DNA of 62,917 bases, counting the filler, from Pelomyxa schiedti (taxonomy: Eukaryota; Protista; Evosea), in the NCBI GenBank assembly GCA_020536535.1. It is 3 parts of 3 records of this genome, joined end to end, with 100 filler letters (N's around TTAATTAATTAA, not from the genome) between each part and the next. Parts side by side here need not be neighbours in the genome. Positions count along the whole stretch, not along the records: positions 1 to 31,198 come from JAHLWZ010001001.1; 2 more parts are not named here. One strand, 5' to 3'. Positions 1 through 62,917 of this stretch are shown here, one piece after another. The notes beneath the pieces were generated by a model. That model was not told the origin of the DNA and made no database searches. It was given only the letters and a program-made list of their open reading frames with translations. How positions within the stretch are numbered: position 1 is the stretch's first letter; each line of letters starts with the position of its first letter. A program made the position numbers and the translations under genes.

Positions 1-320
1 CTGCACTGGGAATGCTACCCCCTTTTGTTTTTCCTCTCGTTTTCTCGTTTCGTGGGGAGTGTTACCCTGCACTGGGAATGCTACCCCCTTTTTTGTTTGG
101 TTTTTTCTTCTCGTTTCATGGGGAGTGTTACCCTGCACTGGGAATGCTACCCCCCTTGGTTTTCTCGTTTTCTCGTTTCGTGGGGAGTGTTACCCTGCAC
201 TGGGAATGCTACCCCCTTTTTTTCTTTTTTTTGTTTTGTTTTTCTTCTCGTTTCGTGGGGAGTGTTACCCTGCACTGGGAATGCTACCCCCTTTTTTGTT
301 TGGTTTTTTCTTCTCGTTTC
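1..320. repeat. Tandem array: conserved ~45-bp core (tctcgtttcgtggggagtgttaccctgcactgggaatgctacccc) separated by variable T-rich linkers; at least 5 copies, truncated by the window start
   Basis: Core GGGGAG starts at 54, 120, 182 and 257 (periods 66, 62, 75), plus a partial copy at 1-22. The overlapping ORFs are just translations of the repeat. Confidence 0.92.
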
Positions 321-789
321 CTTCGTATAACTGCATTGCAGGGTACACGGACAATACAATCGAATAATAAATTTTTCTTCTTTCACATTATTTTTCTTTT
401 TTTCTTTTTTGACTTGTCGGGGGGGTGTGTGACAGCAATGCCCTGCGCCCTTGTGTGCGTGTGCGTTCTGGCCACAATTTCGAAAAAAAAACCTGCACAA
501 CACAAGTCAGCAGCAGCAGTCGAGTCGTGCGGCGGGCCGAGCGGCGTGACACCCTGCATGCAGCGTGGTCACAGCTGCGCGATCTGGATCTGGATCTCTC
601 GTGTCGCTGGTTATGGCGTAGACAACAACATGTGTATGTGTTATGCGCACAGCACAGCACGCAAAAAATGACTGACTTCAACAGTCACCACAAGAGCACA
701 CACCCCACACACACGCCGCTTGTTTTCCAATTGTGCAAATCCAAGCAATTCGTGATGTGCTGTGTGTGGCAGACATACCTTTATTTCAC

Positions 790-2914
790 CTTCCCAAGTG
801 CAGCTCACACAGTGTAACCAGAGAAAATTTGTTGCTGGACCTGCGGCAGGGCCAACGGGTGCTGCCGTAGCATTTCATCACGTCCATACTGGAACAACCG
901 GAACATCGGTTATTGACATCGTGAAGAGGCTCCGTCAGGCACACTACCTTGGAACCCCATGTTGTGCTTACCCTGGTGGTGCGGACCTGACCAGGCCCTG
1001 ACCAAATGAAGAGACACCACTGTTGATAGATGCATCTGACACCCAACCCCCAAGCCCAACCAACCTCCGCTGCGCCCACCACCACTCACCGTGTAATCCT
1101 CTTCATCATAACCAACCCTGTTTAAGTAAAATACACCTTCTACAGCAACAGGGGGTCGTCTTCATGCACCTCAAAAGGGGATTTGAGAGCCCTGAAGTCA
1201 AAGAGGCAGTGAGCAATCTCAGAGAGGCAGAAGCTGTTGAGGCTGGCAGCGGCGGGGCAGCGGGCTCCCACGCGGGGCAGGCTGCACGCCACGAAAGCGG
1301 CCGCGGAGCCCCGCCAGTCGAACGACTGGTAGCGCAGCCGTGCCAGCGACTCCACGAACCTGGTGATGTTCTCCCCGCGGAAGTCCACCAGCTGCAGCAC
1401 TGCAGCGGCCGCCGGGGGACGGAGGAGCCCCACGGAGCCCGCCCGGGTCCCCTTGTTGCCTGTTCCTGTGTCTGTGCCTGTGCCTTTCCCGGTGGCAGTG
1501 CCAGAGGCAGTGGTGCTGGTGGGAGTATCCGCGGTCCTCCTGATGCACACGGGGGCCCACCACTTGCCCGGCTCTTTGGGGTCGGGGTGCTTCCTCACGG
1601 GGCCGTGGTAGACCTCGTACAGCCCCTCTGAGTATTGCAGCTGTATGACCACGTCGTAGTGAGCGGGCTCGCTGGTGGTGCCCCCCCCGCCTGGGCAGGG
1701 GATTAAGGCCTTCGTCCTTGCGTTTGTGCAGGCTAGCAAAAGGTCAGACATCAGGAACGCTGTTGATTTCCTAGACGTCTTGGGCAGGATGGATTCCAAT
1801 CGCCTTGTTGGGTTTGGGTGTTTATGTTTTTTTTTTTGTGTTAGCTGGTGTTTGTTGTGTTGGGTGGAAGTACAGTACATTAGTAGTTCTCTTTTTGGGG
1901 GCCATACACCTTTATAATTAACAAGTTTTGGGGCCAAATCAAGGGCCTCTCGTATTCGCTCATGAGCTTGAAGTGCCTTATGAAAAACTGCTTCCGGTTA
2001 ATCTACTTGTTGTTTTGGGGAGTTCGCATACAATCTCCAATTTCTTTCAGTGCGGTAATGATTGTATCAATCTCAGGGCAGGGAAAGCTAATACTTCTTT
2101 TCATATCCTGTTCGAGTCAAAGGTATTGAATGTCATAAGGAATACTGGCCTGGAATATAAGCATATACCTTGGAATTCTACAAACTTGTATTTTAAGGAG
2201 GCACTCGAGATTCACACCCCCCACTGCAGCACTATAGTCCAAAGTCTATCCATACGGAAATAGGTCATTAGGACTTGTAGACTTACTTCAAGATACCTCC
2301 ACAAATTTCGCCCACTTTGGATTGTTTGCCTTTAGATTAGAAAGAATTTTAGATCCGCAGGCATAGGACTCCCCAACACTCATATACAAGTTATAAAGAT
2401 CCGCTGTTTTCTTTGAGCATTTAGCTAGATTTACCAAACAAAAGGAAAAGAAACCATCCACTGCTGGAACACTGCCAAAAGGTCAGGCACAATTGTTTCC
2501 TCTGGAATTCCCGAAAACTGCTCGGCCAACCTTGATTTTTGTGTCAAGGTTCTTAGAACAAAAACAAAAAAAAAACAGACACCTTCCATGGGCCTCGGAC
2601 AGAGCTGCCATTGACTTGAAGACGGTCGTGTACTCATCTGGTGTCAGTAGCCGCTTGGCTACCAAGGCGTACAGCCTGTGTTTCGACATCTGGGACACGA
2701 ATGTTCTCTCACTCATTATTAACTCCCGAGCACCCTGCTGGGCCCTGCGCCCATAATCGAGTTTGGGCGTGGGGTTTGGTGGAGGGGTCGGGGTGCGTGC
2801 TTCGTCGAAGGACGGCGGGGGCTCTGTTGGCGGGGGCACATTATCACTCGGCGGCGGCGGGATTGGCGTGTCGTCGGCGTATGCCGACAACGGCGGGTTA
2901 TCAACAGTACTCAT
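790..2914 (-). CDS. RhoGEF (DH-PH) domain protein, multi-exon; 3' end uncertain
   Basis: Pro-rich N-terminus, then the DH motif 'ARELIMSERTFVSQM...LLTPDEYTTVFKSMAALSEAH'. A later exon has the PH-like 'AFLMSDLLLAC'. ATG at 2914. Confidence 0.65.
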
Positions 2915-2994
2915 GGGTACACACACCGGTTTTTTCGTTCCTTTTTCGATCAGTCGCTACGAACTTCTCGTCAACGTAACAAATCTAAAAAACA

Positions 2995-4883
2995 ATGTCG
3001 ATCCGGGATTTGATAGGGGTCCTTGGTGTGGTGCTTGTGAGGAATTGTCTCGGTACCTACCGTACCCCCTCCCACAATTAACAAATGGGTCCACACCAAC
3101 CAAGCAGGGTCCACCGAACTGCACGTGGGGGTTCTCGAACACAACCCGGTCAGTGCCGTGCACGAAAACCCCTCACATGAAGAAGCCTTGGTTGTGATGA
3201 TGTCAAATTTAGACTTCTACTATGTACTCCAACTTTTTTTTTCCCCTTTATCTTTGTGTTAGCCTTTCAGATAACCTTCCTTGTTCTTGCTTCAGAATGC
3301 TGTTGTGCAGTCGAATGGAGCAGAACTGATAGTCTTTCCTGAGTATGGTTTGTTTGGAGTGAATTTTACTACACGGGATAGCATTCTTCCTTTTCTTGAA
3401 GAAATCCCTTCTTCTTATAAGGTATCTGCCTAAAACTTAATTATTTCGTTTAATAAGTTGTTGAAAGGCCTCAAATTGTGCCCAAACCAAATGGGCGTCT
3501 GTATTGCAAAGAACAAGTTGCATTGCTCAGTCTACTCGGACATTTCTTGTGCTTGATATGGGCGAAGTTCAATGGTGCTTCAATCAAAAAGGTTGCCCTG
3601 AGGATGGAAGATACCAGTTCAACACTGCCGTGGTATTTTCTGATTCAGGAGAAGTATGTCTTTGATGCCTCGTACTACTCACTCAGCCAGGCAGCTTGTG
3701 GCGAAGTACCGCAAGACTAACCTCTGGGGTGAGACTTATTACGACGCAGGTGAAGGAGAGCCTGTCTCCTTTAAACTACCTTCAGGAATCGAGGTAGGAA
3801 TTTTGATCTGCTTTGATATCATGTGGGAACATCCACAGTTCGATTTATATAGTGTATCCAATTGCGGGTTTTGGGAACTTGTTAAATTTTCCTTCAGAAA
3901 GGGATAGACATGATAGCTTTCCCCACTTGGTGGTTAAATTCTCCCCCACAAACTGCGGTACAAGTTCAACAAGGAGCTTCATTAATGAACAACATTACTC
4001 TGCTTGCATCAAACGGAGGCTCTGGCTGTAGTGTTAGTGGCTCAGGGTATAGTTACACCTCCTACCCTAAATTTCCTAACGTGCTAAGGATATATTCGAG
4101 GGGGAATGTGGTAACCTCCTTTTGGAATAGAAAGCCCTCACCGGAAGACAAGTTACTTCTGGGATCAGTTTCCACAACATCTCAGTACCTCGGAGTTTCA
4201 CATGAAATCACTAGAAATTATAGTTCTCCTGGTAACCATCCATCCATTTACAACAAACAGGGTTTTCTGTGGTTGAACCGAGTTTTAAAAGGAGAACCAT
4301 GTCATCCCTGGCCTGATATCGGCACCAAATCAGTAATATATACGGAACCTGGAAGCAATGTGTCCTGGTCAGCAACTATGTCCACTCTGCAATGCAATGC
4401 CACTCTACAGGCCAAGCAAGTTTATTGTTACCATAACTCCGTCTCACTCCTTCAAAGCAACGCTTCCCAGTCTTCCGCGTACATACTTGTGGCCTATGTA
4501 GGGACATACCCATCATATCCGGAACTACACATAGAAACCTGTTCGTTGCATCCATGCGCAAATGCCGACTGTTCATTCATGAACCAGAATGTAACCCCCC
4601 TTGTTACAAGAAGTTCATACCGCTTATTCCAACATCACAGCCTGAAGATGTGATAGATATCTTTTACATTTCAGGTTCCTTCTCTTCTTCAGTCTTTTGG
4701 ACTCCCGAGGTAGTGCTGCCTATCTCACTCCCAAAATAACCTAAAAAAAAGATTGCCACTTCTGGTCTAAACCTCGTCACTAACGTATCGAATTTTGGTC
4801 ACACATCCAATTCCTTTTTTTCCACCCAGTTCCAGCAACCACTTTCAACCATAACACTCTTTGGTGTTGATTGGAGCCAATAA
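2995..4883 (+). CDS. Vanin/biotinidase (pantetheinase)-family carbon-nitrogen hydrolase, probably secreted
   Basis: Spliced motifs: 'VGVLEHNP..HEEALVVMMSNLDFY', 'GAELIVFPEYGL' (catalytic E), 'YQFNTAVVF', 'AKYRKTNLWGE' (K), 'GILICFDIMW' (C), 'IAFPTWW'. Hydrophobic N-terminus. Confidence 0.9.
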
Positions 4884-4977
4884 ACTGGCTACCAACTAAG
4901 GCCTTGTGAATAACATTCGTACAACAAAGAACCCGTTTTTTTTTCCAAACCAAATAGTGTTGTGAGGAGGAATTTCA

Positions 4978-7416
4978 TTAGCCCTTCCTCTTTTGGGTGG
5001 TGCTCGAACTGGGCTTTGTTGTGTTTGTGGGACTTGATTGCTGTGTTGCTTTGGAGTGTGATGAAGAAGCCTGCTTTGGGGAGGACTGCGAGGCTGATGA
5101 TGATGCGGCATGGGTGTGTGAGCTTGGTGACCTGGAGTGTGAGTGTTTTGACCGCGTTTTGGCCCTGGGACCAGGGGACCGTGACCGCGTGTGCGACCGG
5201 GAGCGGGAGCGCGAGTGCTTGTTGTTGTTATTGTGCGCGCGATTGCGCTCGCGCGACCGCGAGCGGGAGCGGGATCGCGAGCGCGAGTGGTGGCTGGGAG
5301 GGGGTGAGTCTGTGTAGGAGGAGTGGTTCCGCGGCGGCGGGGAGTTGGAATGCGACCTCGAGCGGGAGCGCGCGCGTGCTGGGAAGTTCTTGGGGTGGCG
5401 AGCACCCCCTCCTGTCATTTGCCGGTCTTCACCGTGAAAAGACCCTAACTGAAAGTGTTAGGCTCCTGCGACTCTATTGTGGGGTTGGAAAACGCACCAG
5501 GCCTGGGGGGATAGCTTGCGTATTGAAGTGGCATAGAGTTTCCCATGAAGACACCTGGTGCGCCAAGCATTTGATGTGCAGCAATCCCCAAAGGGTAGCC
5601 TTTGTTCGAGTTACTAGGTCAAAGGGAAAACTATTGTCTACCAGGAGGAACCATTCCCATCGTTGGGTCTAAGTGCATAACCTTTCCCCCCATCATTTTC
5701 ATTGCAGGAGGTTGCACACGTCTTCGCCATTCTTCAGCACCAGGAGGTATTTGAATATTACCTGGTTGGAGGGAAGATGAGGATTGTTGCATGCGAGAAG
5801 TGTTGGCTAGATCCATAAGGTTGGCGAAACATTTCCGTCCATTGATCTCCCGGCCATTAAAACCTACTTTTGCCCGTGCAGCCATACTTGCATTTGCAAA
5901 CTCAATTGAGGCAAACCTATTGCAATTTAATCACCATGCGCTATGTTGACACTTAAGACATACCCCTTTGATTTGCCATTTATCTTATTTTCTTCAATCT
6001 TTACAGACTTAACCTTTCCGAATTCACTTGCAATATCCTCCAGTTCTTGGTATGTTGTCCACTACGAATTGGTAATAAGCGGAAAAACTTTGAAATACAA
6101 GAAGTACCCAAGTGAGACCTCCAACATATAAGGTTGTCTGTCTGGGGTCGACAGCAGGATCCAGCTCCTTTAGTTCGATAGATTTGGACTGTGGTGGCTT
6201 CTGTTGAGAGGAGGCAGAGCCTGGAGCCTTCCGCCCTTGTGCTTCCACGGGCTGGGAAGTAGTGGGTTTCTTTAAGTCCTCTTTCTTTACATCAGATACA
6301 TCAGGGGTAGCAGCTGCCTTGCCTGCTTTTATCTTGTGAGTTGCCAAGAACGTAAACAACATTAGATACACATACTTTTTGGAGGCTCATCTGGGAGATC
6401 TAACGAAACAATCAAGTCGTCGTCGTCATTTTCTGCAGGCTAAAGAGTATTATAACAAGAAAGTAAAGTGAAGATTTGGATACATCAGGCAGGGTTTCAA
6501 AATTTTCACCTCCCATGGATGAATCGATTTGCTGTTTCGGGTGATAATTATAAAGTGAAAATGGATCATAGAAAGAATACATTGTTATTATTGGGCTCTT
6601 GGTGTGTATCAGATTTATCACTAAAAATCTAATGAAGTTAGATGAAGCAAAAGCTAAGTGGTTGATAACCTTTGATGGGTCCTCTATTCCCATGATAGCC
6701 TACATGCAAAGTGAATAATAAAGGGTAAAAAGTAGAAAGATACTACTTGTAGTTCATCTGCTTCTTGATCACTTGGAGTTACATTCTGGAAGAAAACGAG
6801 ATTACAACGCATTTGTACTACAAAGTTAAGAGTAGGCACATACCTTTTTGGGCACCTGTGCAAGTGGTACTTTTACATCACTGGGCTGCTTGCTACACAC
6901 AGAAGGCAACTTTGCAGCTGAAGCTGAACTCACAGAGGGTACAGTGTAAAGACCATCAGTATCCTCCAAGTAGTCTCCATTGAATTCAGCCGGTTTGGTG
7001 TGATTGCGAGTGGCGTCAGCAGTTGCTTTGGATGCAACTACAACATTTTGCCCCCTAGCACTCTCTTTAATGTGCTGCGATTCCGTCCCTTCACTCACAG
7101 TTACGGCCGAAGTGGGAGCCATTTTACTTGACAGAACTGAGTTATGGGTGCCTTTGGCAGCAGAGGACCCACCTCCATTATGGGAGGTGGCAACAGGGGA
7201 CGAATTTTGTGCCAAGTTGGTTGCTGGCCTCGAGGCCCGTTCTGAGCTGTTTTGTGTGTGTTGTGGCTGCTGCAGATTCGAAGGGGAAGGCTTGGAGCCC
7301 AGGAGATTGAGGGAGATGCCGACTCGACGACGACCGGGTGCGTCTTGCAGTTGCACGGAGGATGACGTGGTGCTGTTGGTATGTGGTGCACCGAGGAAAT
7401 CGTCGTCCTCCATCAT
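4978..7416 (-). CDS. RRM + RS-domain protein, CPSF6/CFIm68-like; 5' exons uncertain
   Basis: Spliced RRM 'LYVGGLTW|WTTYQELE...IEENKINGKSKG|FASIEF...FNGREINGRKC' resembles the CPSF6/7 RRM. C-terminal RSRSRS tracts at 4978-5418. Confidence 0.75.
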
Positions 7417-7684
7417 ACCAGTATTTCAATTTTACTTTCTTGCTGGACCTCCTTGAAGGAACAAAGACTGAGAGCAAGAAACGAAACCCTCACATAGGCA
7501 AACCACAAAGAGAAGACCTCAGCACTGGCCTTGAGCTCGTCGCCAGAGAAGATGGCTGAATAAAATAATCAACAGACCGGAACGCTGTACTTTTCGTTAT
7601 CGTCGCTCAGGGTCGGCGGTCTGCTGTTTTTTTTATTCAGCCAGATGAACACGACCCAACTCGTTTTCGCTGAAAGAGTTCTAA

Positions 7685-9889
7685 ATGGGAGCCAGCAATT
7701 CGCATGTAACCCAGCCTCCCACTGCAGTAACAGCACCCCCAAAGTCACGGCCCCCAGTGGAACCTCAGTTAGCTGCAATTCTCAGCCCCTACGAGGACCC
7801 CGACTACCAGGTTTTTTGGGGGAGAATTAAACGTGGGACGTCACTGAGACTTCGATTTGCACCTTTTTGTTTACTCTTGACCAACTTTACGCTCAGGCGC
7901 TAGCCAGAGCCTGCGAGACTGGTAATGATGACGCGGTCCTTGGCCAACTGAACAAACTACTTAACAGATGGAAGACCGAAAGCGAGGCGGCAAGGTGGAG
8001 TTGCTCGCGAGACCGGATTGTGGGCAACTGCAAAACTTTTCTGGGATGTAGGTCTTTGCCTAAATCTCCCCTGCACATTTTGATCTCTAGGGGGCACACT
8101 CACTCTGTGCGTGCTTTCTTGGAAGATGTAAGGAACTTTGATCCAATTGGGCCACAAGTGGGTATTTTTTTTTTTCCCCTTATGTCTGGGTTTTCCAAAA
8201 ACCTTACCTTCATAAAGCCCAGGAATTGTGCAGAGAGAGTAGTTCATCTGGGTTACCAATTTGTATGGCAATGAAAGCCTTCAATGAAGACTGCTTTATG
8301 CTTCTATTACAATATGGGGCATTTGATAGCTCATCATTTGACTTTGGGCAAATTGCTTCTTCCCTTAGTGGCCCCACCAGCCCCAAACAGGAGGTTTTTT
8401 TGCAAAACGCTCTGGATGAGGTGTTCAAATCCAGTTCTTGCCAGTCAGAGGCCAATCGCCAGATACTGTGTGACCATCTCGCTCGAGCAACCTGCACTGT
8501 CCTTATAAAGCAACATTTTGAGATGATTTTATCTCGGTGTACCAAGTACCACAAGTACGTTGCTTCCTCTGAGGTTATTCAACGCATAATTGAGTATCAA
8601 CCCTCCTACCTATCTTGTTTGCTTTCGGCTGGTGCAATTTCCTGTGAGGGAGAACGAAGTGCCCAGATGCTCACTGCATGCATATATGACAATGATTCAC
8701 GCTCATTATCCCTTTTACAAACAGCAATACGTGGTGGTGTGTCTGTTAAAGGGGGAACGCAAGCCTTTGAGAAGGCCTTCAATAGGCGTTTTTACCAGTC
8801 AGTTCAGTTTCTCCTGGACTCTGGCATTGACTTTACTTCACCTCAACTTCTGAATTGTGCTCTCTCATCTGAATACGGCCGTACGCATTGGGAAACGTGG
8901 ATTAACAGTACACCTAGTAAGAGTGTACCAGTGGAAACAGTAGCATTCGCCATAAATAACCACCTTTCAACCGACTTGTTGACAAGGCTTGTACAGTACA
9001 CAGTACATCCTCTTCCTTCCGAACTCCTCTTTGTTGCCATGTATCAACACGACGCACTTTCCCTAAAAACTCTTCTTGGACTTGGGGCCAATATTGACCA
9101 GAGTTTCTCTGTTCCTGGGACTAGGCACAAACCACGCACACCACTTCAACATGCCTTACTGAACTGCTGGGAGGGTTGCGCTATACTTCTAATAGAGGCT
9201 GGCGCAAACTTCCCCGCGCCTACATCCCCAGAGTGGAACGAATGTGTTCCAGGAACCTTCCTGAAACTGTGCGAAAGCAATGGTGATACCACCTCGTTGA
9301 TGGAAATATTTCTTGGAAGATGGCCTGACCTTCTCAACCTGAAAGTGTGTGCAGCCCAAAAAACGTGGAGGGGAACGTGCGCCGAAATCGTTGCAAAGGC
9401 AGGAAAGCCTCAGCGCCTGAGATTTCTGCTCCGGCGCGGAGCACTACGAAAACCGTCAGGAGAGAGAGATTATGCCATTGCCGGAGTTCTCCTTCAACAA
9501 CTGACCGAATTGGTTCTGTCAATACCACCATATTCTTATGATGAATGCAAAATTTCAGACTACTCCTGGTGTGCAAAGGAGTTGATAAAGTGGGGAGGAC
9601 AAGTGCCGCCGATTTTAAATGTAGGGAAACGGCTCCCCCTTGCAGCGGCAATATCTGTACCAAACCTCATTTCCCTTTCAGAATTCTTACACCCCTACAG
9701 GAAGGCAACTGTATCCTGGCCTTACATACCACATTTCTGTGTTACCAGAAGTGTGGTGAGCACAGCTTGCTTCGGAGTCTACCTCAGCCCATAATTCAGT
9801 ACATTGCCGAACTCCTCCTGTCCCACTACATATCCAAGAAGCACGAACTGTGGCTCCCGCCGTCTTTTCTTGTCCACTTCAAAGAATGA
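7685..9889 (+). CDS. Ankyrin-repeat protein with possible N-myristoylation (MGASNS)
   Basis: Ankyrin-like motifs 'SPLHILISRGH', 'LKTLLGLGANID' and 'TPLQHALLNCWEGCAILLIEAGAN'. Long exon ORF at 8226-9794. Confidence 0.75.
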
Positions 9890-9915
9890 TTCAGTCACAC
9901 CTTTTATTATTTTTT

Positions 9916-12495
9916 TTACAAGAGGCGGCCGACAACTACAGTGACGTTGTCATGGCACTTTTTGTTTGTGATGGCCTTGTTAATAAGACATGCTGCCATG
10001 GCGTTGGCATCGGGTTCTTTGTTAATGAGGTCACAGGCTTCCTGGCCGGAAAATACATCCCAGACCTGTGTTTATGTGAGTGTATGGGCATTAGAATTCT
10101 GTTGGGAAGTGTTTACCCCGTCAGAGGCAATTACAACAAATGCAGTGGAGTTAAGGTCAGTTGCATCTACTGCGGGCGAAATGTGCGGGTCCGCTATTAT
10201 ACCAACATTGGTGTCCTTGAGATAAGAAACTCCAAGGGCTCGGGCAACAGAAATGCCTGATGTGTGGAATAAAAAAAAGAAACGATAAGAGCGGAAGGAA
10301 TGGAACCTCCAACTCTGGTTTGGTGGCTTTCAATGCCAAAGGCTTTTAGTCTCTCGTGCTCTGCCACTACCTTGTGCTCTCTGGAAAGTTCAAGTGCTTT
10401 TCCATCATGGCTGGGAAAAGAAAGAGAAAGCAATAAGACACGCAGAAGTAACTAGGACAATTCAAACCAGAAAAATGCACTGGAGTCCCCAACATTGCCG
10501 GACTGAATGTATCTTCGCCCCTGGTATCTCCATAAAAGAACGACAGTACAAGTAGTACCAACACACTCAAAAACCCGCATTTCTTGGTCGACCTATTTAG
10601 TAAGTGAGCCTGAATAATGGGGAAAAAGGCAAGTTACTTTGGCAAAGCAAGAGCGTATAAGATCCGCTGCATCCGTGGTAGGTGGGTTGGCTCCATAGAG
10701 CTCTGACAATACCTGAATATTTATTTACTGATCGAGCCGAAGAAAAAGCTAAAATACACGAGGGAAGATCTTCTTTGCAGCAAAGCTGGCATCTTTTCCC
10801 CCAAAACCATCAAATACAGCAAGTAATGCTCTATCAGGGTCCCCACACCAAGGATACTCATGAAAGTGCGCATCCTAAGTGAAAGTGAGTGATCAAAGGA
10901 GTGAGGAAAAAAAACCTCCATTTCCAATTTCCCTGTCTTGCCCCCAGGCAGCATGGGAGCTTTTTTATTTCCACGTCGCAACCCTGCTAAGTTGAAATCT
11001 TCATGTGAACCTGTCTCTCTCAACAAAGGGGGACGGCCACCAAGAAGATCCGTGATGGAAGATACATCACGACCCAGATCAAGAACTAAATGGTTGATCA
11101 AAATACAACATATTAGATGATGCTCACCAACAGGATTGGCACCAGGAAGGGATAAATTAGGAGCGGACTTAGCTGTTGAAATATATGAGGAACAATGTTA
11201 ACAACAAACAAAACAAAAGAAAGGATAAAGAATACTTGAGTGTGAGGCAGGGAGAGTCTGTGCATGTGGTATCACGCTTGTCACATACATTCCTGGAAGC
11301 ACAGCAGACTTGCTGCTGGTTGTAGTCACTGTAGGTGGTAAAGTGCTTGCAGTTGCTGTGCTCGTCCTTGTTGAAGGTGAAGGAGTCCCTGAACGCTATC
11401 AGTAAAGTTTACAAATAAAGAACAACAAACCAAGTTGTGGAGTATTTTTTATAACGTGTTGAGTAGCGAGCTGAAGAATCTCCCGCAATTTTTGGTTTTC
11501 AGCATGACTAGAGAAGAAATCGTCGTTAAATAGAAGTGAGCTTATGGAAATTTAAAACACCTTGCTTGTAGTTGTGCCCCACATTCCTCTATCTGCAAGC
11601 GCAATCTCTCCAGCAATTTTGTAGTTGCCTCTCGTTCACGTGACAGGGCTTCCCTCTGTTTAGTGATGGAGTCATTCTCTTGAAGTTCAGTTAGACTTGG
11701 TTGGGTTATTTGAATCCCGTCATACCTGCATAAAGTTGCTGAAAGCGAGCTTCACACTGCTCAAGTTCAGTTGACAGCTTTTGCATGAGGATTTCTTTCT
11801 CCGCTAATGCTGTTATGTCTTCTGGTCTCCCTTTTTGTTGAAATTCTTTCGGTATGTTAGATCGGGCCAGGGGGAAAAAAAAAGGTGGCACCTAAAAATC
11901 GCGCAAGCAATTGGTTATATTCTTCTTCAGTATGACGCTGTATAGATTCTGCAAGCAAGGTGAGCTGCGTGGTACAATTGGGAGTGACTCAACCTTGTTT
12001 GTACTTGTCTTGATTGAATTCCACAGTGGCAGGTGATTTTGACTGTGTTTCTTCTGGTTTTTCTGAGGTTTGTTTTAGCTCTCTGTGTGGCGAAACTGGT
12101 GATTTACTAGAAACAGAAGTTTTGCTTGTGGATGCAGATGGTGTTCCTGGAGGCAAAGTGGAGCAAGATTGAGAAGAGCGTGGTGAACCAGCGGATTTTA
12201 AGTCTGGCGAGGAAGGTGTGTTGAAGGTTTTTCTTTTCTTTGGTGTTGTTGTTGGAGTTGAAGAAGGTGAAGAAGAAGACGAAGAAGAAGACGACGATGT
12301 TGTCGATGATGATGTTGATGTTGATGTTGATGACGTGGAAGACGACGAGGACGAGGTGCCGTCACCAATTGGCTCGTATTTGTACTTGTTGTGCTGACTT
12401 TGGTGGTGTGTTTTGTGCCTGTGGTGTTTATGTCTCAGTGTGTGCTTTTCCTCGAAGTCCTTTGTTGGGTAGTAGCAAGAGTTGCAGAGTCCCAT
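9916..12495 (-). CDS. PP2C protein phosphatase (KAPP-like catalytic domain) with a lipidation-type N-terminus, Ser/Thr-rich linker and coiled coil
   Basis: Spliced motifs: 'LRRGNKKAP..ME|DAH', 'LLAVFDGFGG', 'GTTCTVVLLW', 'SGNVGDS', 'VVIASDG|VWDV', 'HDNVTVVV'. Start MGLCNSC at 12495; TAA at 9916-9918. Confidence 0.85.
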
Positions 12496-13055
12496 AATCA
12501 GAGACCGCAGCAGAACAAAAACAACAACGAAGGCAACGACAGTAGCAAGGTCGATCCAGAGGGAGGGGGAAACGTGTGAGGGTGAATACTGTACGTGAGC
12601 GGCGAAAAGTGTGGATGGGATGTAAAGAAAAAAAAACGAAGGGAGAAAGTGGCTGGGTGAGAGCACGATACAAGGACAAAAACGAAGGGAAAAAAAAAGA
12701 ATAGAAAAGTACTCGATGTGCGTGCCCCTGCCAATTATTCTCTCCCCGATCAGATCGTACAAACAAAAAAAACGAAAAAAAGAAACAACTCAGAGATCTT
12801 GGTGGTTGGGAAAAATCACAGAGAATCACATCCAGTATGTTCTGCATCATGTTACCCATTGGTACTTCGGGAATAAAGAAAAAGGGCGCATCGTTTCTTC
12901 ACTTTCTTCATTGTGGGTGGAACAAGAGAAAATTGATTTTTTTTTTCTGCTACTCTGTGCTTGAGGGTGGTTTTGTGGGTCTGTTGGGAAGTTAAAGGCA
13001 AGGATAAAAAAATGGAAAGCACACAATGTCTGATAATCATCTATTATAACCCAAT

Positions 13056-15674
13056 CTAAACGGAACGTGAGAAATGAACACAAGGAAAATGCCCAATACC
13101 TGTTTGCTGAGTGCGAGGCAGGCCACTGTGTTGTGGTGTCTCTTGACTGGGTGATGCTAATTGTGTGTTATTGGGGGAATGGTTGGTTGTGGTGTTGCTG
13201 GTTGATGTCGTAGTGCTGCAGGATGTGGTTGTGGTAGTGGCGGAGCCGATGTCCAATCCGTCCAATCCATCCACTTCATTCGATACAGCAGCATCAATAG
13301 CCGCTGCTATGTCATCGGCGTCTACATCAAAAGCCAGGTTGTTGTATGATGTTGCTGTGCCATCAGAATTATGCGACGTGGGAAGGAGAAGCCATTCCAA
13401 GTCGGCTGGTTCTGATGCCTCCTGCGTCTCAGTTTCTGGTTGTTCCAAGTCTTGCAGCTCGCTATCATTGTCGAAAGAGATACATTGTTGGTCACTAGCA
13501 TCCAACTGTGAGCGGTTAGATGATGAATTATAAAAATAAAAAGTTCTTTTTACAAACCCCAAGAGAAAAACGGCGGGCATTTTGAATAGCGTCTAGCCAT
13601 TCCTCCATCAACGCAGCGTTCTCTGCTTGTACATCCCAAGAAGTGGTCCGCCAACTATAATGCAGAAAAGGATTACAAAACAAAAGCATAAATAGGGGAA
13701 AAGGAGAAAAAGGGAAGCGTACGTATTCAAACTAACAACTATATGTATACCCAAATCGCAGATAGGGACCACACTGACAATTTCATCCAGAAGGATTTTC
13801 CCACAAGGTGTGGGACTCTAAATGAAGAAAGACATAAGTAAAAAAAGCCTAGACAGACAGGAAGTTACTTTAGGAGATGTGAAGTTCATCAAACTATTCC
13901 CCTTTAAAACAAACCTGTTAGGTAAAGAAACTGTCAGTTAAAAGAAACAAGACAGAATCATAACCATCTTTTTTTCCAGTTTTTCCATTTACTTCCTTGC
14001 TTTTTTAGCCACCCACTTTTCGCAATAACATATCCCTGAATTTGATGAGGCTAATACAAGGCCCAACAACTTACAGCAGTTTGCCCACAAGTATTTCTAG
14101 CTTTAGCGATTTTTTCTGGGCACAAGTTAAACCGTACGTCTACTTTTTCAAAAAAATACCTTGCACACTTGCGGGACCAATAGCTGGATCAACAAAAAAG
14201 CACATGGAACCATCTCCAATATTGAAACAGGCAATTTTAGTCACCAGCTGGGTTTCTAGAACATGATTCTGATAAAAATTAAAATAATGTTATTAGTTCG
14301 CCGGACTTACTGTAACAGTGTCTGGAAGATCTAGTACTGGTGACAGATTAAAGGACACACTAATGGAGAATCTACTTGGAAAGCTGATAACAGTTAAATA
14401 TAACTTAAGATGCTTTCTAATACCGGCTATCGTCTGCAGCACCGTCAATCGCAGATTTATTCAAAAAGAGAGTGCCATGCTCAACATATCCTGTGTGGAA
14501 ATTGAATCGACATACTTGCTCTGGTCTGGCAAAGGCAATTAAGAGAGGTACTGCTGATTCTTGTTGGGAAAATGAGTGGGAGTAAGATTGCACTCACTTT
14601 CCCATGTATGGAACATGATCGATAACCACAAGAATGTCTCCTTGGACAATGGCAGCTACATCAAAAATTATAGGCGAATCGCCAGTACATTCTCTGTGGA
14701 GAGTTCGATGAAATAGCTAGAGTCAATATAAACCTTGGGGCGGAGACAAATATTGGTGTAGTAGAACTGACTTGATATATTGATAACATAGGAGCAATAC
14801 CCGCAGACATTAGTAATGTAAACTGGAGGCTATTAGTTGAGGTTATTCTTCTTGTGTATTGCATAGCAAACCTGTGGGGTACAACTCAAAGTGATTTGGG
14901 TGATTTTCAAAGCATCAGGCTTAGGCGTTTGCTTGTTATGTAACAGGCGACTTAAATAATGAACATAACGCAGCTGACTAGGTCCAGAAACACCATTCTG
15001 GGTAACTGACCTTTGTCTTGCAAAAAAGTTGAGGGCATTATCGGGTTGATCGAAAAGCCCTTAAATTGGGAAGTCAAAAGGGAGAAGCCCAGTTCCGATA
15101 CTCACCACAGAGGAGGAAAAAACTGGCTATAACTGTTCCTGTCCTCCCTTTTCCAGCCTATTTCCAGTTAATACGTGCATTTCTCTTCTGCTCCATACGA
15201 GACAGTGGACAGCTACAATATTCAGTGGATCAGCAGCAAGCCAGCTGTACATGTCCATGACGAGTTTCAAGAGAACCCAAAAGGGTGGGGCATGGTGATC
15301 AGGAAAGGAACACCACATGTACTGAACCTGAAAGAAAGTAAGGAGAGGAGAAATTCAACAACACTTGCCTGGTAAGAAAACTTAGCGTAGTCATAATCCC
15401 TACCAGAGAGGTTAAAAATCATGTAGTGCCCTTTGTGGTGGGTCTCCATCATTCCGACTACATCATCAATAAAGTTTCTGTACGTGCTTTCCACCCCCTC
15501 AGCAGGGAATGACATTGCTTTTAAGACTATTACCCAACCACAAAGCTTTGGTTTGGAAAAAAAGTTACCAATGACTCTATCAGTGATATACGTCAGATCT
15601 AGATTGTACTTTCCGTCGTCAAAGCGATTCTTGTCGCCGGAGAAGCGAGTCCTTAGTGCCGTGTAGAAGGCCAT
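13056..15674 (-). CDS. PTEN-like phosphoinositide phosphatase (phosphatase, probable C2) with a C-terminal PH domain
   Basis: 'LDLTYITDRVI|AMSFPAEG.ESTYRN', 'FPDHHAP', spliced P-loop 'HCL|AGKGRTG'. PH exons 'KSGWLKKQGSKWKNWKKRW|FVLKGNSL' near 13880-14030. 3' end approximate. Confidence 0.88.
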
Positions 15675-15930
15675 GACCCTTCGACCGTTTTTTTTCTTCA
15701 AAAAGTTTGCTTTTCTGCGCCATCAATCCATGTCATCACAAACTTCCACATAAAAACGAAGATAAGATTATTTTGGAGCTGCGTTTCGTTGTGTGTTGGG
15801 CAATACAATTCGGTATGAGGATTGGTGGGTGCCTGGGCCAAACCAAGTTGGAAGGCACGTATCTTGTCACCAGCCTTTCTCCACAATGTGGAGGTCGGGA
15901 GATAATTTGATTGCAGCATCAACAGTGAGG

Positions 15931-18900
15931 TCAGAATCTAGTTCTACTCCATCCGCGGTGCCAAACGCGGTTTCTTCGGCATTGAGCCCGCGGGGGAGGT
16001 TTTTCAGGAGTAATTGCTGGAGAGTTGTTTGGGAATCCACAGCAACCTTCTTGGTTCTTCCTTTGTATGTAATAGAAACTGGGTAATTTTAGTAAAGTGG
16101 TAGTATGCATACAGAAGGTACCTGTTGTGGTGGTCATAGCCGGGCTGCTCGAGGCTGCTGTGGTTGATGCTGCCGTTGTGCTTGGAGGAATATCTTCAGG
16201 TATCTTCTCTGCAGGAACAACGGCGGGGTATGCACACTCTGGCTGGTATTTAAGGAGAGCTTTAAATCCGGATATAGTGGATGCCCACATGCATTTGTTG
16301 CCGTTAGTATTTGTCATGCACAACGATCTGAATGTAGTTCGGCCTGGAGGTTGATTGGGTATTGGGGAGCACAGAACTTTGGTGAGAGATCCAGCAAAGA
16401 ATGCATGGATGCGACCGGCACTATCGGCGCCCCACACAATATTTGATTCTTCATCAATGCACAGGTCTTGCACAATTGGGACAAGTAAGGCTGAGGCTCC
16501 TTCCACGAGTCCAACTTCAATTTTTAAAATAAGTTCTGCTGTATTGGCATCACACACGGCAACACAGGTTCCTGCCGCACACCACATTTGCTCATTCTTT
16601 TCATGTACTTGCAAGGAAAAAACGGGGCTTCTCGCTGAGACCTTCATCTCTGTTTTGGCCTGCCATAAATGGCAATCGAATAAAACAATTGTGCCTTGGC
16701 AGCCCACCCATACCCAGCGCTTGTATTGCTTTATGCTTGACACAGGGTGAGAACTGACTACAAATTAGTGCCACAAAAGATAAAAAAGACCGATACCTGT
16801 CTAATTGGATGGTGTCTTGTAGATTTCTCTTTGTGAGATCGACAACAGCAATGCAACAATTGTCTGTTGGTGTCCCACACCACAGGTACTGCTTGTCATT
16901 GGTTGTTATAATACCAATACTGGAGATAATCCACCCATCCTGAAATATTTGTAGTGGTTGTTCAGCTATGTTGTTGGTCACTGAGAAGCTGTGCAGTAAC
17001 CCGTTGCAAGACCCGCACCATACACGATTATCGCAAAAAGCAAGTGCATATATTGCTGAGTTATGTAGTCTTACTGAAGTGAAAGTGGCTGTATTTGTTG
17101 GACTAACGGTGGTCAGTACAAGTTGCCCATCTTCACATCCAGCAAAGAGGGTATTATTCACCCACAACAGAGACCACACTGGTGTTTGTAGCTGTCCCTC
17201 ACCAACCTGCTCTTGTGAAAGAAGGCGCAGATTGCAAGCTGGGGGAGCTGCCGTTCCGGCCAATTGTAGTTTTTCCTTTATACTGCCATGGGACTTCACT
17301 GGTGTAATGTGCAACATTTGTTCCATCCGCAATACAATCTGCGTAGCTGTGAGGCGGTCATGAGGTACTCCAGACCAGCATCTTGGAAGAAGCTCCGAAA
17401 ATACTGGGGAAAAGGACTCCGGCAGTGTAGGGCGTAAGCCGTCCATGATATCAGTTTTCAGTTTTTGTTCCTTTATTTTCCCCAATGTGCAGTATTGTGG
17501 AAGACCAAGGAATTCATCATAAGGGGATACCCCAGAAGCAAGTTCATAAAATACCATAGATAAAGCATAAACATCTGAGGATTCATTGTACGATTTGGAG
17601 TGAACACTAAATACTTCTGGTGCAAAACACTGGTATTTGTCTTGGAATATGCCACCAATATCACCAATGGCTTTTTGACTAAGGCCTACAGTATATCAAT
17701 AGAGGTGTGAACATTTTTTAAGCAACCTAAATCAGATATTTTCGCATGGATCACCTCACTGGAGTCACTCAGAGAAAATATAAGAACGTTAGGGGAGCGC
17801 AAATCTGTATAGTTAAAGTAACGTAGCTTTCAGGGTAATTTAATGCTTCCTCACCTCTGTGTACAATAGGCGGAGAAAGTGAGTGAAGATATTCCAACCC
17901 TCTTGCTGTATCAAGGGCAATGAGATGCTTCTGTCTCCAATCAAGGGCCGTTCTCAGTACCAGGGAGTGCAAGTCACCAAATGAGGCAAACTTAACAGTT
18001 TTGAGTGAATACACATCAACACTTGAAAAAACCTCCATAACAAGCCCGAGTAACGGTGGGGCAGTAACACCGAGTAGTTGAATGACATATGGACAATCTA
18101 ATCCAGCCATTAGCTCCGCTTCTTTCTTAAAAGCAGAAAACCTCTCCACTTGCCCATATACATCAGTGTCCTATGTGATATGAGAAGGGAAGGTATTCCC
18201 AACTAGAACTTACAAGTTGTTTTATCGCTTTCCATGCAGTATCCTTCCCAGCCAAAGTGCATTTATACACTTCTCCAAATGTGCCTCCACCAAGTCTTCC
18301 TTGCATTACCACAGAGGAGCCAGGAATTAAGTTCAAATTAGATACAGATAAGTCCGGCGCAAGTGAATCCACCACCACATCGCATCCCCCTCGTTGACAA
18401 TAGACAACACGCTTCCCGCTGTTCAATGCCTGCGCAATATCCGAAAATAAGAAGTAAAACTGCTGGGCATCGCCTGGATGCTTTGGAACTGGACAGTGAT
18501 TGCATGCAACTTCCTTGATTATGGATGTTATAATTGGGGCATAGAAGGAATCCAAGCATGTATCTATTGCAGAAATTGCGTCACAGAAAAGGGTTGGGTG
18601 CACGAAACGTGCACATCTTGAATAAATATGGAGCTGATGTGTTGCGCCTGCCACACAGATAAATTCCACGCGTAAATGATGTAGCTGGTAGTTGCCGGTA
18701 TTAGACACACTGTTATCGCGCACAATTATGGCATTGTTCTTCCAGAACAGGTTTCCTACTGAATGGTGATCCTTCATTCCCAGAAGTCGCACAAGAACAC
18801 GACCAAATAAACCCATGGGGAGAGAATGAAAATTGTAAATCCTCCCATACTGGACTTCAGTTGAAGCAGGCACAGACGGCCATGCTGCACTTGCTTCTAG

Positions 18901-21336
18901 TGGTTCCTTTAGAGGTAGCAGATAAGGAATTAAATATCGTGATGCTATCGGTTCACTTGAGTAGCGTGAGAACATACTCAAAATTTGGCGGAAGGCTTAC
19001 TTGACCGTCTTGAGAGGGATCATTATATTGAAGTACTCCAAAAGACTGAGTAAAAATGGGTATTGCTCCTGTGGAAACTGTTTCCACATCAGTGGGAGGT
19101 GTTTAATATCAAGAATGCCATCCTTGATAAAGGAAGACTGTTTCACAGATATCACAGTAGAAAAAAGTGAGGCAAGAAATTCAGGATTTATCACGATAAT
19201 ATCTAAGGGAACGGTAAGGGAACTAGTGACTTGATGATGGATATTTAACTAAATTGCCGTGCAATGGCCGGGAAATACATTAAAGAGCCTACTTCATGGA
19301 AGAAGAGTGCAGCATTGGAAATATTTCCAGAGTCAATGCCACACTCTACGGCCATCTCACAAAATTGTGACCATTGCATAGTCTAGTGGCATTACATGGC
19401 TTTAGTATATTTGAAGTGACAAAAAGATGAAACCTGCGTTTTTTGCCGAATCAAACTGATTTTGTTATGTAACACAACCCAAGAACACTTGATCTTCTCT
19501 CGTAGAAAACGAAACTCTGTAACCACATCTACAAGGCAACTTTTGACGGCGGGAAAACCACTCCCCGATCGAGCATTCACTGGTAAACAATCGACAATTC
19601 TAAATCCTCTATTTTTGAACTGCTGCTGAATGCTTTTACACATGCTTTGTGCCTTTACTCCCACAACATCAGCATGCGTTCCGACAAGCAGAAGAGGAGG
19701 CTTGGTTGTGGGCACCAAGTTCACTATTTGAGTCAGGTAAAACTCAATGAAGGCCTCGTGCATGCGTGAAAGATTAAAAACTAATACAAAGAGTGATCGG
19801 CCTAGTTACATTAATGAATAGTCAAACGTGGATAATACATACCGGTAAGGAAAAATTGGTGAGTCTCCTGCAAGATAACCTGTCCACCAAAGTCATAAGA
19901 GCAAAACTCAACATTATTTATTGTGAATGGCGTCAAGTTCACCGATACGCCATCCGTGGATAACGGGATCTTGGTGCATGTGCCATGCAACTGATGGCAT
20001 AGACTTGTCTTTCCGACTGCAGCAGGGCCTAAGATAACCAGTTTTACCTGATTCCATCTGGTTTCTTCCCCCAGAGGAGCCTGCAGCAAGTAGTGTAACA
20101 GAGCAATTCGATCTGAGTAAATGGAGCTTGGTATATCAAGGTTTCGGTTACCACTAAGTTTTACTGTAGCACTCGGATTTTGCAAAACACGTGACAGTGT
20201 TGGCGGCAGAGTGGTTAATGCATTGTTCTCTAAGTTGATGTCAACAAGGCGGTCGCAGTACCCAATTTCATCAGGAAGTGTTAATATGCAGTTGTATGAA
20301 AGATCCAGTGTAGTTAATGCTCCCATCCTATTGATTTCGGCAGGTATCCATGAAATGTAATTGTGTGAAAAAATGATTTTGCACAAGGTATTAGACAGGT
20401 TCCTACAAAGGGCCACTGGGAAATACGGCATGTTATTTTTGCTGAGATTCACACATGTTAGACCAGAAAGTTCCCCAGTGCCAAAATGTTTTGGCAAGGT
20501 AGTTAATCCAACTTCATTTAGGATATACTCTCCAGTGGATTTTGCTTTTTCCAGTGCCGCCAATTTGAGAGCTTCATCTTTTGGCCAGTAGAGTTCCCAT
20601 AAGAACTTTGCAGCGTTATTATAAAACTTCTTCTTTTCTGGTTGACGAGGTATGAGGTCGGGTGGGACAACGGGGACTGGCGCAGAGTCCACTTTTAATC
20701 TTGTTTCCATGGAGCACGCCATCTCAAAGAAGATGTGTTCAATGTTTGTGTTACATTTAGCACTGGCCTCAAAGAAAGAGAAGTCCCAGCCCAAGCACAA
20801 CTCTCTTGCCTGCTCGACGGAAATAGCACGTTGATCTTCCAGATCGCACTTTGTCCCCACGCAACAGCCACTTGCATCTTCACAATACGAATCCATTGTG
20901 TGTCTCCAGCGTGTCAAATTTGTGAAAGACTCTGTGTCCGTGATATCATACACAAAGAAGACTCCTTGGGTCCCTCGGAATTGTCTTCAGTAGGGAAGTC
21001 AACAGGTAAGTTAAACAGAGTTGATAAACAAACGCGGCAGTGGGAGTTCGAAAGCGATCGTTCAGAAGAAGGTCCCAGATCTGGAGCACGATCCGCTTCC
21101 CGCGTACAATCAGTGGAGAAGACAATTTGAACGAAGCATCTTCAGTCGGAGCACTCGTATCAGTGAACGTACCGTCTATGTACCTATGAATCAGGGCTGT
21201 CTGGAGAAGGAATCAGTACATTAAAACCATACTTTGCAATCGAGAGTACCTTGCCCACCGACCTGTCACCAAGCAGAATTACTTTGAACAAGTGGTCAAA
21301 TGGTTCTTCGCCAACAAGACTGCGTTGCATCGTCAT
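15931..21336 (-). CDS. Roco/LRRK-like kinase: Rab-like GTPase, LRR, ROC, COR, TKL kinase, WD40-like propeller
   Basis: Rab: 'FKVILLGDRSVGK|T', 'VYDITD.ESF', 'VGTKCD', 'FEASAK'. LRRs: 'LDLSYN', 'INLENN'. ROC: 'VKLVILGPAAVGKTSL..STDGV..YDFGGQ', 'LVGTHAD'. COR: 'LPMGLFGRVLVRL'. Kinase: 'LGGGTFGEVYK', 'HR|DLRSPN', 'FAPE'. WD-like repeats at 16100-17250. 3' end approximate. Confidence 0.9.
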
Positions 21337-21531
21337 ACAAAATGCCGGTTTCTGTGAAAGACTGTGTTGGGTGTCTGGCAGTCTCTCAGCCCCCGAAACT
21401 GTAAGAACCCACAGCTGCGGGACAGGAAAAGACAACCGGTTGCATCGTGTTTGATTCTAACAAACAGGCAGCCACTCAGGGGGCATTTGCCGTTACGTCT
21501 AACACCGGGGAGGCTACCGACCCACTCACGC

Positions 21532-23041
21532 ATGCGGCGATACGATGGCGCCAGTTTCGGGGTGCTGGGTGTGGAGCTAGCCATCGTGCAGGTGCCACTC
21601 GCAGTCTTCACCGCGCTCATGTATGCCAAGGAGACCGGCGCTGTGACGTGGACGTGGTGGGCAATCTTCGCGCCGATGCTGCTCATTGCACTCTTGTTTG
21701 CGCTCGCTGGCACACAGAGGACGAGTGCCCCGCACACTGTGAGAGTCGCTTGTGTCCTTGGCGTCGTTTGCTTTGCTGCTACTATTCTTATGATCATTTT
21801 CAAGTGTGTTCTCATTCGTCTAGAAATTAATTATTTCCCTCGTCCATCGGCTATGTCTGTGGCTAACTCGTTATTTTTCTTTTCTTTTCTTTTCTTTTCT
21901 TTTCTTTTCTTTTCTTTTCTTTTCTTTTCTTTTCTTTTCTTTTCTTTTCTTTTGATTTTTTTTGTTTTATCAAGACTAGAGTACAACTCTGCTGTTCTAG
22001 AAAACTTGGTGATTCTATACATTCCAATTTGGGCTTTTCCATTGGTCACTATCCAAGCTTCATTGTACAAGTTTAAAGAAGTAATACTAGGCAGGGCTTG
22101 ACAGCAATTGGAATTTACTCCATATTTCGTGGAAGACAGCAAACGCGTCATGTTCTCCCAACTGGATCCCACAGTCAATTTGACATCTGGAGGAATACTG
22201 AGTATCACACCATTGGGGTAGGATTGATTTGCCTTGGTGTTCTTCTTGGTTTAATAGTTTCCCTAATATTTCTGAAAGAAACGGGGCTCCTTAATGCTTC
22301 ATGGTGGTGTACTTTTTCTTTCTTTAAAACAAAAATTAATAACTCAAACTTGTACCTTCACATTCTCACATCCATTTCCCCATTTAGGACTATTATTTTC
22401 GTGCCATGGTTAGTTTCTTATAAAGTACTGTAACTGTGTTTTTATTGCCCCCAGGTGGATTCTGGATTCCTTTTCGTTTATTGTTGGTGGATTCTTGATT
22501 CTTTTTACTCTTGGTGCACCCTCCGATGCTTTATTTCCGGTCCGATCATTTGTCCTCTCAGTCTTCGATACTCACCGATAGATAGATCTATCAATTGTTG
22601 AACTTTCTCGCAATTCTGCTTGCTTGCATGCTATTCGAGATTTTTTTAGCCATTCAGTTGGATGGTGATCGTAGCTTGGCGTATTACTCACCATACATTG
22701 CCGCCCTGGTAGCAGAATTCCTATTTGCCACATGTGGTATTGGAATGCTTATTGGCAAGAATCGTAGGAAGAGTTTATTCAAGAGGAGAAAGCCACTCAA
22801 ACCTGCCAAGTCACACAAACAACAGCACCACGAATACGACACCCTCCCACAAGAATCACAACCCCACAACCCCCAAAACATTTCTGTGCAAGTAAGTGAC
22901 ACCACCAGGTCTGCTTCAGCCACTACTACTGCTCCTACAACAAACACAACCACAGGCTTACCAGCCGTCACTGTTTTACCTAGCAATACTACCGCTGTTT
23001 CAGGAAGTACACCTGACAGCAACCCCTCATCAAGTTTGTGA
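21532..23041 (+). CDS. Multi-pass membrane protein, TMEM185/Fragile-X-F-associated-like
   Basis: Repeated hydrophobic segments with 'TWTWWAIFAP', 'LYIPIW', 'NASWW|TIIFVP|W' and 'FEIFLAIQLDG'. Confidence 0.6.
21876..21952. repeat. (TTTTC)n microsatellite in an intron
   Basis: About 15 tandem TTTTC units are visible directly. Confidence 0.95.
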
Positions 23042-23144
23042 AACTACAACCAAAAACTGTGAAGAGTGTTGTTTTATTCTTTTTTGTGTGTTTTTAACAT
23101 TGAGTTGAAACACAAAACTTGTTAGTACACTTTCTTTGTTGGGT

Positions 23145-24257
23145 TTAGTTCTTCCTGCTTAGTGTTCCTAGCACTACAGCAGCTTGACCCAAATGATACA
23201 AGGAATGTATGGCGAACGTGTGGGCCTGGGGTTCCTTCCATACAAATCTGTCACAGGCCAGAACAATATCAGAGTAGACAAGCATCGAGGCGCCAAACGC
23301 AATAGCGATTGAAGAGTAGTTCCATTTGAGTCCGCATCCACAGCGGCATGCATAAGTACTTCCAGGACCGGCAACAAGCGGGGTAATTGAGGTAAGTTTC
23401 ATAAAGGAAATCAAAATCATATATATCTGCAGTGTGAAAAGGAGTCAGCTCCATTAGAAAGGGTAAAACAGAGAATAAAAGTCACGCACTACAACGGGAA
23501 TGGCATCCGCAAGTCCCTGACTCCCAAGAACGTGGGACAGAACCCACAAGAATCCAGCCCAAGTCAAAGTGTAGTCCAATGTAACCCACACCCTGAATAG
23601 CATGCATTTCAAGTGCTTCGATGAGAACGTCGAGGGTGCCAATACCCTCCTGAGGGATGCTATGTTCCCCCACGTGAACTTCCACCCCTCGTTGAGGGTG
23701 TCGCTCCCCGCCAATGTCGTCGTGGGGGTTCCTGTTCGGCTGGCAGCAGCGGTTGCGTCGCCAGAAGAAGCGGGAGGGGAAGGGGAGGCGGGGATTATGG
23801 GACAGACCAGGTGCAACAAGGCATAGATGATCTGGACGCCAGCGAATGAGGCCACCCCAACTTTGAAGGCGACGTCGTCAGGCCCCGGGAGCATGAGGGC
23901 AATGTCTCCCACAAGTGAGAAACTCAGCGCCGCGAAGATCATCCACACCCTGACCCGCTTCGTCCTGGCGCGGGCCAGCGACCGGTACTTCGACCGCGTT
24001 TTCTCCTTCAGGTAGTTGTAGGACAGCTTCCCGACCGAGAGCGTCGCGGCGAGGGCGCTCAGCGACGCGATGAAGCCGGGCTTGAAGGCGTACTCGCACG
24101 TGGAGCCGTAGGACACGCAGCCCCAGTCGCACGCCGCGACGATCACGGAGAGAGCGGCGAGGGCGTAGACTTTGCCTGTAAGAAGCACCTTTTGCCTCAT
24201 TTTCTTGGCTGGGGAGGTTGGTGTATCCGAAATTATGGGTTGTTGTTGGGTTTGCAT
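23145..24257 (-). CDS. YhhN/TMEM86 (lysoplasmalogenase-like) membrane protein
   Basis: 'YAFKPGF', 'ALSFSLVGDIALM..FKVGVASF', 'GASMLVYSDIVLACDRF', 'LYHLGQ' match the YhhN pattern. Confidence 0.8.
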
Positions 24258-24497
24258 CTTTAGGGTTGTTGTTGTGCGGGCTGTTGCGTGGTGGAAGAAG
24301 GGGAAGTTTTGTTTGTTTTGCCTTTTTTTTTTATTTTGTTGTTTTCTTACTGCTGCGTTGTTGTGATGGATCTGATGTGACGTTTATTTTTTCGGGCGTT
24401 CGTGAGAAGAAGCGCTAGAACGCGAAATTGAAACGTCCCAAATTTGGAAAGGATTATGAGACACGGCGTTTTCCATTGACAGACATAGATAACGGAT

Positions 24498-26239
24498 TTA
24501 GGATGTGGCTGTGAGAAGTAGCATCGCGGTGTCATGGGCACCAACTGTGGCGGTGTATTGGCCTGTGAAAACGCCCAGGTCCTTGTGCGAGTACAAATCA
24601 CGCACCTGATTGTGGGTGGGAATTGTGCCAAATTGAGCCAACAAATGTGAATAGACGGAACAAACCAGAACGGTAGTGGTGAATCCAAGCTCATAGAAAG
24701 ATATTGAAATCTTGGTGCTGAGCAATGGCCCCGGGTTGAATAGTGCCGCTGCTGCGCGTTTTGCTCCGGTGCTACTTACATCTAGCTGTCTGGCCCATAC
24801 CTGTTCCTCTTCACTGCAGTGTAGGCAGACTCCTTGTTGCCCAAGGGCGTCTTGTGAAACTGGAATATGTGTTAATCTCATGGGTTTGGAATGATATCTC
24901 AGGGAGGATGAACCTGCAATTATCTCAGAGTTTTGCAAAATGGTAACTGAATCCGCAGATATATCCCGCAAGTCATTGGACATTAACATCGGTGATGCCC
25001 ATATAGCTGATTGTGATATTGAATTAGTCGACTAGGGTATTATTCCATACACCAAAGGGCCATTTGTGTTCGTTGTTCAGGCAACGATAGCCCAAAGTCT
25101 CCGATGATAAGCATATCTTATAGCACTATCAGGTCAAAATTTGCATGTGTAGTAGTAATACCCATGTCATTCCATGCACCCGGTTTGGCCCATGGATATA
25201 ACGATTCTTGATTCTGGGCAACCCAGTGAATGATATCAAGCACACTTGCCCATGAGTCTTGAATATCGTTATACATTCTCCAGAGATTACATGTCTGGAA
25301 GGAATAACTAAACTAGTATGACGAAGTAACATTACCTCAGCAATCAGTTCCCAGTTAATGGGAAGCTCAGCCAAACGTTGATCTAAATAAAGAATGAGAA
25401 TGCTCTAAATCTATAGAGACTAACAATCTGGCCAGCTACAACTATAGATCATCGGTCGACCTGATTCATTCAAATAATGCTCCATTTCAGTGTACCCATC
25501 ATCCATGGTTGCAGGGTCAGCATAACAGCCATCAAGTTTAAGCATATCAACTCCCCTAACACTGTGTGAATAGGCACCCCTAAGGATCAAATGCAAACCA
25601 GCTAGCAAAAGTATTTGCATCGAGTTCAAGGTAATCGATGGAGCCAGGATACCCTCCACACGTATAGTTTCCATAATCTCCATAAATTCCAAGAAGTAAC
25701 CTGGAGAAATTGAAAAGAACAACTACCTAAACTTAAAAGTACCCTCTGTCATGCATGTACTGAGCCAACCACGGAATTCCATGTGGGAATCTATCTGGAT
25801 CAGCCACAAGGGTTCCATCAGTGGCTCGCTCCTTTGAGGTCCAGCAATCGTCTATATTAACCAATTTATATCCTAAATCCTGGAAGCAAATCAATGAAAA
25901 AGTCAGTGAACAAGGGAATAAGAACACCCACTCTGTATCCATCAGCAACCAACCTATCTGCCATGTCCGTGAACAGCTTTTCAGAGATACAATCATCAGG
26001 GTATGTGGTGCAGTCAATTTCGCACCTGAACCTCTCCCAAGCAAGCCAACCCACTACAAGCAGTCACTCACCATAAAGAAAAAAAAAAAACAACGCAGTA
26101 ACTAGTGAATAAAGGAGCGTGACGAAAACGGATTTGGGTGGGGTTAACTTGGTGGGGTTAGAGCCAGTCCATTGTCCAAACCACGCACAACAATGAACAA
26201 ACAACAAAACAAGCCCACAACCACAACCAATGGTTTCAT
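24498..26239 (-). CDS. GH27 alpha-N-acetylgalactosaminidase / alpha-galactosidase, secreted
   Basis: Signal peptide followed by '[10 protein letters not shown]', '[10 protein letters not shown]', 'NIDDCW', 'DMLKLDGC', 'YSCSWP', '[10 protein letters not shown]', 'PMLMSNDLR'. Confidence 0.93.
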
Positions 26240-26339
26240 TTATCGAAAAGTTTTTCGTTTTTTTCCCTGTCCGTGGTTTTTTGCAGGCATTTGGCTAGGA
26301 TAACAGGGTTTTTTGTTACAGGCGAGACACAAATTGAGG

Positions 26340-27070
26340 AGAATGGGTTAGAGTAGTGTGTGGAGATTGTTGCATATGGATTTGGCAAGGTGCACTGATC
26401 GTCCAGCAGGCCCATCTCGTGATATTGACATAACCACATATTCATCTGTTGCACAGGCAGTAATGTTATGTCTAGAGTACATGGAATAAAGTGCGCCATG
26501 AATCCATTCTTCTGATATTTTGGCTGTTATGTACTTCTGCCCTCTTATTGGAATGAAGGGAACTTTTCCGCAAGGGATACTTCCCGCTCAAGAGAATTTC
26601 GGAGATTATTAAGGTAAAGTGTCTTCCAGTCACATTTTCACCGGCTTCCTTGATGTCATTGTGGAAACAAACCATGTAGAATATCTTAGGTATCAGATTT
26701 AACGAATGTTGAGTTGAGTGAAATTGGCTCACTTGTTGTTCATTGCTCACAAAGAAATGCCACCATGTTTTGCAAACAAGCTGGAAAGCCACCAGTGCCT
26801 TATTGTCCAAAAACCCACATATGTGCAAAAGTGGACCAGCAGATAGGGTCCCAAGTGTTCCGTCTGGCCACCACTCCCTTCTACAGCAACAGCCTGAAAA
26901 TCAATAAGTCAAACAGAAGCGAAAAAGTTTGACAGTGTCAAACCTTTGTCCTTGGTGGACACAGAATTCTAGGAATTTTATCTCCTCAGGAAGAATACCA
27001 ATGTTGCTTGCATTCAGGGAACCCAGATACCCGGAGTAAAACAAGCTGCCACTACCTTTCCATCATTCCT
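26340..27070 (-). CDS. Putative F-box-like protein; boundaries approximate
   Basis: 'LLHICGFLDNKALVAFQLVCKTWWHFF' resembles the F-box consensus. Confidence 0.5.
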
Positions 27071-27149
27071 CGCCACCACCTATATTATGTAACGATGACA
27101 GGTGCACTCAGGTCCTAAAACATGTTGATGAGTGCACCACAGAGCATTA

Positions 27150-28332
27150 ACCAATCCGTTCCAACACACTGAGGCTCAAATTCACACCACATCAAAGGGC
27201 ACAACGCTCGACATTGTAATGAATTCCCTCAGTCTCTCTTCGGCAGTTGTCGGCCTCGTTCTATCTGAAAGACGGCATGATGACACTTGGGTTGCAATCA
27301 CACAAAATTTCGGCTAAGACACGAGGCGGTAAAAGTACAAGTGTTATTTATTTCTAGAGAGCTATAACCACTGGTTTGAGTTCCAATTGGCGCTTGGCTG
27401 TAAGGACTCTGATTTTTTCTTCCACTCCTGGTTTGAGTGAGAATTTGTTACTTGTTAAAAATTACGCCGACCTGGAGGAACAGGCATTCCAGCTGGGACA
27501 CTGCTCTTAGCCAAGAGAATTTCTTTGTCAAGCTGCTTTATCCTCCTGTAGGGCCACTTCCTTTCTTTGTGGACAACAGCTGCAAAGTGTTTGCTCAATG
27601 TTGTATTCTTCATGCCTAGTTTTGCTGCAGCATCCTTCTGTGGCATACATAGGTATTCTGTTATATCAACATAGCGGCGAGAGGCGGAGCCTTTTGTGAG
27701 TAAAAGCTCAGTCCGGGAGCTCCCGTTAACACGCGTGCATGCCTTTGTTCAAAAATCAGTACGATTGTGATACATAGATACCAAGTGCACAAACCTCTGG
27801 GAGGGTAAGGCATTCGGGACTCGGGATATCTGATGCCGAGTTGTCAGATACTGTTGGAGAGTGGAGTGGCGAGCCACGGGGCGGTGAAACCGTGATAGTG
27901 GATGTGCAAGAGGAAGTTACAGAGCCGACTGTAGTCGTTGTTGTTGTACTAGAAGTCAAGAGGTGAATTAGGGCTGAGTAGAAACTGAGAGGCGCTCGGT
28001 GAGTTCCCACAGAAAGCCTCGCATGAAATAGAGGACGGGGTAACTGTGCCTGGTGTAGAGCCTGTGGAAGTTAAACAAGTCGGAATTACGATGGTCTACG
28101 TACATTGCCAAATTACGGGAGACTGATTTTCGAAACGAAACGCCTCTCTTAGGTGTGTTTCTTGCTCTGGCGACACACAAGCGGCAGGGGGTGGCGGCAC
28201 CAAATTGTGCATAGAAAGAGAACCACATCGGTTGTGCGATTCGTGTTCGACCTGCTGCTGTATGAGCTCCTGCAGACGTACGAGTAGTTGCTTCGGTTCA
28301 AGCGAATTAGAGCTATTTTGGGAGGACCTCAT
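27150..28332 (-). CDS. RWP-RK domain transcription factor; 3' end approximate
   Basis: 'DITEYLCMPQKDAAAKLGMKNTTLSKHF....ERKWPYRRIKQL' at about 27520-27670. Confidence 0.8.
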
Positions 28333-29192
28333 GAGTTTTCCCGTGGTTTTCGGTTAGTTTTTAAAATGGGCCAGTTTTCTGTTGGATTTCAGCTGGTTTT
28401 CGGGGATGTGCTAAATTTAGATTCGTCATAGGTATTTCGGGAAAGCAAAAGGAAAACGAAGTCAATTGAGCAAACGCTTTTAATAACGTGTGTTCAAAGG
28501 CACTTGCGTGAGCTGAAGCGGTTCCTGTTTGGGTGTGTGTTTGCGTAGTTTTTGGTGATCCACCAACTTGATCTCGCTAGGGTAGCTGCGGAGGCAGGAA
28601 GGAACCGGGCATATGAAAACGCTTTGGGTGCTCAAATGGTCCACCTTTGACAGGGTTCCCTTGCATCTGATTGTGTTCGTGAGGTGAAATGAGAAGATGA
28701 GGAGAAATTACATTGGGCAAGAGGAAACCGTCAATGATTGAGCACACCTCCGGCACAAAGCGTGCATACAGGGTTGCTAGGTGACTTTCAGTTTCGGGGG
28801 TGTATTAATTAAATTGACTACCAATATCGAGTACTGCCAAATTGGGAATGAACACTTGGAACATATGTGCGGTGGCCCACCGGGTCTGTGCTGAATTGCT
28901 TCACCAATAATTTCTACTTCGGCATTTTCTAGAGCTTGAATTTCGAATCGAGCCACTGACTGATACTTCTAGTATAAAGGTTAGCTTTAAGTAATTGACT
29001 GGTAGTACCAGATAGCCATGCTCAGAGGTCTTCTCAGAGTCCACTTGGATGAAAAGATTTAATTTTGTGCAGAAACTTATACTTAGTTTACATAAGGAGG
29101 ATGTGTGGGAACTTTTTTGGGGTTGACAAGAACGAAGACAAAGCCTTGCGAACAATTACAATATGGTGGAAAATTCGTCATCACGTTTCACA

Positions 29193-30929
29193 TTACAGGA
29201 AGAAGGCTGTAAGAGCTATATCCATACCCGGTTGAGTCTGTTGAATGGTAGAAGAAAAACTAGTCCCACCTTGATTCCCAAAAGTGACAACCGGTTGTGA
29301 ACAGTTTGTCCCAATATCACCATTGTGTGCCAAAGATATGTTACATGAAGTTCTGTACTGGAGCTCGAATGGTTGCACTTCATTGAAATGCGCAGTGCAT
29401 CCAAGTTTGAGGTTTGAGTTTGAGCCGGGAAGAGACTGAAATTCTCTTTCTGTCTGTGGCTCCAAAACAATGGGGGGTGCCATAGAGTTGGAAACAAATC
29501 CACCAATATGTGAACCCGCTCCACCAAGGTTTGCATTCGGTTCTGCCAGCGGTTGATGAAAATCAGTCCGTGTCCGTTCTACGGGCTGTCTTTGAGTTTC
29601 AGGCACTGGTTCGTTCTGAGAAATTGGTCTTCTGTATATCTCCAGTGTTTTATCTTTATCACACTGCGAGGTGCTGACTGATGGAACTGGGGGAGAGTTT
29701 ACTTGGTCAGACAGGGATATATCTGAGGCTGGAAAGGACTGAGCCGGTGAAATTTGCACAAAATCATTTTTGGCAGTTACCAGGTCAGAATGTTGCTGCA
29801 GAGTTTCAACCATTGTACCAGATGAAGTTATCATTTCCGAATCGAGTTGTTGAGCAGTCTTGAGGGACGCTGCCTCTGGCAGGTTAACTTCGTGGTCATA
29901 GTCATCCAATTTGGTTGATGTTCCACTGTCCACACTCAACAGCATCGCGCTTTGGTTACAGCTATCGTGTTCACCTTGTACCTGCATCTGAATCAACTCC
30001 TGGTGCTCACACATTGGTCCTTCAGAGGCCTGCGGTTGTGTATCTTGATTGTGTTTATCTTGACTTTGCTCCTGCACTGGGTCTTGGTTTTGTTTGTCCT
30101 GATTTGTCTGCCACTGGGCCTGGCATACCACGTCGTCCCAATCCTGTTTCATCCTAGCACCCCACGTTGATTCCAACAATGACGAAGATGCAGGTGCAGA
30201 CAAAGAGGTGGTGCACAGAAACCGTTGCATCACCAAAGGTTTGTCTTGATCGCTCGTGTCATTAGTTCCGTCTTTCCTTCTGCAGTCCGACGGCAGCTCC
30301 GCCTCCTTTTCGGCTACTTCGCCCTCAGTATCTCCACATCCTTTCTCGCCGCAGCCGGTGATTTTGACCTGCTGCTGCCGCGAGTCGCCGTCGCAATGCG
30401 ATGCAATGGCCGGGGCCCCGTGCTGCGAGACAGGGGATGAGTCCAGAGACGGCAGCGGGGGCGACGGCGAGCACCGGTAGCCTCCGCTCCCGCCCTCGCC
30501 CTCGTCATCGTCCTCCTCCAGCTCATACAACTCGGCCAGCTGGCTCCCGTCGCTCCCTGCCCCCGTAACCATCGCCATCGCCGCCGCAGCACCCATTCCC
30601 AGTCCCAGTCCCGCCTCGTGCGCTCCGAGTGGGATCGCCAGATCCGCCCCCGCTGCGTCGGCTCCGCGCGTCGCCTTCCCGGTAGCCGCCGGCCCCGCCG
30701 CCACGGCAGATCTCGCTGCAGTGGCGCCGGTGGATCCGATCAGGCACTCGAACGGCACCATCGCCGCCGAGTACGAGGGAGGCTGAGGCTGCGGCTGCGG
30801 ATGCGGCTGCGACGGGGAGTTGTGTCGCCGCGGCGCTGCTGCCCCCAACGCGACGCCGCTCGTGGACGTGGTGGGGTGCGCCTCTGAGGTCGTCGGTGAG
30901 GTACAATGACCATCGTGATTTGTGGTCAT
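29193..30929 (-). CDS. Large low-complexity, probably disordered exon of a hypothetical protein; likely continues in exons to about 28500
   Basis: 578-aa ORF, Ala/Gly/Gln/Ser-rich, with no recognised domain. Confidence 0.55.
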   Translation of the reverse strand: MTTNHDGHCTSPTTSEAHPTTSTSGVALGAAAPRRHNSPSQPHPQPQPQPPSYSAAMVPFECLIGSTGATAARSAVAAGPAATGKATRGADAAGADLAIPLGAHEAGLGLGMGAAAAMAMVTGAGSDGSQLAELYELEEDDDEGEGGSGGYRCSPSPPLPSLDSSPVSQHGAPAIASHCDGDSRQQQVKITGCGEKGCGDTEGEVAEKEAELPSDCRRKDGTNDTSDQDKPLVMQRFLCTTSLSAPASSSLLESTWGARMKQDWDDVVCQAQWQTNQDKQNQDPVQEQSQDKHNQDTQPQASEGPMCEHQELIQMQVQGEHDSCNQSAMLLSVDSGTSTKLDDYDHEVNLPEAASLKTAQQLDSEMITSSGTMVETLQQHSDLVTAKNDFVQISPAQSFPASDISLSDQVNSPPVPSVSTSQCDKDKTLEIYRRPISQNEPVPETQRQPVERTRTDFHQPLAEPNANLGGAGSHIGGFVSNSMAPPIVLEPQTEREFQSLPGSNSNLKLGCTAHFNEVQPFELQYRTSCNISLAHNGDIGTNCSQPVVTFGNQGGTSFSSTIQQTQPGMDIALTAFFL

Positions 30930-31298
30930 TGTCGCGGGGTGTCTCTTTTTTTTTGTTTTGGCGTCCTAGTATTTTTTTCGTCAATTCTAGGAAAGGCAAC
31001 TCAATGGGAACCGCGTTTGGTTTAGATTTTTAGAAAAAAAGATGATTCTCTCTACGCGGAGGAGAAAGAGTGATTTGATTTGTGTTCCACCCAAAAGTCG
31101 CTCTATTCGCTACCTTGGGTGGTTTCCGTTGTATTTGTTGTTTTTTTTATTGTTGTAAGTTGGGTAATAGGGGAAAATTAGGTTTGTATAGTAATACANN
31201 NNNNNNNNNNNNNNNNNNNNNNNNNNNNNNNNNNNNNNNNNNTTAATTAATTAANNNNNNNNNNNNNNNNNNNNNNNNNNNNNNNNNNNNNNNNNNNN

Positions 31299-33810
31299 AG
31301 AAACGCTATATCCTTTTCTGTCATGGTCTGTGCGGTTGCTAGCACAGTTCCAGCAGGGATTCTTACAGTCTCTTGCTTGGGATTGAGTATACAAATAGGT
31401 AGAGTTCCTTTCTTCAGCTTGGCTCCCACTCCTGGGGCCATGCACAAATTCACATTAGCTGCAGGTGTTATATTATACAGCATTCCTTCTGCAGCCTCTG
31501 TGTTCACTTGTACCTTCTCGACGACTTTATGTCTGGCAGGATACTCCTTATCTTCTCGGGTGGTAAGGAATACCCTGGTATGCACTGGTGTACAGTGGCA
31601 ATGTACTTGCTTATTCCATGGCAACTCCACGCAGTCAATTGAAGGCAGTGAGACTTCATATTCTGCTCTGAAATCATTACCAAACACCCAGATGTTGTCT
31701 ATGTTCTTGATCACAGCAAACGTGAAGCCAATCTTCCTCCCTGCCAGTGTGAATCTCACTCTTATTGTATTTTCAATACTCAAGCTTGTCTTCCCAGCCA
31801 GTAGTGATCCACTCTCATACGGGGTTTGTACAAACTTATTCCAATTCTTTCTTTCTAACTCTGCAATGAGGTTCCGACTTATCAGTGAATACCCTGAACT
31901 GGTATCCAAGCAAACTTCCCTTGACAGTCCACTCACCATGACTTCTAAATATGTAGGTGTGAATTTATTCCCAACGCCATCTCCATTAACATTGAACATT
32001 CTTTTGTGGGTATTATTTGCAGATAATACCCACAAAAGAATGTTCAATGTTAATGGAGATGGTGTCGGGAATAAATTCACACCTACATATTTAAAAGTCA
32101 CGGTGAGTGGACTGTCAAGGGAAGTTTGCTTGGATACCTGCTTGTGTTATCTGATAGATTATGGGTACTGAAAGTGCTTTCCAAGAATCTCTAAGTGAGT
32201 GTCAACCCTCCCTCCCGTTGGAGAAGCCCCTTCTGCACATCTGTTTATTTCCTCAGAGCTTTGATCTTTGAATCTAACTTTATGCATTCCCACTTTTTTT
32301 CCCTTGATAATGGATTTAAGCTGTCCTTCCTGAGGAGATATCTTCCCCTGAGCGCCAGTCTCCTCCTCTCTACTGGCACCTTCCGGGCTATCTAGTTTCC
32401 CTGGTGTTGTTGTTGTAATAGCGGGCAGTTTGCCTTTAGGTGCCCTGGTTCATGACATCTGAAACACACCCTCGTCTGATAAGGCAGAGACGACTTTGCT
32501 CCCCTATACTCTGTTGTACCCCTGCCTCCTCTCCAGTATCTTGGTCCTCTTGACTCGGGCTCTCCCCTGGTGTGTAGGAGTGCTCCTCTTCCCATTCCCC
32601 TGCCTCGCCCTGGCCCTTACCCCTCTCACTCCAGTTATTTACATAATTTACAGAGTTGTCTCCACAACTGTCACCTTTGCTGGTTCTCACCGTCACCGTC
32701 GATGTATGTATTCCTGCTACTCCCTGGTCATGAACTTATCTGGATCCTGCACATACCACTTGTTGGCTATCTCTGCATATTTTGAGAACGGTATGCTGTC
32801 AACTGTGGCAGCACAGCAACACTCAATCTCATTGACCCAATCAGGGGGTATTAGTCTCTTGAAGGTCTCAATTAAGGTGAAATCGTTCACAGAGGTATTA
32901 GGTCTCATCTGAAAGTGTGAGAGCTCAGCCTTGGCATTTGTTTTCGTATTGATGTCGCATTCCTCCACAAGCAGCTGCAATAGCTCTCGTACTGATTGTA
33001 CATTCCCGGTAGGAATCTGTGCTACTTCCCCCAACAATGCTGGAATAATAGCTGCCATTACTTGGTCATTGAAGAACCTGCGAATAAGTATGTGGACCTT
33101 GTTCAACCAGACTCTTATGTTGGCATCTTTCGAATCCAAGTGGCCTTTGCCTTCCTTCTGGGATATTTCAAAATTAACCACGTCACAGGAGTTTGGAAAT
33201 TTAATTTGAAATTTTTAACAGAGCCTCTCTTGTCTGATTCCCTCTTCTTCTTCCCATTCAGAAGTTGGCTCTTCGTCTTGTTACTGATTCCTGTATGACG
33301 AGAATTGATTCTAATTTCTGCCATAGATGGGAAATCCTGCTGCACTCGGCTGTTGGCCTGCCTTCTTGCTGGCTCAATGTGTTCACGCATGTCCACTGCG
33401 TGCTCGTCTTACTATTACTGCTGGTAGTTGACTGCATCCGTGCCTGCCTGCATTCTGCTACTTCTTCCCTGAGTTCTCGGAGCTCTCTACCAAAGCTGGC
33501 AACCACTTCCAGTACCGAATGTATACTTTCTTGCATCTCCCTGTGTTGGGGTCCATGCACCAGCACTCGACAAGGGTGAGTTGCTCTTGTGAGAGCTGTT
33601 GGTGGAGTGATTCTGGTGATTTCAACTCCACAAGACTCCTCAGACTCTTCTTCCGATTCCGTGGTAGATTCAGGGAGATCTGGAGGTCTGGGCTCTTCCT
33701 GGTGTGCAGGAGCTGCTGGCTCCGGGTGTGTAGAATCGTTCCCTCTGAATGGCCGGCTCTGTCCCGAACTATGTTTCCTGATGATTCTTGGAACTTGCTC
33801 TCTGACACTA
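31299..33810 (-). mobile_element. Degenerate Ty3/Gypsy-like LTR retrotransposon fragment: gag with CCHC knuckle, aspartic protease and dUTPase-like linker; truncated by an assembly gap
   Basis: Zinc knuckle 'CFRCHEPGHLKANC' near 32420-32470. Protease 'VCLDTSSGYSLIS...WVFGNDF'. 'ILNPKQETVRIPAGTVLA'. gag is split across frames and lacks introns. Confidence 0.82.
31901..32138. repeat. 238-bp near-perfect palindrome (two 119-bp inverted arms)
   Basis: ggtatccaagcaaacttccc...gggtattat t tgca g ataataccc...gggaagtttgcttggatacc, centred at 32019/32020, about 5 mismatches. Confidence 0.95.
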
Positions 33811-35295
33811 GCTGTCTGAAACTTGGTTTTTTTTCCTCAAGGTTGGTGTGTTGTTAGTTGTAGTTGACTACATACAGTGACAGCATACAACAACTGATAA
33901 ACTTGTAGGACCACTCATCATCTCTTCCACTGCCTCCTCCCAAGAAGACAACCTTGTGCTCTTTGGAAAGCGTGGCTAACACTGGTCTGTGCTAAAAGGT
34001 GCTGCAGAGATAGTCTTCACCACTTTGTGGTTTGATGTGACAAACTGCAACAAACTCTCTTCTGCAGAATTTCTTGACTACAGTGGTGAAATTGGCACTT
34101 ATTCAGCAACCCACCATCTGCAGTTGGTTCTTCCGTTGGCTCCCCTCCTGAACGGCCTCTGCAGTCACACGAAGAAGGATTTTGAGGCTTTTCAGTCTGT
34201 GTTTCCTCTTGTCTTCTGTGGTCTTCTTCTCGTAAACCTCAGGGAGTTACAAAACCACTCAGCAACACTCCTCTCACTGTCACCAGAAAAAAAAGAGACA
34301 CTCCATTGGCAGACAGACAAGCCTCCAACAGTTTCATCCTCTTAAATAACAAGCCCAAGAAGAAGCCCAGAAATTTGTGTGGACCCTGCCTGGTGATGTC
34401 AATGGAGTGTGTGAATGGCCTGGCTGTTCCATGGGCAGCATGCCACCAGCCTCAGATTGCACTGTTCTTTTGAGAGAACGAACGTGTTTCCTGATGAGGC
34501 ACTTGCTTCAGGTCCTTGTGCCACAGTCAATGAGATTTCTCTCACACTGATTGATGTGTGGCAGACTCTTCAACCCAGAAGTGTCACTGTCTTGAGGCAG
34601 ACTTCTGCACATGTGCGGGTGTGTGACAATGTGAATAACATCAGGTTGCCTGACGCTGCACTCGCACTGAGGAGGAGGACTGATGGCAGAACTGTTTTCG
34701 TGTTTGGGTGTGGTCCCCACCTGAGGGGTTCACAGACCCCGGCACAGTCTTCCAAGTCAACTCCGTGGTGGGGTCGCACCTGACCTGTCACGGCTGAGTG
34801 ACTGTGTGCTCTGTGTTGGGAGGGTCTTGTCACATGTCCTACAAACTGTGGGACTGCTGTGGTGAGACAGCAGACAACCAGCAACGGGTGAGGCGCATAT
34901 AGCAGAGCTGTGATGGATTTTACCATGTCATTGCTGGGTGTGTTTCCTGTTTGCAGTGAAGGGAAGTGGAAGGAAGATACTTGTGATTGAGGCTGCACCA
35001 AGGACTGTTGTTATGGAATTTGCAGCCAAGGGCCTGTGCACATCCAGAAACAAGGGTCCCTCTTCTTCTCATGACGCACAAATGTAAAATGTCATTAAAC
35101 AAGTTTGAAACCTCCTAACACCAGGGGTGGCACCAGAAAGAACGAGAGGGAAAAAAAAACGCAACTGCAGGTCTTCCAGATCTTTTTTTTTTCTTTTCTA
35201 TTGCTCTTCCAGAGTCTTCTTGTTCTTCGGCCGAACACATTCCGACAAAACAAACCTCAAACGCGCAGTGGTGCGTGGACGCAAATCCGCAGATC

Positions 35296-37523
35296 ATGTC
35301 GACAACAAAGGCAACGGCGACAACATCCGGTTCGGGGAGTAGTCCGACGCTGAGAAATGCGTCGCTGGACATGCCACGTACATCGCCCACGTTGAGATCT
35401 CCGTCGCCGGTTGGAGAGGTCGTAGTGTTGCCGGGACCCCCTGGCAGTTCTGCAACAACTCCGCCCCCCTCTACTGGCCTTCTAACTCCTGGTTTTTTCT
35501 TTTTTCTTCTTCTTCTTCCCTCTGGTTGTTGGTTTTTTGGTTGTTGCTATATTCTTGGTTTCTTATTGTTGTTGTGTTTTATGTTGCCTCTTTGATGGGC
35601 ATCTCCCTAACAGTTTGGGGTTTTCTTCCTCTTTTGCCAAAGGTGACCCTTCTGCGTCTCTTAAAGCAGCGGTGGATGCTGCTGAACAACTACAGAGTTG
35701 GTTGAAGGAACCCATTACCAGGGAGGAAGTTGCTGGGCGCACTATTGCCTGGGATGGGCATGTACATGCGGAGCTCCTTACTTCACAGCAAGCAGAAATG
35801 TTGAAAGCTTATGATAAGCGGGAACTCTCTGCAAAAACACAAATGATAGCATCTGTAAGACCCATTCTTCTCTTTGACTTGAGTAACTTTTTTACAGCGC
35901 GGGGTTGAGTACGTGCACCTGCTCCTGCACCTCTTGACAACTATAAACACAGTCGACACCCAGCAGTACATTATTCTTCTTCTTGCTGAAATTGTAGAAG
36001 GTTTCCATTCTTATGGGTCAAAAAAAATAAAATAAAATTAACGTTTCCAAGTTGACCCGGATAGGAGACTTCCCTTGATATTACAAGTAGAAGCACACAT
36101 GGATCCATATGTACCCCTCTTAAAGTACTTATTTTGTAGTGTTAAAGTTGTATTTACTGTGCTTTTCAGCCTTTCTTGCAAGGAGGGTTCAGATTGGTTC
36201 TGCCAAAAAGAGGCTTTTATGCTTTTGGCACGACTTTTCTGGTACTTGGCAAAACCTTTTCCTGTTTGATTTACTGTAATCAGCAAAGCACAAAATATTA
36301 ACCCAGAGCATATTGAAAGATTCCTGGACCAACTGTGCAAACAACTCGTGCTGGAAAATCCGGTGGAAGTTCGAATAGCCGTCTTACCTCTTATGGTAAC
36401 CCTCCCACCAAATGAGGCAAGGTTTTTTTCTGATTATTACAGAAACTTCTCGTAAGACCTGATTTCCGTATCCCCTTCTATCAGAGGAAAGGCGTGCAAT
36501 TGTATCTCTCTTTCTCCCTCAAATTTTAAATCACATTTTTCAGACTCACTGACGTCATTGCATGCCACCTGTCCGTTGTTAAGTTTCAACTTCTTTATGA
36601 AGTCATTTTCTGCATTTGGCTTCTTTGCTATGAGAAGGATATCGCTAGTTTGTCCTCTAATACCATGTGTTGGAAATTTACTCTCCAAAGGTCATCTCCC
36701 TGACGAGTTAATTCCTCATCTTGTGGATATTATCAAACTTGTACAAAAAGAAAAAGTTCATCGTGTCTGCATTGCTACTTTCCGGGTATCTTTGGTTGAA
36801 TGTGTTGCCGCTTCTAAAGTAATTCAGAATATGAGTGCATTGGAACGGAATCTCGTTGGAATGATTTCGTGCGGAGTCCACAGGATGATGCCGTTACTTT
36901 TATCTCGCAAGTGGGGAGACACAGATGTTGCAGATGACTTGCAGGAGATTGATTCTGCTATACAGAAGCAACTTCACGTCATGAGGTTCGAGCAGAGTGC
37001 TTTTTCTTTTTTTCCTTAAAAAAAAAGCTCCTTTGATGTTTACAAGCACGAAATACTGTCTCGCCGTCTGGAGTGGAGTCCTGTGCATCAATCTGATAAA
37101 TTTTGGAGGGAAAATGCTTCCCGTTTTGAAGAAAACAAATATGAAATGCTTGGGTATGTAGTTTCGCTCTTATTTAACTTTCAGGTTGCTTATTCTATGC
37201 AGGACTCTTGAAGATATTCTGAAGACGTCAGAGGACCCCGTTGTTCTTTCTGTAGCGTGCCATGACTTAGGGGAATTTGTTCAGCATCACCCTCGCGGAA
37301 GGAGGTATCTTTCCTCTACATTTCTTCTTTTATAACGAAATTACCCAGCTTGATCAATCAAATGAATGTAAAAGTGGAACTGATGAAGCTCCTTCAACAC
37401 AAATCACCCGAAGTTCAGAAGCACGCCTTATTTTCATTGCAGAAGATGATGGCACACAAATGGTATGTCCCTGTACCATCCCACCCAGTCTGACCCTTCC
37501 ACAGGGATAACCTTGGTTCCTAA
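35296..37523 (+). CDS. ATP6V1H: V-type proton ATPase subunit H
   Basis: 'RTIAWDGH', '[22 protein letters not shown]', '[19 protein letters not shown]', '[14 protein letters not shown]'. Confidence 0.92.
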
Positions 37524-37782
37524 TAACACGGTCACAACACGACTACCCTTAAGAAATCCACACCTCCGCTTCAGCAAAAATTAAGTGCACTACATCCCAT
37601 TTTCCTTTTGCACCTAAAAGTCCCCTAAAAACCTATTCTTTGTTTCGTGAAACTTCCTTGTTGGCCCTGGGCTCCGGCGCTGAAAATGATTCTTTGCTTT
37701 TTTCCACTAAGCACGAAAACAAATGATCAACGGGTGGTCCATACCTTTGTAAAAAGGAAAAAAGGTTGCTACAACAATCCAC

Positions 37783-40230
37783 ATGACACGATGGAACTTA
37801 GCTTTCGTTTTGGTAGTGTTGGTGGGGCTGTCGCAGTGCAGTGGAGCTTATGGGAATGAGGCCAGGATTGAGTTGCACATGACTGGAGAGCCAGGGGTGA
37901 TGTTGTGGTCATTGGACGCCACAGGCCTCACACAGGTTCTTTTTTTGTTGTCGTTGTAAAACTCTCTTCGTGTTTTTGTTTTGGAATTTGTTAGTTAAGA
38001 GTGCTTTGGCAGACTGTGGATATCCCAGTGCGATATATTCCCAAGAGTCTGGGAACTGGCGGAGCCTCGATGTTCAGGGTTATTGATATGGAAGGGAACA
38101 AATGTGAGTATAAAGGTCTGATCAGGAAGGTTGACCCAAATGCAATGGTATGGAATTGTCCAACTGTGGGATTCTGGGGCCTAAGTACCTGTGAAGGTCC
38201 AAGTTAAGCCTGGTGACTCCCTGAAATATACTGTTGATCTCACCCGCCTCTATGAATTCGAGCAGTAGTCTTCCTCTCATCCTTAACACTGCTAATATCT
38301 CCCAAAAAAGCCCTGGTTCCTATTACGTGACCTTTCCAACCAGGACTATACACACCCACCAAGGAGATATTATCTTATCTTTTGGAACTCCTAAAACCTT
38401 TTTCATGCCTCATGCATCATCACCACCTCTTCCTCCACAAGCATCACATGACCTTGACCTTGGCCTACCCTCTACTTCTATTAGCTTTACGACTGTTGGG
38501 TGTTCTGATCAAAATCCTAAACTGACAGCCTTGATCAGAGAACCTCTTTTCAGGCTATACAATGGTTTAACTCTTGTTACATCAGAGACTCCTTATCCTA
38601 GTTTCTTTTCTTCCTTCTTTGGGGTACCTATTTTTTTCTGGATTCCTTGAGTGTAACTGTTTATTAGGAAGAATCCACCAGTTCTTGGGAAACAGTACAA
38701 GGTCACTATCAAGCAGTCAAAGATACCTTGGAGTCTTCCAATGTGAGACCTAACTGTGGTGGAGATCAGTGTGATGCAATTACTTATGCATATGTGTTTC
38801 CAACCGATGTAAATCATAATATCTACTTGTGCGATGTCTACTTCGGGAGTGATATAGTACTTCCCATATCAGGTTTCATATTGTGCAACTTATTATATAG
38901 TACTATGGAAACTATGACACCTGCTCTGGTACACTGCTGCATGAGACCCTCCATTTTAGTGACGTTGTTGGCACATTGGATTTCGCTTATGGAGTTGATG
39001 ACTGCCATAACTTGGCAGAAACAAATCCAACTCAAGCAATGCTGAATTCTGACAGCCACCAATACTATCTAGAAAGCCACTGGTTATTAACTCCGTGCGC
39101 GTGGATAAACAATTGCGATGACTGCGGCTCTGAGGTCTGCGCTGAATTCCCACTCTCATTTTCCCACTTTTCTTTCAGACAGGTTGCTCATGGTGTGTGG
39201 ATGAGGAGGGGTTTGGGATGTGTGTGCAGAGCTCTCCTTTTTACGGCGTCTGCCCAGATCTAAATCCCAGCTGCGTAAGCTTCCCTTGTGGGATATTTTT
39301 TGATCCCTCCTAAACCACACTGTAGACCATTTCCAGCGACCCATGTGCTTCCTATTCGACCTGTGATACGTGCACTGAAGGTGTTTTTCCGTTAGAGACA
39401 TTCTCAAATAACCCAAACAGACAAGGATTGTGGGTGGTGTGACGAAGCATGTGTTAGCGGCAACTCTGTTGGGCCAGCCGACCACGTGTGCTCCACATAT
39501 AACTACTTTTCATGCGAGGCGGATTGCTCCTCAGCAACCAACTGTAGTTCATGTGTTATGAGAGATTGTGGGTTCTGTGCATCTACCCAGACTTGTGTAT
39601 GAGACGAATTGGGTATCTTACTGCGATTATCTCACTTCTGCGGTAGGTGCCTGGGACTTTCGTAGGCGCCGAGAATACTTGTGACCATTTTCAGTACCTC
39701 TTTTGTGAGTGTTCCGCAGGCGCAAAGTGCTCTGATTGTTTTGGTACGTGGAACCGAGGTGCGAGTGGTATAATGTGATTAATACCTTTTTTTTTTTCTT
39801 ATCAGAGATCTCCTCCTACTGTGGATGGTGCTCATCAAACGACTTTTGTGCTTCTGGAACAAGCCCAGGTATCACGAACCTACTCAAACACAATATCTTA
39901 TTGCTTTTGAAATGACAATACAATGCAGGACCTTACTACACTGATGAATGCCCCTCCAGCAGTTCTTGGTTCTACAACACCTGCCCGTGCGATTATGACA
40001 CAGAGGATGATTGCCTCACTGAACAGGGGCAGTGCGGGTGGTGCAATGACGATGGTTCGTGCAACGCTGGGAATGAAAACGGCCCATTTCTTGTCGGTTG
40101 TGACAGCTGGTATGTAGACTCCCCAGTTCCGTTTCTTTCCTAACCAGTATCTAGGTTTGGAGTAAGTTCTAGCCATGCTCCGTACTTATTATTATTGCTG
40201 GGCACATTACTCGCGGTGCTAGTCATGTGA
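37783..40230 (+). CDS. M35 (aspzincin, lysine-specific metalloendopeptidase-like) protease with Cys-rich PSI-like repeats and a GPI-type C-terminus
   Basis: Signal peptide 'MTRWNLAFVLVVLVGL', 'YAYVFP...IYLCD', 'GTLLHETLHF..VVGTLDFAYG', 'NSDSHQYY'. Repeated CGWC/CGFC/CSWC motifs. Hydrophobic tail 'YLLLLLGTLLAVLVM*'. Confidence 0.85.
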
Positions 40231-40375
40231 TTCACCCCAATCCTCCTCATCCAGAGCGGAAACTCTTTCCCGTAAACGGATTTAAAAAAAAAAAAAACGA
40301 TAGAAAAGAGAGAAATTAAGGTGCAACTGAAACGCGATAATTTTTGGGCTTAATTTCGCGTGAAGGCGAGGTGCG

Positions 40376-41375
40376 ATGGGTAAAGCACGAAGAAAAAGAG
40401 CGAACAGTAAAGCGTGGAGGACAAAGTCACGTGTCAAGGCCCCCAATAAATTGAGCACCACAGATTTTTCTTTTAAACACATTCAGGTTTGTCCTTTTCT
40501 CGTTGTTTCTACTAGGGCCTTTTTTTTTAATATACAAAACCCCTTGGGTCAAACCAACATGTATATTCCCAAATAGCCACAATGGAACAAGACTGATAGA
40601 CCCACACTCAACAAAACTTTCAACTCGTTTGGGCTCAACCCTAACCCAAACACGGTCACGAAACACGTGGCGCCCCATGTGGCACGCAAAATCATGGAAT
40701 CAGAAGGACCACTGAAGTACTCTAAAGATCACAGCAACTTAGTGCACGACTGGATTCACTCCACCATCACACCTCCGGTTGCCACTGAGGTCAAGAAATC
40801 GCGCCCAAGCCCGTCGGAGTGGTTGCGGCTGAAACCACAAGTCCCACCTCTGCAAAAAACCACAAAACTCACATGGAAGAAGACTCAGAGTCCCTCCGCG
40901 GCCGAGAGTGATGATGACGACGAAAGCTCTACTGCTGCTACAATTGCAAACCCCGTCACTCTTCTACCACTTCCAATTCCAAGGGGTGCAACAAGAGCAG
41001 AGATAACACAAATCCGGCAACGCAACTCCCTACTTGACCAAGTTTACTCAAGTGACCCACACGATGCCGTAAACAGGAAGAAACGCAAACAAGCAGGCAT
41101 TCTGCGAAAGCTTGAGAAAGTGGCCTCGGTACCGGAGCGCAAAGCACCCAAAAAAATGCCATGGCGGGACAGGTGCTACATTTCAGCACTGATTTCAAAG
41201 TACAAAAATGACTATGACATGATGGCTCGGGACATTACCTTGAATTACAACCAGCTCACTCCAAACCAGATAGAAAGAAAGATACGCCTATGTAAGTTTT
41301 ACATCCTCACTTTGCCGTAAGGCAGGCATAAAACTCACCACACCAACAGACAAACAACTTCGTCCAATCTTCTAG
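40376..41375 (+). CDS. NOP16: Ribosome biogenesis protein Nop16
   Basis: Basic N-terminus. C-terminal 'YISALISKYKNDYDMMARDITLNYNQLTPNQIERKI'. Confidence 0.8.
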
Positions 41376-41564
41376 TACCAGTTTACCCCAAGATTACGGC
41401 ATATTTTGGAGTTTGCTCCTCTGTCTTATATAACCACTACAGGGAGATAAAAACAAATTCCCAAGTCTGCCATCATAGTTGAGAGATGTGCTTCCAAACT
41501 AGAAATAGAAGCACTTTTTTTACATTTCTACGCAACTTGGGAGTCATTCTCCGAAACTGAATTG

Positions 41565-42665
41565 ATGGGTCACGTTGTGTGGCTCTTGGTTTTGGCGGTT
41601 GTCTTGATAACTGGCACTAGCGGTGATGATAGTCCCACAATAGTGTTTACTGCAGGCGAGAGTTCCTACCAGTGTTATCGCATCCCGGCACTTGTGTACC
41701 TTGCCTCCACCAACACCCTGCTTGCATTTTCAGAGGCACGAAAGTACAGTTGCTCTGACGACGGCTACATCGACTTGGTTCTCAAAAGGTCACTGGACCT
41801 GGGAGTCACCTGGGGCCCAGTTGAGCTCGTCAGGTCCGAATCCACGGCCGCCTCCAACGTCACCGTCGGCAACCCCGCGCCCGTACCCGTCCCGTACGCC
41901 GCGGGCGATTATGGGAGCACCACCGCCGGGGAGGCCGTCGCGCTGCCCTACTGCGTCGACAACGAGAGGGCGTTCGTGATGCTCAGCAGCGACGGCGGCG
42001 AGTCCTGGGGCCCGCCCGAGGAGCTCCCCCTGGCCGGCTCGTGGGGCGGCGGCTGGGTGGCCACCGGGCCCCCCGGGAGCCTCGCGCTGCAGTCCGGCCA
42101 GCTGCTGGTCCCCGGCGACCACAGCCGCGGCGCCGCGGGGGCCCAGATCGACTCCCACGTGTGGGTCGGATACCCAGGAAAGGGCTGGGCCGTGGGAGGC
42201 ACCGTGGACGGCGGGAACGAGTGCCAGGCCGCGCAGGTGCCGGACGGCACCGTGCTGCTTTCGATGAGGAGCTCCTCGTCCTTGTACAAGGAGCGGCTCT
42301 TTGCCACAAGCTACGACGAGGGACAGACATTCACCGCTGCCAAGGGGGCCAGCCCGGCCCTCCCGGACCCCAATTGCGAAGGCAGCACTATCTCAGCCGG
42401 CTCCGATTCCGAACTCCTTCTACTCTCCAATCCATCATCCTCCACTTCGAGGAAAAACCTCATGGTGCACTACTCATCCAACAACGGTACAACTTGGGAG
42501 CCTCTTGTCACTTTGTGGGCTGGAAATGCAGCCTATTCCTCTTTGGCTATGCTGTCTAGCTCGACAGCCGCTTGCCTGTTTGAACCTCTGGACTATTCCC
42601 CGGACTACACCTACGGCTCAATTGCATATGTAACATTTAACTACCAAACCTCAACAAGAAAATAG
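41565..42665 (+). CDS. GH33 exo-alpha-sialidase, secreted, intronless
   Basis: Signal peptide, 'YRIP', Asp-boxes SLDLGVTW/SSDGGESW/SYDEGQTF/SSNNGTTW, 'ECQ', 'SMR', 'AAYS'. Confidence 0.92.
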   Translation: MGHVVWLLVLAVVLITGTSGDDSPTIVFTAGESSYQCYRIPALVYLASTNTLLAFSEARKYSCSDDGYIDLVLKRSLDLGVTWGPVELVRSESTAASNVTVGNPAPVPVPYAAGDYGSTTAGEAVALPYCVDNERAFVMLSSDGGESWGPPEELPLAGSWGGGWVATGPPGSLALQSGQLLVPGDHSRGAAGAQIDSHVWVGYPGKGWAVGGTVDGGNECQAAQVPDGTVLLSMRSSSSLYKERLFATSYDEGQTFTAAKGASPALPDPNCEGSTISAGSDSELLLLSNPSSSTSRKNLMVHYSSNNGTTWEPLVTLWAGNAAYSSLAMLSSSTAACLFEPLDYSPDYTYGSIAYVTFNYQTSTRK

Positions 42666-42685
42666 GGTTCTTTTTATGTTTGCTA

Positions 42686-44296
42686 TTACAACAACCCTTC
42701 ACGTGATAGAAGCCAGTTACAGGCAGCTTCGTAGCTGCCATTTGTTGCTGCCAGTGCTTGTTGCACTCTCTCTTGTGAGAATCCCATTTCTTGAAGTTGC
42801 CGCTGTATCTAGGGGGAATTAGCAGGAATGTGGAAAGAAGAATGCTCACTGCTGCAGGGTCTGCTGTGAAAGTAGGTGGTGGTGGTGGGCGAAGCATAGA
42901 AGCAAAACTTTCTGGTGTGATGGGTGAGTCAAGTGTGGGATCCCGGTCTTCCATATGATCCAGCAGCCACTCCATAGCAAGCTCGGGATTCTTTCTTGGT
43001 AGGAGTCAGAGGAATAATAGAAATGAAGTTTTTTACCTGTTCAAAAGTAGTGCCCGTGTTGCTCTATTAGAATTGAAACCAGCTTCAGTGAGTTGGCTCA
43101 CAAGCCCTGGGTCTACAGACAAAGGATCAACCTTGATTGCGTAACATATTAAAAATCGAAAAAAATTGGGAACATACGAGAGTTGGAGGATTAGGTATTG
43201 TTGATGGCCTTGTTGAGCTTCGAAAATCCTTTTTTTGACCAATGTAAGGAGGTGGAGAAAGTGATAGAACATACAAATGGGAGTGCGCCAGGGAAGTCAG
43301 GCATATTTGAGAAGTCAGAGGGGCTCAACATAGGATTTGAGGGTGGGACGACAAAGGGAGACGAAAGCTGTGGTGAAGCAGGTACATTAAAAAGGCTCCC
43401 CCATCGACCCTGTGGATTTGGAGATGGTGTGGGAGATGGAGCTGGATTTCCAAACAATAAAGATTGTGGCTTGGGTGATGGTGGCTGGTCAGGAAGAGCA
43501 CTCCTTTGATTTTTTGTAAAAAAAAAAAAAAAAGGAAAAGTAAGATTGGGTCAAATGTTTGGAGTGAAAACAAACTTGGCTGTGAAAACCACAATGGAAT
43601 CTTTTATATAAAGAAGGAAACTTGTAAGTGAAATGATAGGTAGCAAAAGGGAGACAACCATTTTCCTTTATGCAATATTCGAGCAACATTGCGCTATCTG
43701 CCAAAATTTTGCCCTTGTGGGCCATAGCCATATCCGCTCTCGGAGCAGATGTCTCCCTATGCACAAGGTCTTTGAATTCCCTCACCTTCATGGTGGGATC
43801 CACCTTCAGCTCACGGAGGCCCCCCCCCCAGAGTTTTTGCTTGTACGGTAAACGAGGGCAGTAGTGGCAAGCCTCCACCGCTCGATGACCAAGAGCCCGT
43901 CCAAGACGGCGAACTTGGTACGTACGATGGGCTCGACGGTGTAAAGAGACCGGAAGAGGATATGTACGATGGCGTCGAAGGCTGTAGGGGCTGTATGGGC
44001 TGGTATCCAAGCTGCACGTACTGCGGGTGGGCCGACGGGTACGGCGGGTACATGCCGAACGTGGGACTGCCGTTTGAGGACGAAACAGGAGGCGGAAGAT
44101 GCGGCAGTCCCCCCCCAAGTCTCAAGGCATTACTAGGAGATCCTCGACCAAGAGAGGCGTTATATTCGGAGATGTTGCCGTTGCCGTTCGCGTTTCCGTT
44201 GTTGTTGCCGCCGCCGTTGAAAAACGGGGGAGGAGGACCACCGCCAAAGAACGTGTGTCGGAATCTAGTTCCCTGAGGTGGAGGCGTAGGTTGCAT
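42686..44296 (-). CDS. UBL-UBA-UBA protein (UBAC1/KPC2-like)
   Basis: UBL 'LKVDPTMKVREFKDLV...HKGKILADSAMLLEYCIKE'. UBA1 'QLTEAGFNSNRATRALLL..AMEWLLDH'. UBA2 'LQEMGFSQERVQQAL...EAACNWLL'. Confidence 0.78.
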
Positions 44297-44492
44297 GTGT
44301 TGGTTTTATTGGAGATTTGATTATTAGCTTTGTAGCAACGCTGTCGTCTGCGTGTCCGGCAACAGATGCCAAAGCCAATTTTTCTTGTTGACAAGAAAAA
44401 ATAAATTCGTTTCGCTCCGTTTGATCCAAGTTGAGTTGTCATACTGATGATCAGTCGACCTCTGGATGTTGTCACATACACAACCGAATGAA

Positions 44493-47066
44493 ATGGACGA
44501 GGACCAGAGGCGGATCCACGTGTCCCAAGTCGCATCTACGACCAAGGTGCGTTCCCCTCTTTGCCGCACTGTTGTAACTTGCTGATGCAGAGATCTGACG
44601 CTCGGTTGTCGTTTGTGTCTTTATCTCCACGTGGGAACTTATTAGCGACTGTGCAGCATAGCGACGGCGAAAGTGAATGCGAAGTTGTTGTGTATCGTTG
44701 CCCCTCGTGTGAGGTTTGTGCCACATGGACTCTTACCGAATCCGAGACTATATCTTCGTTGGCATGGCGCCCTGATGGTTTCTTTCGTGTCCTGCACTGG
44801 TTTCATCTAAGTGTGAAACAGGGAAAGCTTTGGCGTGTTTGGTGGAGAGAGGCTGCATGCTTTATAGAATAGAAGATGGTGCTGTGTGGAGTTTCCCATT
44901 TCCAGCCTATTCTGAAATCATATCTTCATTGGCCTGGTTTGAACTGCATAACTTTCCGTTTTTACCAGAAGTATTTTTTTCCTACTCTTCTTCATTACAA
45001 TAACCAGGAGTAAAGGGCTCTGTCTTGGAACAATCTTTTCCCCAACTGTACTTTCTCTGCCTTGCGCATCTCCAATGTTACTTACTATTAATCTCACATA
45101 TCAGTGACAAGAAATCAAGTGCTACTGATCCCTGCACATTTCTCCCTCGCAGAGGAGAGAATTTGACTGTGCTGGTTGCATACAGTACCAGTGGAACTGC
45201 TTTCCTATAGTATCCTCCACACATTGTTTTATGTCTCATTGGACAAGTTTTTCTGGTCTCGTTTTCGTAACCATGTTAAGAATTTCCCCCAAACTATGTG
45301 GGTTGACAATGAATGAGAGAAATTCTATCTTTGCCATTTCACAAGGTATCCAGGCTTACATTTTGATTGAACTGAGTGAGTTTGGAGAAACTGCAAGTCA
45401 AGTCATTCAAACTACTGTTGACACCTGGGAAATGTTTCATTTACCATATATCTCTGACTGCACCGTGTGCATAGTTTGTATTCAACATGCTTTGTCACAT
45501 ATGTTGGCTTCCTTAGAATCAGTTCGTGATAAGTAGGGTTCCAACATTTCAGTTTGTTTTGAGAAAGAAAAAGGTGGAAGGATATCCAACTTTTACAGAA
45601 GAAAATTATCTCCGATCTTTCACGTTCCCTGAAAAGTATCTATTCTCTCCACACATGCTTTTCTTACTGACTTTTTGTAGATAACTCAATTTCTACTACA
45701 CCACAATGTGCTCTTCTTGAATTGTTGTGTTCAGGTACTTTGAATCCTGCCCTCTCGTATTTCACAGCAATCGGACAGGTTCTCATTGTCTCTTTTAATT
45801 CAATTTCCTTGACTGTTATAGATGTCGTTCAAGAAAATACTTGATATACTCTCAAGTTTACATCAGATTCTCTTCACGCATGTTCAGCCGTCAATTGAAC
45901 ATATACTTGTGCATACCGGGAAATTGCATAGATTCTTTAACAAGTAGAAAGCAAGTCATTTCCCTATATTGCACATAACTTGACCTCTAATATAGCTGTC
46001 CCCAATTGTCCTGTATGGCAGTAAAAGCACAATTCCTCCCCTTCCTTGATCACACAACGAATTTTATGGTCTCTGCTGTACAAGCCTCCCTTGAAGTTGT
46101 TGGCCTTAAGGAACTTTTCTCCTCAACGTTAAAGTGGATGCAAATTGGTTTTGGTCCCACTATTAAACTCCTTAAATAACATATTACAAGTGAAGTCCCT
46201 GAATTCACCAGATCCTGTGAAAGCTTGCCAGTACAAAAGTGTTGATTATTTCACTGCTCAGCAAGTGTGCAACTTTATTTCTGACTGTGCTAGTGTACCA
46301 TCATTGCAAATTCTACTAAGTTTGTGGTTTTCAAACACTTTTTTACAATCTTACTTGGAAATTAGGCAATTCAGAATCAACCTACCTCTCCTCTGTGAAT
46401 GAGTTGCTGACTGAGTCTCTTAGTGAGGCATCGCATTCACTGCTTCATCTGAGTCAAATACATTTGTCAATTCCCTATCCTATCCGGCAATTTTGTGCCC
46501 ATCGTAATGTAAATGGGACTGGGACGATTGCCCTTTTAGCCAACAGTACTTCAGAATTTCATATTATTATCATTCTAAAGATTCAAGATATTGCGGTACA
46601 CTTATTGGTCTCACAGGACACTCTATCTGGAACAACTCCCTCTCATTTACCACTTACCATACCGACTTCTATTGGTGAGCTGGCTCGCAAGCCCTCTATT
46701 ATTTCCCCAGATCCTGAACAAGGTGGGGCAATACTGTCAAAACTTCATCTCAAATGGGTTGGACTCCCCCATTTGCCTCAGGAGATATGCCCTGTAAACC
46801 CAGAATTGGTAACCATTTTACTGCATGAAAATGAAGAAGGTTCGCGATCTTCGTCTCCCATCTCCTTACCTCTGTGCAGACCATGTACTGGTAGCAAGCA
46901 CCAAGACCGGCACAGAACTGGTTTTATCAGAAGACAGGAAAGAACCCATTGCAATGGTACGGTTTGAACATTGCTTGACCACTCTAACCTCTTAACAGAC
47001 AAACCAAAAGCCACAGACTTGTGCCCATGTGTACAGCTCCCGTCTCAACTTACATGAAAAATGTAA
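44493..47066 (+). CDS. Anaphase-promoting complex subunit 4-like (ANAPC4 WD40 N-terminus); many short exons, 3' end approximate
   Basis: 'SPRGNLLA...VVVYR...ISSLAWRPDG|KALA' matches the APC4 WD40 start; the remainder is divergent. Confidence 0.55.
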
Positions 47067-47376
47067 GTTGGAGATTTCTGGAGAAGGACCTCTTTTCTAC
47101 AGTTGTCTGTCCACACCCCACTCTTTTACCATGACTCATTTTTCCTTGTCATCCTAAAACAAATTTCAGTTTTCAAATTTTTCTTTTTTTTTTTTTTAAC
47201 CCAAAACAAAAACAAAAAGAACATGAAACCAAAAGGGAGGTATTCCACATGACGTTGTGCAATCGTGGGAGAACTGTAATCACCCCACTGTTGCACAAAA
47301 TCACCCTTTGCACTTGCCTTGCCGGTGTATGAAATACCTCCCTAATTGGTTCGGCACCATAAGGGCAGCAGGCTTA

Positions 47377-48060
47377 TCACGAAGAAGCAGCCTGGCGGCA
47401 CACAGACTGCCAAGCGGTGATGGCGGGCATAGCGGCCTGAATTGCCCTGGCGCGCTTCTCCTCCATGTCAGAGAACTTGTTCACAAAGTCGCGGAGCGGC
47501 ATGGTGCGGCCTGGGCCCAGCGAGACGACCACCGAGGGGCCGCCGCCCTCCAGCAAGCAAGTCATGCGGCGGGCCCCGAAGCACAGCGCCCCGTCGGCGC
47601 GGGTCACCTGCCTCACGGCCACGCCCGTCGGGTGCCTGGCGAAGTACCTGGCCACCTCGCTGTCCACGGGCCCGCGGGGCACCGCCTTCTCCCCTGGCTG
47701 CTGTGGCTGCTGCTGCTGCGGGGCCCTGCGCGGCGCCATCGGCCTGCGCTCGATGGGCTTGTGGGGCTTGACTTTGACCTCCTGCCAGTCATCCTGCTCG
47801 CCGCCCTCGAACATGTTCCAGGAGCCCCCCTCGTCGTCTTCGGCGTAGCCCTCGTCGCCGCCGCTGGGCTCGACGGGGGCCGGGGCGTTCATGGCCTCCC
47901 TCTCGGTGTCCAGGAGCAGCTCCTCGGTAGGCTGCTCGTCGTCCGCGGCGGCCTTGGCCTCGACCACCTCATCGCGCTCCTCGTCGCTGTTGTAGTCGTC
48001 CCATCCGCCTTCCTCGGTGGCGGGGGTGGGCTTCGCCTGCGTCGCGGGCTTCTTGCTCAT
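47377..48060 (-). CDS. Small protein with an acidic N-terminus and a GAS2/GAR-like C-terminal domain
   Basis: 'VDSEVARYF...VRQVTRADGALCFGARRM...VVVSLGPG.TMPLRDFVNKF' resembles the GAR consensus. Confidence 0.6.
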   Translation of the reverse strand: MSKKPATQAKPTPATEEGGWDDYNSDEERDEVVEAKAAADDEQPTEELLLDTEREAMNAPAPVEPSGGDEGYAEDDEGGSWNMFEGGEQDDWQEVKVKPHKPIERRPMAPRRAPQQQQPQQPGEKAVPRGPVDSEVARYFARHPTGVAVRQVTRADGALCFGARRMTCLLEGGGPSVVVSLGPGRTMPLRDFVNKFSDMEEKRARAIQAAMPAITAWQSVCRQAASS

Positions 48061-48515
48061 TTCTTGATGTTTAATTTATTGTTTTTTTTCCTTTCCCTTT
48101 GGGCTTTTTCTTTTTTAGTTTTTTCGTTTTCTAACGGTTTTTTTTTTTCTTTCCTCGTCAGGAATTGTTTGGTTGTTGGATGCTGCCAGCAGTTCTGATG
48201 AGCACCTCATCGCTCAAGACGGAAAAGTGGATTTGTGATCCCAAATGTAGGGTCTGGTTCCAGTGGGATCAAGCCAGGCTTAACTTCATTTCTCGCAGCT
48301 TGAAATGTGACCCTCTGAGAACAATCACCGAAAAACCGAGGGCTCCGGGGGTTGGAGTTTTCTGCACACGAACACCCCTTCTCGTGACCACGATTTGGAA
48401 CCTTTCTCTTGTACTTCTTGTTTCACCTTGCCCAGATTCAGAAACACCTTTTTGCCTTCCCTGAACAAACAATTACAGTGGACTTTCGTTGGCCACAGAA
48501 GAAAAAACAAACCAA

Positions 48516-51500
48516 ATGGCCAGCACACCCCACAGGGCATCCCTTCCGATGCCAATAACGCCACCGTCGTCTGCATTCAGCAGCCCTTCTTCGTCGCCGT
48601 CGCCAACCCCGTTGGCAACGTCGCCGGTGTTCCAGAGGAAGAAAATAGTAATTGTGGGTGGTGGTTTTGCTGGTGTATCGGCTGCAAAGAGGCTGGAAAA
48701 ACGGAGTTCTGATCAAAGGCTCTTTCAAATCTTCTTGATCGACACAAAAGGTTTTTTCTTCCTCCTTGTGGTTGTTTGCATACCTTTCTCTTATAGACTT
48801 CTTTGAAAATACCAGTGCCGTATTTAAAACATTTGCTGATCCAGAAGGTTTGCGTTGAATAACCATTAAATCACATTTCTTCTCCGTTTCCTTACTACCA
48901 ACACCAGCTACTCCACCACAAGCACTTCAAGTCATTCACACAACCTATCTGAAGCACACTGAATTTGTTCTGGGAGAAGTACTATCTAAATACCTTGCCA
49001 ATTAAATACTTAAAAAACAAAGGTAACAAAAATCACACCCTCCCATGTGGTAGTCAGAGTGGAGGCCACAATGACCATAACTCTTCCATTTGATTATTTG
49101 ATTCTATGCACTGGATGTTCGTATGTTACTCATTTGGTGCTATTTTTTTTTCCCCCACATACATTTGCAGATACCCCCTGGCAAAAGAAAGGAACATGTC
49201 TCAACCATTCCGAGTTGATTGGTTATTGAAAGAGGCACAGTTAATATCAAGTTGCAGATCTCTTGCTATTATTGGAGGAGGTGCATCTATTATATTGACG
49301 TTGTGGGTTTATCTTTACCATAGGTCCTACTGGCATTGAACTGTGTGCAAATATTATAACAAAGTACCCTGGCAAAAAAGTGACAATGATTCACTCCCAA
49401 AAAACAATTCTTGAACGCTTTCCAGAACAGGTTGGTCTCATGTCCATGTTCAAGGAAATCCTTACAATGGAACTGTGAAAAAAAAAAAGGCCCAGGAGTT
49501 TGTCACAGATTTCTTGCAAAGGAATGGTGTAGAGATACTGCTAAGAAAATCTGCTGCTGATCTTCACATCAAGCCAAAGACTGGGACACCTGAGTCTCAA
49601 GGAAATAGCGATCTATTTGATAATGCTGGAAACACTTTTCTTGTTAAATTGAACACCGGGGAAACGTTGGAGGTTGGTCTGCAAAGCATCTACGAGATTT
49701 TTTTTTGATCATTCCCAGTTTGACCTGGCATATGTTTGTGCAGGTCCCGTTCCTAATACAGATTATGCAAAGAAACACTTCGGTCACGTAATGGACCGAG
49801 GAAGACTGAAGGTTTTCCTCACATACTAAACGCCCACGTTCAACGGCTCCTAAGGTCAACCCCTACATGCAATTGGAAGGCTATGAAAATATTTTTGTAG
49901 CTGGAGATATTGCTAATATACGAGAAGAAAAACTTGCTGAGAGGGCACTTGCACATTCAAGAGTAACTAGCTCTCATATTCGCTATAATTTTATGTGACT
50001 TAAATGGACTAGATAGCCTGCAAAAATATCTTATCCATGGTAAAAGGAAAAGCTCCAAGAGCTCAATACAAAATTCCAAAGAAGTACTTCTTCTCCTTTG
50101 TCACATCATCAATCACCTGCAAATAGGGATCCCCTGTATATTCTAAGTCTTGGAGCTACTTGCGCTATAGGAATAGAAGCAGGGACTGTGGTTGGAACAG
50201 GGGTATTCTATGCATATTGCTAAGAGATACTCAATGGACTAAAAAACAAAAAGGAAAAAATGGCAGTAATGAAAAGAAGCATGGATACAGTTGCACATAG
50301 GTTCCTTCCTCGAGCTGGAACAGGAATTACAAGACCACGGCCCCGTTCCTTATCCTATACTGATAACCCAAATAAAGTTTTTATGTGTTGGTGATTCCAT
50401 GAGGCCTCATTTATTACAGGTTTCTGTAATAAATGTCACGAAAAAAGGAATTTCTCTGAAGGTGACAAAAAGCCTAAACCGGTTCTGTTTTACGCGTGTT
50501 TGTGTTGCGCCAGACAATTTTGGTTGTAGCTCTCTCCCATTCTGTTTCTTACCACCATAGAATCTGTGGAGCATGCTCTATCTCAGCGGTCCACAAATTT
50601 CGTGGAAATTTTTTCTTTCAATAGTTTACTATTTGAAGATTATATGCGTCTCCTACGTGACGTATCACTTGCATATTATGATAATGCAGATTCCAGTATG
50701 ACATTTCCGCTTTGCAGCTCTAGATTCAGTCATTCTAGGTCAACCTTTGGAGCGACTGTCCATTTTTATAAAAGCTGCTCTCCAATGCAATATACAACAT
50801 GTTGTTTTCTCTTACAAGGTTGGTTCTTTGTTCGTATAACTATGCCCGGCTTATTATAAAAAGTCTTGCACGCGTGACCATGCTGGGTGTAATTTTTATG
50901 CGGAGTTTGATGAGGTGAAAAAGCTCAACACTACAGGATTCTGATTGCATTAGGCCATAAGGAACTCCACCTTGAACTATACAATTGTTCGCTATGACGG
51001 TGATTTTGACAATATATTTATGAAACTTTCAAAGCCGCGGATTGTACTTCAGAGGTGATTTGAGTTTCATCTCTGGCCTATTATTTATTTCTTGTTTAAG
51101 GACTCTGATGTTGCCCCTCGAACTTAATGAGCGCATCTTTTTGGTTGACAGAGGTGACATTGCCAAGGCAATAGCGGTTATTTTCAAGAATCCGTCAGAT
51201 CATATTTCCAAGGTTTTTTTTTTTCCCCAATTTTTTCCGCGTTAATTTCCTAAAGGAGTACGATCTCTCTGGCACACAAGCTCTTTCTGGAGAGGAAATG
51301 GCTGCTGCTATATCGATGGCGGTGCTTGATGAAGTATTTATTTTGCGAAAGGTCGTGAACATGGCACTTAAGAAAGTTAGGTGAGGTTTATTCCAATTTC
51401 TGAAGAAATCGCTACAGCCAGACTCCAAACCAATGCTCGAGACTTACCAGAGGTTTCACATCCCTAATACCTTTCAGCCAAGTTAATTAACTCAGGCTAT

Positions 51501-53352
51501 GTACCCCTGCACTTTGTGTATTAGTAGGAAAGAGCAGAGTGTCCTTCGCACTGCGCGGTCCAAGGTTTACTACCTTACTTGCGTAAGGATACTCAACCTA
51601 TTTCAGCGTGAACTACTTGACAGTGTCGCCAATCAAACTGATTCACTGCTCACTATGCTTATTGGTAAACCACGTGCCTTCACTGAATGGGCGGCACATA
51701 GATTTGCAGTCAGTGCTGCCGGTTTCGAATCCCAAACACTTGCTTCACTTGAAACGAAGGGGGGTGTCTCTCAGATCATTAGTGACGTGGCTGTTGGTGG
51801 CCGAGACCTACATTTTGAAGTCGACCCAATGGACCTTCAATTGGGAGCATTAATTGGCAGTGGGGCAGCAGGTAAAGTTTACAAGGCGTCATACTTTGGC
51901 ATGCCTGTGGCTGTAAAAAAATTGCATGATGACCTTAGTAGTGTAGCTCTTGAAGAATTCAAACGAGAGATTGGGATGGTTTGGTAGGTTTTTGGAAAGG
52001 TTGTTTATCTAACCTATGGCAAGTTTACTACGACATCCAAATTTGGTGGAGTGCATTGGAGCAGCTACCAAGTGCACAGAAAAGCTATATATTGTTTGTG
52101 AACTTGTCACAAGAGGAAGGTACCACTCCTGCCCGTAAAGTGGCCTGCTAAGTCAAAAATAAAAAAAGTCTAGATAGCCTCTTAGCAACAAGCACGGAAC
52201 CTCTTCCTTTTTCGTTGCAATTACGATTTGCTTTGAATGTTGCCAGAGGAGTATATTATTTGCACAGGTTTTTAAAATAAACAGTACACTAGAGTAATAT
52301 TTGTTTCTCAATTGGTACAGTGCCAATGTATGCCACCGGGATTTGAAAGGTAGCAACATTTTGGTATAAATGAATTGTGTAATTTTGGAATATAACATCT
52401 TTTATCAGGTGACAGAGGCAATGCAACTCAAAATTACCGGTATATGCGTTTACTCTGTAACAGAAAGAAATATAATAATCCCAATAGATTTTGGAACGGC
52501 AAGAACCGTCCCAAAGGATGGTTTTGCTGAAAATATAGGCACCCCCCAGGTCTTTCAAAATTTTTAAAATTCTTTTCTTACCGAGACAGTTTACGGCTCC
52601 TGAGGTCTTTTTGAAACAACCTTTTGGGCTCCCAGCTGACTGTTACAGCCTGGGAATGGGTATGTAGACACAGGCTTACAAAGAACTCAAATTCATTCCA
52701 CAAAGTACTATGGCAGATTGTCACCCGCAAGGAGCCTTTCTACGATGTTAACCGCTTTGATGTTGCGGGTATCTTCTTGTCAATTCCACCTAATTCAACT
52801 CTGTATGCCATTCGTTACATTATAATTAGACGCCGTCGTTTCTGGGAAGAGACCAGATTTGCCAGCTGACAGTCCATTTTCCACAGTATATTTGCGTTAC
52901 TTGATATGTGTTTAAAACAAGTTCGCAGATTATTGCGGGATGTTGGAATGCCGCACCAAAGAAGAGGTTGTTCACAGAGTACAACAAACAATTTTAACTT
53001 GAGATACCAAGACCAACTATAACGGAAATGCTGGCAGACCTTGGCAAACTTGCTCTACCACAACCAATTCCCAAGTCTTCAAGTCGCCGCATAAGCACCT
53101 TAAGGCAGGTCAGAAAATCTTTCTTATCCTAACCCGTATGACAACCTTCCATTTTTTCAGCTGATAAGGGATTTGAACCCATTTGCCCTTGAGTCACAGA
53201 CACTGACCCTTACTCCAGAGATTGTGTGTCCACCACTTTTGTAGAGTCGTTGTGATTCACTCACACCACTTGCCTGTAGTTGCAAAGAATTGCTACCACC
53301 CTTCGTGACCCAGTATCAGGTGTTTCGATGCAAGATCACGTACAAGAAATGA
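48516..53352 (+). CDS. Fusion protein: AIF/FSP1-like FAD:NAD(P)H oxidoreductase, NmrA-like domain and TKL protein kinase; 3' end approximate
   Basis: Oxidoreductase: 'IVIVGGGFAG', 'FDYLILCTG', 'IIGGG|PTGIE', 'ENIFVAGD'. NmrA-like: 'VDRGDIAKAIAVIFKNP..YDLSGTQALSGEEMA'. Kinase: 'IGSGAAGKVYK..VAVKKL', 'HRDLKGSN', 'DFGTAR', 'GTPQ|FTAPE'. Confidence 0.78.
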
Positions 53353-53776
53353 AAACATACCCGCGCTCATTCACCGGTAACAACCTGCCGCCCTCGTTGT
53401 TCTATTGATTCTCTTACCACATCCAAAAAAAAAAAAAAAGGTTCCGACCTTGTGGACTGGGTTCTCAAACACAATGAAAACTTCACACGCCCTGAAGGTG
53501 TATCTGCTGCCAGTTGGCTTCTTCTCAACGGAAACATCGTCCACGCCGTCCCAATCACCGATGCCGCAATAGAGCCCTTCCATGACGACTCTGAGACTCT
53601 GTACATGTTCCCATAGAGTAACCACTCCGATTTTACGATAATAACCACCCTCAAAACTCTGTGAACCCTCATTTGGCGAAATAAAAAAAACACTAGACCG
53701 CCGGTTCTGTTGATTATTCTATTCAACAGCCAAATTTCCTTCACGACGGGTTTCTTTCTGATCGACAGAGCCGCAT

Positions 53777-54770
53777 ATGAAAGCAGCTCGAAGCAAACCC
53801 CCAGCACAGAGGCTTGGTCTTCCCACTCCGAACCCGACCCAGCAATTAGTCGAGGCCCTGGCCTCCCGTGACTGGGCGGCAGCCGAGGCCGCGGCCTCGT
53901 CCCCCGAGGCGGACCCCAACGCGGCGTCGCTGCACTGCCGCGGCGCCTCCCTCGTGCACAGCCTCGTATCCGAGCTGTGTGGGTGCGACGGGGGCTCCTC
54001 GTCTTCATTGGCCCACAGCGACATGCAGTCGGGCCTCAGGCTCCTGCGGCTGCTCGTTTGGCATCCCAAGTTCGACCCGTGGGCCTGCAGGGACTCCCTC
54101 CTGGCTCCCGCCAGGCCACCTGCTTTCATGGAGGTAGACACGTCCGGGGAAATAATTCCGGCGGCGGGAGGGGGAGGGGGCAGGAGGGCCTGGGACGTGC
54201 TTGTGCCCTGGGCCATTTCGACGGGCGAAACTGCGGTGCTTGTGCACGTGGTGGCACTGTTGGGGCCCAGGATGATGGAATATGTCAGTCACGCTCAAAC
54301 AGTGTGTGATTCGAGGTACCTAAACTGCTACCTGACAAAGACTGTGTACTTCTACTCCCTACTAATACTGTAATACCATCAGGGGGGATGAGTGGCTCCG
54401 AACCCATATTCGCAGACTCACTTATCTTTCTTTCTTTTTTTTTTTTTTTTGATCACAGGGCGTTCCTCTGTGGCAACACTTAGAGCGATTTGGTAATGAA
54501 ATACTTGATTGTGGAGTTTGCTCCAGTTATGCTATTGACTTTATGTGCACCAAGTCGTCTACAGGGATGCCAGTCCACTTTATGCCGCTGAAAAGGCGCC
54601 GGCGGTCATTCCTCCGGGCATGGAATATAATGCTGCTTTTATCTTGCACCCACTACCATCCCAGGCTCACACTTCCACATAACTCTATTAGATATGCAAT
54701 GGAACCTGCTGTGGTATCTTTTATAGGAAAATGCATACTGAGACACCGCCTTGGAACCCTGATTTCATAA
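53777..54770 (+). CDS. Hypothetical protein (ankyrin-like N-terminal motif), multi-exon
   Basis: GC-rich first exon ORF ('ADPNA...SLVHSLV') followed by plausible GT-AG introns. Confidence 0.45.
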
Positions 54771-54926
54771 CCAAAGATGATGTCAGTAATGCGTGTCGCA
54801 CTCGCTCTGATTTTCCAATACCCTTCTAGGAGGATTGTTGTATTCACAATACACGAAAAAAACTATTTTTATATTTTATTCTTGGCAACCTCGTTGGTTG
54901 GGTTGATCAAAACAAAATAAAATCCG

Positions 54927-55307
54927 ATGGCTGCCGCGTTCTCTGAAGACGTACTCCGTAACGCACACAAACATGCTGAGCACAACCAAACAGAAGTAAT
55001 GGCCAGCGAAATATGCGGGTACCATAATTACCTTTATACAAAAAGGGATTTTTTTTTTGTTGTCGTTGTGGCACAGTAACGTTTGGTACTTGAACCGACA
55101 TTCTCCCTTTTTTTTGAAAAAAATAGCTGCTTCCAGTGCCTGAGGACGTACGCCCCATCGACAATTACCAAGTGGATCACATACGAAGAAGACATTTCCA
55201 CAGCAGTATGCCCAGGATGTGACGTTGACTGCGTAGTTGGATCAGCCGGTGGATTCCCTGTTGGAGATGAGTTCCTAAGGGCAATGCACGCCTACTGGAT
55301 GGAGTGA
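54927..55307 (+). CDS. Small Cys-rich (CGCFxC...CPxC) putative zinc-binding protein of bacterial type, one intron
   Basis: Spliced: MAAAFSEDVLRNAHKHAEHNQTEVMASEICG|CFQCLRTY...TAVCPGCDVDCVVG...FLRAMHAYWME. Confidence 0.75.
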
Positions 55308-55385
55308 TCTATTCTCAAGCAACCTCAGACATCAGTTGACTAGCGGAAAAAAAAAAACAATCACTTTTTCCTTTCCATAACGGCA

Positions 55386-57612
55386 ATGCCGAAAAGGGCG
55401 CGTCGTTCCACGAGCCACAGGTCGGCCGACCATGTGTTGAGAGTTTCCAGGCTTGTGTGGGACTCTGTGGTGATGCCCGGGTGGCTTGACCAACACCGCC
55501 GCAAGCCGGCCACCCGCGACCAGTTCTTCAGCCAGGTCGACCTCTTCAGCGTGGCGGAGGCCATGTTCCCCCTCGTTGGGCTGGTGTGCTCCCGCGTGGC
55601 CGCCGTGTCGCCGCACCTGGGCTCCTACCACACGATCGCCAGCGCCGCATCGGCCCAGAGCCCCTCGTGCGTGGCCTGGATCATCAACCGCAGGAACAGC
55701 GGGGGCGCGGGCGGGAGCGGGGACATCGGCAGGGTTGTCAAGGAGGTAGCCGCCGTGATGCTTGGGCTGTGCGGTGCCGGCCACGTTGGGCTTGCGGCCA
55801 AGATGTTTGGCGACGGGTGCGCGATTATGGGTTCCCTCCCATTACTGTGGGACGGGCGGGTCGTTGCAGCCTGGGCAAATAACTGCGGCAGCACCGGCAC
55901 CGGCACAAGCACGAGCCCCAGCACGAGTAGCAAGGGTACGGGCAATGGTAAGAGCAAGGGCACGAATAAGAGGAACGGAGGAAGCGGCACTGCATTGCGG
56001 GATAAAGTGAAGGAGCACATGAGGAGCTCCATTATCACTCTGGAGCCTTTTAACTCGAATCCGTTGGATTCCATCAAGTGGCTGGTGCACGCGATTGGGG
56101 TCACAAAGGAAGAAGCACCTTGGATGCTGTATACTTTAACGTGGAATTCTATATATGGGGGCGCGGTGGAAGTTTTCCGTTGGCTGTTAGAGGATTTTGA
56201 TTTGACGAGGCTGCCGCATTCTGTGCTTGAGAATCTCGTGGGCTGGTGTGCCAGTGGCAAATCTCCGTCCCATGTCAAGTGGTGCGCGGCTGCTCTCGAG
56301 GTTTCTCTCCACTCCAGAGACCTCGTGTCCGATTTGTTGACCAATAAGAACAGCACCGTGGAGGACTGCCATCTGCTGACCGGGATAATTCGCAAAACGG
56401 GATTGGACGACTTTTGCCTGACGGAAATAAGGCGACCCGAGGTTGCGAAGTGGGCGTTGACAACAATGACCACCACTCCAAGTGATAACGCCTTGAATGG
56501 TTCCTGCCACAGCCTTGGAGATGTGCAATTTGTTGAGTGGTTGGTCGCAGAGAAGCACTTTGTACCCACTGTAGAAACCTTTACCTCTGCCTGCTCAGCA
56601 ATAAAAGGTGGTTCCTCCCTTGCAAAGTGGCTCTCAACCAGGCTTACACTAACACAATCGGATATCCTGGAATCCTTGGTGCAAGCACTCCGTTGGAGTA
56701 ACACTGAGGTGGCAGATTGGTTGGAAGAGTACTATCACATTATGAATTTTGTTAATGCCAGCCCAGAAGTTTCCGGCAACACATTACTTTCAACATGCAT
56801 GGAATACAACGACTTCAAAGACAAAACGGCGGGGCTGAAGTGGTTCATTCAGCACCTACGGCGTCCTTTCCAGGTGCCTGAGAGCCACATACACGATTCC
56901 ATTTCCGAAGCTCTCAAAGCATTTCGTAGTAATGACGCCGTTTTGCTGTTTGAGACCTTCACTGAATTTGAAGTACAGAGGGACCCGCTTCTTTTTGAGG
57001 AACTTATGATTACATTCATGAAGCTAGACCTGGAGACTTTAAAACGCCTGATTACAATAGGTGAAACAAGGGTACCCCCGCTGCCTCTTACCACAGAGTT
57101 TGCGGCAAAGTGTCTGGCTTCCACTCAGTACCGGCCCTTCTCAAGCAAGGTCGTGAAGTGGGTTATTCACAAGTTCAATATCCAACACACTCACATCAAA
57201 GCCAACTATAACAACCTCCTGTTCAAGCTGTTGCGTGCCAAGAAGACCAGGTGCGTGCATTGGCTTATTAACACATTCTCTATCCCTCTGTGTGATGTAA
57301 GTCCTCTCCCATTCCACACAAAATAACCATCAAAAAAACAAGATCACTGAAATGTTTGACAAGCTGTGCCCTCCCGCTCAAAACTGGAATGTTGACCTTG
57401 CTACGTGGCAAACTGTCCTCCAGCATTTTCCGTCCATTGACGCGGATCTGATACGACGCCACTTCATTCCCCTCCTGGCTCAGTCTCCTCACGTTGCAAT
57501 CTACACGATTCAACGATACGGCATCACTGTTGACGAGGTGCGGAACTACTGCCAGAGACGAAAGAGAGTCGATATCCCACGTGAAACCAGATTGTGGCTT
57601 GGTTTGGATTAG
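55386..57612 (+). CDS. Hypothetical helical-repeat (ankyrin-like) protein, probably a lineage-expanded family; 2 exons
   Basis: 646-aa ORF with recurring 'VFRWLLE', 'FVEWLV', 'LAKWLS', 'VADWLE' motifs. Intron gtaagt...ag at about 57296-57342. Confidence 0.7.
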
Positions 57613-58081
57613 ATAAACAAAAAAATTTTAACCTCATGCCTGTTGCTACCGTCAAAAAAAAAAAGGGTTTCCGCCTGAGAAGTTTTCTCTGCTGAACCGG
57701 TGACATGCGCATTTCTGAGGCGGAGCAGACATAATTGAATACTCCCCATAATTGTGATTGCCACAGATCAAGTGTCTCTAGTATCTGCTGGTGACAACAC
57801 CCCATAACTGCACGCCCCCCACCTCTGTGGCGATGTTTCGACCAGGACAAGTACTTGCAAGGGCCCGCGCGCCGTGGGCGCCAGTTGGTCGTGCCCCTCG
57901 CCCCGCCAAGTGTCCTGCTCCAGTCCATGTGTGGGTTCTGTACCTCCCCTCCTTACACAGCAACGTCCAGCAGCTCCCCCGCCACAACAAACTGCACAGC
58001 AAGCGCCAACTCCCACTCCACCACAACCACCTTCACAGCAGCAACGATTTCAGCCTACACAAGACCAGTTGTCGGAACAAG

Positions 58082-58204
<123 letters not shown>

Positions 58205-58304
58205 NNNNNNNNNNNNNNNNNNNNNNNNNNNNNNNNNNNNNNNNNNNNTTAATTAATTAANNNNNNNNNNNNNNNNNNNNNNNNNNNNNNNNNNNNNNNN
58301 NNNN

Positions 58305-59933
58305 GGTGCCTTGAGGAACTTACGGTATGTTGTACACCCAACAAGTCCCACAACACCACAGGCAGCAACACCACCCACAACCCCAATAATGGTGGCCATG
58401 GAGTCCTCACCTTGGGGATCCGTGTCATCCTCTTGGATCCAAACCGCGATGGCAGCATTGCCTTCGGCATTCAAGGGCTGGGGGTTGCGAAGAGTGTGTC
58501 CTCGTGTGCTGGATACAGTTGTCTTCTTGCCAACGCCCCAGTTTAGTTCACAGGTCCCTGTGATTTGTACAACTTGTCTGTCTTCCTCTGGGAAGACACT
58601 TGGGTGCAGGTATGTACTTTTTTTTTGTTAGAAAATAATAAAAAAAGAAATAAGGAAGCGCGTACCTGAATTTGTTTTGCAAGGGAGTATGGACTAGAGT
58701 TGTTATCTCAAACAATTCCTTGTTCTCTTCAACGTTGTAGTGGCCAAGCGGGTTTCCGTACCAGTCATACACATCAATGTATGTAGAACAGTTGCAATTA
58801 AAGCTGGGGGTACCTCTGACTGTGGTGATCACTTCGTCAATGATCACAGCTGAACTCAAGCAGTCAGAAAAATGGGAACTAAACAAAACAACGCACTTGA
58901 GGAGTGAAAGAATGTCTCAAACTTGTCATCTTTGTCATAAGTGCGGATGGTGAGGAAGGCATCTACATCTTGAGTTTGCTGGTAACAGTCTGGTATGTCA
59001 ATATTGGCAGTTACTGTGAAGAAGGGATTGTTTTCCAGGAGTTTTCCATCACAGGCGGGGTCCTCATCAAGGCAGGAAACATTCAATTGGAAGATGAACA
59101 TTCCATCCACTTTGCAGTCAGCTTCTGGGGGATAGATTGTGACGAGACCGTTGATCCATGGCCAGGAGTCCTTGTCCAATTGGAGTACAACCGCCGGGGT
59201 GTTTGCCGGAGTCTCTAGTGCCATAGGGTTGATGCTGGTAATGTAGTATTGTTCCTTTACTTGTACAAAAATATTGAGGTAATCAGTGGTGCCAAAGATT
59301 CCCACTGTACCATTTGCCGTTGCACCATACTCAGTGGGTGCCCCAACTGTGAATGAAACCGAAGCAGGTACACTAGAGGGAAGCAGTATCTCCTTTTGTA
59401 CGAAAAGTGAGATTGTGTTTATTTTGAGGAAAAGAGGTAGAAAAATGGGTATCAAGGGCTCACACATTTTCGGATTCACACCCGACCTGTACAGATTGAG
59501 CAGAGCCGTCAAGTGAGTATCCCGTGAACAGGGGAATAGTCCACTCCTCGAAGGCAGTGATAATTTCATACCCAGAATCCGTCTCGACCACCTCCGCAGC
59601 ACAGTTTGCAATGTAGTCGTCAACGAGGAAGTCCCTGGTGATTGTCTGCACACAGCCATTCGTTCCAGACGAGGCCACAGCCCAGCCGTTGTGGTAGTCA
59701 GTCGAGTTGTACCTGCACGCTGTGTTGTTGTGCCCCTCGGGGAAATCCAAAGAGCCCAGGCCGTAGTCGACAGCAGTGGCCGTGATCACGTTGCCGTGTA
59801 TGTACAGGGTAATTTGGCCAGCGTCGCCGACGACTGCCCAGGAGGAGTACCCCTCATAGGTGCAGTCGGTCACATCAGAGGCAATGGCACACAAGACACT
59901 CCCCAGGGCAATAGCCAAACACCAAGCATTCAT
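58305..59933 (-). CDS. Type I membrane/surface protein (signal peptide, Cys-containing beta-rich ectodomain, C-terminal TM); truncated by a gap
   Basis: 'MNAWCLAIALGSVLCAIA' signal peptide. TM 'IIGVVGGVAACGVVGLVG' followed by basic 'YRKFLK'. Confidence 0.7.
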
Positions 59934-60139
59934 ATTTCTTTGTTTGCTGTTTGGTTAAAGATGTGGAGGCTACGTCTCTGGTATTTTTTGAGTTGGTGGC
60001 CAGCTCTTTGACAAAAATAAAAAAAAAANNNNNNNNNNNNNNNNNNNNNNNNNNNNNNNNNNNNNNNNNNNNNNNNNNNNNNNNNNNNNNNNNNNNNNNN
60101 NNNNNNNNNNNNNNNNNNNNNNNNNNNNGTTGACTTGCT

Positions 60140-62397
60140 TCAAATTGGTGCCATGAGAGCCGCTCTCTGTGGTGCTCCTAAAGTAATGGTACATGGGGTT
60201 TTGTTGGGTGTGAACATTAAGAGTTTGGAAGTGGTGGTGACTCGGGAATGGGAAGGAGCGATGTGGATGTGCATGCGGATGATGTGCATGTTAGTGTGGG
60301 TTGGTACCCAGATAGTGGTGGTGAGCAAGGTGGTGGTGGGATGTTGGTGGCGGTGCAAAACTGCTGTTGTTGGAGGGGGGTATATGTGTCGATGTAGTCA
60401 GGGAGCCGCGGTGGAGTTTGGGTCTGGGGGGAAGGCGCCGGTGGCGATGGTGGTGTAATAATCGCTGTGCCTGTGGTGCTGAGGGTTGTGGACAAGTCCA
60501 TGGGAATGCTGCTGGATAGAGCGGGTACCGGAGCGATGTAGCTATCAACTGCGAGTCTGATTTCCGTGCGAACGGCCGGTGAAATGTTCAGCTCCTGAGT
60601 GTATTGTTACAACTGGTATCTTTTTTGTTTTGGCAGGTACCATTTGCGATTCTTCATTGATGTATTTTTTACATAGTCTCTGTAACTCGTGCTCTATTTG
60701 GTACTATCGTAGAAAAGTTACACTATGTCAATTAATAAGGCTGATGAACCTTCTCCAACTCTGTAACTGACTGTTGAAGAGTAGAAACTTCACGAACAAA
60801 GCACAAATCTAGATTGCTGCAGTCAGAAAAGTGATACTAAGAGTTGCTTGAATACTTTCAGAGGCAAATTCGGCAGCTAGAAACTCCTTGAAAGAAATTA
60901 GCCATATTGGATTGTCTAGTATCACATGGAGGGTTGTAGATGCCGGAATGTCTAGGGGCGTTAGGGGAAAAACAAACAGAGCTTGAGCTTCACCGGAGAT
61001 TTTATTTGTACGCTGATGATTCAGCCATTTAGGAATTTGGTCAGTCTCCAAAAGGTATGTAACCTCGACTACCGCTTTTCTAAAAATAGTGTACACTATG
61101 TTTCCATTTATCACTAAGTCGCCTGTCTGTTCAGAAGGTTACAGGTTTTGGGTATTAAAGGGTGCGCATACTTCCTTGGTGTTAATTGTGCTTTCTATAG
61201 TCTTGGCGTCCTGGAGTTCAGGGTTCTGGGCAGTACATGTAATCCCAGTGTGAGGAGTTGGAAGTGTGGTAATTGACTCATAAGGTTCCTGGGGTTCTAG
61301 ATGACCTTTAATTTCTTGTTGGTGAGCCTCCAGAGTCGGACTTGATTGTGGGAGAGTTTGGGGACTTCCGCGTGAAGTAAAAAAGCCGGTCCTTCTGTGG
61401 CGGAATTGGATGTTCTCACCTAATAGAAGCTATAATTAGGGAATCCTTCCAAGGTTTAAAGGTACCCACAGGATACAGATTTCATCCCGACGGAAACATG
61501 TGCCTCCGTGAAATTAAGGGATCTGGAGAGGCTGGGTTCTGGTGACTTCGCCCGTTTTGGTGGTGTTGACGGTCGGGACATTTGGGGTGGTTGTCCAAGG
61601 GAATCACCGCCTGCAGTATCTTGCAGTTTTGTGCAACTATAGAGGTTTGGAGTGCTAGAACTGGAGTAACTATGCCTGAGATGAGCCATCAAAGAAAACA
61701 TACTTTTTGTCTTGTGTATCTTATTTCCTTTATAGTCCTTATCCGACACACCATCACTGGTGCTGGAAGTAGTATTTGAAAGTGCCGTGGCACGTGGGCT
61801 ATCGCTGCTATCATCTGATGACGATGCGCCGTCATCCACAGAATCAACCAGTGATGAAGCTGCATCAGAGCCAGTCTCACCAGAGCTTACAGAAATCAGC
61901 GGAGTCGACGTTGGTAACTTATTGTGATGTTTCTTCCACGGGAAACTGAAGCGTTTATCCACGTTTCCAGGCGAACCCGGAGCTTCACATTCTCTGGAAG
62001 CAGAAGAAGCCGCTGATACTGAAGCCGAAGCCGCAGCCTTCTGTGACAGAAACCCCAACCCAGTTTTTCTGAGCAATGTGGAGGTGGTGGTGGTGGACTG
62101 AGGCTGACCGGGCTTTGGTGTCATATGTACACTGGTGCTCACGCTGCGAGACCGCACGGCCCTCGTTCTCTCACCCCCACCACCATCGTTGATGTTGTCG
62201 GTGGTGCTGCTGCTGCCCCCGGCCGACCAACCCCCCCGCGACGGCGATGGTTGTGGTGGGCGCGGTGCCTGTGTTGTTGTTGTTGATGATGATGATGATG
62301 TGGTAGCCGGGGACAGGAAGAGAGGCAACGGCGGCAGGGAGCCCTTGTGGTGTGGGACACGCCCAACGTCTCTTGGTCGTGGCGGTAGCAACGACAT
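60140..62397 (-). CDS. RGS-domain protein with long Ser/Pro-rich regions; ends uncertain
   Basis: 'TLHVILDNPIWLISFKEFLAAEFASESIQ' and 'LCKKYINEES' match RGS helices. Confidence 0.65.
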
Positions 62398-62917
62398 CGC
62401 GCGTATGATCGCTGTAGATGAATTCTTTCCCCGAAAAGGTCTTCGGGGAACAAGTGGAACGTGTGAGAAGCACAACTGTGGTTTCACATTCCGACAGCAT
62501 CGGCCTGTGTGCTGCCCCAGTGAGAAGAGACTACTGATCTGAGCGCAGGGCATTTGAATCGGGGAGGCTGTTTCCAATAACCGCCCACCGCTGAGCAAAA
62601 AAGAGAGAACCTTCTTGAGGCCTTGTGTCCACCACAGTAGCTGACTGTCCTCAGGTTGACCAGAATCACCTGCCACCTTCCAAGCCCCTCATTCAGCTAT
62701 TTCTATTCTAACACGGGGAAGGGGAAGGTGATGGATGATAACACAACTAAGACTGTTGGAGCCACCAGGCTTTGATGTGCCCACTGTGTTTGTAGTGTAG
62801 TATTCATATTTTTATTCCAAGTATACAGCACAAGTAATGATTGCATTGGGAGAATGATTCATGCTATACTCTTCCCAAGTTTGGTGTCCTGCAAACTGTG
62901 TGCACACTGATTACCAG

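Follow-up and report, generated by a model that had tools for sequence, protein, structure and literature searches.

A predicted gene of Pelomyxa schiedti joins a Rab1-type G domain to a Roco kinase

Can a Rab GTPase be built into the same polypeptide as a Roco kinase? This question is raised by a locus on the minus strand of a 62,917-nucleotide stretch of DNA (the window) from Pelomyxa schiedti, an anaerobic amoeba belonging to the Archamoebae. For LRRK2 and Parkinson's disease, a central unsolved problem is the way in which Rabs contact and activate Roco kinases, and Rab-Roco complexes are hard to study because they are transient and membrane-bound. An initial annotation of the locus proposed an LRRK-type Roco kinase with its own Rab at the N-terminus, that is, two G domains in one chain.

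The core of this proposal was an ORF of 380 amino acids (19811-20953, minus strand) said to combine the C-terminal half of a Rab, leucine-rich repeats (LRRs) and the P-loop of a Roc domain. This ORF is indeed uninterrupted, and it matches the Pfam profiles Ras (residues 1-82, profile positions 78-160 of 162, E 7.8e-22), LRR_8 (residues 192-246) and Roc (residues 304-371, E 3.5e-10). Matches to COR-A, COR-B and Pkinase, along with weak beta-propeller matches, follow downstream on the same strand, as had also been proposed. Profile, similarity and folding searches were run exon by exon or with a public partial model, P0001.

The complete coding region is predicted from the genomic sequence to span 15867..21336 on the minus strand, with 12 exons encoding 1655 amino acids and a stop codon at 15869-15867. 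The first ATG, at 21336, coincides with the start of the public model (P0001/KAH3743320.1), a truncated 629-residue prediction named "yptV1" as a small GTPase, and exons 1-5 agree with that model. Exon 1 (21250..21336) carries the Rab-like N-terminus and the P-loop GDRSVGK. Exon 2 (21034..21200) carries switch I, the interswitch and a degenerate switch II, WDLLLNDRFRT, and matches Pfam Ras on its own (E 9.4e-5). Exon 3 (19843..20984) includes the C-terminal half of the Rab, a linker, the LRRs, and the P-loop and DFGGQ of Roc. The gene had been thought to end at 15931, which proves to be the stop of the unspliced frame. The last intron (16121->16078), which is present in a paralog as well, leads instead into a 69-residue exon, and the protein terminates in ...VEKGW. 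A PTEN-like gene lies further downstream. We considered whether it belongs to the same protein and rejected this, since the stop that ends the reading frame is conserved between the paralogs, the match to PTEN begins where PTEN itself naturally starts, and no PTEN lies near the paralogous locus.

The paralog (copy B; G000:C562) has the same architecture as the window gene (copy A) and is 76% identical to it overall. The model of copy A relies on GT-AG junctions shared with copy B, and all 11 are conserved. In both paralogs the Rab C-terminal half, the LRRs and the Roc P-loop lie in a single stop-free ORF. Copy B carries one in-frame TGA. A third homolog of the same architecture is found on an unrelated ENA metagenome contig (L025), where the 6.4 kb of DNA flanking the gene matches nothing in the P. 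schiedti genome. This homolog is colinear with the window protein over residues 16-1545 and includes an uninterrupted ORF of 501 amino acids, called as a 496-residue gene product with a precomputed COR-A match. The ubiquitin-fold exon described below was looked for in this contig and not found. Because the junctions are kept in 11 of 11 cases and the third homolog is colinear, chance is excluded as an explanation. We conclude that the fusion, in its predicted 12-exon form, is one real and intact gene with two G domains ahead of the predicted COR, kinase and propeller regions. It belongs to a small conserved family consisting of two P. schiedti paralogs and one homolog from another genome. No further protein combining Rab, LRR and Roc domains was recovered in a search for homologous proteins with residues 1-230 of P0001 (candidates of 346-1100 amino acids). 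When P0001 was queried against ESM Atlas features, only ordinary Roc and LRR clusters came up, and an LRR-Roc alignment scanned against JGI metagenomes yielded no relative.

The N-terminal G domain (residues 1-182; 20693..21336, minus strand) contains two internal introns and begins 12 residues past the start codon. When compared with PDB sequences by phmmer, the copy A domain aligns over its full length with Rab8A (E 1.4e-39) and Rab1A (E 3.7e-38), and the best 60 matches are all Rabs. The Rab C-terminal half of copy B matches Rab1A/B at 1e-31, with the next family at 4e-22. In a phylogenetic tree, Roc domains split off with support of 100/100 and the three fused domains fall within a Rab1-like clade (87/96). 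The domain belongs to the Rab1 clade of Rabs and is not a Roc, as the initial annotation had expected in assigning it to the Rabs. AU tests did not reject the three fused domains as a single clade (p 0.139) and gave p 0.377 for a grouping of copy B with a stand-alone, C521-type Rab1. A word-index search with residues 1-185 of P0001 returned almost only Rab3D and was of no use for assigning a subfamily.

Is this domain also a working Rab? The P-loop (GxxxxGK[ST]; GDRSVGKT), the G4 motif TKxD and the G5 motif SAK are retained in all three homologs, with TKCD at residues 129-132 and SAK at 159-161 of copy A. The G4 of the fused domains reads TKCD in each case, with Thr in place of Asn, and functional GTPases of the Rac type also use TKxD as G4. 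In contrast, the DxxGQ of switch II is lost from all three, which carry DLLLN (copy A), DTVSK (copy B) and DTPPL (L025). The corresponding G3 segments are WDLLLND, WDTVSKE and WDTPPLQ in place of the WDTAGQE of Rabs, whereas stand-alone Rab1 genes of Pelomyxa retain WDTAGQERF and NKxD. Alignment of copy A to Rab8A places D72 in this motif, with L75 replacing Gly and N76 replacing Gln, followed by T81. The switch-I Thr is kept in copy A and L025; switch I of copy B is damaged and L025 lacks the YYRGA segment, which makes a common effector-binding surface doubtful. The C-terminal prenylation cysteines are also absent, because the domain is internal and runs on into the linker and LRRs within the same ORF. 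Retention of the nucleotide-binding motifs, loss of DxxGQ and the missing prenylation tail together suggest that the domain is probably nucleotide-binding but switch-dead, and probably unable to cycle or hydrolyze like an ordinary Rab. Therefore, the Rab identity given in the initial annotation stands, but its implicit picture of an ordinary working GTPase probably does not.

The remaining architecture is that of a Roco protein. The predicted order is Rab-like G domain, linker, LRRs, Roc, COR-A/B, a TKL kinase, a beta-propeller and a ubiquitin-fold tail. The LRRs (residues 241-385; 20084..20518, minus strand, as for all features that follow) are matched by Pfam LRR_8 (33.1 bits), LRR_1 and LRR_4. 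The Roc domain (residues 386-570; 19488..20083) spans intron 3, scores 40.6 bits against a Pfam cut-off of 27, and displays GPAAVGKT at residue 404, DFGGQ at 449 and THAD at 507. COR-A and COR-B (residues 571-905, exons 4-7; 18340..19487) are tentatively assigned by Pfam, position and order. COR-A matches on two exons with 26.5 and 17.5 bits (cut-off 35.3; E 6.8e-6 and 0.004), and COR-B matches with 22.7 bits (cut-off 27; E 1e-4). Since the domain is broken up by introns, each exon piece on its own falls short of the gathering score, and the putative COR lies C-terminal of Roc, in the expected position and order. A sequence comparison of COR exon 7 with the PDB gave no match. The kinase (residues ~915-1197, exons 7-10; 17330..18312) has Pkinase/PK_Tyr_Ser-Thr matches on exons 8 and 10 and carries GGGTFGEV at residue 922, HRD at 1051, DLG at 1077 and APE at 1100. 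The motifs of Roc (GxxxxGKT, DFGGQ, THAD) and of the kinase (G-loop, Lys, HRD, D[LF]G, APE) are intact, and both domains look active.

A putative WD40-like beta-propeller (residues ~1236-1555, exons 10-11; 16213..17215) is indicated by weak Pfam matches (E 0.002-0.06) and repeated matches to the designed propellers Ika8/Ika4. The predicted tail (residues 1587-1655, exon 12; 15870..16076) was modeled by AlphaFold2 as a ubiquitin-like beta-grasp fold with a pLDDT of 86.4. The best Foldseek matches to this model are UFM1 and ubiquitin (TM 0.7-0.78, E 2e-3), and the exon has a weak Pfam match to TUG-UBL1.

The Rab part evolves differently from the rest of the protein. Between the paralogs, identity is 43% for the Rab domain vs about 80% for the rest, or approximately four times faster protein evolution, and among four-fold sites the paralogs differ at 22 of 28 in the Rab part vs 271 of 524 elsewhere. 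With pN at 0.36 vs pS at 0.82 in the Rab part, purifying selection on it is present but weaker than elsewhere. Estimates of dN/dS from the same comparison are 0.07-0.11 in the remaining folded domains and 0.40 in a short S/T-rich segment. Fast evolution of the Rab domain could reflect relaxed constraint instead of a conserved role. The linker (residues 183-240; 20519..20692) is 69% identical to that of the paralog and recognizable in L025, and its dN/dS of about 0.2 (0.21) between the paralogs indicates purifying selection.

This divergence, the degenerate switch motifs and a truncated public model labeled a small GTPase are what could be expected if the Rab part were a decaying, functionless relic, or if the fusion were an annotation or assembly artifact of two neighboring genes. 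We regard this as very improbable, because a stop-free ORF bridges the Rab and Roco parts in both paralogs, the linker is under purifying selection, and the domain order recurs in a different genome. Moreover, synonymous sites are saturated among the three homologs, yet the nucleotide-binding motifs survive. Nor does the opposite extreme fit well, implicit in the initial annotation, in which the fused domain would be a fully working Rab that alternates between its GDP and GTP states and supplies the kinase with a built-in classical Rab switch. Its intact P-loop, G4 and G5, its similarity to the Rab fold (E 1e-39) and the switch-I Thr of copy A and L025 would agree with such a protein. However, the DxxGQ Gly and Gln that stand-alone Pelomyxa Rab1 genes keep are missing from all three homologs, an internal domain has no cysteine tail for membrane cycling, and L025 has lost YYRGA, so we consider a working Rab improbable.

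Somewhat less so, but still unlikely in our estimation, is a domain that acts mainly as an intramolecular substrate or pseudosubstrate, with the kinase phosphorylating, or being occupied by, the RFRT Thr. This residue, the LRRK2 site in Rabs, is retained beside the destroyed DxxGQ in two of the three homologs (T81 in copy A, and L025), while copy B has RF-TT at this position. LRRK2 targets the equivalent switch-II Thr, T72 in Rab8A (PMC6337361). However, RFRT retention may be plain ancestry, and the Pelomyxa kinase is nearer to Roco4 than to LRRK2. We know of no Roco4-type kinase that targets Rabs.

The reading that we favor, and judge to be rather likely from the motifs and domain order, is that a Rab1-derived, switch-dead domain has been fused to a complete Roco kinase as a permanent regulator or targeting module in cis. 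The domain would bind guanine nucleotide without GTP hydrolysis or normal switching, and Roc would remain the true switch of the protein. As a built-in Rab1 module, it might regulate or target the kinase and thereby take the role that free Rab1A-GTP plays in trans on Dictyostelium Roco2. Intramolecular phosphorylation of T81 is a possible extra layer, given that the RFRT Thr is kept in two of the three homologs. A complex prediction for the Rab domain (residues 1-185) with the LRR-Roc-partial COR portion (186-629) of P0001 gave a score of 0.06, which weighs neither for nor against binding.

The closest functional precedent is Roco2 (QkgA), which is pulled down and activated by Dictyostelium Rab1A-GTP (Kicka et al. 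2011, PMC3128523). The N-terminal LRR segment of Roco2 is autoinhibitory and mediates this regulation, and the kinase without residues 2-424 is constitutively active and independent of Rab1A (PMC3128523). Both systems couple a Rab1-type GTPase to an amoebozoan LRR-Roc-COR-kinase. However, Dictyostelium Rab1A is separate, canonical, cycling and prenylated and acts in trans, whereas the Pelomyxa domain is covalently fused and lacks DxxGQ. The earlier suggestion that Roco-Rab coupling exists outside animals thus holds but is not new, as Rab1A activation of Roco2 was already published.

The LRRK label likewise holds in part. The protein is predicted to share the LRR-Roc-COR-kinase-WD40 core with human LRRK2, which phosphorylates the switch-II Thr of Rab8A (T72), Rab10, Rab1 and others, and whose N-terminal part is bound by Rabs for recruitment and activation (PMC6337361). 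The equivalent Rab Thr is present in the Pelomyxa protein. However, LRRK2 has ARM and ANK domains and meets Rabs in trans on membranes, whereas here the Rab is fused, Pfam detects no ARM or Ank repeats in any exon, and the closest kinase in the PDB is Dictyostelium Roco4 (E 1e-13), followed by TAK1 and ASK1. The protein is not a LRRK2 ortholog. Roco4, also amoebozoan, follows the order predicted for the Pelomyxa protein from the LRRs through Roc, COR and TKL kinase to a C-terminal propeller, and both kinases have an HRDLRSPN-type catalytic loop. To our knowledge, Roco4 has neither a G domain before its LRRs nor a ubiquitin-fold tail, and the Pelomyxa protein is predicted to have both.

The inactive myotubularin-LRR-Roco-kinases (IMLRK), which include Dictyostelium Pats1 and nine Entamoeba genes (PMC2927912), share a design in which a dead membrane-traffic enzyme precedes LRR-Roc-COR-kinase, in the same supergroup and in another archamoeba. 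They carry a myotubularin phosphatase with PH-GRAM in the position that a small GTPase takes in Pelomyxa. Pfam gives no myotubularin or PH-GRAM match at the Pelomyxa N-terminus, where the Rab-like domain sits. Nucleotide-binding pseudoGTPases such as Rnd proteins and RhoH resemble the Pelomyxa domain in having a small-GTPase fold with nucleotide-binding motifs but without catalytic or switch residues, and they are constitutive instead of cycling. They stand alone and belong to the Rho family, whereas the Pelomyxa domain derives from Rab1 and forms part of a kinase.

We found no prior description of a characterized Roco with the Rab-LRR-Roc-COR-kinase architecture, in agreement with the initial annotation. 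Its further proposal of a hard-wired functional Rab-Roco module is plausible. As Rosetta-stone evidence, a single-chain Rab-Roco would argue for a functional partnership beyond animals and Dictyostelium and point to Rab1-type G domains as the Roco partner in Amoebozoa, providing independent genomic support for this coupling and not its first hint. More tentatively, the protein might be a natural tethered Rab-Roco pair, in which a Rab1-derived pseudoGTPase serves as activator, address tag or intramolecular substrate of a Roco4/LRRK2-type kinase, and which stems from an ancient, general partnership that became fused in Archamoebae. If so, one ancient partnership would underlie both Rab1-Roco regulation in Dictyostelium and the link between Rabs and LRRK2 in animals.

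The fusion extends the known accessory domains of Roco proteins by a small GTPase and would illustrate how a Rab can become a switch-dead module. Being compact and stoichiometric, it might also serve structural studies of the contacts between Rab and LRR, Roc or kinase. The beta-grasp fold of the predicted C-terminal domain is that of Ras-binding domains, and this domain may pair in cis with either the Rab-like domain or Roc. The truncated public annotation as "yptV1" conceals the fusion and its features.

As judged from its sequence, the gene studied, from the anaerobic amoeba Pelomyxa schiedti (Archamoebae, Amoebozoa), is a real, conserved variant of the Roco kinase family that carries a fused Rab1-derived domain. 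Its core is an uninterrupted ORF (19811-20953, minus strand) in which a Ras-family domain (C-terminal half, E 7.8e-22), leucine-rich repeats (LRRs) and a Roc domain (initial part, E 3.5e-10) are recognized by Pfam. The initial annotation, which placed the Rab C-terminal half, the LRRs and the Roc P-loop in this one ORF, is thus borne out. It also proposed that COR, kinase and WD40-like regions follow; Pfam finds COR-A, COR-B and a protein kinase downstream on the same strand, but matches to a beta-propeller are weak.

Tool searches on this gene used single exons or its public protein model (P0001) as the query. Introns were called by comparing the gene (copy A) with a paralog, copy B, and were retained when they were GT-AG, preserved the frame and gave an identical junction peptide in both. 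The resulting model has 12 exons coding for 1655 amino acids, with introns of 41-51 nucleotides, and runs from an ATG at 21336 to a stop codon at 15869-15867 (minus strand). The 3' end previously placed at 15931 is the stop of the unspliced frame, whereas a conserved last intron (16121 to 16078) leads to a 69-amino-acid exon and the real stop. The predicted protein begins with a Rab-like G domain (residues 1-182) and a conserved linker (183-240), followed by LRRs (241-385), Roc (386-570, with GPAAVGKT, DFGGQ and THAD), COR-A/B (to about 905), a kinase (about 915-1197, with GGGTFGEV, HRD, DLG and APE), the weakly matched propeller (about 1236-1555), a Ser/Thr-rich spacer and a C-terminal ubiquitin-like beta-grasp domain (1587-1655). 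The public model (KAH3743320.1, 629 amino acids), which is annotated as "GTP-binding protein yptV1", agrees through the first five exons but contains a splicing error where exon 5 ends and stops at residue 629, and therefore its record lacks everything from COR through the kinase and propeller to the ubiquitin-like domain.

By homology, the N-terminal G domain is a Rab rather than a second Roc. When residues 1-185 were compared with PDB sequences, the best 60 matches were all Rabs, with the whole G domain aligned (Rab8A, 1.4e-39; Rab1A, 3.7e-38). The Rab C-terminal half of copy B is better preserved and by similarity is clearly Rab1 (Rab1A/B, about 1e-30 to 1e-31; Ypt1, 3e-25), with Rab10 as the next family (4e-22). 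A maximum-likelihood tree was built from the fused domains and Pelomyxa Rab genes, the latter assembled in approximate form by joining ungapped tblastn matches. The three fused domains, including one from a metagenome homolog, fall within a Rab1-like clade (87/96) that excludes the Rab3 references and a Pelomyxa gene resembling Rab8, and the Roc domains of the gene lie far off on a 100/100 branch. The phylogeny thus upholds the earlier assignment to Rab rather than Roc.

Copy B (loci L011 and L012 on contig C562 of the P. schiedti assembly) has the identical 12-exon structure and 76% overall identity, and its Rab C-terminal half, LRRs and Roc P-loop are likewise joined in a single exon. Its 1666 codons are intact except for one in-frame TGA at codon 562 (L012:3515; G000:C562:37514), where copy A has Arg (FLREKIK). 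Copy B is strongly conserved (dN/dS about 0.1), and the TGA could reflect very recent pseudogenization, allelic variation, or a mistake introduced during single-cell amplification or assembly. The third homolog was reached through a 146-amino-acid fragment (P0072) from an exhaustive phmmer search, which belongs to a metagenome contig of 49.9 kb from ENA (ERZ21831265; locus L025). On this contig, consecutive exon-sized gene calls match Ras, LRR/Arf, COR-A/COR-B and Pkinase, and tblastn with our gene model is colinear over residues 16-1545. The 6.4 kb of flanking DNA is unmatched in the P. schiedti assembly, and therefore L025 most likely derives from another organism. Because copy B and L025 have the same architecture, we conclude that it represents a small conserved family and not an accident of one locus.

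In the tree, neither monophyly of the three fused domains (AU p 0.139) nor a grouping of copy B with a stand-alone Rab1 of the type found on contig C521 (AU p 0.377) is rejected. A single ancestral fusion is favoured by three derived characters that the homologs share: a TKxD G4 motif, which is NKxD in stand-alone genes, loss of DxxGQ, and a homologous linker in all three homologs. Two intron positions are also common to both paralogs.

The fused Rab-like domain is probably a pseudo-switch rather than a working switch. In the switch II motif DxxGQ, the Gly senses the gamma-phosphate and the Gln is catalytic. Both are absent from all three fused domains, where the canonical WDTAGQERFRT reads WDLLLNDRFRT (copy A), WDTVSKERF-TT (copy B) or WDTPPLQRFRT (L025), and both are present in stand-alone Pelomyxa Rab1 genes. 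In addition, switch I is shortened in copy B and the YYRGA segment is missing from L025, and there is no prenylation tail because the chain runs on into the LRRs. All three retain GxxxxGK[ST], TKxD and SAK. The paralogs share only 43% identity in the Rab part, compared with about 80% for every other domain, but pN (0.36) is well below pS (0.82), which indicates weaker but real constraint. At four-fold sites of identical residues, 22 of 28 differ in the Rab part versus 271 of 524 elsewhere. As a lead only, given 28 sites, this hints that the two parts have different histories, with the Rab part predating the rest of the duplication. Such a pattern could arise if the Roco part underwent partial gene conversion or if exchange occurred with a Rab1 paralog.

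A C521-type Rab1-like gene with degenerate motifs was also observed at locus L021 (G000:C926:22154-25330, minus strand, about 1504-2225). Its P-loop reads EGDTGKS, its switch II (W-TTSVR) has the same 3-residue gap as copy B, and no linker or LRRs lie downstream. It could encode a free-standing pseudo-Rab, or it could be a pseudogene that is a relative of the fused domain.

Precedents suggest how such a domain might act. Dictyostelium Roco2 is pulled down by GTP-locked Rab1A, which also increases its kinase activity; dominant-negative Rab1A decreases this activity, and Roco2 lacking its N-terminal LRR-containing segment is constitutively active and independent of Rab1A (PMC3128523). Thus, the proposed coupling of Roco proteins and Rabs outside animals holds, but it is not new. 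Animal LRRK2 is recruited and activated by Rabs that bind its N-terminal part, and it phosphorylates a Thr in Rab switch II (PMC6337361). The Pelomyxa protein carries a Rab1-derived domain directly before its LRRs. This domain is expected to bind nucleotide but probably neither hydrolyses it nor switches normally. It would then supply the Rab1 input permanently and in cis, as an integral module for regulation or targeting, and the intact Roc would be the real switch of the protein. The Thr at the LRRK2 site has been kept (T81, corresponding to Rab8A T72 in the alignment), which would leave room for intramolecular phosphorylation. A design precedent from the same supergroup is offered by the IMLRK proteins of Dictyostelium and Entamoeba, although there the module preceding LRR-Roco-kinase is an inactive myotubularin (PMC2927912).

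The suggestion that the architecture is uncharacterised stands insofar as we have not found it described; it is not proven unique. Reviews and surveys list Ank, LRR, WD40, cNB, DEP, GEF, GRAM, Death, PTP/myotubularin and RhoGEF/GAP as Roco accessory domains, with no Rab among them, and a full-text literature search found no Rab-Roco fusion. The exhaustive phmmer search (1.84 billion representatives, with sparse coverage of eukaryotic proteomes) gave 33851 matches; among the best 150, a Rab domain precedes LRR-Roc only in the gene's own model, and in the others the Rab query aligns with the Roc position. A length-limited search of Rab-containing proteins (346-1100 amino acids) revealed none with LRR/Roc, and neither the ESM Atlas nor a JGI metagenome scan added a family member. 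The fusion provides Rosetta-stone evidence and a possible structural model for the LRRK2/Roco field.

The domain encoded by the last exon (15870-16076, minus strand) is predicted by AlphaFold2 to adopt a ubiquitin-like beta-grasp fold (pLDDT 86), with UFM1 and ubiquitin as the best structural matches (TM 0.7-0.78). It is conserved in copy B (77% identity) and was not found in L025. We know of no Roco protein with a ubiquitin-like tail. Ras-binding domains use the beta-grasp fold, and one might speculate that this domain is a cis partner.

About 170 nucleotides downstream of the Roco stop is the start of a gene for a PTEN-like phosphoinositide phosphatase (15267-15701, minus strand). This exon matches human PTEN residues 27-79 among PDB sequences (to E 1.3e-12), as well as TPTE2 and voltage-sensor phosphatases, and gives no Pfam match. 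Since the match starts at PTEN's natural N-terminus and no such gene lies near copy B, the exon is ruled out as part of the Roco protein and belongs to a separate gene. About 500 nucleotides upstream of the start codon, an (AAAGA)n-type microsatellite (21830-21900) lies in spurious ORFs on both strands that encode KEKKR or FLFFS repeats.
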